A stretch of 64,000 nucleotides of DNA. Origin: Eukaryota sp. GEM-RC1. Its lineage: Eukaryota. The notes below the pieces were generated by a model. The model was not told where the DNA came from and ran no database searches. It saw only the letters and a list, made by a program, of their open reading frames with translations. The stretch is taken from positions 496,001 through 560,000 of the forward strand of contig JAUFOQ010000017.1 of NCBI GenBank assembly GCA_040285855.1, in the 5' to 3' direction. Shown piece after piece: positions 1 to 64,000 of the stretch (position 1 is its first letter; every line of letters starts with the position of its first letter). A program made the translations under genes and the position numbers.

Positions 1-543
1 ATGTGTTTTGAAAGGTAAAACCGTCTTTACTAAAAAAATTGGAGTCAAAAAACTATATACATGTACTAGATGCAGGTTTTGACTACACTACCTTCTTCAA
101 TCGATCAATAGCGCAGTGTGATCGAGTCAACAGATATCTTGATTTACATTATTCGCTTCCGTATTGTGAAGCTATCACTGTACAAATTGAAAGTTCCTTA
201 CTAGTAAGTAATAAAATGTCTTCAGATGAGATGAACAAAAACAAAAACCATACATCTAATCCCAGTATAATAAACACTAGACACATAAAATTCCTTATCA
301 ATTGCACTGCAGATCTTGGGGCAATTACTTACATGTCTTATTTTGGCATCACTACATAGAAATCTAAAGTGTTAATAAAGAAGTTCTGGAGTTATTACTG
401 TTTGGAATAACCAAAACAGCTCTTCGGACTCAATGGTTCTAAATATGCAAACAACAGTCAAGAACATCACTGAGGCACAGCGCTCATCCATCTGCTAATC
501 TTCCAATTGGCATTTTGAAAGAACGAAATCATCCTACTCTCAA

Positions 544-1371
544 ATGTCTTCCTCCGAACACTCTTCTTCTGATGAATCATCAAACATCGAAGCAGTAGAA
601 GGAATCTATTCCGCTGTTGCTCCTAATGAGTTTGGCATAATTGATAAATGTCTTGCCGATCTAAGTGTATCTGTTCCTGAACATTCTGGTGACAAATTCA
701 AGAGGGCTGAGAAATATGGACACATTGTCCATCACTCTTCTGGAGCATGTATACTTGCCGAGGGAACTAAAATAGCAGACGGCCAATATCTCGCCGCTGA
801 CGGGTCTCATATCTTCCATGTTTCTCCCGATCTCTCTGTGTCTGATGTGACAGAGATCGATTCCTCGTTGTTAAATTCTTCTCGCACTGAGTTTGTCTCA
901 GATCTAGAATCAGTCCTAGCTCAGTACACCGCAGAATATTACAAACGAGGTAAGTTCTGTATAGTCAATCTCGCGGGAAGACCTCTGCAAATCCTCTTCT
1001 CCGCTGCTGTAGTGAATCAGGATAGTAGTTACACTGGACAATGGTTTTCTGTGTATACTTTCTCTGATGATCTCACCAAAATAACTCCTATTGTCCTACC
1101 ATATGTTCACTTGTTTGAAAGTGGAAATGTTCATCTTCGTGGAATTTATCCAGCTAAAGCAAAGGAACAATCGCTGTCCGAAGCTTCTGCAACTGCTGTA
1201 TTGGCTTTTATCAAGAAGTTTGAAGTTGACTATATCAAAAATGTACAAGATTTGTGGGAATCCTTAAATGAGAAAGTTCTGAAAACCTTTAGAAGAAAAC
1301 TTCCAGTTTTCAAGAAAAAGATTGACTGGACAAGTATTGCATCGCTTCGAATGAGAATTCCTCATAAGTAA
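544..1371 (+). CDS. CAPZA: F-actin capping protein alpha subunit
   Basis: VHLFESGNV motif and C-terminal KTFRRKLPVFKKKIDW match the CapZ-alpha signature; 275 aa. Confidence 0.88.
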   Translation: MSSSEHSSSDESSNIEAVEGIYSAVAPNEFGIIDKCLADLSVSVPEHSGDKFKRAEKYGHIVHHSSGACILAEGTKIADGQYLAADGSHIFHVSPDLSVSDVTEIDSSLLNSSRTEFVSDLESVLAQYTAEYYKRGKFCIVNLAGRPLQILFSAAVVNQDSSYTGQWFSVYTFSDDLTKITPIVLPYVHLFESGNVHLRGIYPAKAKEQSLSEASATAVLAFIKKFEVDYIKNVQDLWESLNEKVLKTFRRKLPVFKKKIDWTSIASLRMRIPHK

Positions 1372-1682
1372 GTTTGTATAATGAATGTTTATAAAGTATT
1401 ATCACTTTCAAGCATGATGTCTCCTAAATCAGTTACAGCTATTTACAAGCCTCATTTCAACATTAGATTCACTGGGATTGACGATTTTGTACTTGTATTC
1501 AATAAAAATCATAAACTTTTACTATCAGACCTAGACGATGTTGTTTAATTTGAATCGGGAGATTTCAGCAACAATAGACATTCAAAGAGCAACTGCTCTC
1601 CTTTTTGGGGAAAAATGGAACTGCTGAGGAAAATTGTAAAAACTCCACCTAGACTCAGATTGGCTCCTCGTCGTGATCTCAG

Positions 1683-2723
1683 ATGCTTAAACTTATCAAA
1701 ACCTCCTCAACCAATCCGTTCTTTAACCTTGCTGTTGAAAACTTTCTCCTAGGCAACGATACAAAACACAAATGTCTATATCTTTGGCGTAACGATCCCA
1801 CTGTTGTCATTGGTAAGTATCAAAACGCCTTTCTTGAATGTGATGTTTCTGCCATGCATAAAGACCAAGTGAATCTAGCCCGCAGAACATCAGGTAAGTT
1901 CTGTATTCCAAACTAACAATCAGGTGGAGGAGCAGTTTACCAGGATCTTGGCAACCTTAACTTCACATTCATATCTCCTACTCGTTCTTTCTCAAAAGAA
2001 AACAACAACAAAATTGTTATAAACAGTCTGAAACACTTTGATGTGAACGCTGAAGTATCTGGTAGAAACGATATCACTGTTAATGGTGCCAAAGTCAGTG
2101 GAGCGGCATTTAAACAGGGTCCTCGTACCTCTTTTCATCATGGGACACTTTTAGTTGATGTTGATATGAATAATCTTTCAAGGTTTTTGAAGCCGTCAGC
2201 AGCCAAACTAGCTGGAAAGTCTGTTGCGTCTGTACGTTCGAGAGTTGAGAATTTGAAAACCTTTTCTCCATCTATTACCGTGGAGGAAACTTCAGATGCT
2301 CTTTCACAGGAGTTTGCGAAGTTTTACAAAGTTCCATATAGCAAAGTTAAGCAAATAGATAGTTCTGTTTATGAGAAGAACAAACAAGTTAAGGCGATTT
2401 ACAAGCAGTTGACGTCATATGATTGGATTTTTGGAAAGATACCAAAGTTTTCCACAAAATCTGATGTTGTTGGTTTCTCTTGGGGAACAGTGCAAGTTGG
2501 TTTAGAGATTTCAAAAGGAAAAATTGCAACTATTGAAATATTCAGTGATATGATGTATACTGATGTAATTCCGACAATTCAATCGGCTCTGAACGGTGTG
2601 AAGTTTACTAAAGAAACCATTAGTAAACAATGTGACACATTGGTGAAGAAAGAAGAAGATGAGCTGAAGAGAAAGTGTATAAGAGATGTGTTTGATATTG
2701 TAGAAAATTTGTGTATTCAATAG
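1683..2723 (+). CDS. lplA: Lipoate-protein ligase A (2 exons, intron 1894-1923)
   Basis: NPFFNLAVE, LYLWRN, VVIGKYQN, GRND, KVSG and HHGTLL motifs; removing the 30-nt GT..CTAAC..CAG intron restores RRTSGGGAVYQDLGN. Confidence 0.93.
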
Positions 2724-2949
2724 GTTGTAAATTTTGTTGGAAAATTTTTGAACCCGTCCAGAGACTATCTAAAAGGAATTTTAGAACCTTGTGTATAATA
2801 TTATCCGTATGAAAGTGTCTGTCTTTTGGCCCTTAGAAGGCCGCCAGTATTGTTAGCTGTCTAAAAAGCAAATCCTATTTTGCCTCGTCTTTTGGGAAAT
2901 CAAACAGTAACATACATTGCCAATAAATTGCTTTCATTATTTGAGAAGC

Positions 2950-3720
2950 AGTCAATTATTGCAATTATTAAATCAAGTGCAATTAATTGGGAATTACGTG
3001 CTTCTGATTAGAACAACAACTTTCACTTTCCAATAATGGAAATGATGTTGCTCCGTGTCGCTGATGCAAAAAAATGAGTTTAAATTATATTATTAAATCC
3101 TGGCGTTCTCAATTACTACACTGGTTTGTCTAATTAGTTAATATCTGCTTCAAATAAGTTTCTGTTGGAATTGTTAAAACAGTTTTTGTTGGTGAAATTA
3201 CTCAGCAATTGTCAGTGGATTCAATACGCAAAGGATCTATTTTGATTGTTGTCTCCTGAAACGTGGGAATATAGGACAGTTATAGGAACAAGTTTCAGAT
3301 ATAAAATGGGACCTGTACATTCTAAAGCATAGATCCCGTTAATCATCAGTGTATTCAACTTCTAACACATTTGATATTTGTTATAAGTGTTGTGTTATTA
3401 GACTATTAGACTATGTCGTTAATCTGGTATTACTGCAAAAACTTGGACCATTGCAAGTCTGACTCTCAAGTCGAAGAACTAAATAACAAATCAAAATCCA
3501 AATTTACGTTTCATCCTGTTACTGTTTCTCTTATTGAATCGTTCAGTCCTCCACGTGAACAGTTTTTTCCAGTTCTTTGAAGAGTTGATTAAATAAAAGA
3601 AGTTGTAAATTCCTTAATGTCTGCATAAATTGTCCATTTATGGAAATCTGCCCTTCTATTTCTCTCGTTTAGCAAGAAGGTTGAGAAGTTTGTAGCCGAG
3701 GTTTATGTCGAAATATGCTA
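2950..3720 (+). mobile_element. Highly degenerate CRE-like non-LTR retrotransposon 3' fragment
   Basis: Translation around 3470-3600 (VEELNNKSKSKFTFHPVTVSLIESFSPP) resembles the RLE C-terminus of better-preserved copies in this window (INQLN...FVFQPFAMSIYGNIGP); boundaries approximate. Confidence 0.4.
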
Positions 3721-3956
3721 ATCTGTTATATTAGACTAAGGCGTTAGTATCGTAATGAAGTCCTTATTATCATTTATAAACTTCTTTTTCGCCTTCTATC
3801 ACCTTTAGGAATCACCTACCAGATAAGGATAAGTCTTAGTATTTGTATTTCTTCTAACACAGTCATATACTCGGGGCACGGTTACCGTTTGGGTAGCGCA
3901 AAGAGCGTTTCGTGCTATAATTAATTGACATTGTTTTACATTTTGTGGTATTGTCC

Positions 3957-4529
3957 TTAGTTCATGACAATCGTCTTAATATAACGGGGTGGTAATACAC
4001 CAGTGTCTCCTTCACCTGGTGTTAAAATGACATTGTTCTTTGACCTGAAGAACGGAATTCCATCACAGATCGCAGCCGCAGCATCGACATATACGAAGAC
4101 ATCAGCACTTTTACGTGCTCCAGACACCACCTGGCGATTATCAGGGAGACCTATAGCCATATGAATGTGTTGCCTACCCATACGATTCAAACCAGATTCC
4201 CTGATGGACTGAACATATTTTTGATAAGTTCCATGAACAACAACATTAGGTACTGTGTCTAGGGTCAATGTTTCCAACTCAACATCCACATTGAGACTAT
4301 GACCTTGAACAGCTCGTATCTGTCCATTCCTAATCTCAAACCGTTTCTTGTCGTTGAAGTCAACAACCTTTTGGATGTTTTCAACGGTCGCATGGATACC
4401 ACAATGGTTAATAAGGTGATTTTGAAGGTCAGGAATGAGTACAAAGCCTTGGTCTGAGATTGGTATGTTCTCCTTTCTCGCCCCATGCCGTAGTAAATAA
4501 GACAGTGTCTTGGACAAACGGACTGACAT
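3957..4529 (-). CDS. TPT1: tRNA 2'-phosphotransferase (Tpt1/KptA)
   Basis: LSKTLSYLLRHGA, DKKRF, IRAVQGHS, VHGT and MGRQHIH motifs. Confidence 0.95.
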   Translation of the reverse strand: MSVRLSKTLSYLLRHGARKENIPISDQGFVLIPDLQNHLINHCGIHATVENIQKVVDFNDKKRFEIRNGQIRAVQGHSLNVDVELETLTLDTVPNVVVHGTYQKYVQSIRESGLNRMGRQHIHMAIGLPDNRQVVSGARKSADVFVYVDAAAAICDGIPFFRSKNNVILTPGEGDTGVLPPRYIKTIVMN

Positions 4530-4622
4530 ATAACTTGTGTGATATCAATCAGATTGTGACAACAGAGGAACAAGTTGCCTAGGCTTCTAATTTCAATCCA
4601 ATTGTTCCCTTTTATTACATGA

Positions 4623-6203
4623 ATGTTGTCTGCTGAAGACTTTGAGTCTTCTGTATCTGAACTCCTTGTTTCTGATCCATTTGTTAGCAATTTAAAAGCC
4701 CAAATCAGGCATCATGTTAGTTTACGTTTACTTGAACAAACTCCCCAAGAACCCCAAGATCTCGACTTCTATACAAGAATAACCTATTCTATCCTATGTC
4801 AGTATCTTCAACACATCGAATGCGATCTAGCTCTTTCTGTATTTTATCCTGAAGCTGGTATTTCTTCAGGCTCCCTACTCTCTCCAACAGAACTCAAACA
4901 CATCTTACCACGCATACCACCTACCTCCTCCCCTCTCCTTCTCTCTATAATTGAACAAGTATCCCAACCACTCCCTATTCAAATCTCTTCTTACTCTCAG
5001 ACTGATCCTCTTCCCACTGCTACTCCACCTTCTCTCCAAGAACGTCTGAACATCATTAACGACAGATACAAATCAGATTATTCTCCTTCCCCCGATCTAT
5101 CTTCATTTTCTCTCTCTTCTGATCCCCATCTTATTCACCTCCTTAACCAGACTCGTTCTGATCTTCGTGAAGCTATTCTAGCCAAGCAAAGTGCTGAAGA
5201 ACGTGAAGATCGATTAATGTGTGATATTCAACGATTAAGACAGGATTATCAACGATTGATATCTCAAATAGAAAATCAAAGAGAAGAAGATCAGAAGTCA
5301 CAAGACTTCCAGAGAAATCGGGTCTTGAAAAGTCTTGAAGAAGAGGTCAAAAGTAGAGAATTTGAGCTTTCTGTTTTGAAAAAGGGAAATATGGATTTAA
5401 TGGACCAAAATTCTGATTTAACTGAAGTTGTTCAAAATTTAAAAAAAGAACTGGGAAAATGTGCCCTAAGTAACGATGGTTTATTAAATCAATTAAGTAA
5501 TTTAAACGCTGAGAATCAACAATTAAGTAAAGAAAAGATGGAAATTGGATTGAAGGTAGAGAAGATGGAACGTCAATCATCACGTTTAGAAGCTCAAAAT
5601 TCCGAATTACTTGAGGAAGTTCATGATCTCAAAACTAATATAGCACATTTAAAGGTCAAATTGACGGAAGCAAGAGCTTCAAAAAAACACGTGTCATCAG
5701 ACCAATCAGGTCATAATGACTCGTCATCCAGATTTTCTGCTTTGTTAGAGGAATTGCGAAGTGACAACCAGAAATTACGTGCCGAAGTTGTGGATCTATC
5801 CCTAGCTCATAAAGAAGATCAAAATACGATTTCTGGATTACGCTCTGCTTTGAAAAACCATCACTTGCACTCCATGAGTGAGTCTCCAACCTTTAAAACC
5901 ACTACTCTCAAACCTCCCAGTCCTAAGGTTTCTACGATTACGTCACCGGTCACGTCACCAATCAAGCGGAATCTTTGGGACAGTGATCAGGAACCAATAC
6001 AGCTTTTGAGTTCAAAAAAAGATGTACAAGTTGAACGAAAAGTTGAAAAACCTGCTGAGAAGAAGCAATTTGTTTTTGATTTGCCTGCGGTCCAAAGTAC
6101 TCCTAAGCAAGTCTATGTTCCACCTTCCGATCATTCAAGTTTATCACGTGAGGTTTCCCTTGCATCAAGTACTGATGATTTTGGAGATGATGATGTGTTG
6201 TGA
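4623..6203 (+). CDS. OFD1/FOP-like LisH (TOF) domain coiled-coil basal-body protein
   Basis: N-terminal LKAQIR...ILCQYLQ...ALSVFYPEAG (TOF/LisH pattern), then a long coiled coil. Confidence 0.65.
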   Translation: MLSAEDFESSVSELLVSDPFVSNLKAQIRHHVSLRLLEQTPQEPQDLDFYTRITYSILCQYLQHIECDLALSVFYPEAGISSGSLLSPTELKHILPRIPPTSSPLLLSIIEQVSQPLPIQISSYSQTDPLPTATPPSLQERLNIINDRYKSDYSPSPDLSSFSLSSDPHLIHLLNQTRSDLREAILAKQSAEEREDRLMCDIQRLRQDYQRLISQIENQREEDQKSQDFQRNRVLKSLEEEVKSREFELSVLKKGNMDLMDQNSDLTEVVQNLKKELGKCALSNDGLLNQLSNLNAENQQLSKEKMEIGLKVEKMERQSSRLEAQNSELLEEVHDLKTNIAHLKVKLTEARASKKHVSSDQSGHNDSSSRFSALLEELRSDNQKLRAEVVDLSLAHKEDQNTISGLRSALKNHHLHSMSESPTFKTTTLKPPSPKVSTITSPVTSPIKRNLWDSDQEPIQLLSSKKDVQVERKVEKPAEKKQFVFDLPAVQSTPKQVYVPPSDHSSLSREVSLASSTDDFGDDDVL

Positions 6204-6367
6204 TTGTTTTAATTCCCTATTTATTTTTGTAGTCTATTTTTTTCTCATATTTGTATTTCAGTTTGTCGCATACTAGTATCCATAATTTGTAATTTAAGTG
6301 TTATCTTGTAAAATAATTTGATTAGAAATCTTTATCCACGATAAATCAATAAAAATGTCTAAGAAAT

Positions 6368-9300
6368 TCATTTGTTCTTCTTCCTTCTTTTAACTACTCC
6401 GGATCCCGTCCTAATACTCTTTGATTCACTTCTCGACTCTATCGACTCCATATCAGAAAACACCCGAGAAGAAGGTGACGTGGCAGTCACAGCGGGAGAT
6501 GTAACTGATGCAGGGACATACATTGGAGAAGAGGCAAAATCACTCTCCTCTGAATCGGTGAGACCTGTTCCAACAGTAACAGAAACTTCTGAAGAGTAGG
6601 TATCATCTGCCGAGTCATGAAGACGAGTGACGTGTTGATCGTCATCAACAGCGAACTCGGAAGGATTCCAAATTCGATGCCAGTCACGATTGCGTTTGAT
6701 TAGTGACTTCAAGACAGGATGATAAGGTGGTAAACGTGATGGATCGTCAACCAATCGGTCAAAATTTTTCTTTCTAGGAACATTTTCAAAAGATTGTAAA
6801 ACAGAGCAACAACTCTGAACAGAAGCAATAACAATCGATAAAGAGGAAACACTACAATCACAATCAAAGGTGATCTCAAATCACGACGTCGACGTAGCTT
6901 CCAATAATTGAACACCAAAAACAAAACATACTGAAAAGAACAACTCTCAATGCAATCACTCCAAGAGAAGCCAAGTCATTGAGGTAAACAAAGTAAATGA
7001 TGACTAGGATTCGAAGATAATCTTGAACAATTGTCAGAATTTCATGTAAGTAATACAGCTTCAATAAAAGAGTACTAGGATTCCAATAAAAAAACAAATG
7101 TTTGAGATATTTAAAAAGGAACCGATGAGCAGTCACATCCCAAGACTTAATTCTCTGGGCCAACAAACTCTTTTCGTCAATGGAAACGTCACCTAAAAAG
7201 TCCTCGCCTGGATGACAAAGATCTTCTGGTACTGAAGTTAGTACCGGAGTATTACCAATTGTGACTAAGCTCTTCATCCCGTTCCCTTCCATTGTCATCT
7301 CTCTTAGAATTAACCCCATTTGAGCATCTTCTCCATCAAACACAGTGTTATGACGTTCCAAGACTTCCACCATGACGTCTCTGTTCCAAATCGACACTGC
7401 ACCCTAGAGTAAGTAAACGTCATCAACATACGTGAGGATAATTAGCGGTACCACAGGAGGACTGAAACATTTTAGCAAATCCAGCAAGTAGATACTCAAA
7501 GTCCTGCATCCAGACCAGCATTGATCTCTTTCCTAATCCGTCACCTTCCTTATTCTTAGCAGTTCTAATGACTGGAACTGCTCCTGCCACATTCTTGTTC
7601 TTAAGTTTGTTAGTTTGAAAGGACATATCAAAAGGAATAATGATATCGTCATCCATAATCACGACAGTGTCGATGTGATTGGGAACCCAATACTTAGCTG
7701 TCCACAAGAGAGAAAGAGTCTTGTTACCAACTGGGAGGTACACGTAGTTAACCTTCCTTCCCCACGTTTGGACTTTGGAGATGACGTCAATTGTACGATC
7801 ACCAGCTGAGGGATTATATCCACGGGAGTTGTGGCAGACGAAGACTTGGCCGTCTGGAACAATGGTGCTAGCCATTTTGAGAGTTTTCTCGAATCCTGCT
7901 TCTTTGTTCTGTTGAATTTTAAGAAGATTCTCTTTGGTAAGCTTTGAGGTTCCCATTATATTGTCCTTTGCAGAGTTAGCAATAGCATCAGGATGCTGAC
8001 CGGCAGACGCATGAGAGGCAATCAGTATCGCTACGTGCTTATGATTACGTGGCAACTCTCTGACAGAAGGCCATGGCTGAGTTAAGATAGCTGCTCCTAG
8101 GAGGAAGTATTCAAGACCAAGAATGATTACTGCTAGTGACATTGAGTCGAGTTGATGGAACCATTTGTTAGCAAGGATATAGTCCTTAAAGAACCACACC
8201 AATCCAGTAACAAACAAAAACCCACAAATAATTAAGAAAGAGGTCTCTGCTTTTGATCTTTTAGTTTTTCCAGAGACTTTAGAACTATCCTCAAAAGATC
8301 TCAATAGTCCCACCCATTCAGCTTCGCCTTCTTCAATAGACTTTTGGTACTTTGACTTGAGTTTTAAATCATCATAATCATCATTTTCAGTTAAAAAGTT
8401 CTCATCGCCCTTTTTGTGGATTTGCTCCATCATTTCCTTTAACTTTTCCTTTCCACCCATTTCTTCAGAAATCTTCTCAGGTGGATCCTGATCATCCTCT
8501 TTCAACGTTCCCTTTGCCACTTTCCCCTTACTAAACACTTCAGGATCCTGTAGATACCCCGCAACCTTCTTCCTGTCAGCAACTTCCCATGTCAATGCTA
8601 CTATTACACAGATGACAAAAGCAACGAACAGCAGTGTGTCCACAAGAGTGAAGAACACCTCTCGAACATCGTAAGCAAAGTAGTTAATATCAATAGATTT
8701 GAGTGATACCATGCTCTCTGTCTTTACAACAATAGTACAATGGTCAAAGGTGGTCTCCTTGACAAAGACAGAGATCTTGAGTGGAGTGTTACCAGTGTCG
8801 AAGGCTGAGATGGAGAGGAACATCCACGGGATACGGAGGAAGTTGGTGTCAAAGGAAATGTCAGTTTCAAAGGTTTGGTACATATCACTAGGGACGTTGA
8901 GTCTCCAGTGAGGAACAGACTCAGTGCTCAGGGTAATGGTCCCTGCTTCGTAAAAGATGTTGTTGAGGTGGTTTAGCACAAGGGAGATTGAAGAGATTCT
9001 GATAGAGTCAAGACGGCCATCGTCCCATGTGGAGATGGTGGAAGAGAAACCAGAAGGAGCGACATCCCAAGCCCAGAAAGCCAAAGCGTTGGATCGACTC
9101 TGACCAAAGTCAACACCAGCAAGAGAGAGATGAGTGTAAGGAGATCCGGAGAGGGTGGATTGAAGATTCTGTTCAAGAGAGTAGGATCTTTCCCCAATGT
9201 ACTGAGAGTTTAGATCCCACCCAGGAGAATGCCCACTTCCAGTACCGAAGAGCGGTGATAGGAGTGACTGTGAGATCTTCTCGTCGGTGCATTGGGCTTC

Positions 9301-9702
9301 GACAGCTAGCCATTGTAGACGTACGGCTCTTATGATCGTGTCATCCCATGTGGAGACTCTAACAGTGAATTCATAGGGACCTCCGTCGATCACGTCAACA
9401 TCGATTCGTGGAGGGTTGATGGGACAGTCGATTCCTGTGATGGATACAGTGATTTGAGGTTTATCATGAAATCCCGCATCAAGAGGAATGATTTCTGTAA
9501 AGGATCGCTGTCCAGAACCCCAATTAAGAACAAAGTTAGGAAGATGTTCGCCAACTACTAGTTCACCGTGTTCCATTTCAACGCAGGGAACGCATGTCAA
9601 AGATTCCATGAAATCTGACACTTGAGGAGGTTGCATAAAGAAGATGCCAAGAACCAATACAAATACCACAATGGTATAAAAGAGAGAAGAAAATCGAGAC
9701 AT
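6368..9702 (-). CDS. Multi-pass membrane protein: three H-type lectin domains plus a processive family-2 glycosyltransferase (intron 7404-7431; apparent frameshifts near 6935 and 6785)
   Basis: Three H-lectin-like repeats (F..P.I.VSITGID...F.VRVSTWDD...WLA); GT2 motifs IMDDD, QDFEY, PHGAVSIW (restored by a 28-nt intron), GED and QRIKSWD; hydrophobic C-terminal helices continue across two frame changes. Confidence 0.8.
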
Positions 9703-9895
9703 AAGTTACAGGCTGAAGATTGTGTTTAACAGCGATAGAAGTAAGCATTGTGCATGTAGAGTGTTTCTTCCACAGTCAAGAGGATATCAAAAGTGTTTAC
9801 AGTGAAGAACATATGATACAGATGATGATGTAGATGCAGTGAAGATATGAATGACTAGGCAAATAATTTTCAACTGGTTATTATGTACAATGTAG

Positions 9896-11279
9896 CAGCA
9901 ACGACAAACAATATATTGTATTGTTACAATACAATATATTGTGATATTGTTATTGTATTGTATTGTGTTTTTGCAACAATATATTTCAGGCCCTCTCATA
10001 AGATAATTTAAAATAATTTGAACATCCAAAAGTGACAAAAATAAATGTGAAATAAATATAATTAAAACGAAATAAAACCCAAATAGAAACAAAATATTTT
10101 ATTATACATCTAATCTGAGTCACTATAGATGAATACACAATCCATTTGATCATCCCTTTCTTGTCGAAATAGGTTAGTTGACTTTCTGCTTCGTATAATT
10201 GCTCTAACTGTGTCGTCAATCCATAAATATCTGTGGATCTTCAATATTAGTTCAATGTTCAGCATCGTAAACGACCATGTGAATCGTTCAATGATCATAT
10301 GCCCGGGTATAGTCGTTGGATTGGCTTAGAACACAGGTAAAGGCTCGTCTGTACTGGTTACGTTCGACATTGAAATGGCAAAGTTTGATAGAAAATGTCT
10401 CAACCTTAATTTTTGTCTGAGCTTGAGTATTTCACACATCATGTTTCAAGTCAATCAACAACCTTGAGCACTACATTAACCGATGCACTATATAGATCAA
10501 TGAAGTTTACTTTCCGACATTTTATTTATATTTATTTATATTTTGTTTTATTTAGTTTTATTTGCATCATCGCCAAAAAGGCTCAAAAATAAATAGAAAT
10601 AGAAATAAATAGAAATGAATAGAATTTATATTTATTTATGAGGAGCCCTGATATATTTATTGTTCGAGTCCACAATAAACAATATATTGTACAATAACAC
10701 AATACAATATTTGTCATTTTGTGCAACTATAACAAGAATCACATATCTGCCAACATCATTGTTCTTTAAATTACAACCAAACCATTGGAAGATATGCAAC
10801 TCCCAATTGTAACACCTTGTATATATTACCCAAAATTCTGATGGTATGTCTTTTGAGCAACATTTAAAGGAAATTAACAAAGCTCAGACTCTTAGCAACC
10901 AGACAACACAAATGATCTATCATTCACACCCTCATCCAGTTAAGACATTGACAACTTTTTCAGTAGAGCATAAAACACTCCCACTGATCGTCCGAACCGA
11001 ATTTAATGTCGCAAAGTGAATTTTGGCATTTACTACTACCAAAAATCAGCATACAGTGTCCTTTTTTAGGACTCGGGAAGCAGAAAGTGAAGTTGTACGT
11101 GTAAAAAACAATTATTCAGATTGATGATAGCTTTCAATAAAGCACAAATATTGTATTGTTATTTATTGTTTTTTCTCACAATATACCTACAATACAATAC
11201 AATATTTGATTGGACAATATATTTATTGTTCGATCAAACAATAAACAATACAATAAATATATATTTTTTGTCGTTGCTG
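9896..11279. mobile_element. Non-autonomous hAT-type element (outer member of a nested pair)
   Basis: TIR CAGCAACGACAAA / TTTGTCGTTGCTG; exact 8-bp TSD caatgtag (9888-9895, 11280-11287); subterminal ACAAT/ATTGT repeats. Confidence 0.9.
9987..10650. mobile_element. Non-autonomous hAT-type element nested in the 9896-11279 element
   Basis: Imperfect TIR CAGGCCCTCTCATAA / TTATGAGGAGCCCTG; exact 8-bp TSD atatattt (9979-9986, 10651-10658); subterminal AAATA repeats. Confidence 0.87.
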
Positions 11280-11459
11280 CAATGTAGTAGTAGTTCTGAA
11301 TCTCACATGCAAATTGCCAAATGCCACCCTTCAATCGCCGATGGCAACTACGTAAGACCAAAACGAGCAGAACTTCAATTCTATTGAGATTTAATCTACA
11401 GATAGAGAAACAAATATATGTATTCAGAACAACATACTTTATTTACAACAATATTTAGT

Positions 11460-11940
11460 CATTTTCGATCAATTATTCACAACAGTATCCGAGATACATG
11501 TTTGGATATGTTTAAGGCTAATGGTTTTCATGGAAAAATTGAACCTTTACTTGCTAATCTTTCTGATCAGCCAAAAGTTGATAGAAGTCGTGGTGATTTG
11601 ATTGGTCCTTGGTTATCTTGTCAGGAAATTATTATGGACTTCACGACTGTTGATCCTTGTAATTCAAGATCAATTTCCAAAATTTTTGATGATGATTTTT
11701 CGGCTCTTGAAGTGGCTGAAAAAGGAAAAAATACAAAGTACTGTCACTTAATTAACCAATTGAATGTCGACATGTACAATTCTTTTGTGTTTCAACCTTT
11801 TGCGATGTCGATATACGGTAATATTGGACCAGCTGCACAAGGTTTTTAACTTCCTTTGGTAAATTGTGTTCTGAGTATGGTAAAGTTATAACTTCTGCAA
11901 ATGCATTTATTTCACTGACTGATCATAAACCCCGTTTTTT
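11460..11940 (+). mobile_element. 5'-truncated CRE-like (RLE) non-LTR retrotransposon, family A copy 1 (T6 tail, internal deletion)
   Basis: RLE motifs HNSIRD, EP, RGD, DFTT, AEKGK..KY; near-identical to copies at 23647 and 60622; TSD atatttagt (11451-11459, 11941-11949). Confidence 0.88.
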
Positions 11941-12640
11941 ATATTTAGTTTGACTTTAGACAAATTATCCTTGATGTTACATTGTTAGATCCTTGTGGTC
12001 AATCCTTGTGCCTACGACCTGACATGAAAAGTGTTCAACCTTTAAGAACCAACCAGTTGAAACACAGACAATACACTTCAAAAATTAATCCTGAAATAAA
12101 CATTGATGGATTAGATTGGATTCATATATTTAAAGCATATCAATTACCAAAAATAATTGGACTTGATTTTGTATGTATTCCAATGATGCTGTTAAATTCA
12201 TTCAAATCTATTCAAAAATAATTGTTTGTTCATATCCGTTTTTCAATGTTTTGAGAATTGTCTTCTCAGTTTTTTAAAGATGTTGGATGAATCTCGGACT
12301 CTGAGATTCATCTAAGACTCAGAGTAAGGTCGTATCTGATGGTCAAAATTGTATGTACTTTCTCTTATTTACGCTTTACAACTAAACAAATTCAATGCAT
12401 TCTGTCCTAAACGAATGTATAGAGATACAGTAAAACGACATTATTCGTACTCAAAGTGTTTCACATGTTTAAGAGCCATTAACGGTTTTTCTACTTATTA
12501 TTCCTTACTTGTTCAGAAATACCTCGAGAACAATCTTTTGATGGTCTAGCCATATACAGGAGAATAGCAGTTTGTGCAGCAAACAAGAGTGTTGTTACTG
12601 TTCTGAAGTAATTTTGGACATTTTTATACTTCCCCAACAA

Positions 12641-13104
12641 ATGGATATCAACACTTTCAAACGCAATTACTCAAACGAAGATGACACTGTTGCAGTTATG
12701 AAGCAGTATCTCGAAGAGTTTGCTGCTGAGACGCACAGCATCTTTTTCTGTGATTACAAGGATCAAGAAAATCTGACGAAGCCCGCATGGATGTTGGCAA
12801 ACCTCGTCGGTGGCTTTAAGCAACGCACTGTATGGTATCTATGTACTAATTATAGGAACATCTAATGAGAGATCATTTTGCATCTGTCCTCATCACTAAG
12901 TCTCCTGAAGCTTCTCACAGTGAAATCCATGGCTTCTTTGTCGTTCCCGGACAAGAACTTTCCGATAAATTGAGGGAAGTCGCCGATTTCGAGTCTTACA
13001 ACTGGACAAAGGCCGATTTATCCGATGACCAACAGAAACAACGTATCATTGATTTAGGCAGTTGGGAAATTGCCCATTTCGCTGAAGGTAAGGTTTTCAA
13101 GTAA
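12641..13104 (+). CDS. Elongation factor 1B-gamma C-terminal domain protein (intron 12830-12855)
   Basis: FKRNYSN, NLVGGFKQR, DFESYNWTK and terminal GKVFK; a 26-nt GT-AG intron joins QRT to EHLMRD. Confidence 0.87.
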
Positions 13105-14021
13105 GCATCATAGATGGGACACTGTTCATTATGATAGTTTGGAATATTTTTTGCAATATTTGTTTCAAATCCACATTTGTTATAAAAAGCATCTAATTTG
13201 TTACAGTCATCTGTGCCACTTTCATTTGAGAGAACACAGCAGAAATGTGCACAATCTGTACAGTACAAACACCTTAAAGAACTACAACTACGTGCTGACT
13301 TTTACTTTAGTGATTAAAAAGATAGTAAACCGAAACCTCGAAGTAAAGTTCAAGACAGACTCTCCATTCACATTTTACAGGAGGCTTTACCTCACTGTCT
13401 TTAATTGTTACAAATGCAAAACATGACCGGACCTCATATGAATTCGGATAATCACCACCGTTAGACACCTAATGCATCATCTCAATAAAGTCCTTACTGA
13501 AGATAGATGATGTCGAAATTCAGTTGCAACCCCAATTTATTGTATTGTCCTTTTGCAAATTGCATTACTCATGAATAATCCAAAAATGTTATGAACAATA
13601 AACATCATATGTGAGAAACTGCCGTTTAACAACAATTGCTAGTCTGTTACAGTAAGTGTCATTGACGACATTACTAGTTTATCGGTTTACAAAAACTAAT
13701 TTGCAATCCACGCATCGTCCATCAAAAAGTGAAACGGATGACCATACAAAATCCTTAAAGAAGGAATTAGTGCAAAGAACAACATACATTTAGATGTATT
13801 TCTGTATTCTACATGTACTTAGTACAAGTATATGAACCTTTTTTTTCTGAGAAGTCCTATCAGTAAATGACACTGTTGTGAATAGCCCAAAGAACAACCA
13901 AAACCAAAACGTGAACGTAACTTGTAGCAAACTTGCCGAAAACGAAGTTTACATTGAAGAGTTTTGTGAGTGTAACTTCTCCAAACTCAACAACTTACCT
14001 CTTCGAGGGATGTAGTCTTGC

Positions 14022-14838
14022 ATGGAATGCTCTTCCTTCGTCACTGCTCTTCAATTTATTGAAGCTCACAGCTACTACTTTCCTAGTTGTGATTATCTGA
14101 AAGCAACTCAGGTTGATCCTTTCTTCACCGAATCTGCACGTCGAAAACTTGTCCACATGATCTTTGAATTGGGAAACGCATATGGGTTCGAGCCATCTAC
14201 TTGTGTCCTCGCTCTCACTTATCTCGAACGTTATCTGTCATTTACCCCAGTTTCCCTCAGCGATCTCCAGTTGCTCGCCAGTACATGCTTCTTCATCGCC
14301 TCCAAAGTTGACGAATCATCATGTGGATTCAAACTACGTTTAGACGATCTTGCTGCACTGTCAGGTCAATCTTTTGAACCCAATGCCATTCTTACTACTG
14401 AGAAGACTATCATGTGCGCTCTCGATCATCGTCTCTTGGACGTTACCCTCATTCAAATCATTGATCTCTTAATTTCGTCATTGCCTCACTTTGCTTCCAA
14501 GACTCAACGGCAGCCCTCATATACCTCAGAACATCCTCAATTACGTCCAGTCTGTTTCATTCTTTTTGATTGAGCTCTCGTTATACCAGTACAATATTCT
14601 TGCATGGCATCCCATAGCTGTCGCTTGCTCTGCTATCCATGTAGCCTGTAGAGTGTTAGGAAGAGCTGACATTGAATCCAGTATAAGGAAATCACTTTCA
14701 TTGTGTTTATCTGACAGTGAACTTGACTTTACTGATTCCGTTCAACTTTTGGATACTTACTTGATCAATTTTTATTCGTATCGACAGAAGCTTGGAGATG
14801 TTCCCGAATTCCCCCCTGGAAGAAGTTTCTGTGAATGA
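14022..14838 (+). CDS. Cyclin (N- and C-terminal cyclin boxes; apparent frameshift near 14490)
   Basis: RRKLVHMI, LALTYLERYLS, LQLLASTCFFIASKVDE, E..IM.ALD, then FLIELSL...P.AVACSAI in the next frame. Confidence 0.88.
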
Positions 14839-15145
14839 ATGTGTTAGTCCTGTTGTTGAACGACGAGATTGTTCTGGTCGTTGTATTATTTCTTAGTCTT
14901 TTATAGTCAGTAGTGTTTTAGATATTTTTTTGTATATTTCTAGTTTGTCATCTTTCAATATAGTATTGCTTTTGTGGTAAACTATCTCACAGATGGTATA
15001 TTGACTTCAGATATATTGAGAGGTGACAAGATAAATACCTGTATGTGAATAAATAATCAAGTGGAAGAGAGTGGATATCAAGACTTGCACAAAAGTGATA
15101 TGGTACAAATGAATACAGAAGTTGAACAAAGAATGATGAAAGAAC

Positions 15146-15531
15146 CTACTCTTGATAAAGAAAGTAGACGGATGCAGTTACGTACATGGAAGCCTACGGT
15201 TAAAAGGACAAGAAAATACGTTCTTAAAGGAATAGGTGGCACAATTGTCAGTCTTCGCATCCCAAAGCCACTGAGCACAAACACGCATAGTCTGATCACC
15301 CATTTCACCCGTAATAACATTCACAACAAATTTGTACCTGGGAGGAGCTAGAGTACGAATCTTTGTGTGTATGTCTGAGCTAAGTTGAGATGCAAGTTTT
15401 TCAGCTGATTCTGGACTATAAGAAAGATTAGTACAAGAGCTATCTATCTGTTGTTTGAGTGCCGCTCTCATAGGGACAATTTTTAGGGGTTCGAAGGGTT
15501 CCAGTTGGTAAGTATTTGCACTGACGCTCAT
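15146..15531 (-). CDS. Tctex-1 family dynein light chain (TCTEX1D2-like; intron 15194-15219)
   Basis: NTYQLEP, PRYKFVVNV..GE..DQ, LWD..TD; splicing a 26-nt intron gives the typical end FKNASMYVTASVYFLYQE*. Confidence 0.9.
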
Positions 15532-15931
15532 TATCTTGGGTGTGGTGGGAAATTTGACTGGCGAAAAAATAATGATAATAAAGTCTAACCTCAAAAAATG
15601 ATACAGTAGCTGGACAAAATTTGATGCGCTAAGAGTAATTTTTATTGTAGTGACCAATGTAGTACACAGCACCTTTGGTTAAAACCACACTTTGTATAAA
15701 AGCGGTTTTAGAGCAGTCATTCAATTTCGCTCAAGTCAAAGTCAAGATATTTGACTTTAGTTCCATTATGTATACTAGAACACCTTGATAGACACAACTT
15801 TTTGATAAACATACTATACTGAAAACAAACAAAAAGAAAATGATTCTAATTTCATATTCTTTGATAGGAAAGAGGTAAAGTACCCATAGGCGAGTTAACA
15901 AAATGAAGAAAATACAAATGGAAGTAAAAAA

Positions 15932-18900
15932 TTACAAAACAAAATGAGACAAAAACGTTCGTATTGCCTTGTTATTTGCTAGACATTGCTCGGGGAACAT
16001 ATCCAAAAGCAAAGATGTACTTTCCTGTTCCATCTCTAATGATTTAATCAATCGTTGAAACACACAAAAGTATAAAAATAGAGCCGTACAAGTAAAAACT
16101 CCAAATATTACTCGAACATTAATTAGTCCAGAACCAACAGCTGATTCAGCTTCATCCTGGAATACGTCAATTGAATCAAGTAAATAATGATTGACAATTG
16201 AAAGATGATCAAGTAGTTGGCGAACTGCAGGAGAACTTAGGGATATAGATTCAATATCCAACAGAATCAAAACACGTTCTGCCAGGTTTACAAACTGATC
16301 AATGAGAACGTGAAGTCCAATATCTCCATCATTTGTAAGGGAAGTCATTGGCAAAATTGAGCTCATCTTGATCTGCAAACCTTCCAGCTGCAGGTTCATA
16401 ATCATTAAGGTCAAAAAGAAGTGATTGGTGAACTGATATCAGCCTATCTATATCTTGCCTTGCGTTTGCTGCACACACCAGTCTTCTTAAAGGATTTAAC
16501 GTCGCAGTAACACAACCGTCAACAATCTTTGTGGTCAAGGATATTCTTTCAGCAGCAAGAGATATCGAGTGAGGTAATTGTTGAACTTGGTTCAGGTGAA
16601 ACCATGAAGCGAATGAAAGTACTGAGAGGACAAAAGCCAAGGCTGTAATAGAAACAAAACTCTTTTTTAATAATGATGAAATTATTCCAATTTTTGTTTC
16701 TTGTTTTACATGAGTCAATTTGACACGTAAATCTTCCTTAGTGGAAAAACTAACAGCATATCCGAACAGAAAAGCACAAATAAGGAAAACCACGATCAAA
16801 ACTCGTAGTAATTCAAAAGCTCCATCACTAATGATTGATCCAAAGGGCTCAAGCTTACTTGATGGAGTTTCCAAAATAGAAATGGAAAGAGGGCGAATTA
16901 AATGTTTAAAGAAGAGATCAAACGTCTCACGGAATGAGCGGGAAAAAGCAGAAGTAACAAGAGCTGTACGAGTGTCCTCATCAATTGTTTCATTGAGACT
17001 GGAAATATTTAAATTCTTAAATAATTCATGATCGGGTAATGTTAAGTTACTGAAGACATGATGATTCACCAATGGAGATTGAACACTATTAGCAGTCATG
17101 AAAACTGCAGCTCTTTGAATATTTAAAAATTCTTGAATGTATCCATCAAAAGAGGGTTCAAAATCATGAACAGACTTCAGTGAGTCTGAAAGGATATCGA
17201 GGATTTTAGAAAGCGAAGTAACATAAGAACTCAAAAACTGTTCCTTTGTGGATAATAGATAGCGAGCAAAATAAAATTCAGTTTCACAAAATGTTGATTC
17301 CAAAAATAAAGCATCTTTAGAGTAATTTGCATACAAATCAACAACTTCACTACTACTAACACTTTCTTGATAGAAATCTTGAAAGCCAAAGACAGAATTA
17401 GCAAGAAAAACACAAAAGATGAGTAGAACAAAACCAAACAGAAACTTGATTTTTGAATGAAGAATTTTTCGTAGATTCCAAAAGAAGAAAAGCACCAGTA
17501 GGATGGATAACAAACCAATGGAAATGAATCCAATAGCAAAATACGTGTAAATTGACCTTTGAGACATAATCTGATCATAGAAATGATTGTGAGAATTTAA
17601 TCCTAGATTAAAAAGTGGATAAGATGTTGACGTTATGATGTCTTCTAGATAATCACTTGTCATCAAATGATTGATGAGTGATTGTTGATTGTCACCAGAA
17701 AGGAAAAGATCTAAATCAGGATGTGAGTACCAGTTTTCCTGAATTTCAGGATATTGAATTTTGAGTATTTCAAAATTTACCTCTCGAGTGAAATTGTAAA
17801 CAAAATCTAACTTTTTAAATTCTACAACAAGAGAAGGTGGAATTTCAAATCTATGAGAAGCAATGAATGCCACAATGGAATTCAAATGAAGTAAAACACT
17901 TCTTTCAGCTTCAAAAGTATTTAATAATTTAACATTTTCAAATGGAACTAATTTGGCGATTTCATTTAAATGCATAAACAATTCATCTCCATTAACCCCC
18001 ATTCGATAATTCTCATAAAACAAAAAGTTTCCCGTTAAAGAATATCCAAGAATAGACCTAAATGAAGTAAAGAAATTACAAAACAATAGTCTGAAATTTG
18101 AGTGAAAATTTGAATAAGCAGCAAGGGTCTCATTCAAGGAATCATGAGGTTCATAAACTACAAATACTGCGACCAAAGCTACTAACATTAGAATTAAAAC
18201 AAGACAGATTGCAAGATTTCTAGTCAAGTGATTTCCAGATGATACCGAACGATTCTGGTCGTCCTGGTTTTCAGGAGTAACTGGGATGTCTTGGAGAAGA
18301 TCCATGTCTGAAGAAGAAGGCATGCCGAGTTCTCGGAAACCAGAAACAACTGCAGAATCAACCAAATGTGTAAATTTTGGTTGTTTTAAAATATCAGCAA
18401 AATCTGGCGCTTCTAAATGTAAGAATAAATTTAAAACCCCTAATTTTTCCTGTGAAATCCGAGTTAAACGAGAAACAACGAAGACCACAGCAATGTAGAT
18501 ACAAATTAACAGAGAAACCACCCACAAAGACACAACAATCACGATACTGTTAAAGAAAAACCAATCACTGGAATACAAGAGAGCAATCCAAAAGTGAGAC
18601 CAAGACTCAAAACTCATAGCAGAATTGTCAATGACAAATCGGTAATCAGAATCAGCTACTAAATCAAAACAGTCGTTGATCTCTATATTTCTGGCAACTA
18701 CAGCTGCTGATTGAGTGAGTGATAAAGCTAACGACCATAGATTCATAACCCTTGTTTCCAGTAACTGGTGGTGCTGAACTTCTAAATAACTTAACAAAAA
18801 TTCGAGGTGACGTGATCAATGACGTCACCGCCATGTCATCAACTGCAGTAATAGGACTCGTACCTGTTCTAGGACACTGAAATACGTCAGAATTGTAAGA

Positions 18901-21111
18901 TTCTCCTAAAGTCAATCTAGAGAAATGATAATTCAAGTGCTGACTAGTTTGAATCGTGAAAGTGTTCAACTGAGAGGAATCTATACCATTCTCAACTGAA
19001 TAATAGAGCTGTCGTAAGTTCAAAGGTAATAAAGCGGATTGCAAAGATATATGAGAACTTTCAATAAGACCAAGGATTCTGTTAGATACGCTGTTTAGCG
19101 AGACTTCTGTTGAAATCAACGAAAATAAAGCACATACAAAAATGATTATAAAAGCCATTTTAATTCCATTAGCAAATCCTTCAATTGACGAACCTTTTTC
19201 ATTAGACTTAGACACTGTAAGCAAATCTGACTGTAGTAGTTGCAACTTGCTTCTCTTCTTCTTACTAGCTTTCTTACCTGCAGCAATAGATCCACTTACT
19301 GATGCTGAACGGAGACTGGAAGAGCCATGATCGTTACTAGAAGGGGTTGAAAGAAGATCTGCACGATCTGTGAAAGAGGCGGCAAGTTCTTCATCTCCAA
19401 GAACATCTCTACTAAAGGTGGCGTATGTTCGCATGACTTCTGGAGACTCGGGATACGTGTTTAACAGACGATTGTAGACTGATTCGACTCGTAGTTTTTT
19501 ATCTTTGATCTCTTCTGTTAATTTTGGAAGGACATCGATCTGAACTCGGCCCTTTTTTAAATATGTCCAGAATTTAAAAACAGAGTGAAGATACTCCCCA
19601 AGCTTTTCTTCCGCATCTCTAATTGATCGCTGTAACTGAACGTATTGATCAGAGTCACCCAAACCAGTATTCTGATGACGTCTCAAGTTGTCAATTTGAA
19701 CTTCTAAAAATGACATTCTGAATTCTTGATCAAAGGAAAGATCAACATCCAATCTTTTCAATTGCGAAAGTATCACGTTTGCACCAAGAGAATCATGCAC
19801 GTGATAGAGGTCAAATGCTGAACGTTGTAGAAACAGTTCAACTGTTTCAGGAAACTTTGAAGAATAAAACTCTAGAATACTACGGCCCTTTTCTACGGCA
19901 GATTGTTTCTTAGTGTATGGCCTGACAAAGGCAGTGTATCTTAACGCCTGATACCAAGAATTAACTGGTACGTCGACGTTAGCAACTGATTGATGATTAG
20001 AACCTTCTGAATCACTCGAGTTTGATTGATCTTCAGCATTTCCAAAGAGTTTCTGTTCAGTGGATGAAATAGTTTGATCAGGGAAAACTAAAGAAACACT
20101 GTTTCTGAAGGAAATGGAAAGAATTCTGGAGCAAAGTATAGAGGAGATGATAGCTGGAAGTAAGAATACTAGAGTAACAACAACTCCACTGAGGTCAATA
20201 TTTAAAATATTGAAAACTTGAAAAGCTGCATAAGAAGTACCTACTGCGAACCACAGGCCTAATACAAAACCAAAGATCTTCACAGCCTTACTATAAAGAT
20301 AAGGGGAGGTTCTGAAGAGGTAGAGAAAAAGAACAACTGGTGAAAGAATGAAGGAGCAAAGGAAGAAGAAAGGGCGGTGAGGGAGGAGATAGAAGATGGC
20401 GAGAATGGCAATTTTAGAAAGGTAGACATAAAAGTATGAAAAGTTTACATAATTCTGAGAGAATATAAACTTTGAAACTAAGTTGGTGTCGCGAGTTAAA
20501 TGATCAAAAACGTAGGAGAGAAGAAGAAGAAGAAGAAGTAAAATTCCGGCAACTAATCTCAATGAAGCAAAAGACCAACTCCAACAGCCCCCAATAGAAG
20601 TTAAAGGATAGAACGCTTGGTCAGAAGTTGAGGGAACACAACTCAACGTGACAAGGGTAACGGCGGCTATCGGTATCTGGAACAAACGGAAAACAAATGC
20701 GATCACTCTCATTGATCGAGGGAGTCGCAGTTGAGATGTAGACTGCTTGTGGTGGTTGAGATTGAGTAGTAGCAAAGCCAGCAGTGACAAGCATATTAGT
20801 GAGCCTCCTACCAGAAGAACAACGATCTGTACTGATTGGGCCGTCCAGTAGGGTAATAGAACGTTCATGTACGTGCGGATATCTGGAAAATACTTCTCGG
20901 ATAACCAAGGGTCAATGTTGAGATTCAGAATGAGAGAAAAGAATTGGAGGAAATGTACGCCGAACAGGAAGATGGCAGCCGAGTTCTTACGGGGAGAAAT
21001 AAGAAGCGCTCTGCAGACAGAGTAGAAGGGACCGGTATACTGGCCTTTCATTCCAGCAACACTAGTAGTGGAGTTGAACGTAGCCTCAGATTGAGAGGGT
21101 GCTCGATGCAT
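15932..21111 (-). CDS. Large multi-pass TmcB/TmcC-like membrane protein (apparent frameshifts near 18750 and 16350)
   Basis: N-terminal TM bundle; TmcB/C-type TPR region (FW..L...; YNRLLNTYPESPEVMRTYATFSRDVLGD); repeated TM-flanked extracellular segments; terminal LLLDMFP motif. Confidence 0.7.
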
Positions 21112-21424
21112 ATCGTGTAAAAAATGATGATGTCAACACGAAGGTAATGGAAACGATTCCTCCTGTAAGAAAAGTAGTCTCTAGTTTCATCTGTGGATTT
21201 CACTTCATATGCGAATTTCAGTTTCTTCCCGATTTCATTCCCGAAACCGTTTCTCTAGATTTTTCTTACATCTTCATAGACAAGTCCTTCAATTGTATAC
21301 TCTGTTGTCACTGTATCTTGTAAACGACTGTTCGACATCAATAAAATACATGTTTTGAGTCTTCACATATAGACATTTTTGCCTGCATCTTGACAACATC
21401 TCTTTTCACTTCGACGTATCTCTT

Positions 21425-22312
21425 ATGGACTCTTCTCCACCTTCACTAAATTCTGTTCCGCCATCGATGTCACGCAATTGCTTCCCTGACTCTGATCACT
21501 TCGTTATTGGAACTACATATGGTCTTTCACAGAATCTAGGTAACAAGTTGACATCTTCAAAACAACTCGAAATCTACTTCAAAGACATTGAAGATGTCAC
21601 TGTCAACCTTCTTTCTGCCATTTGTTCAGAACACTTCCAGGAAGTAGCAAATACCGAAAGTAAACATCCGCATCCTCAATCTATAGTCAGTGTTAGCTTC
21701 AGCAGTGGCAAATCTTGGACATCTCTTCTTGAAGACAACGAACTACAAGCAAGAGTAAAACGCTGGAAGTATCCTAAAAATCCCCAACAACGGAAGCTCG
21801 TCGCTTTTTCTGTCAGATGCTGTGCAGATAGCATCGATAGCGACATGTACAAGGAACATGTTGCCTTGTTGTCTAAACAGAAGCTGAGGACAATCTCCGT
21901 TGATGATCTGAAAGCAAAAAACTCTGATTGGGAAGCGTACAATCAAGACAGTTGGCAACAATGGTCCGATCTGTATTCAGAAAACGACAAAATTTCTGCT
22001 ATCGGTATACCAACTGAACTTGAAGACGATTTCTATCTAGTGAATCGATCTTCTGATGACGACAATGACGATTTACAATCTGAGTTAACTGCTCAAGAAA
22101 TTTCAAGGGACTTGATTCAGTTAAAACAGAACATCAATGAGTTGATAGACTGCAAGCTTGTAGAAATCAATAGACTGTTAGCTCCTCGTCTTAAAAAGAA
22201 TCGCCGTAGATCTAGAGGTTGCCATGGTTTGACGAATGACGTCCAGCAACAATTCAACAGAGCAAAAAGAAGTCATGTTGAAGACGGTTCTCATATAGCA
22301 AGGGATCATTGA
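21425..22312 (+). CDS. Hypothetical protein
   Basis: 295-aa ATG-initiated ORF; no recognised family. Confidence 0.6.
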   Translation: MDSSPPSLNSVPPSMSRNCFPDSDHFVIGTTYGLSQNLGNKLTSSKQLEIYFKDIEDVTVNLLSAICSEHFQEVANTESKHPHPQSIVSVSFSSGKSWTSLLEDNELQARVKRWKYPKNPQQRKLVAFSVRCCADSIDSDMYKEHVALLSKQKLRTISVDDLKAKNSDWEAYNQDSWQQWSDLYSENDKISAIGIPTELEDDFYLVNRSSDDDNDDLQSELTAQEISRDLIQLKQNINELIDCKLVEINRLLAPRLKKNRRRSRGCHGLTNDVQQQFNRAKRSHVEDGSHIARDH

Positions 22313-22697
22313 TCCTTATATTCTCCTACTTAGTTCCGGTAGTGTATTTTTCCCAGTTTATTGCTTCCTCAATACAACTTCATAATGCTGATTGTCTGAC
22401 AAGTTATACATTGTAGTACATCAGTTTGACAACTTCTCAACAGTTCGAATGTCCAGATCCTCATCCCTTGAAGTATGTCTTCTAACATTCGGTTTAGCAG
22501 TTAGAATTCTAAATCTTGGAGTATATTTAGATTAAGTGTTTGGTTAATCATCGGTTCCAAAGTTTGCAGTGCTCATTGTGCTGTGGAATCATGATGAATC
22601 ATTGAACTATTTCTTTTGATTGTGTTGTAGAACAAAAGCTGGGACTAAATAAGACCGTCTTGGATGAATGGACCTGTCCTTTAATCTTTTCTGTCGA

Positions 22698-23467
22698 ATG
22701 CATCAACCTATGCATCAATCTATGCACCACCCTGGCGGCCCTGGATTTGTTCCTGCAACCTATTCTGTTTGATTCGAGCTTCTTGAACTTATTCTAGACG
22801 TATCAGCAACAACAGCGCCCTCATCCTGTCTATCAACAATCGTCTCCCCTTTGGTTTTTGCCTCAAATGTTGTGGGTGCTACTGTATCACGTGCTGTTGT
22901 ATTTTTATTCTGCTCATTGTGTTGCTTGTCATATTCGGAACTTCTGGTATTGCTTATCGACGAGTTGCATTTGTTGTTGACAGTGACAAATCTGTTCGCT
23001 TTGCTGTGGACTACGATAACATGATTCTCTATCGCTCAGGTTCATCTCCAGATCACATTGGTCATTTCAATGATACTCAACAAATCTTCAAGATTCATGA
23101 TGGTCATGTCTATACAAAGCATGATGGGGATGACCATTGCGATCGTCAAGATCTTGATGCTGACCTCAAAGAAGCGGTAATGAATTTCATTCGACTAGCC
23201 TTACCCCCTTTTGATGCTGAGCGAAGTTCTACCACCTCGTACAGCTCTGAATGCGAACTGTTTACTGCAATAATCCCGTATTATGGTACAAGCAACGTAC
23301 AACTTGCTGTTGACTACTGTGTTGATTATGAGTTCAATTATCGCACTAGAGTAGTTGATTCAAGCTTCCATGACGTGATTTTTGACGAGAGAGTTTTCTC
23401 TGATCACGAACGTTTGGAATCTTCTGATTGGCGATTTAATGTACATGATTTCTGTTCAAACTATTAA
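22698..23467 (+). CDS. Single-pass membrane protein, paralog 1 (Cys-rich juxtamembrane segment; 5' part frameshifted, start uncertain)
   Basis: Clear similarity to 24839-25522 (VDY.N.ILYRSG, QIFK..DG.V.TK...D.HC.RQD, LPP.DA, FD.R.FS.H); CLKCCGCYCITCCC precedes the TM segment. Confidence 0.65.
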
Positions 23468-23646
23468 TTGTTGTTTATTCCTTATGTTTTTCTGAACCAA
23501 TTCTTCATGTTGTAAATCTTACTGCGCTTTTTTTGGCTTACCTTTTGCTGATCAGTTTTTGCAGCTGTCCTCTCGTATGCAGAGTAACCGCATCTACCAT
23601 TGTTATAATAGCATGTCTCGCCAACTTGGAATCTTTGCACTAATAG

Positions 23647-24624
23647 AAAAAACGGGGTTTATGATCAGTCAGTGAAATAAATGCATTTGCAGAAGTTAAT
23701 AACTAACAGACACTAACTAAAGTATCTAAACTATGATCCTTCTGTCCATCACCGAACAACTTACCTAAAATTGAATTAAAATAACTGTGCATTGAACGAA
23801 ACAACGCAAACGTTAACCTACTCAACCAAAAATTTTCATTGAAAACTTTACCATACTCAGAACACAATTTACCAAAGGAAGTTAAAAAACCTTGTGCAGC
23901 TGGTCCAATATTACCGTATATCGACATCGCAAAAGGTTGAAACACAAAAGAATTGTACCTGTCAACATTCAATTGGTTAATTAAGTGACAGTACTTTGTA
24001 TTTTTTTCTTTTCAGCCACTTCAAGAGCCGAAAAATCATCAAAAATTTTTGAAATTGATCTTGAATTACAAGGATCAACAGTCGTGAAATCCATGATAAT
24101 TTCCTGACAAGATAACCAAGGTCCAATCAAATCACCACGACTTCTATCAACTTTTGGCTGATCAGAAAGATTAGCAAGTAAAGGTTCAATTTTTCCATGA
24201 AAACCATTAGCCTTAAACATATCCAAACATGTATCTCGGATACTGTTGTGAATAATTGATGGAAAATGAATAAATTGATGACAGTTGACTAAATGATGAA
24301 AATTTGAAGCCTTTGAACGACCACAGAGACATGGAGAATGCTTCAAGAGACCTGAAGGCCATAAACCTAACCTAAGTCTCATGTTTATAAGTCATTCATG
24401 ATCCTTAAGATTAAAACAAAATTTTCTTGGCAAACGAGAAACAAAAGAAGACGCAGCGCTTGAAGAAATATCATTCAAAAAAGCACAAAAAGCGGGAGTC
24501 TTAGTCTTAGCCAAGCTAATACGGTTTTTAAAGTCCAAGCTTTCGTGAAACAAAACAAACTTCTTCTGTAACTTGCGAACACACAAAGGCAAAGAGAAAA
24601 ATGAAAAAAGAGAAAAGAGAGAGT
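23647..24624 (-). mobile_element. 5'-truncated CRE-like (RLE) non-LTR retrotransposon, family A copy 2
   Basis: MRLRLG, zinc-knuckle-like CLCG...HHLVNC, HNSIRD, RGD, AE..K..KY; ends CCCCGTTTTTT; TSD actaatag/actattag (23639-23646, 24625-24632, 1 mismatch). Confidence 0.88.
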
Positions 24625-24838
24625 ACTATTAGTGTGCGCAACAACACCGTATACATCAGTACTCACGGTTTTCTAATTCAGGTTCTAATTCGTGAAGAAG
24701 ATTGAATCGTCGGATGTATTGTTAACACTTACCAGTTTCTGAAGTTAAACAATTCTTGTCATAATACGTGATGTCGATATCTCACCAGACAGAATTCTGA
24801 CATTCCGCATCTGTAGTTTGTTCAGTACGATTTGCTAA

Positions 24839-25522
24839 CTTAAGCCAAATTCTAGGTCTGGTAGAGGGAATCCCACCACTTATCGCCCTTCTGGATTTAC
24901 CAACTTCTGTTTTAAACTTTGCTGTTTCTGTTGGGTGCCAACTGTAATAATCTTCTACATTGTGATGCTTATTGTGTTTGGACCAGGAGATTGGGTCCAT
25001 AGACAAGTCTCCTTCAACATTGATGCTGATCCATCTATTCTGTACTCAGTGGATTATGAGAATCTAATTTTATATCGCTCTGGACGCTTTCCCGATGAGC
25101 ACGGCGACTATCGCAGTGCAGAACAAATATTTAAACTACAAGATGGATACGTGTTCACCAAGTGCCTGGAAGACCTTCACTGTCATCGTCAAGACATTGG
25201 AGACCAGGAGCAGTCAATTCTTGACTTCATTCATTTAACTTTACCACCTCGTGATGCAACCAAAGTGCTTGAAAAACGTTCCGGAAAGACCATGTGTACA
25301 GTAGTGGAAGCCAAAATACCTTATAATGGTCCTGAAGTTGACTTTGTTCACGTGGAATATTGTGTTACTGGTCTGTTAAACTATGAAACCAGGATAACAG
25401 ATCCAAAGTTGCATGATCTTCTATTTGATGTAAGATACTTCTCAGAACATCAGAAGTTGGAAGTTTCTGATAGAATGTTCAATGAGGATCTTCTTTGTTC
25501 AAGAATTGAAACATACCAGTAG
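24839..25522 (+). CDS. Single-pass membrane protein, paralog 2 (start uncertain)
   Basis: Paralog of 22698-23467; FCFKLCCFCW precedes the TM segment. Confidence 0.65.
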   Translation, partial: LKPNSRSGRGNPTTYRPSGFTNFCFKLCCFCWVPTVIIFYIVMLIVFGPGDWVHRQVSFNIDADPSILYSVDYENLILYRSGRFPDEHGDYRSAEQIFKLQDGYVFTKCLEDLHCHRQDIGDQEQSILDFIHLTLPPRDATKVLEKRSGKTMCTVVEAKIPYNGPEVDFVHVEYCVTGLLNYETRITDPKLHDLLFDVRYFSEHQKLEVSDRMFNEDLLCSRIETYQ

Positions 25523-25628
25523 ATCGATTCAACTATTGATACTGATACAATCAAGGTCAACACGGTATTTCTATTTTCCTAGTAGGAATTGTATGTGGTA
25601 GTGGCTCGTAATCTATTTTTAAGGAATA

Positions 25629-26645
25629 TATAAGAGATTATTTGCAACAATAAATTAATAAATACTAATTCAGAAAATGAAAGAAGTTAAATTCTCCACA
25701 TCAACACGAGAATTGTCCCTATACAACTTCGAATAAATGGAACATAAATATTTGGGAATGCTTCTATAAAGAGCGAACATAATTCGATTAATCCATACAG
25801 CGCTATTAAACACCTTGCCATTAGAACGACATAAAAGACTAAAATCACTGAAAAACTTTAAACCGGCTGGACCAATATTACCAATTAGCAGTGAGTGCCT
25901 TTTATGAGGACAAAGCTGTTGTAAGGTTTGATAGCGACGGGTGTTGTTTTAATGACATCAAATTTTAGTTGTTTGATTTATAACATTTATAATTTCCAGA
26001 TGACCATTCGAATCATTCAATATGGAGTCTTGGTAGACTTTTGCAAACTGGTCAACTGTAGTAAAATCAACCACAACTTGAGATGAATCCAGGAAAGGAG
26101 CAAGTAAGTCACCACGCCGAGAATCAAACACGTTATTGTCACTATAATGTTTCAGAAGAGGTTCAATTTTACAACTATAATTGTAGGATTTGAACATTTC
26201 ATAAGTAACGTCACGAACAGTGCTATGTAGAACAGATCGAAATTGCAAAAATTTCTTACAACTAATAACATGACGAAATGTGGCTGCAGATCGGTCATCG
26301 CAAACACAGATAGAATTCTTTAGCAAACCACTAGGGAATAAACCTAATCGAAGACGCATAGTTTGCTTCCAAGCATCATTGTTCAAATGTAAACCAAAAG
26401 GTCTAGGTTGTTGAGTGATGAAGCCAGAACATTGTTGAATGTCACATAAAACAGCTGCAAAGACGGGATTATCAATCTTAGTCACACCAAGTCTTGTACT
26501 AAAATCCAAGTCTTCCAACCCAAGTAATGTTGCATTCTGTAACATAACTACAGCAAGAGGTAGAAATTCAATTGACCGATCAGGAATAGATGAAACACTT
26601 ATCGGGAAACTTTTGTTCCAAACTTCAATAGGCAAACCTAACCTT
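25629..26645 (-). mobile_element. Truncated CRE-like (RLE) non-LTR retrotransposon, divergent family B
   Basis: MRLRLGLFP, CVC...HVISC, HSTVRD, IEPLL, RRGD and VVVDFTTVD motifs; ends approximate (possible imperfect TSD tttttaagRaata). Confidence 0.8.
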
Positions 26646-26961
26646 TTTTTAAGAAATAATTTTAATAAGTAACAATATCAGTCTAGGTGATTTCTTTGAT
26701 GGACTCACTATCATTCAACGATTGTGTTTAAATAATCCTTCGAAAATACCATACAACAATTTTGTTCAAGAACATCGAAACTGGTCTGGTTTGAATCACA
26801 AGTAGTGTGATCATAGAAGACAGGCCAGTGTGATCACGTGTGTTTGTGATCCACAAGTTTGATTAGATTGCTTTGATTTACGATCGATCAAGTGGTTTTT
26901 GAATAAGAACTATATAAACCTAAACCAAACTTGTCAAACAAGTAATGTTTTAGCTTATCAT

Positions 26962-27095
26962 GAGAACGGCTAAGAGTGTGACAGAATTTGAATTTGGAAT
27001 TTCAGATTTCTTTTGGAGAATGGCTAAGAGTGTGATAGAATTTGAATTTGGAATTTCAGATTTCTTATGCATGTGACAGAATTTGAATTTCAGAC
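26962..27095 (+). repeat. ~54-bp tandem duplication plus a partial third unit rich in GAATTT
   Basis: GAGAAYGGCTAAGAGTGTGAYAGAATTTGAATTTGGAATTTCAGATTTCTT occurs twice, followed by TGTGACAGAATTTGAATTTCAGA. Confidence 0.85.
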
Positions 27096-28267
27096 CATGA
27101 ATTACAATTCATTCAAATTTTACAATTCAAAAGTTCACTAGTTACTTCAGATTGCGTTTAAAGATGTTGAAAGATCAGATTTTGTATCGACCCAGACATG
27201 AAGCCTTACAGTATATTAATCCTTTTAACTCTGTCACCCACTTTGAGAATGTTAAGTTTATTGAGGAAGTTTCTAAAGATTTTGATGATGATTTCAGTAT
27301 GTTAATATTTGACCAGATTAATTCTCTTGTGGCTGATAAAATTCCAGAATTACTTCACAGATTTAATATCTTATTTCCTACTTCAATCACTACAAACGAC
27401 AATGAAACTGTAGACGTCTGTTATTTACTTTCCACAGTTCAGGAGTATCCACTTCATTTCTAAGAAATTCTCTTCACATCTCAGATTACTTGGAATCAAA
27501 GGGTGCTAAGTTGTATAATGTAATTCTCGTAAGCTGGGAGAATACTCCTTGCTTTTTCCCAATAGATACTAGAACTTTTTGGGGACTGGCTAAGCACTGT
27601 TTTGGATATAGGAATAATGATAAGAAAAGTGGACCTTTACATTAAAAAGTGAAAAATTTTATGAGTAATGACCAGATCACCAAAATGACCCATTCTCAAC
27701 AACAAGATTACTGGAAAAGATGGTTTAACTGTGATGACAGAACTTGTCACGAAGCCAATTTTGAATTCAACAACTACTAGTAGTAATATGCTGTAACTGA
27801 TGGAATTTCTTTTTGTTTTCAATTTTTGTGAAAGGATCTGAAAGCAATGAAATATAAACCTGATTCAAGTAAAGCTTCAGTTAAAGTCCAATACTTCAAC
27901 GAATGTGATAGGTCTGATTTTATTTCTAAACAAATGGTCTATGTTGACATTGGAAAGAGAGATGCGCTACAACTTGCATCAAAATCAAATAGGGAAACTC
28001 AAAATCCTCTAAAAAAATACAACTTCTTACGATTGACGTATGCTGAGTGGTCTAGAGTTTCAAGAAAGCATAAAGGAATCCACCAGTATCTTGTCAGAAA
28101 GAGATCTGGTACTAGTCCCTCAGGTCAGACAAAGACTATTGAGGAATGGAACACTTGGTTAGGTGAAGATCAGAATTCTAAGACAGTCAACTACAATAAA
28201 TTTAGAGAATTTATGCTGAATAAATGCATTCACCACAATACAACTAAAGACTTCTATGCTTTGCATA

Positions 28268-28623
28268 CAGTGTTCGAAATGTGTCGGACACGTTCGGACA
28301 TGTGTTTCACACGTTCGTTTTGTTTTTGGACACGTGTGCACCTTTTGTTCTCAAAAAGTAGAGGTACTTTATTTTGTCACTAGTTACTACATACAAGACA
28401 AGGGTTCTATATCACATCGTCCTCTGAGTCTTCAACGTCAGTTACATCGTTAATGTCATCTTCATTAGAATTTGTTGAGAGCCAGTCATCTTGGAATGAG
28501 GGGAGAGTGAGAAATCTTTGAAAGGACGGAAATGTTGAATTCACACCGTTCGGACACGTGTGCGGTTCGGAAACGGTTTTCACACGTTCGTTTTCTGAAT
28601 GACACATGTGTTTTCGAACACTG
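28268..28623. mobile_element. hAT-type MITE inserted in the Fanzor ORF
   Basis: TIR CAGTGTTCGAAA / TTTCGAACACTG; exact 8-bp TSD tttgcata (28260-28267, 28624-28631); subterminal GACACGT-like repeats. Confidence 0.92.
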
Positions 28624-28898
28624 TTTGCATATATGGAGGATTCACAAAATCCAAAATCATGTCCATAAGCAAAATTCAGAGTCTAAATTAATTAACCGCA
28701 TTGTAAAAACTTTTGGTAAGCATGACAAAATCGTATTATGTAATGGTGATTTAGGTCAGAAGCCGATGGCCAACTTAAAACACAGTCCACCATCGAGAAC
28801 TAAGACTTGGACTTCATTCTTTCAGAGAAACGGTTTTTTAACAGTGATGAATGATGAGAGAAACACTTCGTCCAAGTGTCCAGAATGTCATGAAAATG

Positions 28899-29661
28899 TA
28901 GGGGTGTACAAGACTCGAGTCGGACTCGAGTCGGACTCAGCTATTGTAAGTCTGAGTCTGAGTCCGACTCACCGTATCTGAGTCTGAGTCTGAGTCGAAC
29001 TCAACTAGTCTGAGTCTGAGTCTGAGTCCGACTCACCATATCTGAGTCTGAGTCTGAGTCCCACTCATAATATCTGAGTCTGAGTCTGAGCTTGAGTTTC
29101 ACATCATAAACAATCTTAATTAAGTACATTATTAACCATTATTATTCTACTGTCCACCGCTTATGACAGACACATGCTTCAACATTTAAATCTGTTAGAC
29201 GTAATCTGTCAGGAGTCACAACTCTTCCAGCCTGTGAAAAAAGAGACTCAGAAGCTACATTAGAGGCTTGAACTGATAGTGCAATTCGCGATGTTCTTGC
29301 AAGTGTAGGGAACTTTGATTCATTAAGTTTCCACTATATCAAAGGATCTTGGTCCATTTCAATAAGTCCATCACTGAGATAGATATCAAGTTCATCTAAC
29401 TCAGTTGATTGTTCTTCGTTACGAACACATACTTTTTTTTCTTGCAAGATCTTTCATTAGAGATTTTATTATTAATAAGATAATTTTATATGAAATACCT
29501 GAGTCTGAGTCGGACTTAAGGATTGTGAGTCTGAGTCTGAGTCGGACTTAAGGATTGTGAGTCTGAGTCTGAGTCTGCCTCGGGGGTTGTGAGTCTGAGC
29601 CTAAGTCTGAGTCTAGACTCAGCTCGAGTCTAAACTTGAGTCGAGTTTTTGTACACCCCTA
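28899..29661 (-). mobile_element. Internally deleted hAT transposon inserted in the Fanzor zinc-finger region
   Basis: TIR TAGGGGTGTACAA / TTGTACACCCCTA; 8-bp TSD tgaaaatg (28891-28898, 29662-29669); (TCTGAG)n subterminal arrays; minus strand encodes a hAT dimerization domain remnant (ELDIYL...DPLI*WK.NE.KFPTLA...QASNVASESLFSQAG.VVT..R.RL). Confidence 0.95.
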
Positions 29662-29899
29662 TGAAAATGTGTTTGAAACTTCTATTGAGGTTGTCAACCC
29701 AAAGCCCAAATCAAGAGAGAAGAAAGAATGGATTCATCCACATGGCTTACTAAAGTGTAAGAGCAAACATTGTCTGGGAGAAGTCAAGAAGCCATTGAAG
29801 GGGGGAAAAGAAAAGGGCACACAGTGCCCATCCAAACGTATTGCAATCGTAACGAGATGGCTTGTTTGAACATGATGAACATGTTCGAACACTGGATGA

Positions 29900-29995
29900 A
29901 AGGAAGTGATGAGAGAGTGGAGTATCTGAGTAGTAATTAGCTTCATATATTTTTGTTAGCTGGCTGGTGAAACCCCGCCATATTTGGTTAAGTCC
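29900..29995 (+). ncRNA. Candidate Fanzor omegaRNA scaffold / element right end
   Basis: Directly 3' of the Fanzor stop (29940); GC-rich hairpin TGGCTGGTGAAACCCCGCCA (29961-29980) in AT-rich DNA; boundaries are inferred. Confidence 0.4.
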
Positions 29996-30193
29996 ATGAA
30001 TCATAAAGATCAACCTAAAAACATCTTTATGCAAGAAACAATGTAATGTAATGTACATATTGTGTGTGTAACTTTGTTGTGATTGAGTCAACACACAGAA
30101 GTTGCACTTAAAAGAAAATAACTTGAAATGCCATCGACTATTGGTGCAAAAACACAACAAGAACAACCTAGAAAAACTCAAAATACACATAAT

Positions 30194-31711
30194 TTAGACA
30201 GAATATACTTTGAAAATTTGAGCGTTCCAAGCTTCGATCACTGCGATAAACTCTCCCGATCTAACATCTTTTCCACTCCAATCCCAATAATTACCTGTCA
30301 AAACATCATAAAACCGAATAGTCTCACCAGCAATATCAAGAGAAATCTTACCACTACCACTATTATCCGAATAATTGACAACAACTAATACTAAATCACT
30401 ATCCAAAGTCCACTTCCACGACAACAGTCTCCAGCAATCACTAGTTCCTTGAACTGCAACGGGAGAAAACTTCCCAGTCTTAAATATGGAAAGATCTGAA
30501 GTCAAGTAGTTGTTATACCATTGACTTACAGCTTTATCAACAGCCTCACTTGCAGATCTTCGAAGGTGGACGTCGAGTCTGTTTCGCTTTCCTTCCCATT
30601 GACCGTGATGATGGAACTTAAGACCTGGTAAAGTAAATGAGACCAACGCAGCTCCTATTGATCTAGTGGCAGATCCAAAGCTTACCACAGCTCGTTCCTC
30701 ATCATGATTCTCTACAAAGTGAGCAAAGTGAATCATGTGAGACTTGCGACCCCACACGAGTCCCCTAATATTATCCAAATCTCCACTCTTCAAAGCTTCG
30801 TACATACCATCCTTATCATAAACAGAGTCAAACCCAAGGCCCAGAAGTTCTTCTTCCTTGTACCAGTACTGTTCAGCAAGGAAAAGACAATCAGGGAACT
30901 GTTTCTTAACTTCTTTGATGGCACTTTCCCAAAACTCAACTCTAGGTTTGGAATAGCCTAAATCCTTCATGTGATTACCCCACGTCATTTCGATCACGTC
31001 ATTGAGAAGGAGCATGGCCATATCAACTCTAATGCCATCAGCATATGAAGCCACAGTAAGAAGATTCTGTATTTGAAGCTTGATGGTTTCCTGATCCCAG
31101 TAATTAAGCTGAGCAGTATCAGTCCAAGCTCCAGAGTAAGGGTCCTTTCCATAGGCAACACCATTACGGAGGTACTCAGAGGAAGGGCAGTCCCAACCAG
31201 GGGGACATCTGATGAAGTATCTGAGGTTGGACATGAAGATGGTATCCGTGGCCATGTGGTTGGGAACGAAGTCAAGCATTAAACGGAGGCCGAACTTGCG
31301 CAGGCGGTATCTAAAGCGAGTAAGAGCACCGTTTCCTCCAATTACAGAGTTTGTAGAGTAGTTTACAACAGCGTAAGGAGAACCAATGACATCGTCCATG
31401 GTGAAATCTGGGAGAAGTCTCTTGAATCCATTGATTAGACCAGGGTCAGTGCGATCGTGGAGAAGACCGCTAGGACCGAGTTGCCAAACTCCCATCATGT
31501 AGACCATATCCATGTTCATGTTTGCGATTACCTGGATCTCAGCATCAGGAACATCGTCAAGAGAGTGGATGGAACGTTGGTACTTCTGAGAAAGCTCATA
31601 CAGCCAAGGACGGGTAGAAATCTCATAAACAGCTCCGTTTATGGTAGAAGGGGATTTAAAATGAGCTAGGGCGAGTGACAAAATAGTGAGAAGAGTGAAA
31701 AGCCAGAACAT
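30194..31711 (-). CDS. Secreted GH13 alpha-amylase family glycosidase (prokaryote-like)
   Basis: Signal peptide MFWLFTLLTILSLALA; GSPY, LMLDFVPNH, DGIRVDMA, FLAE and FVENHDE catalytic motifs; intronless. Confidence 0.9.
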   Translation of the reverse strand: MFWLFTLLTILSLALAHFKSPSTINGAVYEISTRPWLYELSQKYQRSIHSLDDVPDAEIQVIANMNMDMVYMMGVWQLGPSGLLHDRTDPGLINGFKRLLPDFTMDDVIGSPYAVVNYSTNSVIGGNGALTRFRYRLRKFGLRLMLDFVPNHMATDTIFMSNLRYFIRCPPGWDCPSSEYLRNGVAYGKDPYSGAWTDTAQLNYWDQETIKLQIQNLLTVASYADGIRVDMAMLLLNDVIEMTWGNHMKDLGYSKPRVEFWESAIKEVKKQFPDCLFLAEQYWYKEEELLGLGFDSVYDKDGMYEALKSGDLDNIRGLVWGRKSHMIHFAHFVENHDEERAVVSFGSATRSIGAALVSFTLPGLKFHHHGQWEGKRNRLDVHLRRSASEAVDKAVSQWYNNYLTSDLSIFKTGKFSPVAVQGTSDCWRLLSWKWTLDSDLVLVVVNYSDNSGSGKISLDIAGETIRFYDVLTGNYWDWSGKDVRSGEFIAVIEAWNAQIFKVYSV

Positions 31712-32319
31712 TGAGGAAAATTGATGAGCTATTGGCAATTGGCTCCACATCATCTATCGCCAGATTCTAGTTCATCTATCCACTCATATAACACACAACG
31801 AAGAAGGACATTTATTAGCAGAAGTTATAAGTTTTACAAGCCTCAGCGATGCATTTCTGGAAAGAACATCTGCCGTATATGTAAGCGTAACAGGCAGCAT
31901 TGCATTGTTGATGGTATTTTGATAATAATTAATAGCAAAACATGCCGCAGAATTCTGGTGTCCTAGAAGGTTTGAACTTTTGGAGCTTTGACTTACAATC
32001 GGAGCAACTGGAATTTATGGATGAAGACTCAGCAGTAGCTAGAGAGAAGAGAAGAATCAACGATAAAAGGAATGCATAAACTCAAGAAAATAGCTCAAGA
32101 GTGACCTGAAAGACCAACTTGAACAAAATAACACGCGTGTGGAAACAACATTTTTACCCAACACAATAAATGTTGGAGATTGTTCTATTTCACTTGTTCT
32201 ATTTCGATACTGCCGAGTTCCAGCTTACATTCAACCACATGCTACTGATACTGTTAGCAGCAATAAAGTATTGTATTGGACTAAAACAATGAACATCGAA
32301 CTGAATGTCTACATGTAAA

Positions 32320-32590
32320 GGAAAATTGAGCCGTTAAGAAGTGTATTTTGTCATATAATATATTTGATCGAGTAGTCCTGCTGGTGATCAATTTTTCAAG
32401 GATTTCGAAGAACTGTGTAAAGAAAAAAAGCTTAAGATTAGAATGGCTGACGGTTAATGTTGAAAAACGTAATCTTTTACCGGGTGGTGATGAAGTTGTT
32501 TGAATTAATCTTAGTATTATTTGTTTGTTTTCACAATTTCGTAGTTTTGTAAGAAGGTTACTTTATTGGGTATCGAATAAAGCTATATAT
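32320..32590 (+). mobile_element. Degenerate CRE-like retrotransposon 3' remnant
   Basis: Translations KIEPL and SPAGDQFFKDFEELCKEK resemble KIEPLL and GPAAQGFLTSFGKLCSEYGK of family A. Confidence 0.4.
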
Positions 32591-32712
32591 ATAATATCTT
32601 GGGTAATGACTGTGTAAAAAAAGATTTCCAGATTAATGAACTACTTTTAATAAATGCAGAAGGAACAACTCTTGAAACCATTCATTTATTACGATGACTA
32701 GATACATGATGG

Positions 32713-33057
32713 CTACGCATCATACTGAACATCATAAGTCATGTCATCATAAAAAGAATCATACGGATTCCTTGGTTCCTCCATTTGTTGAGTTGTTAAA
32801 TTGAAATCACCTCCTTTAGGCCCAGCTCGTTGATGTTTAGCCAACTGTCTTGGACCCAGCATTTTATAGGAGATCTCATCAGCATCTTTAAATCTTAGGA
32901 TTTCGCGAGTGTCTTCAGAGTAGAAGCACCCATTCTTCCCAGAAGTACCCATACTGTGAGGTAATGGTTCATTCGGGCCAAATCTTAACCAAGGACCAAT
33001 GTGCTCAGTTCCAGATTTCTCAAACTTACGGAAACGGCGGCGATCAGTATCAGACAT
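32713..33057 (-). CDS. Hypothetical protein
   Basis: 114-aa ATG ORF with coding-like composition; no family recognised. Confidence 0.5.
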   Translation of the reverse strand: MSDTDRRRFRKFEKSGTEHIGPWLRFGPNEPLPHSMGTSGKNGCFYSEDTREILRFKDADEISYKMLGPRQLAKHQRAGPKGGDFNLTTQQMEEPRNPYDSFYDDMTYDVQYDA

Positions 33058-33124
33058 TGAGTATTGTAGAGAATATGAAGCAAGATAACAGGAATTACTA
33101 ACACATCATTGAAAGGATATCAGT

Positions 33125-33466
33125 TCAGAGTTTTGTAAAACTAATGACATCAAAGGTCACCCTACGGACTTGGTCATACTGTGACTGTTGTAGGTCTTGA
33201 AGCAATTCTAAAGCCATTCGTCGGATGTTGAATGAAGATATGGGATCCGGAAGTACAACTTTCAGAACTTCAGCAGCCTCTAAGAAGCAGGATGGCTCAT
33301 TGAGTGATCTGATTTCATTACAAACAAAGCGATGACGTTGATCATCAGAAAGTGCTGCATAGATCGTTAAAACATCTTTACGATTCTTAAAAACAACAGC
33401 ATGTAACTCGTTGTGTAATCGATGTTCAAAGAGACAAACTGATTCTGGGAGAAAAGTGGAGGACAT
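33125..33466 (-). CDS. Hypothetical protein, divergent from UNG
   Basis: 113-aa ATG ORF, 40 bp head-to-head with UNG. Confidence 0.5.
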   Translation of the reverse strand: MSSTFLPESVCLFEHRLHNELHAVVFKNRKDVLTIYAALSDDQRHRFVCNEIRSLNEPSCFLEAAEVLKVVLPDPISSFNIRRMALELLQDLQQSQYDQVRRVTFDVISFTKL

Positions 33467-33506
33467 GTGTTAGTGGTAGGTCTTAGTCCAATGACTACTA
33501 GTAGAA

Positions 33507-34352
33507 ATGTCTTCTTCGATCCAAATTCCAGATAATTGGCCTGGGGAATTGCTAGACTTCATTATTGCTCAGGAGGATTATGAGAACTTCCTAACACCTA
33601 TAAGGGAAGAGATGCTTCCTCCACTTGACTTGACTTTTGCTGCATTGAAGTATACATCTCCAGAACATGCCAAAGTACTAGTCCTTGGATTAGATCCTTA
33701 TCCCAGGAAAGAATCTGCATGTGGAATAGCCTTTCATGATGCTTCTGTTACTTCTTGGAACGACAAGTTTGCTCCCTCCCTACGTAACATCTTACTAAAC
33801 CTCTTTTCTCACACACATTCTCTCCCCACTAACACCAAAATACAACAACTTCGTGCCTTCCTTTCCTCAATAGATTTCTCTTCACCTAATGACTGGTTTG
33901 AACACTCATCTAGTCAGGGTGTGATTTGGCTTAACTCTGCACTCACTTATTCTCCACGGTTGAAGCAAGATTCGTATAAAACACATTCAGTTTTTTGGAA
34001 ACCAATCATTTTATTTATAGTGAAGCTCATTATGAAGGCCAAAATACGTGCGTTTTTGACCAATTCGCCGTTTTCTCCCGGCGTTGTAATTGTTCTATGG
34101 GGAAAACATGCTCAAAGTTATGGTAATGATTTTATTCAATGTAAGATAAAAGCACTTGAGGAATTGGCAATGGAATTTCCAAATTTAAAAATTGGTGAAA
34201 ATTGCGGAAATGAATTGCAAATTGTTGAAGCTCCTCATCCTTGCTTTGTGCCGTTTCACAAAGTGAATAGTTTTGAAAAAATTGAATTTTGTCAAGAACT
34301 ATTAGGTCAGCGAAAAATTGAGTGGATCAAAACAAATTCAAAAACACAATAA
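33507..34352 (+). CDS. UNG: Family-1 uracil-DNA glycosylase (divergent)
   Basis: KVLVLGLDPYP, G.AF, PSLRNI, QGVIWLNSALT, VLWGKHAQ and APHP motifs. Confidence 0.88.
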   Translation: MSSSIQIPDNWPGELLDFIIAQEDYENFLTPIREEMLPPLDLTFAALKYTSPEHAKVLVLGLDPYPRKESACGIAFHDASVTSWNDKFAPSLRNILLNLFSHTHSLPTNTKIQQLRAFLSSIDFSSPNDWFEHSSSQGVIWLNSALTYSPRLKQDSYKTHSVFWKPIILFIVKLIMKAKIRAFLTNSPFSPGVVIVLWGKHAQSYGNDFIQCKIKALEELAMEFPNLKIGENCGNELQIVEAPHPCFVPFHKVNSFEKIEFCQELLGQRKIEWIKTNSKTQ

Positions 34353-34388
34353 TTTAAATTTTTTGACCCATTCTAAATTAGAGAATTG

Positions 34389-37300
34389 TTAATTTCTTCC
34401 AAATGATTGTCGAAGTTGTTTCAATTGCTCCAACGCTTGACTTGTTAATAGAGATCTTTTCTTATCCTCTTTCACATTCTTATGAGTAAGTTCATTGTTG
34501 GAGAATAAATTAATTAATTCTTCAGATAATTCATTTGATAATTGCATGTGTTCTGAATTAGTAAAAGGTAAATGCTGTGAGTTAACAAGAGAATTGTTGA
34601 ATAAATGCTCAACTAAGAACCGTTGACCAGTAAGCAATTTCTTTCTAAAATTTAAAATTTTCGGAATTGTCCCTTTTGGATCACTAATTAATCGTCGATG
34701 ACTAAGAGAGGCAACTACAACTTCAATTTGATGTAAATCGTCCATTTCCTCAGCAGTCACGTGATCTCCTCCAATCAAAAACGCCACCACTTGCCCCATA
34801 TTCATTGACAAGGGCAACAACGAGTTCAGACTTGAATAAATACGAACATCGTCATCATGAACAATTCCCACCAACGACATCCGAGTAGAAATTCCACAGT
34901 AACCTTCAGCCAACACATTGAATGAAGATCTTGGTGGGAGTGAAACCGCGTGACAAAGGGAAGAAAGATCAATCTTGAACTCAGAGAAAGACCTGAGAAT
35001 CGACACTGGAACCGTTGGGGTGGCTTCTATTGGAGGAAGTAAGATGTCCATGGAAGGAAGATAGGGGAAGAGCTGGGAGGAAGTGGCTGTGGCTTTGTAA
35101 CATGGAAACTTAGCAAGACGTTGGATGTTGTCAGAATAAGCAGATGGTGGATTTAATGAAATATTAAATTTTTTCAGAAATTCAGGTGCTGACGACATTG
35201 TTATAACTGAACTCAATGAATAATCCAACGGGAAAACAGTTGCCTTTTCACAAATCGAATGATTTAACAGCTGATGGGAAATATTAGCAGTGTCTTCAGA
35301 GTTAATTAGAATGGCACTTTCCTGAGCATCAAATCCTTTCTCCATTAAAACTCTAAAATACTTAGGATCACCAGGGACAGATCGAAGAACGAACAGATTA
35401 GAACAACAGGAAATTGATAAAAGAGCAATTAAAAGAATTGATTGTTTGTATGACGTAGTTGATTGACTGAGATAGGAGTGGGTGACGTCAGATGATTTCA
35501 TTTGTCTGGAGGTGTGTAGAACATTTGGAAAGGAGAAGTTATCATCAAAAATCATCTCCTCGTTATCAAAAGAGACCTTGATTCGACGAATATGTGAATC
35601 ATCAGGGGCTAATGACAAGGAAAGTCTTGATAGTGATTTCTGAAGGTAGTAGACTTTTTGATCTAATGCTCGCATCGACTTCCAGTCAATAAAAGAATTT
35701 GCACGGAGCCATTCCACTTCATCCTCGACTGAATGGAAATTTTTAAAATTTGCACGCCAACTTTTGTACATGTTTAAATGTGCGATGTGATCTGAACGAA
35801 TACCATTCGACATTTTGCACAATTTTTCAAATATTTGAACTGGGAACTGAAAAGGGGGAAATTTGTAGAACGACAAAGCTGCAATTATTATTCCATCATT
35901 TAAGCAATCAAAAGAAAACAATTGGAAATGAAACGCGACATTTCAATAGAAATTCCAACAGAATTTACAAATTTTCCATAATTTTTGAGGAAATATTTCG
36001 GTTTGAGCCCCGAAACATCATCTGATTCTTGTACGAGTTCTCCAATACAATCAACCTTTTTTAAATTTTTCAAAAATGCTTGTACCAACGTTGGCCGAGG
36101 AGGAATTGGAAGTTTAGAGAGAAAATACGCTGGATCAATTTCAAAAGTTTCCAGAATTTTCAAAATTGTTTTATCCAGCTCAACAAGCTCAGAACAACTT
36201 GGCTGAGAGTCTGGTAATTTCCTAGCGAATTCAGCAGGAATGAGTCTGAAGCATACCTTATCCTCGAAATTTTCCGTTTTTAAATTTCGCTGAATTCTAG
36301 AACTGCGACTATTAAGTACAGCTCTAGAGCAAAATCTTCGTTGAGTTTGTTCAGCTTTAGTTTCCATATTGAACAAGGAAAAGTTTTCCAAACATGTATC
36401 AATAACAAATTTTAAATTTTTGAAAAGAGTCCCTCCGCAATGGAGGTAGCAAAGATTATTTGAATTTTATCTGGAGCATTCGAAATTCCCAATGATTTTT
36501 GAATTTCTCCATTTGATGAATCCTGAGTACACGTGACTAGCTCAAAATTATTTAAAAATTGTTCGGATGACGACAGAAGCGCCTGCAAATAAAACATTTG
36601 AGAAGTAGATGCTAAAAAGATCAAAATTGATTCCCCATTTTTGATCTCTTCATTTTGAGCTAAATCAGAAATGATTGCGAGGATCACGTCATTCAAAACT
36701 TCAGTTTTCGGTCCACTTGAACCTAGTTTAAACTTGGAATCCAACGGAACCTTTCTCCTAATATTAATTGGCAAGTCCTCAATATATTTAATTTTGGGCA
36801 AATTATTCCTTTTCCCAAAAGAAACTCTCCAAAAGGTATATCAAAAACCTGGACACATCTGAATGGTTACAGTCTGATAAACACAAAAGTTTTAAATGTT
36901 CATGTACCGAACTAATAATTTTAAAAAAGTCCAAAAGCCAAATTCATGGAAAAATCGAAGAAATGAAAATCATCAAATAAAACAAACCCAAAACTTAGAA
37001 AAGATTCAGTTTTGACAAAATTTAAAAATGACGAATACGTGATATAAACAATTGGACACACATCTGAATACTTTTTTAATTTTCTCGTAATAATTCCAAC
37101 ATCTGTGCCCAAAGTCCAACCTCGCAAAGAACACAAATACGTGGCATTTTGAACTGCCCATAATCCATGACGTTTTACGACAATAATCTTTCCAAACTCC
37201 TTACTTAATCCTTGTTCGTTATCAACAATCATTTGGGGAATGATTGTTGACTTTCCATGACCCTTGACAAAAGTCAATCGATACTTCCTTAAACATTCAC

Positions 37301-38057
37301 TTAGAAAAGCTCTAGTGATTGAGTTATAGTAGTTCTTGGCAACTGTTTCAGTATGATTCTCGTCAATTAGATCAGTACGGTAACCTAAATGAGAGGAATT
37401 ACGTTGTACAACGTCGATTTCACTGGTCGAAAGTGGCGGAGCTTCAATATTAGGTAGTTTAATGACAATATTAGCCCACATATCATTAATATACTGCCTT
37501 ACAAAGGTCTTTCCCCAATCTGTGAGAAACAAGGGTCCATTAGTATCAACTTTAATTCTGTTATAGCAAACACCTAGAACAATGACATAAGTGTCTGGAA
37601 TGTGGAACTTGTCCCGTAACACAGGTATCAAAGAGATCTCTGCATGGTGACGATAGAGACGTGGGAGAGAGGAAACAAGAAGAGAGGAGAGAGAGCAGCG
37701 GATGTCATCACGGAATCTTCTCGTGAGTTGAGCACCTTGGACAATGCCTTCCTGGCTTATACCTAAGAAGAGAAGTCCTCCTGCGGAGTTCAGAAAGGAG
37801 TTGAAGTGGATGGATAAGGATTTTTCAATGAATTTGAGCATTGTAAAAGAATCAGCTGGTAGAATAGGTTTAAAGGCTAGTTGTTCTGATTCGGGGTAAG
37901 GGAAATTGTAATCAATAGTATAAGAACGAGGAAGATATTTCGGATGTGGTGAAGAAGCATCAAAACTAGATGGTTCCAATGAAATGATGGCTGTATGGTC
38001 ACCGGTTGGAGTTATAGAACTTTGCAGAAGTGGAAAGAGAGCGGAGATGTACATCAT
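34389..38057 (-). CDS. Schlafen AlbA_2 domain fused to a degenerate DEAH/RHA-family RNA helicase (several apparent frameshifts)
   Basis: ESEQLAFK...SFLNSAGGLLFLGISQEGIVQG (AlbA_2); GKSTIIPQ, RGWTLGTDVG, LFDDFH, GESILIFL, IIFATSIAE, FVID, SRSSRIQR, VCFRL and SDHIAHLNMY (RHA core, HA2/OB region). Confidence 0.72.
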
Positions 38058-38749
38058 TTCAACGGAATTTAACGAATTTGAATGACAATGAGTGAATGTA
38101 TGTCAAATTCCCTTCATGTTGTGACATCATTATGTAGTTATCTTGATTCGATTTTAAGCTGTCTCTTTGCATTGAGACGTGAATGTGAGATGATGAAGAG
38201 GTATTGGTCTCATTTCTGAATATTGATGGTCTTCTTTATCTGTAATTTTAATGAAATGGCGTTTATTAAAGATGCACCTAGACGGAGTTTAGCTAAACGA
38301 AGTTTTACTAGTCGGGAGTTTTAACACGTGATTACATCTCTTTTCTTCACGTTTCTCCTCTCATCTATTGTTACAAATACAAATCCAAATCTTATTATAA
38401 ACAATTCAATTAAACGACTGTTTAATACCCTTACACAATTGTTGATTGAGTACGGTAGAAATACTTCTTGGCTGATCAACAACTTCTACTAATTCTGCAT
38501 TTTGGTCAATCTCTTGGGTTAAAAATGGGATTGTTTTGTAAACTGAAAGGACCTGGTAACAAGCTCAAGAACTTCCAAAGAGTCATAAAGGAACAGTCTT
38601 TACAGAAAAAGGGGACCAACACGTCCTTGGTTCCAATTGTGTTGTTGAACAAAAAACCACTGTTTGTATTAAATTACGTTGCTGTTGATGATGTCAAATA
38701 TATATATAATCAAATATATTAGAATTTATTAATATAGGGGTAGATTCAA

Positions 38750-40027
38750 TCAAAAGGAGGCGTCATATTCCAACTTTTTAAGTACAGACTCAACATTTCG
38801 ATCAAGTGAAGTCATCGAAACTGCTCCAACACAATTACTATCAGAAAACACTGCTAAACTAGAAACTGTAAGAGAAGCTTCGTCAACAACAGACCTACAG
38901 ATAACAGGCAGGGTCTGAACATTATTAGCTATTTTATCAGTAAACACTAATAAATGAGAAATCAATTGCATAATCTCACCCAAGTTTCGAGTAAGTTGAT
39001 GGGAAAGACTCTGTTGACAACGTAGGAATGGACAAAAAACAGATCGGAACAACTTGAAAAGAAGGATTAATTTAAAGGGATTATTAAAAATAAATAAACT
39101 TTTAAACTTTCTTAATGAATGGGATTGAGACAGCTCTGAGAGTTGTTCCAATTGTGATTTCATTTCCTGTGAGAAATTGTCGAAAATCAATTTCCAATTA
39201 TCTTCTTCCATCAAAACATTACCCTTCTCGACATTAAAATTTGAAAATTTCGTCAAATAATCAATTGCCAATAATTCCACCCACTCCTTAAACTCTTCAG
39301 ATAATCCACTAAGTAAAGGCGAGGATGAATAGAGACAGGCTACAGCCTCTTGTGTGGGATTGGAGTCGAAGATAGCTGACAAGTTGAGAGGTTGAGAGAA
39401 GAAGGTGGCGATTATGTGACGTAGGAGAGAAATGGTGAAGGTAATGTAGAATGTTTTTCCAAAGATTCCTACAGCGTAGTAGAGTACGTCTTGGAGGTGT
39501 TTCTGATCTCCACTGAGAGCTATAGAAAGTAGAAAGAGAACGAAGCTGGAAGAGGAAAGAGAAAGAGAGAGCTTAAGGGAAGGGAAGAAGGGTGGATCGG
39601 AGTCTGACCATGAGGGGAACAGGAGTGAGAGAGAAGGAGATGAATAGAGAGCCATTGAACAGCGGAGCAGCTGAAAGTAGGAATGACGAGAATAGAAACG
39701 AAACGATGTGGGAAGGGTGGGATTTGTATAACATTTGAATGAAAAGATGGATACCAGGTTGGTAGAGAAGAAGACCAGGTGGTTTAAGTTGAGATGTTTG
39801 GCCCATGTTGATTTATCGTGATACTGTGGTTTAAAGGAAATGCAGCGTGAGAAAGTGAAACCACATATTGAGTATAGGATCGGGCAAAAGAACAAGAATA
39901 AAAGATATGGAACACGAAGTTGACGAAACACATATAAACAGACAGAACTAAAGAAAAACAATAAAATAAACCAGAAGAGAGAGGCACCGAAACGCCAGGT
40001 CTTAATGGTGGAAAGAGAGTCAGCCAT
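38750..40027 (-). CDS. Multi-pass membrane protein, possibly NDC1-like nucleoporin
   Basis: Several N-terminal hydrophobic helices, then a helical soluble domain (LAIDYL...NWKLIF); NDC1 resemblance is weak. Confidence 0.45.
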   Translation of the reverse strand: MADSLSTIKTWRFGASLFWFILLFFFSSVCLYVFRQLRVPYLLFLFFCPILYSICGFTFSRCISFKPQYHDKSTWAKHLNLNHLVFFSTNLVSIFSFKCYTNPTLPTSFRFYSRHSYFQLLRCSMALYSSPSLSLLFPSWSDSDPPFFPSLKLSLSLSSSSFVLFLLSIALSGDQKHLQDVLYYAVGIFGKTFYITFTISLLRHIIATFFSQPLNLSAIFDSNPTQEAVACLYSSSPLLSGLSEEFKEWVELLAIDYLTKFSNFNVEKGNVLMEEDNWKLIFDNFSQEMKSQLEQLSELSQSHSLRKFKSLFIFNNPFKLILLFKLFRSVFCPFLRCQQSLSHQLTRNLGEIMQLISHLLVFTDKIANNVQTLPVICRSVVDEASLTVSSLAVFSDSNCVGAVSMTSLDRNVESVLKKLEYDASF

Positions 40028-40255
40028 GGAAGAAGAAGGCAAAATAGGCTCTGCAGTTTCATTTTGGATCACACTTTCTCAAAAATCCTTTTTTATATGT
40101 ATTTTTGTGCCCTTCAATGATAAACTTCTTTTTCTCAAATTCTCCTATTAAACTAACATATACGGTGCAAGTAGAAATTTCGACAGCTCTATTTGCTCTC
40201 AGTATTTTCTATGGAAAAAAAGCGATGTGAGTTTTAATGGCAGTGAATATTGCTT

Positions 40256-41486
40256 CATTTTGGTGGTATTGGTTTTTACCAAATCATCAATTCCTTGCAA
40301 ATCTGCTTTTTTAGGCGGTGGAAAAAATTTCATTTTTGAATTTGTTAATCGATTTCCTAATGATATTTCACTTATTAACCCCAATTGATGTAAATGTTTA
40401 TTTGACTTAAACGAGGCGTTAATCAAATTACCTTTTGACGTTTGGTCTCAGTGTTTCCCAGAATCTGTGTCTGAAATACCTGAAAGATGTTTAACTAATC
40501 TTCAGTTCTGTCTGAAAAAATTACAACAGAAACTTACAAATATTTTTGAAAGTTTGGATTATAATGTTCGACTTGGCATGGCCAAGGAAAATAATCCCGC
40601 TTTTGCAAATTTCTTTAACGGATGTTTCTAATAGCTCTGCTTCATGTCTGATTACTCAAATCCCTCAAGTTTACGGTTTTCTTCTTGATGATAACTCTTG
40701 GTCATTAAACATGCGTTTACGGTCATATATTTGGCCTGATAACCTTCCACATAATTTGAAACGCAAATGTGGGCAATCTGTAACACCTACACATTTATTG
40801 AATTGTAACCGTTTTATTTCTTTTAGAAGTAAGGTTCATGATTCAGTAAGGGATCAATTATATTGTATGTGTAAATCTTATGGAATAGTTTCCTTTTTAG
40901 AACCAGTTCTGGCTAGTTTGTTTGATGATACAGATGTTGACAAATCGTTTGGAAATAGCCGTGGTGAAGTCATATTTCCTGGTCTCGATGGATCTTTCAT
41001 TATTGCTGATGTTATGTCTATCGATGTTTGTAATGATTCCAACAAGAAACTTGCTAAATCTAATGCTAAAAACCCCTTATTGATTGGTGAAAAATTTAAA
41101 ATGCAAAAATATTGTGCTAAATTGAAATTATTGAATTCGGCTTCACACTCGAATTACTTGTTGTACCCTTTTGTATTTTCACTATACGGTTCTTTAGGTG
41201 AATCTGTATCATCATTACTTGAAATCTTTGTGAAGATTGTAAAAGAAAAAACATCTAGAACTTTTGATCTTAGATTTTGGAAAAATCGAATCGTGTTTGC
41301 TATCTTTAAAGGTATGGTCACTTCTGTATCTAGCGCTTTATTATCTCTTGGCAGACATTATGAAGATAAGGTAGGTGAAAATTTCCAGTTAGGCAATCTG
41401 GACTTTGAGGATATTGATTATTAGATGTATGTACACTGTAGTGTTATTCTCTATTACATTTAGAATAAATAATTCGTTATAAAAAA
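40256..41486 (+). mobile_element. 5'-truncated CRE-like (RLE) non-LTR retrotransposon, family C, poly(A)-tailed
   Basis: MRLR, CGQ...HLLNC, HDSVRD, LEP, IIADV, E..K..KY and YPFVFSLYGSLG; short A tail; 14-bp TSD agtgaatattgctt (40242-40255, 41487-41500). Confidence 0.92.
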
Positions 41487-42148
41487 AGTGAATATTGCTT
41501 TAGTGACATTGAGTTCTAGTTTTTGTATTTACATCTCTTACTTTTTATGTTCCATAAACTTTTAAAAGGAAGTTTAAATAGAATAAGAACTACACACTGT
41601 GTCCTAGCATGTCATGAAAATGCATCAAAACTACAACAATAAATCTAATTTATTCATTTCAAGAATTTTCCCATAGAATATTCAATTCTGTTGATAAATC
41701 CTGTATACTGACCCAATAAGACCGGTCCGACACCTGGTCATATTGGGAGGGTAAACTGTACATATACAGTCCATCATCGTTATAGTTGTACATGGATGAA
41801 CACTGCTGTACTCTTTGCAATTCCTATAACACTAAGTACACTACACTTCAGCAGTGGATGAGACTTTGGGACTGCCAAGCACCCGAGGAACGTACTGTTC
41901 GAATAGCTGCCAATAATGTTGGAGCTACATTTTTGATTGATCTATACTTTCAATGGACCCCACTATTGGAATTAAAGGATCATTAAAAAAACAGATCTCG
42001 AAGAGTAGAGTTTTCATAACGTAGCAAAAGATGTTCCTACGAAATGCTTCAAAAGCACAAACCAAACTTCATTAAATCAACAAGAACCATTATATGCTTA
42101 AGTCTTTTAAGTTTATTACATAAACACTGTTATACAGACACTCTAAAA

Positions 42149-42796
42149 TTAGAAAATTTTGCGCACTCTTCCGGGTAAAATGTGGGGACCAGGATTTGCG
42201 TCATAGGCTCCATAACCGAAAATAACACCAACAACAAGTTTGTGATCCTGAGGAATTGATAGCTTTTCCTTGATGATTGGATGCTTATCATTGGAGACAA
42301 GATATCCGATAGTACATGAGTCGAGTCCCTCAAACTTGGCTTGGAGAAGCATGTTCTGGACAGCAACTCCGCCATCCAAGTCAGAAAATCCAGGGACTAA
42401 TCGTTGGGAATGAACATATACAACAATTGGAGCACTAGAGTTAGGTCAAGACAAGGTGAATAAACTCATAGAAGATGTTACTGGAGGGGTCTTCAGTGAT
42501 GATGTCACTGATAGCCTTGTTCAGTTTCTTGTTTCTAGACACGGTGAACATAATCTCCTGACGTCCTGGTGTTAACGGATTGGAATCAATATACCCATAG
42601 CAGACGGTGCTCTGAGTCCAGCATGGAGAACACGGTTAAAGACGTCTTCAGACACAGGTTGATCAAGATATTCTCGGATACTACGTCTGTATTCAATGAC
42701 TTCAGTCACTGTATAGTTACGATTAACATCAGAAAACGTCAAGGAGTGAGCGAATGCCAGCGCTACAAGAGCAGAAATTAGAAGAAGTCTTTGCAT
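42149..42796 (-). CDS. Nitroreductase family protein with N-terminal signal peptide (introns 42566-42594 and 42435-42465)
   Basis: RRSIREY, RAPSAMGRQ, IFYDAP, DGGVAVQNMLLQA..EGLDSC.IG and FGY; two GT-AG introns (29 and 31 nt) give a continuous frame. Confidence 0.9.
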
Positions 42797-42837
42797 CAGA
42801 ATAATTGATTACAGAGATTGCATTCAGTAATTGCTAA

Positions 42838-43010
42838 CACGCGTGTTCGCATCATGCAAATAACCTGGGCATGACGTCATGACATATGCGTGTCACGACA
42901 ACCGGTTATGACGTTAGTGTTTTTTTTGAAGACTTATGACATCATTTAATGATAATTAATTACAGTGAATAAACCAGAATCAACTGAATCTTTTGCCGCG
43001 TGACGTTTTG
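42838..43010. promoter_or_regulatory. Cluster of TGACG/TGACA (cAMP-response-element/ATF-like) motifs upstream of the nitroreductase
   Basis: Perfect palindrome CATGACGTCATG (42870-42881), palindrome ACACGCGTGT, plus GTGTCACGAC, ATGACGTT, ATGACATCAT and CGTGACGT. Confidence 0.4.
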
Positions 43011-43502
43011 CAATCAAACTCTCTACCGCAATGCAGTTACATTCTGACATTTTCTGATATTCCTTTCTCATATCGGTCGTTGAAATAAACCCTAAACTTC
43101 AGGATGCAGGACTTGAGCGGCGATGAGCGTGAGGAATAGCTTTTTAGTTTAAGAGAATGAATAGATGATGATGATGTGGCAACAAATACCGTCATATCAC
43201 TTAGAGCGGAAATAATTGCAGGAGCAGTACAGTCATTGTATTGTTCATATACATTGACGTATCATTTCTTTGAGGTAATGTGTGGAATAACAATAGTGGC
43301 CTTACCCAGAAGAATCCTCTTAATAAAATCAACTGTTTATAACGGAAAAAGGAAGCTGTTGATCGTGGATCGAGTTTTGTAGACAATTCACAGTCGTTAA
43401 AATACACTGTTTATATACAGGCACTGATATCAAAGAGCTAAAAATGGGTTAAACATCAGAAACACGTCAGAACAAATAGCATAATAACTTAAACTTCAAG
43501 AT

Positions 43503-44277
43503 TTAGAGACTGGGAAAGAGATAATCAATAGAATAGGTTGATCCAGATCTCTGGAATTTTAATGATGACGTGTTCAAAGTCTTTGAATCAGACTCCATAG
43601 AAATGGAAAGTTCTGCAGATTGGATCGTACATGTCAACGTAATGACACTATGAGAGTCACGTACATCAAGATAGCGTAGATGAAATCGTAATACTTGATG
43701 AGTCACTACTAGTTGAATCTCTTTTCGTCCAGAAAACTGTTTTGGAAATACCTTTGGATTCACTCCTGTCACAAACTCGTGTTGAAGAACATATCCATCA
43801 CGAGATCCAAAAAAGACAACGTTTAAAGAAAATGGGCGGATCAATTGCTGTGACGTTGACAGTCTACCATCATACTCTCCTATACCGAAGTAAGCGAATG
43901 GTCCGTTGAGATCACTTGTAAGGAAGAAAGACAGAGGATGTGTATGTGTTTGCAAGAGTTCAGCCTCTGCCCAAACATCATCCCTCTCCATAATATTCAG
44001 AGGTGAGGGAGAGTCTAGACTTACTAATGGGTATATCTGAAGACACATTAATGAAATAGGCAGTATTCATCAGGAACCCATCCGATTTAGGTTGGAGTTG
44101 AACGGCAAACTTGGATTGTGTATGTGCAAGAACTAACATTGAGGGTAGAGGGTTGTATCGACCGCCTTCATCTACTGTGGAGTAAGCCAAACGCAACTGA
44201 TGCGACGTATTTGGAAACAATTGCGTAATTGAAGAAGTCGGAAGCAGCCGAACTAGCAGTAACAAGCAGCAACACAT
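43503..44277 (-). CDS. Hypothetical secreted protein (one apparent frameshift)
   Basis: Two overlapping ORFs; signal-peptide-like start MCCCLLLLVRLL. Confidence 0.45.
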
Positions 44278-45128
44278 TGATTAGAAGAGCATACATCACT
44301 TGGAATATAATTCACTCACGAAACATTGTTTGATTTTGAGATTAGAGCACGAATCTTTATCAGTTTGTTCTGAAGTCGAACACATGTGGGATGTAGTTGA
44401 TTGCTTCTTCATTACGCACAACGGGAATACCGCCGTCAGTTTTATGACTGAGTGTCAATACTTAGATGATAATGAGATGAATACACGTAGTACCAACAAC
44501 CATTTGGCTGAATCCTAATGTTCTTGTTATCTGTCAAAAAAATTCATTCGATGACTTTATTGAGTAGACATTTGGTTTAATGATTGCTGGATTCATTAGG
44601 GCAAGTCTGAACTGTCAGACTGGCCAATCTAACAATGGAAAAAGAAGAAGTCATACAAACATACTCTTCTATATTGAATTAAAATGGAAATATTTGAAAA
44701 AAATGGTTCAGTACTGAGTGTGACACACCGTTTATTGAAACACAAACAATAATACACCATCGACACACTAATAGAGCAACAAACAGTTAGGACTATTAGA
44801 CATTTGGGAAAAAACAAAGCAATAGATTCTGGCAGGGAAAGGCACAACCTTCGATACCTTTTTTCCGTATATTCCAAACAGGTATTACATTGTTTGCAAA
44901 CAACACTACATGCAATCTTTTGATTTTTTGAAAAAGGTATGACTCGAAACGAAGCGAAAATTTCAAAATAAGTAGAGTTCTAGTCCAGAAGTCAATCAAA
45001 ACAGAATTCAGAAAGGGTGGATATTACGAATTTTCTTCACCTTTAATTCAAAAATCTTACAGTTGATCTAATGTTAAAACATCTGGATAACACATATAAA
45101 TGTTGCAAAGAAACAACGAAACAATAAA

Positions 45129-47228
45129 CTATTCAAATCCAGTTACTAAAACAACACATCGAGTGGCTAAATCGGCAACTTGCTCGTGTTCTAGAAAGGG
45201 AATCGTTTCTTTAAACAAAGGTCTTACAGAAGGAGCTACAACCATTCCAATGAACAAAATTTTAAATATTGAATTTAAATATTGATGAAATTCTGGGGTA
45301 AGAGGCTCTCCTAAATCTATAGAAAGTAATTCATCTGATAATAGAGACAATACTTTTGGAAAATCAGCAACAACAACTGAGTTGAAAAAGAAACAATAAG
45401 TCAAAAGTTCAAACGCAACAGGAAAGACATCACTCAGATTCCTATTCAGACATTTGATTGTAACAGAAGAGATCAACGATACCGACTCCAAATCAAATGT
45501 CCAGACTAATAAATATCGGACTAATTCCTTCAAATAAAAACAAGAAGGTCTATACTCCAGTGATTTTACCCTAGAAACAAACAGATTAGGCATTGGTGTT
45601 TTAAAAGGATTCTTAGAGAAAAAGAAATCTAAAAGTAAAGTGTATGATAGAAAAGCGGGAGAATTGAAGCAGACGGTGATTGTAAAAAGAATTGTGGACA
45701 TTCTCTGTAAGTCTGTCGGACTTAGGAAATTTGAAATATTGTGGAAGAGTAATAGAAGTGACAGAACATCTAGAGCAGCAGATTGGAGATTCATTTCAGC
45801 TGAATCATTTAAAAAATCCAAAATTTCAATTGAAATTTCAAAAAGGAGTGGTAGAACGGCTGATAGAAAATTTGAAATTTGAAACGTTGAAAAATTCGCT
45901 GTTAAAATTAAAGTGAAATATTTGAGAGAAGACAACTTGGTTGGGATGGAAAAATTAAAAAATTGGTTGGTCAAATATTTACAAAATTTCTCAAAGAACT
46001 GGGGATTTTCAGTAAGAAACTTAATAGGAAAGTACAGCAAAACATTGATACAATTTGATAGCACAGAAAAATTCAAATTTGAAACCCAATCATAGATTTT
46101 GAAATAATTGATTTTTTCCACATATTTGTCGTAATTCAGTGCACACGTTCCTAAATGACCGTAAAAGTGATGACGAAGGGGAATTGAAAACAACTGTTTC
46201 TGTTGAATTATATAGTTTTCAATGTTTTTACTCAGTAAAACAACATCAACAGTATCTGAAAAGTCCAATTCATCAATCAAATGTGATTGATCTGTAGAAT
46301 TTGACAGTTGTGGATGAAATTCATTCACTAGTATTGAGAAATTCTTAATGATAAAGCTATCACACCGACCTTGATGTGCAAACTCTATTAATTGCTTACA
46401 TATTTTTCTAGAAAATTTAAAATTTGTTTTCCCACTTCCTAGCTTCCCAACACTTTCCCCAAGTAATGCCCACAAATCCACGTCATTTCTATATTGAAGT
46501 ACTTGATTAGAAGTACCAAAAACAACAGGAATATCCAGTGCTAAAACGTCATCAATCGCGGAGAGAGGAACATAGGGATGAAAAGAGACTGAAAGGTTGG
46601 TCTTAGATAGAAGAGATCGGAATGTCCAGACTATCGAGCACACGTGACCACTAGATGGGGCATAGAACCCAATGGTGCGAGAGTTGAGGTTAGTAGAAGT
46701 AGGTGAAAAGAGAAGTGAGAAGATAGAACGGAGGATTGAAGGATTGAATGGCAGGAGGGCCTCTGATAGAGGAATTGGAGAAGAAAGGGAAGAAGTAGAT
46801 GCGGGTAGGGTGAACACTCTGTTTAGAAAAGTAAGATGAGATGTGTATGATGAAGAGAAACTTTCTGTGAGAAGTGATATGAAGGACTTGAATAGAGCGA
46901 GAGTAGCATCAGGGTCTGAAGGAAGATTGTTAAGAATGTATGAGCTTAAAGAAATGAAGAAAGACGGATAATGATATGAGCTAATGATGAGTATTGACTT
47001 CATGATAGCACCCCGAGAAACAGTGGAATCTCGGATATTTGAACAAGTTGAGCTAATGGACCATTTGTTGTGGATGGTGAAAGAAGTTTCTCTAGAGGAG
47101 TTGTGAAGGCCATCAGGGATTGCAACATCGCACAGGAGAGATGAATGTACGGGCAATTCCTCAGGGAAAGCACAACTGATGACGGCTCCTTCTTTAATAT
47201 CAAACTCACACAATACTACATAGAACAT
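45129..47228 (-). CDS. DENN/uDENN-domain protein (Afi1/Avl9-like)
   Basis: N-terminal VVLCEFDIKEGAVISCAFP...AIPDGLH, HPYVPLS and VFGTSN. Confidence 0.75.
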   Translation of the reverse strand: MFYVVLCEFDIKEGAVISCAFPEELPVHSSLLCDVAIPDGLHNSSRETSFTIHNKWSISSTCSNIRDSTVSRGAIMKSILIISSYHYPSFFISLSSYILNNLPSDPDATLALFKSFISLLTESFSSSYTSHLTFLNRVFTLPASTSSLSSPIPLSEALLPFNPSILRSIFSLLFSPTSTNLNSRTIGFYAPSSGHVCSIVWTFRSLLSKTNLSVSFHPYVPLSAIDDVLALDIPVVFGTSNQVLQYRNDVDLWALLGESVGKLGSGKTNFKFSRKICKQLIEFAHQGRCDSFIIKNFSILVNEFHPQLSNSTDQSHLIDELDFSDTVDVVLLSKNIENYIIQQKQLFSIPLRHHFYGHLGTCALNYDKYVEKINYFKIYDWVSNLNFSVLSNCINVLLYFPIKFLTENPQFFEKFCKYLTNQFFNFSIPTKLSSLKYFTLILTANFSTFQISNFLSAVLPLLFEISIEILDFLNDSAEMNLQSAALDVLSLLLLFHNISNFLSPTDLQRMSTILFTITVCFNSPAFLSYTLLLDFFFSKNPFKTPMPNLFVSRVKSLEYRPSCFYLKELVRYLLVWTFDLESVSLISSVTIKCLNRNLSDVFPVAFELLTYCFFFNSVVVADFPKVLSLLSDELLSIDLGEPLTPEFHQYLNSIFKILFIGMVVAPSVRPLFKETIPFLEHEQVADLATRCVVLVTGFE

Positions 47229-47314
47229 AACAATTGACAGTCCAGAGTGATCTGAACTAACTGGTTGACGGTGTGTTCAAAGAAGATTGTATCTGATTCT
47301 CTTTTTCGCGTTTA

Positions 47315-47747
47315 ATGTCACTTTTCCAATTAATCAAACTAAAGCTCTTTTCACCAAACCATTCGTAATCTATGTTCTTCAGTGGCTTCTAATGGCAATT
47401 ATTGCTCCTTTAAATGGCGGTTTTCGTGATTTTGTGTTGATACGTTTTCTTTCTGCTTTCGTTGCCCATCAAGTGTCCGCTGTCACTCTTTCTGTTATCT
47501 TTATTGTGTTGATGATGTATGTTTTTGCATGGAAACCCCCTTCTTCCTATAAGTTATCTTGGATTATTGGTATTTGCTATATGATTGCAACAATTCTTTT
47601 TGAGTTTACTGTGTTCGGTCTTGCTGGACACCCTTTTTCAGAATTGCTTCATGCTTATTACTTTTGGAGGGGTGAATTATGGGTGCTTGTTTTGTTGACG
47701 CTTTTTTGACACCCCCTTTGATCTACAAATACAGACTGAAGAAGTAA
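47315..47747 (+). CDS. Small 4-TM prokaryote-like membrane protein, paralog 1 (frameshifted at the ends)
   Basis: NGGFRD, AHQVS, TILFEF and YYFWRGELW.LVL, shared with the two downstream paralogs. Confidence 0.7.
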
Positions 47748-48299
47748 TTATTTTAGCAATCGTTGTAGTTTTTATTCGATTAAATCTTGTTTAGTCCACG
47801 TATCATGATAGAGCTCCTGCTTCAGAACTCAGTAGCCTAAAGTCAGTGTCTTGTATGAAGAATTCTTTTATCAGATCATCACAATGTTAAATTAGTTTCT
47901 ATTGATTGTGCATTGGTTGGCCCGTGTTCATAATGTATTTATTATTATTATATAATAATATATAATATAATTGTGGTTGGACCGCATTCTTTCAGTCTCT
48001 TCTTGATGATATACCGGATTTTATGGGACCAAAAGACCTAGTGTGTTATCAATATACTCCAGTCAGGTTGCAGGTCCTGAATGGTGTCTTCTCACAACGT
48101 TCAAACCAGTGTTGCCTTCAAGAAGACGATTCCAATAAATATCCCTTTCCAATGAACGTCGTAACGGAGTCCATATATGATCGAGAGCGAGAGATCTTTG
48201 ATGAAAAGATCAACCTAGACGATTGAATTCCTGACCCTGTAACCAGTCTGTATTCATAAACACGTTATAACTGACCTTACACTCACAGGATCTTAGCTA

Positions 48300-48714
48300 C
48301 CATTCTAGCCAAGGATCAGCCATTCTTCGTCAATCCTGTTGTTATTTATGTCATTTTCTGGTTTCTAATGGTTGGTGTCGTCACTCCTTCCATTGGAGTC
48401 TTGAGAGAATTTGTTCTTACACGATGTCTATCGGTAGAACTCGCTGGCCATGTATCTGCCGTTGTTCTTTGTGCCGTCTTTGTGTTGTTCTTGATACTGA
48501 TTTTTGTTAAGAAACCCCCAAAGATGACAACTTGCCTTGGTATATTGGTGCGTTTTATCTCATTGCCACGTTTGTTTTCGAGTTTGTGTTTTCCAAAATT
48601 TCTGGACTTCGTCATTACTATTTCTGGAGAGGGGAATTGTGGAATATAGTGCTGGTGACTCACCTCATGTCACCTCCTTTGATCGACATGTACGTGTTGA
48701 AGAAGCGTACTTGA
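48300..48714 (+). CDS. Small 4-TM membrane protein, paralog 2 (frameshifted, start uncertain)
   Basis: GVLREFVL, AGHVSAV, ATFVFEF and YYFWRGELWNIVL. Confidence 0.6.
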
Positions 48715-48757
48715 TCCATTTTTATCCATTATTGTGTATGTTTGTTCTTGTGATATA

Positions 48758-49288
48758 TCGTAGGTGTCCCAATACAAGCAACTTTATATCTTTTACAAGC
48801 AAACACATTTTTTTGCTTGTATTGGGACCCTATTATACGATGCCGTGACGATACCTTTGTTTTCAGTATATTACTAGATCACATACCCTATTTCGTAATG
48901 TCAAATGCACATTGTACTGTCATGATTGCAAGATCTTATTTCAATTTCTTCTACAAACACACAATACTTGTCTGTATAGGAGCAGAGTTCTATTGACAGT
49001 GATTCTATTGCCTATTGTTTCATAAATTGGATTTCTATATGCCCCTTTGTCCTTCTGATTTTACAAAATGTCAAACAATACAATAGCTCCATCGAGTTCT
49101 TCGGGCAAAAATACGCAACAATATTAGGCACCCAAGTGGACACTATGAAGTTCGTCCATAGCTCCATGTGTTGTAATTCATTTTAAAACACTTTGTATTG
49201 AAGTTAACTCAGCCAACATAGAGAATAATACAAGCAAACACTTTTACTTGCTTATATTGGGGCCTTGCTTGTATTGGGACACCTACGA
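48758..49288. mobile_element. Tc1/mariner-type MITE
   Basis: 24-bp perfect TIR TCGTAGGTGTCCCAATACAAGCAA; TA on both sides (48756-48757, 49289-49290); internal partial TIR copies. Confidence 0.85.
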
Positions 49289-49776
49289 TAGTGTCTTTCT
49301 GATGGTTGTTTTTATTGGTTTTTATGGAGTATTGCTCCATACTACATCACTGACCTAACTTAATGTCACTTCCGAATTGCTGTCAGTGACTTGAATATTA
49401 GTTTGAGCAATTCTAGATAATAAGTGCTGCCTTTTGTTTGAATGTGATGACCTAATAAAGGAATTAAATGATTTATGATTACCGCTATTACTATTAAAAC
49501 CAAAAACAATATTCATTTGGAGTATCTTCAGTCTAAGATTTCGTCAAGGCTAAGTCTCTTTTGTCGCTAATACTAATGCTACATCACAGTACATATACAT
49601 TGTAAATTATTTAAATATTGTTCGGAAATGGAAAGACCTTAGTTCCACTAAAACTACTAGTTTATTTTTTCCAACTTAGAACCGTTGTTTCCTTTTGTTA
49701 TGAGTTGTTCCAAACGGTGTCTAAGTTACCATGTATGTACTGTATAATGGATAAATTGTGGTCTTGATCTTCCACG

Positions 49777-50191
49777 ATGTCTTTTCTTGTCAAACTTAAA
49801 AAGTTTCTCGTCCAACCTATTGTCATTTATGTCTTGCTGTGGTTTCTACTGATTGGCGTTGTTGCTCCTTTAAATACAGGATTTCGAAACATTGTTCTCA
49901 GAAGTTTTCTTTCTAATTCCTTCTCCAACCGAGTGTCTGCTGTTATACTTGTTGTCGTCTTTGTTTTAATAATGATGGTTGTTTTTACTTGGAAACCCCC
50001 TTCTACATATAAGATGTCTTGGATCATTGGCATCTGTTACATGGCTGCAACCTACTTCTTCGAATCCTTCCTTTTCAATACATCAGGACAGCGGGGTTAT
50101 TATTTCTGGAGAGGAGAACTGTGGGGTATCGTGCTGTTGACACTTCTGCTTTCCCCCTCCTTGCATCTACAAATACAAATTGAAGAAGTAA
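49777..50191 (+). CDS. Small 4-TM membrane protein, paralog 3
   Basis: APLNTGFRN, WKPPSTYKMSWIIGICYM and YYFWRGELWGIVL. Confidence 0.7.
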
Positions 50192-50650
50192 TTGGACTTT
50201 TCCTAAACATTCTTTAAGCTATTTAACTGCGTTTGTGTTCTGAGGTTGAGAACAGTTTCCTGTGTTGATTGGTGAAAGTTTCAACTATAAATCAACAACT
50301 AGAAGTCTTTCACGTTCTACTACTTTTCTCTCTCTTACTACGCTAGGGATTTAGAGTAACTATCTATTTAGGTTTGATTCAGTTCATTTTCTTGAGTAAG
50401 TCGAACTCTTTTAGAATATTGTTCAACTGTTCGCTCTATTGGTTTGTATGTGCTTTGTACATGAATATATCAAGAAACTCACACGTATTCTTGTTTGTAC
50501 GTTTCTAAAACAAGAATTGGTGCTTTATGATGTACCGTCCTTAAAACATGTCTGTTCTTGGTAGTCTTGATCAAGTGATACTCTATTAATACAGACACTC
50601 AAACAAAACACAAAGAATTCAACTACATGTAGAACAACACTATAATTAAT

Positions 50651-51943
50651 TTACAAAAAGGAATCTTTTAAAAACTTCCCTAAACAAGAACTGCACAATA
50701 CTTTACAACAATCATCACAAATGCTAAACAAGGAGTGCTCACACGTCATCCCTGCACCGAAAGAGATAATGAGGTCTGCAATAATCGTGTGATCACATAA
50801 GGACACGTCCATACGAGCATCAATCTGTGAAAGAGAAAGATGTAGTTGTCTCATGTAAACACAGTTTTGAATAAGATTACAGAGATCTGATATACAGAAG
50901 CTAGTCCTATTCAGCGAAAGACATCGTATGTTAGTTGGTAAAAAGGACACATGCATCAACGGAAGATTAGATACAGTGAAGTAATCGATGACTTCAGAGA
51001 GCTTGTTTTCTGGTGGTGATGTGTTGAAGAAATTCATAGTGACAAGTTTGTTGAAAGAGTTAACAAAGAGAGACAACGCAGATGACATATCTGTCGAACT
51101 ACCACCGTAACTAAGAGAGAGACAATTGTAGAATGTTCCAAACAGAGCGTGACCAGATATATCACATGCTTCAAGCACAAAGGGTGAACTGATCTCATCA
51201 ACCATGTTTAAAAAAGGCCGGTGCCTTATTTAGAGGAATAGGTGTTTGATTGCTAATAGATGATTCCCTCATCACCAATTTTGGAATGAATCCAGAGAAC
51301 TTGCTGATGCAACAATTAAAGTGATGAAACATTACAGGATTTGACACAACAACAACCTCAATGTTGAAAGCAGTGACGATTTTCAATAGGTCGGTCAGAA
51401 AATCGCACCACTTCCAATTCGGTTCTATTAAGTCAATAAAGAGGACATGAAGATGTTGGAGGGCGTGACTTAGAAATGATAAGAGATGAGGTAAATTCTC
51501 GGTGGTTTGCACCTGCAGTTTCAATTTTTGGTGTTTTGAGAAATCCAATTGTCCTCTAGAGAATCGCCACTATAACGAAGCACAACGTTGAGTAGTGATA
51601 TATTCTCAGGTATTTCCGAGGTGCAGATCCATCGATTGATGATGACCTTGTCCTCAAAATTGTAATGGGAAATGAATGGGAAAACATCTGTTATCACTGA
51701 TGCAGATGGTACATTCAGCACATCAAAGAACTTGAGATTTGGGAGGAAGTCCATGATTAGGGGAAGCTGATCGTACTGTTGATGGTAGAGTAGAACCTCG
51801 TCCAGCCGTATTCTTGACGTTGCTGCGAGGGAAGCGTGAATGTGGTTCGATACTTGGGCAGATATCGACAGTAGTTTTGTTTCAGTCGCTAAGGTGCAAT
51901 ATGGGATAGTCACTTTCAGAGCAATAAGAGGTGCGGTTGGCAT
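50651..51943 (-). CDS. Hypothetical protein with leucine-rich character (two apparent frameshifts)
   Basis: Three consecutive overlapping minus-strand ORFs; LRR-like LxxLxL patches. Confidence 0.45.
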
Positions 51944-52626
51944 TATAGATATCCGTAGGAGATGAAGAAGCAAATTTTTAAAGCTACAAATTTGAAAAAT
52001 TTGAATTTTATTTTGTGAACTGGCAAACCAGTGTTTGCTTACACCAACTCTTGTTCTAGGGTTCTGTTTGCCGATTGATATCATCATTGTTTACACTTCA
52101 GCCACTCCAATTCATCCACGATGACAAGAAGGGGATCTCAATGAAGAATTAATCCACTAGCTGACAGTAGTTGGTAGATTTTCTTAACAGTAACAGCTGA
52201 TGGAGTTTCTGGTTTCGATCTTTGTGCATGGATAGTGCTTTTTGGAGTAAATGGTTATGTAACTGAATGACGTTGAAACACCATCTTGAGACAGCCCTGT
52301 CCTCGTATATGAACCTCAATGTACAGTTTTTTAAGTGTGTTTTAAACATTAATCATAACTTCTCCAAATCTCTGCTGGAATAAGATCAACATGTTAACAA
52401 TGTTGCTTATGTTGATTAAAACACCATGGTACTCATATCCTAACGAACATACATTGATAACACAATTTCTGATCAACAAGCTTGAGATTTATCATTGGTT
52501 TTTCTTGTTCACAAACACCGGATAAATAAGTTTTTAACCCATATTGTTTCAAACATAACTTTTATTGTGATTGACTTACAGCTATTAGGTAAATAAAATA
52601 AATCGCCAACATAAGAATTAAATAAC

Positions 52627-53517
52627 TCAAACGTTAGTTGTCATTTCAGTGTCCTTTTGACCATCAGTCTCATCATCAGGACCTTCAATGTTACGTCTAA
52701 ATACATTGATAATCTTGCAAAGAGTAACCATGATAGGTAGTTCAGTTAAAACACCAACAACAGTGGCCAACACTGCTGGACTCTGAGGACCGTACATTAC
52801 CATAGCAGAAGCAACCGCCAATTCAAAGAAGTTGGAGGAAGAAATCATTGAAGAAGGTCCTGCGTACTTGAAAGGGACTTTGAAGAAAATAGATGTCAAG
52901 AACGGAATAGTAAAAATGAAAAAAGTGTGAATTGTGAAAGGAACAGCAATGAGCAAAATGTGGAAGGGATTGGAAACAAAGGCTTCTCCTTGAAACAAGA
53001 AGATCAACACGAGTGTGGAAAGAAGAGCAACCATGGAGAAGTTGCCTCCAAACTTGATGACGGCATCAAGTTATTTCTGACCACCTTCTCTACGCATCAA
53101 GATAGCTCGGGTGATGACACGGTGCATTGCTGTACACGGTGCTATTCCGAGGAGAATAGCTCCAGCTAAATACCCTGTCTGTTCTTCCTCTGAAAGTAGG
53201 GATGAGAAAACGAAATTGAAGAACAACTTGCTCCATAAGAACATAGAGATGGGAGCTAGGCACCAACTTGTTATTAGTGTGATAACGATGGCTTTCTTGT
53301 GCTCACCAATTTTTCTAAGGCTGTTCAAATCGATCTTGAGCAGCATTGGATATATCATTGCAAACAAAAGGAAACCAATAGGCGAGTTGACTTCGTAAAA
53401 GGTCAGTTGTTCACCCAAGAACTTAGGCAATACTGGAACGAAGTTGCTGAGAAGGGTTCCCGAAACAATACATAGGAAGACCCAGACAGTAAGATATTTT
53501 TCAAACAGACCAAGCAT
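52627..53517 (-). pseudogene. acr3: Acr3-family arsenite efflux permease with an internal deletion
   Basis: MLGLFEKYLTVW, MIYPM, GYLAG.ILLG.APCTAM, SSNFFELAVA and ATVVGVL.E.P; the segment normally following APCTAM is missing. Confidence 0.85.
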
Positions 53518-53557
53518 TGGAAGAATGAACAACACGTCATGTCACGTTACTCTGTTT

Positions 53558-54326
53558 CATAGTTCGAAATGCGAACGTGTTATTCAGTTGCCGCACGTAT
53601 TCCGCACGTGCGCGTATGGAGTACGGCAGAACACGTGCGAGAATACCATACTCTTACATAAACACGTGTTGCATTTCTTTTATCATGTGGTCCATTACAT
53701 TAGAACATTACAGTGTAATGATTACACTGATGCTTTAAATGAGTTTTATGATTTCGAGAACAAACATAGCTTTTACAAAAACCATCAGCATGGCAAGAAA
53801 TGGAGAAATGTTCACCCAAATCTTTGTGGGGAAAAAATGGCTCACGGGATGGTATTCTTCGTTCAGTACCAATCAAAAATGGAAGTCAATCAACTTCTAG
53901 TGGTGCTGTCGAGAGAAATTGCATTGTGCACTTCATCATTAAAACCAAGAAACGCAACAGGATGAAAACTTTCCTCCTGAATGATTTAATATTTTTTTAC
54001 GCCAATCAAAGACGGAACACCAGATTATTAAAATCGCTGGAAAAGATCTTGTGGAATTGATCAGTGTATTGCTGAACCTCAAGATGAGGACCATGACACT
54101 CTTGAAGATGAACCAGAAGACCGTATTGTTGTGAATCCCTACCTTAATGAAGAGTTGTAGTTTTTGTTTCCAATAATAGTATTTTAGAATAAAAAAAGGT
54201 GCTGGTTAACAGAAAAGAGTATTAAAAAGAAGAATACGTTGGAATACGGTAAAAGAAGCTGCACGTATTCCACACGTGCGCGTATGGAGTACGTGACCGA
54301 ACGTGTCGTACGCATTTCGAACTATG
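53558..54326 (+). mobile_element. Internally deleted hAT transposon
   Basis: TIR CATAGTTCGAAATGCG / CGCATTTCGAACTATG; exact 8-bp TSD ctctgttt (53550-53557, 54327-54334); internal dimerization-domain remnant SQSTSSGAVERN...IKTKKRNRM....NDLIF. Confidence 0.93.
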
Positions 54327-54565
54327 CTCTGTTTGATTTGCTTTCTCTATCTCATTGATTGGAATGACCCCAGTGTCGATGTTAAATATATTGCCACGCT
54401 TGGGATGAGGTCTATAAATTAGTTCTTCTCAAGTCACTCGCAGTCAACAACAATCCAAAGATATGAAGGCTTGAAGAATACTATAAAATCGTCACTTTAT
54501 ACAATAAAATACAGTCAAAGGAGTAAATTTCAAAAAGACACCAAAAATAAATAGACGCCAAGCAA

Positions 54566-57500
54566 CTAAAAAGGAATGTACAAATTTTCCAGTGCAAAAC
54601 GGTTCGGATCAAAACTGTCACATTCTACGGGGTCAAAATCAACCATTACTGGATTCAGCATACAAACAGAAAACAAATGGAAGAAATCTCGGAAACTCAA
54701 ACTAGAAAACGACTTGCGAGGCAAATGAGATCCCCCAAAGTGGCAAGAATACGACAAATTATTAATAAAAGGCTCAAACTTCGGAACTGTCACAGAAAAG
54801 TGACTTGCCATACGTTGACTTTGATTGAAGTAATAGTTTGATAGACTTTTCCGCGACTGAACACCAAATGTGGAAGCAAAACTAGGGAAATATCCCTCTT
54901 TAAAATAAAGAAGAATTCCAGAAAGGTAATAAGAAAAACAATACATGGTGCCAAGTAATTGAGCATCACATTCTGATGGATCGATACAAGAGGTCAAAAA
55001 TAAAAGGTTTTGAGCTTTTGATTTACGGAATTGGTCTCGGTGAAGCACCATGACTTCCAACGACTTCAGCAGACTGGCTAAAGCTTGGGAATGGTTACTT
55101 GATTTGATTAGATTACATATGGGTTCATAAGGATGGTCATCATAGCTAACAAAGCAAGCAGATGTATCAGTAAATCTCGAGGCTAACAACACAAGTTCTG
55201 CATACTTTAGCCTACTTTTTAAATATTTGTTTGCTATTTCAAGACCGAGATTGAACCTTTTGTGTTTAAAACAGCATAAACAAAATCGGAAAACAACAGA
55301 GTCAGAAATAACATGAGAAATATCAAAAGAAGCAGCCAAAGAAAAGGCAGTGTAAGTTTCTCCTGAATTTAATAAATACAATATAGCTTCTTCAATCAAT
55401 GAGACAGAAAGCCAACAAGCACTTGCCAGTATCGTATTCGAAGTAGAGATCAACGAACATGCATGCCGATAAACAGTCTCAATCAACTGGTAAGAAGGGC
55501 TCAATGATGACGAGCTGATGGCGGAAACAGGAAAGTGAGAAGCATTTTCGGGAAGCTTGTCACTAGAGGTTTTAGCAATAACCAACGACTCTAAAAACCC
55601 ACTCTGCCCCTTATCACCACGACCTTCAATCAAATCCAATCCGACTCCCATCAGCTCATCACTCAAATCTGATTGCAAGTCCTTTCTCCTTTTCTGTACT
55701 AACTCCTTCCAAACGTTATATCCAGCTAATGGAGCCACCATGAAAGCTAACTCCCAAAGTCCTTCTTTTGAGGCTAATTCAACAAGAGCTTGGTACTTAT
55801 GAGATAGTAGTAGCCATTTGATAGAAGATAACATCAGAGTATTCTTAGGTTTGGAGGATAACTTACGATAGGAGTTGAGTTCTCGTAGTGATGACGTGGC
55901 GATTTCCTCTGCTTTGGAGATGAGTTGGGATTCGTGAACAATCATTTTTGATTGGCAAATTGAATTGTTAGGTTCAGTGAGACCTGAAGCAGTAAGGAAA
56001 GACGAAAACACTTGAAGCCATACAAGGTGGTGTTCTGGTTGGAATAATTTAAAATATCTGGCCAGAATATTAAACTTTGGATTGGTGAACATTGAGGATG
56101 TGGAAATTTCAGGAAATGGGTCAGTGATGTCAACAGTCACGTCATCACGGGACATATCGACTGCCATTTTCAGCCTGTACTCGACAGCTGATTCAAAAAC
56201 GTCCGAAATATTCCAGATTTTGATTGTTTGATCTCTACTAGTTGAAACAAGTGTAAATGGTGAACTAGGAGAAAAATCAAGACCATACACGTCAACATTG
56301 TGAGCTACAATCGTCCTGACACAACTTTGAGTATCAAGATTCCAAATTTTAATTATTCCATCCCAATCCCCAGAACATAAATAATTTTTAAATATTGGAT
56401 GAAAAACCAAAGGACGTACTTTTGCACGATGACCCCCAGTGTACACACAATTTTAAAATTCTTCTTAATTCCCCAAACTACTATATTCCCATCATCACCT
56501 CCACTTACTAAGAACTCTCCATTGTGCGCCACTTCAAAACAACCCTTTTGGTGGCCGTCCAAGAGTCTGACACCATCTCTATCAATTCTACCACTCTTAG
56601 GATCGTAACTGAACAATCGGACAAACTTATCCTGGCAAGCAGTGATTAGATAGTGAACGTTTTGACCAGCATCATTTTTGATTATGATTGAAGTTACGCC
56701 ATAGACGGGCTCAGGATGATACATGCGAACATGTAACGACAGTTTGAGTGTGTCAGTCAGAATCAGCAGGAACACGTGACCTGATTTTGAGCTAACTAGC
56801 AACATGTTGGGAGATACCCAGTGCAGTCGAATGATACCAAAAGAGACCTCGGTATCAGACAAATCAGACTCAAAGTCAATCAATTCTCGTAGGCAACATT
56901 CCAAAACAAGTTTGGGAGCTTTTTCCAATTTTTCAAATATCTTAAATATTCGCACATTTCCCAAACCATATCCTACAGCTAAATACTGATGATCCTCACA
57001 ACTATCAGAAGAGGCAGGTCTCCAATCAATATAATAAGAGACATCTTGATATCCCGGGATGATTGACTTGCATCTACTAAAAGGAGAAACCAAATCCTCA
57101 CTAGAGAATAAAGAAAAGAAACGAATTGTTCCGTCAAAAGAACATGTAGTGAGCACATTGGAATGAAGAGGGGAAAACTTGCAGGCAAAAACAGTCTCAG
57201 AATGACTCGAGTTTGTCTTGAATACTATTCGTGACTTACGAGTATCGTAGACAAACACGGATCCGTCTTCAAAAACACCTCCTATCAAATGACCAAAGGT
57301 GGAACGTATTTCAGGCGCAACTCCTCCTTTGGATCTGTGAATTGAAGTGGGAGGAGAGACAGTGTGGATGGGAAGGTAAGGGTCTAGAGCTTGGGATTTG
57401 GTAGGAGATTCCTTAGAGACAAGGTAGTGGTTGACAGAGCCAGAGGTAGCAGAGAAAGAAAGAAACGATCCAGGAGAGGAAGGGGAGAAGAGAGCGGAGG

Positions 57501-58200
57501 ATAGGGGGGTTTTGGAGGAGAAGCATCGTAGGACGGTGAAGGTGGTGAGGTCGTAGAGGTAGACCGATTTCGAAGTTGATATTAGGCAGAAGCTATCACT
57601 GGTGGGATCGAAAGAGATGTCAACTATGGGTGATTTACAAGGAGGGGAGAATGACTGGAGTAGTTTGAGTTTGGGGAGGTTGGTGGAGGAGTAGATACGG
57701 AGTTTGTTCTTTCCACAGAGGAGGAGTTCAGAGACAGGGTGGTGTTTGAGGACTAGGTCAAGAGAACTACTAGGGACATCTTTGGCAGAGAGAGCAGTGA
57801 TAGTGGCACGATCAGCATCGACCATGTAGAATTTGGAAGCTCGGGACAGAACAAAAGCTTGTGAAGATGAAGATGGATGGAAAGTGCAAGCAATGGGTCG
57901 ATCAGGTAGCATGAGAGTGACAAACTCGGTGATTGTATCACATTGAGGACGAGGATTATAGAAACGAACTGAATTGTCAAAAGATAGAACTAAAAGCGAC
58001 ATTCTATCATGTTGTAACGAACTTAAAGCAATGGCAGTGATATGACGCTGGTGCCGAGTCACTAAGCATGCCAAATTGAAAGAATTCAGATCGTAGATAT
58101 AAATAGACAAACAAGAAGCATAGGCGAACAGATCTCCACTAAGACTGATACTATGTTTAGAATGGAGAAGGGCTCCTCCAGGAATAAGTTCCTGAAGCAT
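54566..58200 (-). CDS. WDR17: WD40-repeat protein, WDR17-like (apparent frameshift near 56440)
   Basis: N-terminus SGDLFAYASCLSIYIY, HSETVFACKF.P...N.L.T.SFDGTI, HP.PVYGV and H..DVYGL...P.SPF.L.S.SRD match WDR17. Confidence 0.8.
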
Positions 58201-58260
58201 CAGTCTGGTGTGGGCTTGTTATTAATGGAAATTTAATTCTCCAACAAGGATCACAAACTG

Positions 58261-59664
58261 ATGCCAGAATATACAAAAACAAACGCACAGCAGTTGGAGG
58301 AACTCTTTCAGTCTTTTAAACCTACTGGAAAGGAGTTTGATGAGTCAGTTCTTGGCCCTGACGCCGATCTCATTTCTTCAGACTCACAACTATACCGATC
58401 TGATGATACTTTCGAAGAACTTGGTGTACCGGAAGATATCCGTAGAGCTGTCTATGACGATCTTCGATTCACCACTCCTTCAGAGATTCAAGCTGAGTCA
58501 ATTCCAAAGGTGATGGACGATCCACCTTCCAGCTGTCTTGTTCAGTCACAAAGTGGTACTGGTAAAACCCTTGCTTTTGCACTTAGTTCTTTGATGAGAA
58601 TTGATCGAACCAACTTAGTCCCCCAAGTTCTTGTTGTTGGTGCAACTCGTGAAATTTCCCGCCAGATCTTCAGTCTGTTCACTACTCTTGTAAAACACAC
58701 AGAACCAGCTATCAAAATTTGTCCCCTGCTTCGAGGTGGAAGAGGAGATTCTGATCCCAATACTGAAAACATTGTAACATCCCCCAGTCAGGCTCACGTC
58801 ATCATTGGAACTTGTGGAACCATCCAACAAACTCTCCGAAAGAAGGAACTCTCCCTTCAAACCATCACTGTCTTTGTCATTGACGAAGCTGATCAATTGC
58901 TCCAGGAAGATAAAAGCCGAGATCATATATTCCAAATTCTCAAGGTACTTCCTGATTCCTGCCAACGACTTCTCTTCTCAGCCACCTTCCCTGAAGTACA
59001 CCGCACGTACTACCTAGAAATTGCTAAGAAGCCAGCAGGACGACCCAAAATCATTATGAAGAAAGAGGAGGAGCTTCCTCTTTCATGTATTCTACAAATA
59101 GCCCTGAACACCACTTCTAGAGACGGAAGACTTGGAGTCCTTGGAAAGATCATGCAGGACTATTTCTCCATTGGTCAAGCCATTATTTTCGTTTCAACTA
59201 GAGACCAAGCTGGCAAGTTACACGCTGCTCTAACTGAAGGACTCGGATTCGAATGTGGATTAATGACTGGTCAAGTTGAAAACAGAGATGAAGTGTTCGA
59301 TGCATTTGCCGAGAACAAGATTCAAATATTGGTTTCTTCTGACGTTCTACATCGTGGAATCGATGTACGTCACGTTGTCTTTGTAATCAATTATGATTTG
59401 CCATTTAAACGAGATGGCTCTGTTGATTTTGCAAGCTACATCCATCGAATTGGGAGAACTGGTAGGTTTGGAAGACGTGGAATTGCCATCAACTTCACTT
59501 ACGACGAGGAGGGTAAGTCTCCTTCTTCCACCCAGGCAGCTATACTGGCTATCAGGAATCACTATCATAAACCTCTTCCATGGGTTTCATTGGATGAACC
59601 AGACCAATTGAAAGAGTTAGTGGACAAGGTATCAAATGAAGAGCGATTAGGTTCACAACAGTGA
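58261..59664 (+). CDS. DDX19: DEAD-box RNA helicase DDX19/Dbp5 (mRNA export)
   Basis: QSQSGTGKT, DEAD, LLFSAT, RGID, INYDLP and YIHRIGRTGRFGRRG.AINF. Confidence 0.9.
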   Translation: MPEYTKTNAQQLEELFQSFKPTGKEFDESVLGPDADLISSDSQLYRSDDTFEELGVPEDIRRAVYDDLRFTTPSEIQAESIPKVMDDPPSSCLVQSQSGTGKTLAFALSSLMRIDRTNLVPQVLVVGATREISRQIFSLFTTLVKHTEPAIKICPLLRGGRGDSDPNTENIVTSPSQAHVIIGTCGTIQQTLRKKELSLQTITVFVIDEADQLLQEDKSRDHIFQILKVLPDSCQRLLFSATFPEVHRTYYLEIAKKPAGRPKIIMKKEEELPLSCILQIALNTTSRDGRLGVLGKIMQDYFSIGQAIIFVSTRDQAGKLHAALTEGLGFECGLMTGQVENRDEVFDAFAENKIQILVSSDVLHRGIDVRHVVFVINYDLPFKRDGSVDFASYIHRIGRTGRFGRRGIAINFTYDEEGKSPSSTQAAILAIRNHYHKPLPWVSLDEPDQLKELVDKVSNEERLGSQQ

Positions 59665-59903
59665 TGAAGTATTTGATTTAATAAAGGTGTAATACAATAA
59701 ATTACGTTTGAAGCAGATACAGTTTGCAATGAAATACAATGTACATGATAAAGAAGACGTGAGCAAAAAATAATAAAAACTACAGGAGACAAAACGTAAG
59801 TCACTCAAACCATGATAAGCAGCAGTAAATACAATCTCAACCAAAAACCAACATAAAGACTAACATAAACAAAATACAATAAATATTAAAAATTCCGTTA
59901 CAA

Positions 59904-60575
59904 TTAAATAAGATCCACTCGTCCCTCCAACACTAATGATCGGATATAAAAGTAATTCAGCAAGTACAACATCCCGGACTGTAAATCCTGTGTATTCCCA
60001 TCGCCACTCACCAACCATTCTCCAATGTCTTCCCTCGGCTTAACAAAGACAAACTGGTTGAGGTCAATGTCTTTCACGTAGGACACAGTGAGCGTTTCAT
60101 CATTAAGGTCAAGGTCTTGCATGGTTTCGTCATCAATGTACTGTAAAAAGTTGTTTTTAAAGTGACTCATCATTAATTCATAATAACCAAGAAGAAAGGT
60201 TTGCTCAATGTAGTTCATGTTGAGCCATTGTTGGTTGTTTTGTGTGAGAGAACTTTGTTTTGATAGTAGTAGCCAATGTTTTTCTATTTTGGAGATGCGA
60301 ATAGCATGGTAGTCATTGAGAAGGAAACGTATGCGGTCCACTTCGAAGACATAGAGACTAAGAGCGAGTTTTGCTAGATCAGAAAGAGTATGAGTTTCTT
60401 CAATAGCAAGATGTTCTTCTTGTTGTTCTATTAGCTGTTTATAGACGTCCATGAGATTATGTTGGTAAGGAAGAAGCTCAGGGGCATGCTTTTCATTCAT
60501 CCATGCCCTTTGAAGGTCTGCAAGAGAAGAAGCATCAACAACAGATCCTTCGTTATCTGATAATTCGATATCCAT
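59904..60575 (-). CDS. GINS4: GINS complex subunit Sld5
   Basis: AWMNEKHAPELLPY, E.DRIRFLL..Y...RI.KIEK and terminal IR.LV.EG.VDLI. Confidence 0.92.
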   Translation of the reverse strand: MDIELSDNEGSVVDASSLADLQRAWMNEKHAPELLPYQHNLMDVYKQLIEQQEEHLAIEETHTLSDLAKLALSLYVFEVDRIRFLLNDYHAIRISKIEKHWLLLSKQSSLTQNNQQWLNMNYIEQTFLLGYYELMMSHFKNNFLQYIDDETMQDLDLNDETLTVSYVKDIDLNQFVFVKPREDIGEWLVSGDGNTQDLQSGMLYLLNYFYIRSLVLEGRVDLI

Positions 60576-60621
60576 GCTGTGAAAAGGTGTAAGAGAAGTG
60601 TTACAAAAGAAGAGTGTAAAA

Positions 60622-61102
60622 GGTTATCATCAGATCTTGTCAGGAAATTATCATGGATTTCACGACTGTTAATCCTTGTAATTCAAGATCAATTTCCAAA
60701 TTTTTGATGATGATTTTTCTGCTCTTGAAGTGGCTGAAAAAGGAAAAAATACAAAGTACTGTCACTTAATTAACCAATTGAATGTTGACAGGTACAATTC
60801 TTTGTGTTTCAACCTTTTGCGATGTCGATATACGGTAATATTGGACCAGCTTCACAAGGTTTTTTTACTTCCTTTGGTAAATTGTGTTCTGAGTACGGTA
60901 AAGTTTTCAGTGAAAACTTTTGGTTGAGTTTGTTAATGTTTGCGTTGTTTCGTTCAATGCACAGATATTGTAATTCAATTTTAGGTAAGTTGTTCGGTGA
61001 TGAACAGAAGGATCATAGTTTAGATACTTTGGTTAGTGTCTGTTAGTTATTAACTTCTGCAAATGCATTTATTTCACTGACTGATCATAAACCACGTTTT
61101 TT
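60622..61102 (+). mobile_element. 5'-truncated CRE-like retrotransposon, family A copy 3 (T6 tail)
   Basis: Near-identical to 11460-11940 and 23647-24624; TSD agtgtaaaa (60613-60621, 61103-61111); inserted 46 bp upstream of the GINS4 ATG. Confidence 0.9.
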
Positions 61103-61331
61103 AGTGTAAAATGAATCTCATTTGATATTTTGGAAAAAAGTGTTTAGATAAAGAGACTTAAAATAACAATCAAAATATATTTGATCACTAATAATCAAAT
61201 AATTTGTTCTTCTTTTACACATCAAGAGAAACCCAAATGCTCAAAGAACATCATAACATGAGAGAACATTTTAGTATAAATAGTTTGAAATTACAGATAA
61301 ATAAACATTTATGAACACATGTACAATGACG

Positions 61332-61883
61332 TTAGAGGAATATAACCTCAAACATTTGTAAAATAAAGGATAATAAAAACAACACAAGAAAGAACACTAA
61401 CATCTGCTTCTTAGCAGCACGTGCTTGTTCAGGATTTGGAGTTCTTGGACTCCTTGCCAAGAAAGGATCTTCAGCAAAACCATGATGAACAGGGTGATGG
61501 AAAGGTAAACCCGAATGGAAACTGAAAGAGAAAGGGAAGACGCCTGAAGCAGCTACTCTTGGACCAAAAACAGGGTGGGAAAAGTGGACCCGTTGTTGGG
61601 CTGTACGAGTAGAACGAGGAGTGTAGTCACAAGTTGGAGGACGAACTTCAGTGTCGTCGTCTTCAGGTACTGTTTCTCTTTCAGGAACGCCATGAATTCT
61701 AATACAATCAGAGATATTGATGGAATTGTTGCAGACAGGACAGGAACTGTCAGTTCTGGTCCACGAAGAAAGGCATTTGAAACAAAAGATATGTCCACAC
61801 TTTGTCGTGACAGGTTGAGAAAACTGTGGGTCTAAGCATATCGGACAGCTCACAAAACTAGTCGCAGGAGGTGAAGACGTCAT
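61332..61883 (-). CDS. C3HC4 RING E3 ligase with C-terminal TM anchor (RNF5/RNF185-like)
   Basis: CPIC...PVTT.CGHIFCFKCL..W.....CPVC, RP motif and hydrophobic C-terminus. Confidence 0.85.
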   Translation of the reverse strand: MTSSPPATSFVSCPICLDPQFSQPVTTKCGHIFCFKCLSSWTRTDSSCPVCNNSINISDCIRIHGVPERETVPEDDDTEVRPPTCDYTPRSTRTAQQRVHFSHPVFGPRVAASGVFPFSFSFHSGLPFHHPVHHGFAEDPFLARSPRTPNPEQARAAKKQMLVFFLVLFLLSFILQMFEVIFL

Positions 61884-62313
61884 CCCGCAAAAGGAATTTT
61901 TCCTATCTCAGAAAAGAATTTTGCTTCAACGGTCTATTGCAAGAATTGGAGTCGTCAAAGTTGGAAAACTGTAATATTTAGAACTACAATGTACTAGTAC
62001 TAGTAATCGTGTATTGTAAATTCAAACAAATAACAACAAAACAATGTTGAACAAGTAAAACTACTCAATTTCCAAAGATTTACTAGATAATGATTTTCCA
62101 AAAGAAAGGGAAACAAAGAAGGTAAAGTTAGATACCACATGTTTCTTGGAAAATTTGAAATCCACTAATTCTAAATATTTCAACAAGCACTTTGAATCAA
62201 TTAATGAGGTTGATTATGGATTAGTTCAAATAACTAACACTATCAGGACAACAAAGAAACAAATCTTCAAAGACTTTCCCCATGGTCAGAATCAAACACT
62301 TTTAAAAACAGGT

Positions 62314-63672
62314 TTAATATCGACGACGTCTATAACCATGACCACCTCTAGTTTCTCTTCTTCTTTCCTTGACAAAGAGTAAAGTAAAAGAACAGAAAGG
62401 ATTATGAGGAGTGGAATTCTTTGATTCATGACGTTTTCTAGCATTTTCCTGAGAGATATCATCAGTTCTTTCCAAAAGGAAACCATGACCCTCAATCAGT
62501 TCAATCCAACGAGCTCTACTTTTGTAAAAAGCGGAAAAAGTCGATATCCAATTAGGATCATCACGAGGATTTGACCATACTAAATCATACAAACCATGTT
62601 GAAAATCAAATAATTTAGAATAATTCTCATTCTTTAAATCATGTTCTCTGATAATAAACACTCCTTCAGGTTTCAACACTCTAAATACTTCTTTAAACAA
62701 CACCTCAGGGGTTTCCACGTGATGCAAACACATCAAACACGTAACAATCCCAAAAGAGTTATCATCATAGGGAAGAGTCGTACCATTAGTCCTAGAGAAA
62801 ACGAATCCTTTAGAGTAGCCAATGTCTCTAACGTCACATCCATGAGTGTTTCGCTCTAATGTGTTGTTGACGATCCCAAGAGCGCCCGTAATTCCTCCCT
62901 CAGCACATCCAATGTCGAGTATAGGAGCTTCCTTAAGAGAGAAATGACGAGGAACTAAGCAGAGGGTGGTCTTAGCTCTGGAAATGGACCTCCCATCGTT
63001 TGGATCAGCAACGACGTTTCTACAGGGAGTAAAGTCTGGAGCATGGATGAGGTGGTGGAGGTGGTCAAAGATTTGGTGGTCGGGTAGGGTGTGGTTAGAG
63101 TCAAGGTAACGTGTGATGTCGTTGAATTTTGAGCCCGACCTTTTGAGAAGAGCTTTGGCTCGAGGGAGGAGGTCCTGGTCAGTCCAAAGGTCAGAGATGA
63201 GGTGAGTATCTGGGGTAGTTGACTGAGAGAGGAAGAAGAACTGTAGAAAGAAATTGTCGTGTTCAAGGGACTGTGAGTTGTATGTAGAGACGTCGTTGAA
63301 AGAGAGTTGGGTGGAAGAAATGAAGACAATGAAGGGAAGGTTATCGCTGAAGAAGGAGTTGATGTCAATATCAGAGGGAGTATCAGAGGGAGTATCAGTT
63401 ACAAAGATGGCACAAACAGGTTTTGGAGGGATTGCTGCTTGAAGAAACTCTAAGAAAGGAGTTGAAAGGGTTTCAATTTTTGTGCAATTGAGCTCAGATG
63501 GTGTTGAACTATAGACCTTAGTGAAAGACTCGCATTCAGACAAATCATCAAGAAATGAAGACGGAGGATTTAAGCAAGCTATTTCACGAGAGGTTGACCG
63601 TTGAACATCATATCCAGATGGTGGACATAGGAGATGCTGTTGTTTTTCGATAGATTGAGAAAGAGAAGTCAT
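62314..63672 (-). CDS. Class I SAM-dependent methyltransferase (C-terminal domain)
   Basis: ILDIGCAEG, LPYDDNSF, CLHHV and RVLKPEGVFIIREHD. Confidence 0.85.
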   Translation of the reverse strand: MTSLSQSIEKQQHLLCPPSGYDVQRSTSREIACLNPPSSFLDDLSECESFTKVYSSTPSELNCTKIETLSTPFLEFLQAAIPPKPVCAIFVTDTPSDTPSDIDINSFFSDNLPFIVFISSTQLSFNDVSTYNSQSLEHDNFFLQFFFLSQSTTPDTHLISDLWTDQDLLPRAKALLKRSGSKFNDITRYLDSNHTLPDHQIFDHLHHLIHAPDFTPCRNVVADPNDGRSISRAKTTLCLVPRHFSLKEAPILDIGCAEGGITGALGIVNNTLERNTHGCDVRDIGYSKGFVFSRTNGTTLPYDDNSFGIVTCLMCLHHVETPEVLFKEVFRVLKPEGVFIIREHDLKNENYSKLFDFQHGLYDLVWSNPRDDPNWISTFSAFYKSRARWIELIEGHGFLLERTDDISQENARKRHESKNSTPHNPFCSFTLLFVKERRRETRGGHGYRRRRY

Positions 63673-64000
63673 TCAGTATTAAATTGCAAAATTTTCTAAA
63701 AGGAGTCTTAATGTGACCCCGAAAAGTAGCATCTACATGTAGAAGTAATTATTCTAAAGTTAAGAATCTTAACCTTGCTGGATACTAGTAGGATAGAAAT
63801 GACAAAAACACCAATTTATTTCAAAAACATTTACAAATTTGATCACGATAATTAGAGTTGAACGGGATTTTTCTTGATAATTGTTAAGAAAACATCATCC
63901 AATCCACTCATATTCACAGTGAAATCCATAATATTAAAAGGATTTCCAGAATTCGAATCCTTCATAATTTCCAAAAATTCTAAAATTTCCTGTGCCTTTT

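Follow-up and report, generated by a model that had tools for sequence, protein, structure and literature searches.

A dead Fanzor1 copy in Eukaryota sp. GEM-RC1 and its skoliomonad relatives, predicted fusions of a PolB-type exonuclease with a D-E-N Fanzor1

The closest described systems are the Fanzor1 proteins SpuFz1 (Spizellomyces punctatus; 8GKH/9CEZ), PpFz1 (9CF0) and GtFz1 (Guillardia theta; 9CER). As described in PMC10711439, Fanzor1 proteins carry a RuvC-II glutamate (Ealt) six residues ahead of the zinc finger and a TDG motif in the WED domain. The same source gives DPG at RuvC-I as near-exclusive to and near-universal in Fanzors. The Fanzor motif of PMC3627910 has RD at RuvC-III. 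According to PMC11423790, GtFz1 cuts DNA with a D-E-N triad, the substitution D606N increases the activity of SpuFz1, and N658D decreases the activity of GtFz1. PMC10432273 places the SpuFz1 cuts after base 16-17 on the non-target strand and after base 20-21 on the target strand.

The DNA analysed here is a 64-kb stretch of the GEM-RC1 genome (the window). The initial annotation described in it a Fanzor1 gene that begins at 26701 and is interrupted by two hAT insertions. The features are listed below in window coordinates.

27128..27460 (+), piece 1, REC region; tblastn matches to relatives start at 27128
27461..28267 (+), piece 2, following the frameshift near 27460; carries PIDT, TDG (WED) and the RuvC-I D (VDIGK)
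28268-28623 (no strand assigned), insertion 1, non-autonomous hAT-like element; 356 bp, 12-bp exact terminal inverted repeat (TIR), 8-bp target site duplication (TSD)
28632..28898 (+), piece 3; RuvC-II glutamate at 28856, six residues ahead of the first CxxC of the zinc finger
28899-29661 (-), insertion 2, hAT deletion derivative; 763 bp, 13-bp exact TIR, 8-bp TSD
29670..29805 (+), piece 4, remaining zinc finger (HGLLKC); ends where a G/A run near 29800-29810 shifts the frame
29803..29940 (+), piece 5, RuvC-III NRN with N at 29851; natural stop at 29938-29940
29941..30190 (+), region where the omegaRNA and right end are expected, following PMC10432273

Both insertions have the coordinates originally given, with exact 8-bp TSDs and inverted ends of 12-13 bp. 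The TSD of insertion 1 is TTTGCATA (copies at 28260-28267 and 28624-28631) and that of insertion 2 is TGAAAATG (28891-28898 and 29662-29669). Insertion 2 also contains 32-bp subterminal repeats and, at 29163-29417 on the minus strand, the remnant of a transposase dimerisation domain (Pfam Dimer_Tnp_hAT PF05699, E 1.6e-21). The hAT origin claimed for both elements is borne out in insertion 2 by this remnant together with the TSD and TIR. Insertion 1 has the TSD and TIR only, and it is presumed to be hAT-like from the TSD length and TIR criteria. In a scan of the whole window for TIRs of at least 10 bp plus an 8-bp TSD, four elements carry this signature, versus one match in total over 30 shuffles. 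When both insertions are excised by script, the remaining pieces join in frame, as had been proposed, with DFYALH followed by IWRIHK and CPECHEN followed by VFETS. The residues at both junctions match those of uninterrupted relatives, except that the relatives have HED at the second junction where the window has HEN.

The motifs PIDT (27559), TDGIS (27796), the RuvC-I D (27946), the glutamate (28856) and HGLLKC (29741) all lie where they were first placed, and NRN at 29845 sits in a different frame from the motifs that precede it. TDGIS supplies the TDG motif of Fanzor1. The glutamate of E-RNTSSK-CPEC has the six-residue spacing, in agreement with the proposal that the catalytic glutamate has moved next to the zinc finger. 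RuvC-III reads RN, so the RD motif is absent. Since there is no DPG at RuvC-I and no RD at RuvC-III, the copy is classed as a variant. Judged by these two fingerprint residues (DIG, RN), it is a variant within the Fanzor1 lineage, not a canonical member.

The start at 26701 does not stand. Family homology begins at approximately 27128 (weakly at 27100), the part upstream is not Fanzor sequence, and family HMMs find no match in the window upstream of piece 1. Position 27128 corresponds approximately to residue 317 of the 878-aa relative P0275 (relatives, all of them predicted gene models, are cited by P numbers). On this alignment, the window copy is 5'-truncated, lacking the exonuclease and the first WED/REC part found in its family. 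Two unrelated repeats lie upstream: a 54-bp tandem repeat at 26962-27066, and a minus-strand ORF at 25958-26677, which belongs to a different repeat and has a second copy, 33% identical, at 40516-41424.

The other damage that had been reported is present. The three stops at 27778-27786 lie within a 12-bp insertion relative to the family, and two further in-frame stops are found at 27643 and 27829. A perfect 12-bp palindrome (27773..27784) occupies the site of this 12-bp (4-codon) insertion and is possibly an excision footprint; the frequency of 10-bp palindromes in the window is 0.0014 per base. The frameshifts near 27460 and at approximately 29805 (G/A run 29800-29810) are both located in short homopolymer runs. 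At the same G/A run, P0270, P0272 and P0278 leave the frame and P0260 and P0275 stay in frame. Frameshifts at one run in three annotated relatives point to slippage or assembly error, and intact copies may therefore be undercounted. With its truncation, two insertions, two frameshifts, stops and 12-bp insertion, the window copy is a dead Fanzor1 fossil, as first supposed. In itself it is an ordinary transposon fossil, and its significance lies in the family to which it belongs. A provirus setting is ruled out, since the flanks are host genes. The best relative of the neighbouring host alpha-amylase is a TZLM1-RC protein (66%).

Sequence and fold comparisons place the locus in the Fanzor1 lineage. 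In a phmmer search of the PDB, piece 3 matches PpFz1 (9cf0, E 2.2e-6) and SpuFz1 (8gkh, E 4e-6); the four remaining matches are designed repeat proteins over approximately 26 residues. Piece 4 gives a collinear match to PpFz1 residues 1185-1215 (E 0.022). This match lies just downstream of that of piece 3, and the 8-residue gap between them equals the gap in the joined protein. The 287-aa read-through of piece 2 has no PDB match, and the sole PDB match of the last piece (35 aa) is spurious. No match is found in a word-index search with piece 3. In Pfam searches with nine window pieces, nothing scores above the curated cut-off, and Cas12f1-like_TNB reaches only E 0.094. The relative P0260 matches only PpFz1 (E 5.5e-15) and SpuFz1 (E 6.2e-15) in the PDB. 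The best match of the AlphaFold model of P0259 is SpuFz1 (E 3.6e-29, TM by target 0.83), with TnpB 8iaz (E 8.6e-4), Fanzor2 9b0l (E 3.3e-3) and Cas12 far behind. The profile or structural match on which the identification had been staked is thus found in two forms: pieces collinear with solved Fanzor1 structures, and a fold comparison made on P0259. Together with the P0260 search and the tree described below, these matches uphold the Fanzor1 assignment.

The initial annotation also expected a Fanzor family with copies elsewhere in this lineage. Searched against 1.84 billion representatives, piece 3 returns 120 proteins, and ten of the best-scoring matches all belong to Eukaryota sp. TZLM1-RC, TZLM3-RCL or GEM-RC1. 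A second search adds two further clusters, for a total of at least 63 named relatives (15 of the 18 members of one cluster included). GEM-RC and TZLM3-RCL are described as skoliomonads, free-living soda-lake metamonads, in bioRxiv 10.1101/2023.05.03.539051. The family is multicopy in the three named genomes (TZLM1-RC, TZLM3-RCL, GEM-RC1) and has open-frame members among the predicted proteins, as expected; those in public records include P0247 (KAL0226007.1), P0259 (KAL0210696.1) and P0126 (KAL0221781.1). TZLM1-RC is presumably a skoliomonad as well. Identity between the window read-through and P0275 is 84.7% across 554 aa. It is 83-86% for four proteins of the GEM-RC1 annotated family and drops to 49% for the TZLM1 family and 34-36% for the TZLM3 families. 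The closest family has 11 members that are mutually 88-97% identical. No DNA loci of relatives are found among metagenome, viral or prokaryote contigs or phages; two candidate viral loci were dropped because their matches span only 17-18 residues.

In the FastTree phylogeny of the RuvC core, the window and 26 relatives form one 27-sequence skoliomonad clade with a support of 1.0, and the window nests in its closest family. This tree is midpoint-rooted, retains 88 of 171 sequences at 70% coverage or more, and does not contain the solved Fanzors, including GtFz1. Of the 63 named relatives, 38 have a readable RuvC-III, with N in 37 and D in one. At this position, the 61 other tree sequences have D (43), N (2) or a residue not read by the pattern (16). 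RuvC-I is DIG in the window and its subfamily, DLG in the TZLM1 relatives and DPG in the TZLM3 subfamilies of the same clade.

The NRN of the window had been interpreted as an inactivating G>A change. This interpretation fails, since N is the normal state of the clade and the N-bearing GtFz1 is active. The residues can also be read as the mark of an inactive or weak, TldR-like RuvC, in which case the clade would consist of RNA-guided DNA binders that only deliver an exonuclease or protease. The clade-wide D-to-N change and the DIG or DLG that replaces DPG in two subfamilies are consistent with such a loss. The RuvC-I D and RuvC-II E are retained, however, and according to PMC11423790 GtFz1 is active with N at RuvC-III and SpuFz1 works better with it, which makes an inactive RuvC very unlikely.

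The relatives contain a second nuclease domain that is absent from the 64-kb window in motif and family HMM searches; it is assigned to the ancestor of the window copy because the relatives carry it. PF03104 (PolB exonuclease) is above the Pfam curated cut-off in 12 of the 19 proteins scanned, and the seven others are five late-starting relatives and two non-skoliomonad Fanzors. A profile built from eight family members matches Pol delta at E 4.3e-7. In the Atlas, PolB exonuclease clusters rank first (top 0.95); with the whole fusion, Fanzor-like clusters lead with only 0.75. In both AlphaFold models, the exonuclease region is of low confidence (pLDDT mostly 30-58), and in the second model this region gives weak Foldseek matches to Pol epsilon (E 1.8e-3). 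We take the motifs to be ExoI (DxE), ExoII (NxxxFD) and ExoIII (YxxxD). All three are present in 9 of the 63 relatives, and six predicted proteins (P0247, P0126, P0258, P0259, P0265 and P0281) combine the exonuclease motifs with D-E-N. P0253 lacks ExoI and P0288 starts after it. The complete set is found in no single annotated protein of the window's own family, in which P0271 runs from the 2A-like motif through the exonuclease to just short of RuvC-I and P0275 from mid-exonuclease to the protein end. Full-length members of the clade are thus predicted to combine a PolB-type 3'-5' exonuclease and a D-E-N Fanzor1 in one protein.

The spacing within this fusion is invariant. ExoIII (YCxxD) lies exactly 28 residues upstream of the first WED strand in all 19 proteins that reach that strand, the other 44 of the 63 relatives being fragments without it or one chimeric model. 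These 19 proteins represent five subfamilies and three named genomes, with exonucleases that are 32-58% identical. Such constancy makes it highly improbable that the fusion is a gene-model artefact joining neighbouring ORFs, even though two models do look chimeric (P0258, with a DEAH helicase in front, and P0134, with a DM10 domain).

Upstream of the exonuclease, the longer proteins contain 2A-like and Ulp1-protease segments whose order and position vary between subfamilies. The 2A-like motif GD[V/I]ExNPGP is found in 6 of the 63 relatives, from all three genomes; PMC3708506 gives the 2A consensus and states that the motif alone is insufficient for skipping. Ulp1/C48 scores above the Pfam cut-off in two proteins (P0265, P0281) and slightly under it in P0253. 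These segments raise the question of whether the exonuclease is a functional polyprotein passenger that has its own role in element replication or end-processing, separate from the Fanzor cut. The polyprotein does carry Ulp1/C48 and 2A-like motifs in variable order (six proteins), and DnaQ-like exonucleases are described in PMC6338049 as accessory domains of LTR retrotransposons. Yet the exonuclease-Fanzor spacing stays fixed in 19 of 19 proteins while the Ulp1 and 2A positions vary, and no 2A motif separates the exonuclease from the Fanzor domains. We regard an independent passenger as unlikely.

A tethered exonuclease could also act on RNA, shortening the 3' guide end of the omegaRNA during its maturation and leaving DNA alone. 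Some DEDD exonucleases are RNA enzymes (textbook knowledge). According to PMC11423790, Fz1 guides derive from read-through transcripts by trimming, reach at most 20 nt and are protected over only 15 nt. Against RNA as the substrate, the best domain matches are all DNA-polymerase proofreading domains, and guide maturation in other Fanzor1s proceeds with no domain of this kind (found in 0 of the 107 further hits). The family-built exonuclease profile has no match among these 107 (best E 0.24), of which only 37 are at least 580 aa long and one is a skoliomonad C-terminal fragment. RNA trimming is accordingly rated as quite unlikely.

The expected omegaRNA region (29941..30190) has no Rfam match, and none of five folds is better than its shuffles (z +0.27 to -1.34). 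The one Rfam match, inside insertion 2, is due to chance. At the ends of the Fanzor copy there is no TIR and one 8-bp direct match, CCATGAAT at 27095 and 29994. This repeat was rejected as the TSD of a truncated element, as approximately one such match is expected by chance (an estimate).

The staggered cut positions of SpuFz1 imply a displaced single-stranded 3' end. Single-stranded 3' ends are the preferred substrate of proofreading exonucleases. The invariant tether and retained catalytic residues suggest that the Fanzor and exonuclease activities are coupled. From sequence, we give a probability of about 0.5 to the reading that the exonuclease-D-E-N RuvC fusion of the family behind this locus worked as an RNA-guided cut-and-trim enzyme, whose trimming of DNA ends would block re-ligation. 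At slightly less than even odds, the family would be a natural two-nuclease OMEGA effector that is freed from a 2A/Ulp1 polyprotein, cleaves at a site chosen by its RNA and afterwards resects the break it has made. In this proposal, whatever is translated upstream would be separated at the 2A-like motif from the exonuclease-Fanzor unit, which may or may not include Ulp1 domains. An omegaRNA transcribed across the right end of the element would guide the Fanzor part to an empty insertion site, where the D-E-N RuvC would cut both strands, as GtFz1 does. The tethered exonuclease would then digest the non-target strand from its freed, single-stranded 3' end. The trimmed break would not simply be re-ligated and would be repaired by deletion or, with an element-bearing copy as donor, by gene conversion (homing). 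Trimming of 3' ends yields 5' overhangs, which are not the polarity that starts homologous recombination, and the link from trimming to homing is therefore indirect. For OMEGA nucleases, PMC13565253 gives a precedent of restorative homing, for TnpB/IscB only.

The exonuclease-fused D-E-N Fanzor1 clade is apparently undescribed so far. No literature was found that contains both 'Fanzor' and 'metamonad'. No natural Fanzor-exonuclease fusion was found in the literature searched; Repbase, subscription journals, figures and bioRxiv supplements lie outside that scope and could hold one. The word 'exonuclease' is absent from the main text of PMC3627910, PMC10530073, PMC10691335, PMC10432273, PMC13565253 and PMC11423790 and from the supplements of PMC10530073 and PMC10711439, and PMC12338488 does not mention Fanzor. 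The family extends Fanzors to metamonads and provides a second, clade-wide instance of the D-E-N triad. An end-processing enzyme naturally coupled with an RNA-guided nuclease would bear on the purpose of Fanzor breaks (homing or target destruction), and the open-frame natural members make this question testable without rebuilding the window copy. A self-trimming Fanzor could increase editing yields. If the cut-and-trim reading is true, the family, carried by a mobile element, would be a natural counterpart of the engineered TREX2-Cas9; no transposase is found in the family proteins scanned with Pfam.

Among known systems, SpuFz1 and PpFz1 are the best sequence and fold matches to the window family and share with it the TDG in WED, the relocated RuvC-II glutamate and the CxxC zinc finger. 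Unlike these two proteins, the window's clade has N at RuvC-III, an N-terminal exonuclease and upstream 2A-like and Ulp1 segments, and the window's subfamily has DIG at RuvC-I. Alignment of the family profile with SpuFz1 starts only at the first WED strand. GtFz1 shares the D-E-N triad, with which DNA cutting is shown for GtFz1 in PMC11423790; an exonuclease is not mentioned in the main text of that paper. GtFz1 is a weaker fold match to the P0259 model (E 3e-18) than SpuFz1, and the RuvC-III N of the clade may therefore have arisen independently of that in GtFz1. The hAT transposons resemble both insertions in the 8-bp TSD and short TIR, and insertion 2 only in the dimerisation-domain remnant; here they are later passengers that disrupt the Fanzor gene, not its carrier. 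The proofreading exonuclease of Family B DNA polymerases (PF03104; Pol delta/epsilon) shares profile matches and the ExoI-III motifs with the fused domain. Unlike in these polymerases, no polymerase domain follows the exonuclease, and a Fanzor WED strand comes 28 residues past ExoIII. In the engineered TREX2-Cas9 and exoCasMINI, an exonuclease is likewise tethered to an RNA-guided nuclease. Both are described as laboratory constructs, whereas the skoliomonad fusion is natural and kept in three named genomes.

Genes that neighbour the dead, 5'-truncated Fanzor1 copy include the following.

22787-23467 and 24839-25522: two uncharacterised paralogues in tandem, sharing 43% identity
30194-31753 (-): alpha-amylase-family host gene, directly downstream of the Fanzor gene

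The alpha-amylase-family gene is intact, and the 3' end of the Fanzor element therefore lies no more than approximately 250 bp past the Fanzor stop. The tandem paralogues have a Cys-rich hydrophobic N-terminus. Among the predicted skoliomonad relatives of the Fanzor copy, the gene model of P0258 also includes a DEAH helicase and that of P0134 a DM10 domain. These composites are probably insertions of the family into host genes.

In P0270, P0272, and P0278, the frame changes at the same G/A homopolymer as in the window copy (29800-29810). These annotated family copies change to two different frames at this site, which is likely a hotspot of slippage or sequencing error. Within the Fanzor gene, a perfect 12-bp palindrome (27773-27784) coincides with a 12-bp insertion. 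This palindrome could be a hairpin-type footprint left by an excised third transposon.

Besides the two insertions in the Fanzor gene, the window contains a third and a fourth element with terminal inverted repeats (TIRs) and target-site duplications (TSDs).

9896-11279: third element, 12-bp TIR and 8-bp TSD CAATGTAG
53558-54326: fourth element, TIR and 8-bp TSD CTCTGTTT

The third element has AT-rich subterminal repeats and is probably a further non-autonomous hAT. The end of the fourth element is similar to the non-autonomous hAT-like insertion at 28268-28623, and the element appears to break a membrane-protein ORF (53071-53541).

A separate repeat is present in three copies.

25958-26677 (-): repeat copy
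40516-41424 (+): repeat copy, 33% identical to 25958-26677
~23900-24600 (-): repeat copy, recognised by eye

The repeat has no match in Pfam. We take it to resemble the C-terminal end of a non-LTR retrotransposon, the part with the restriction-like endonuclease.
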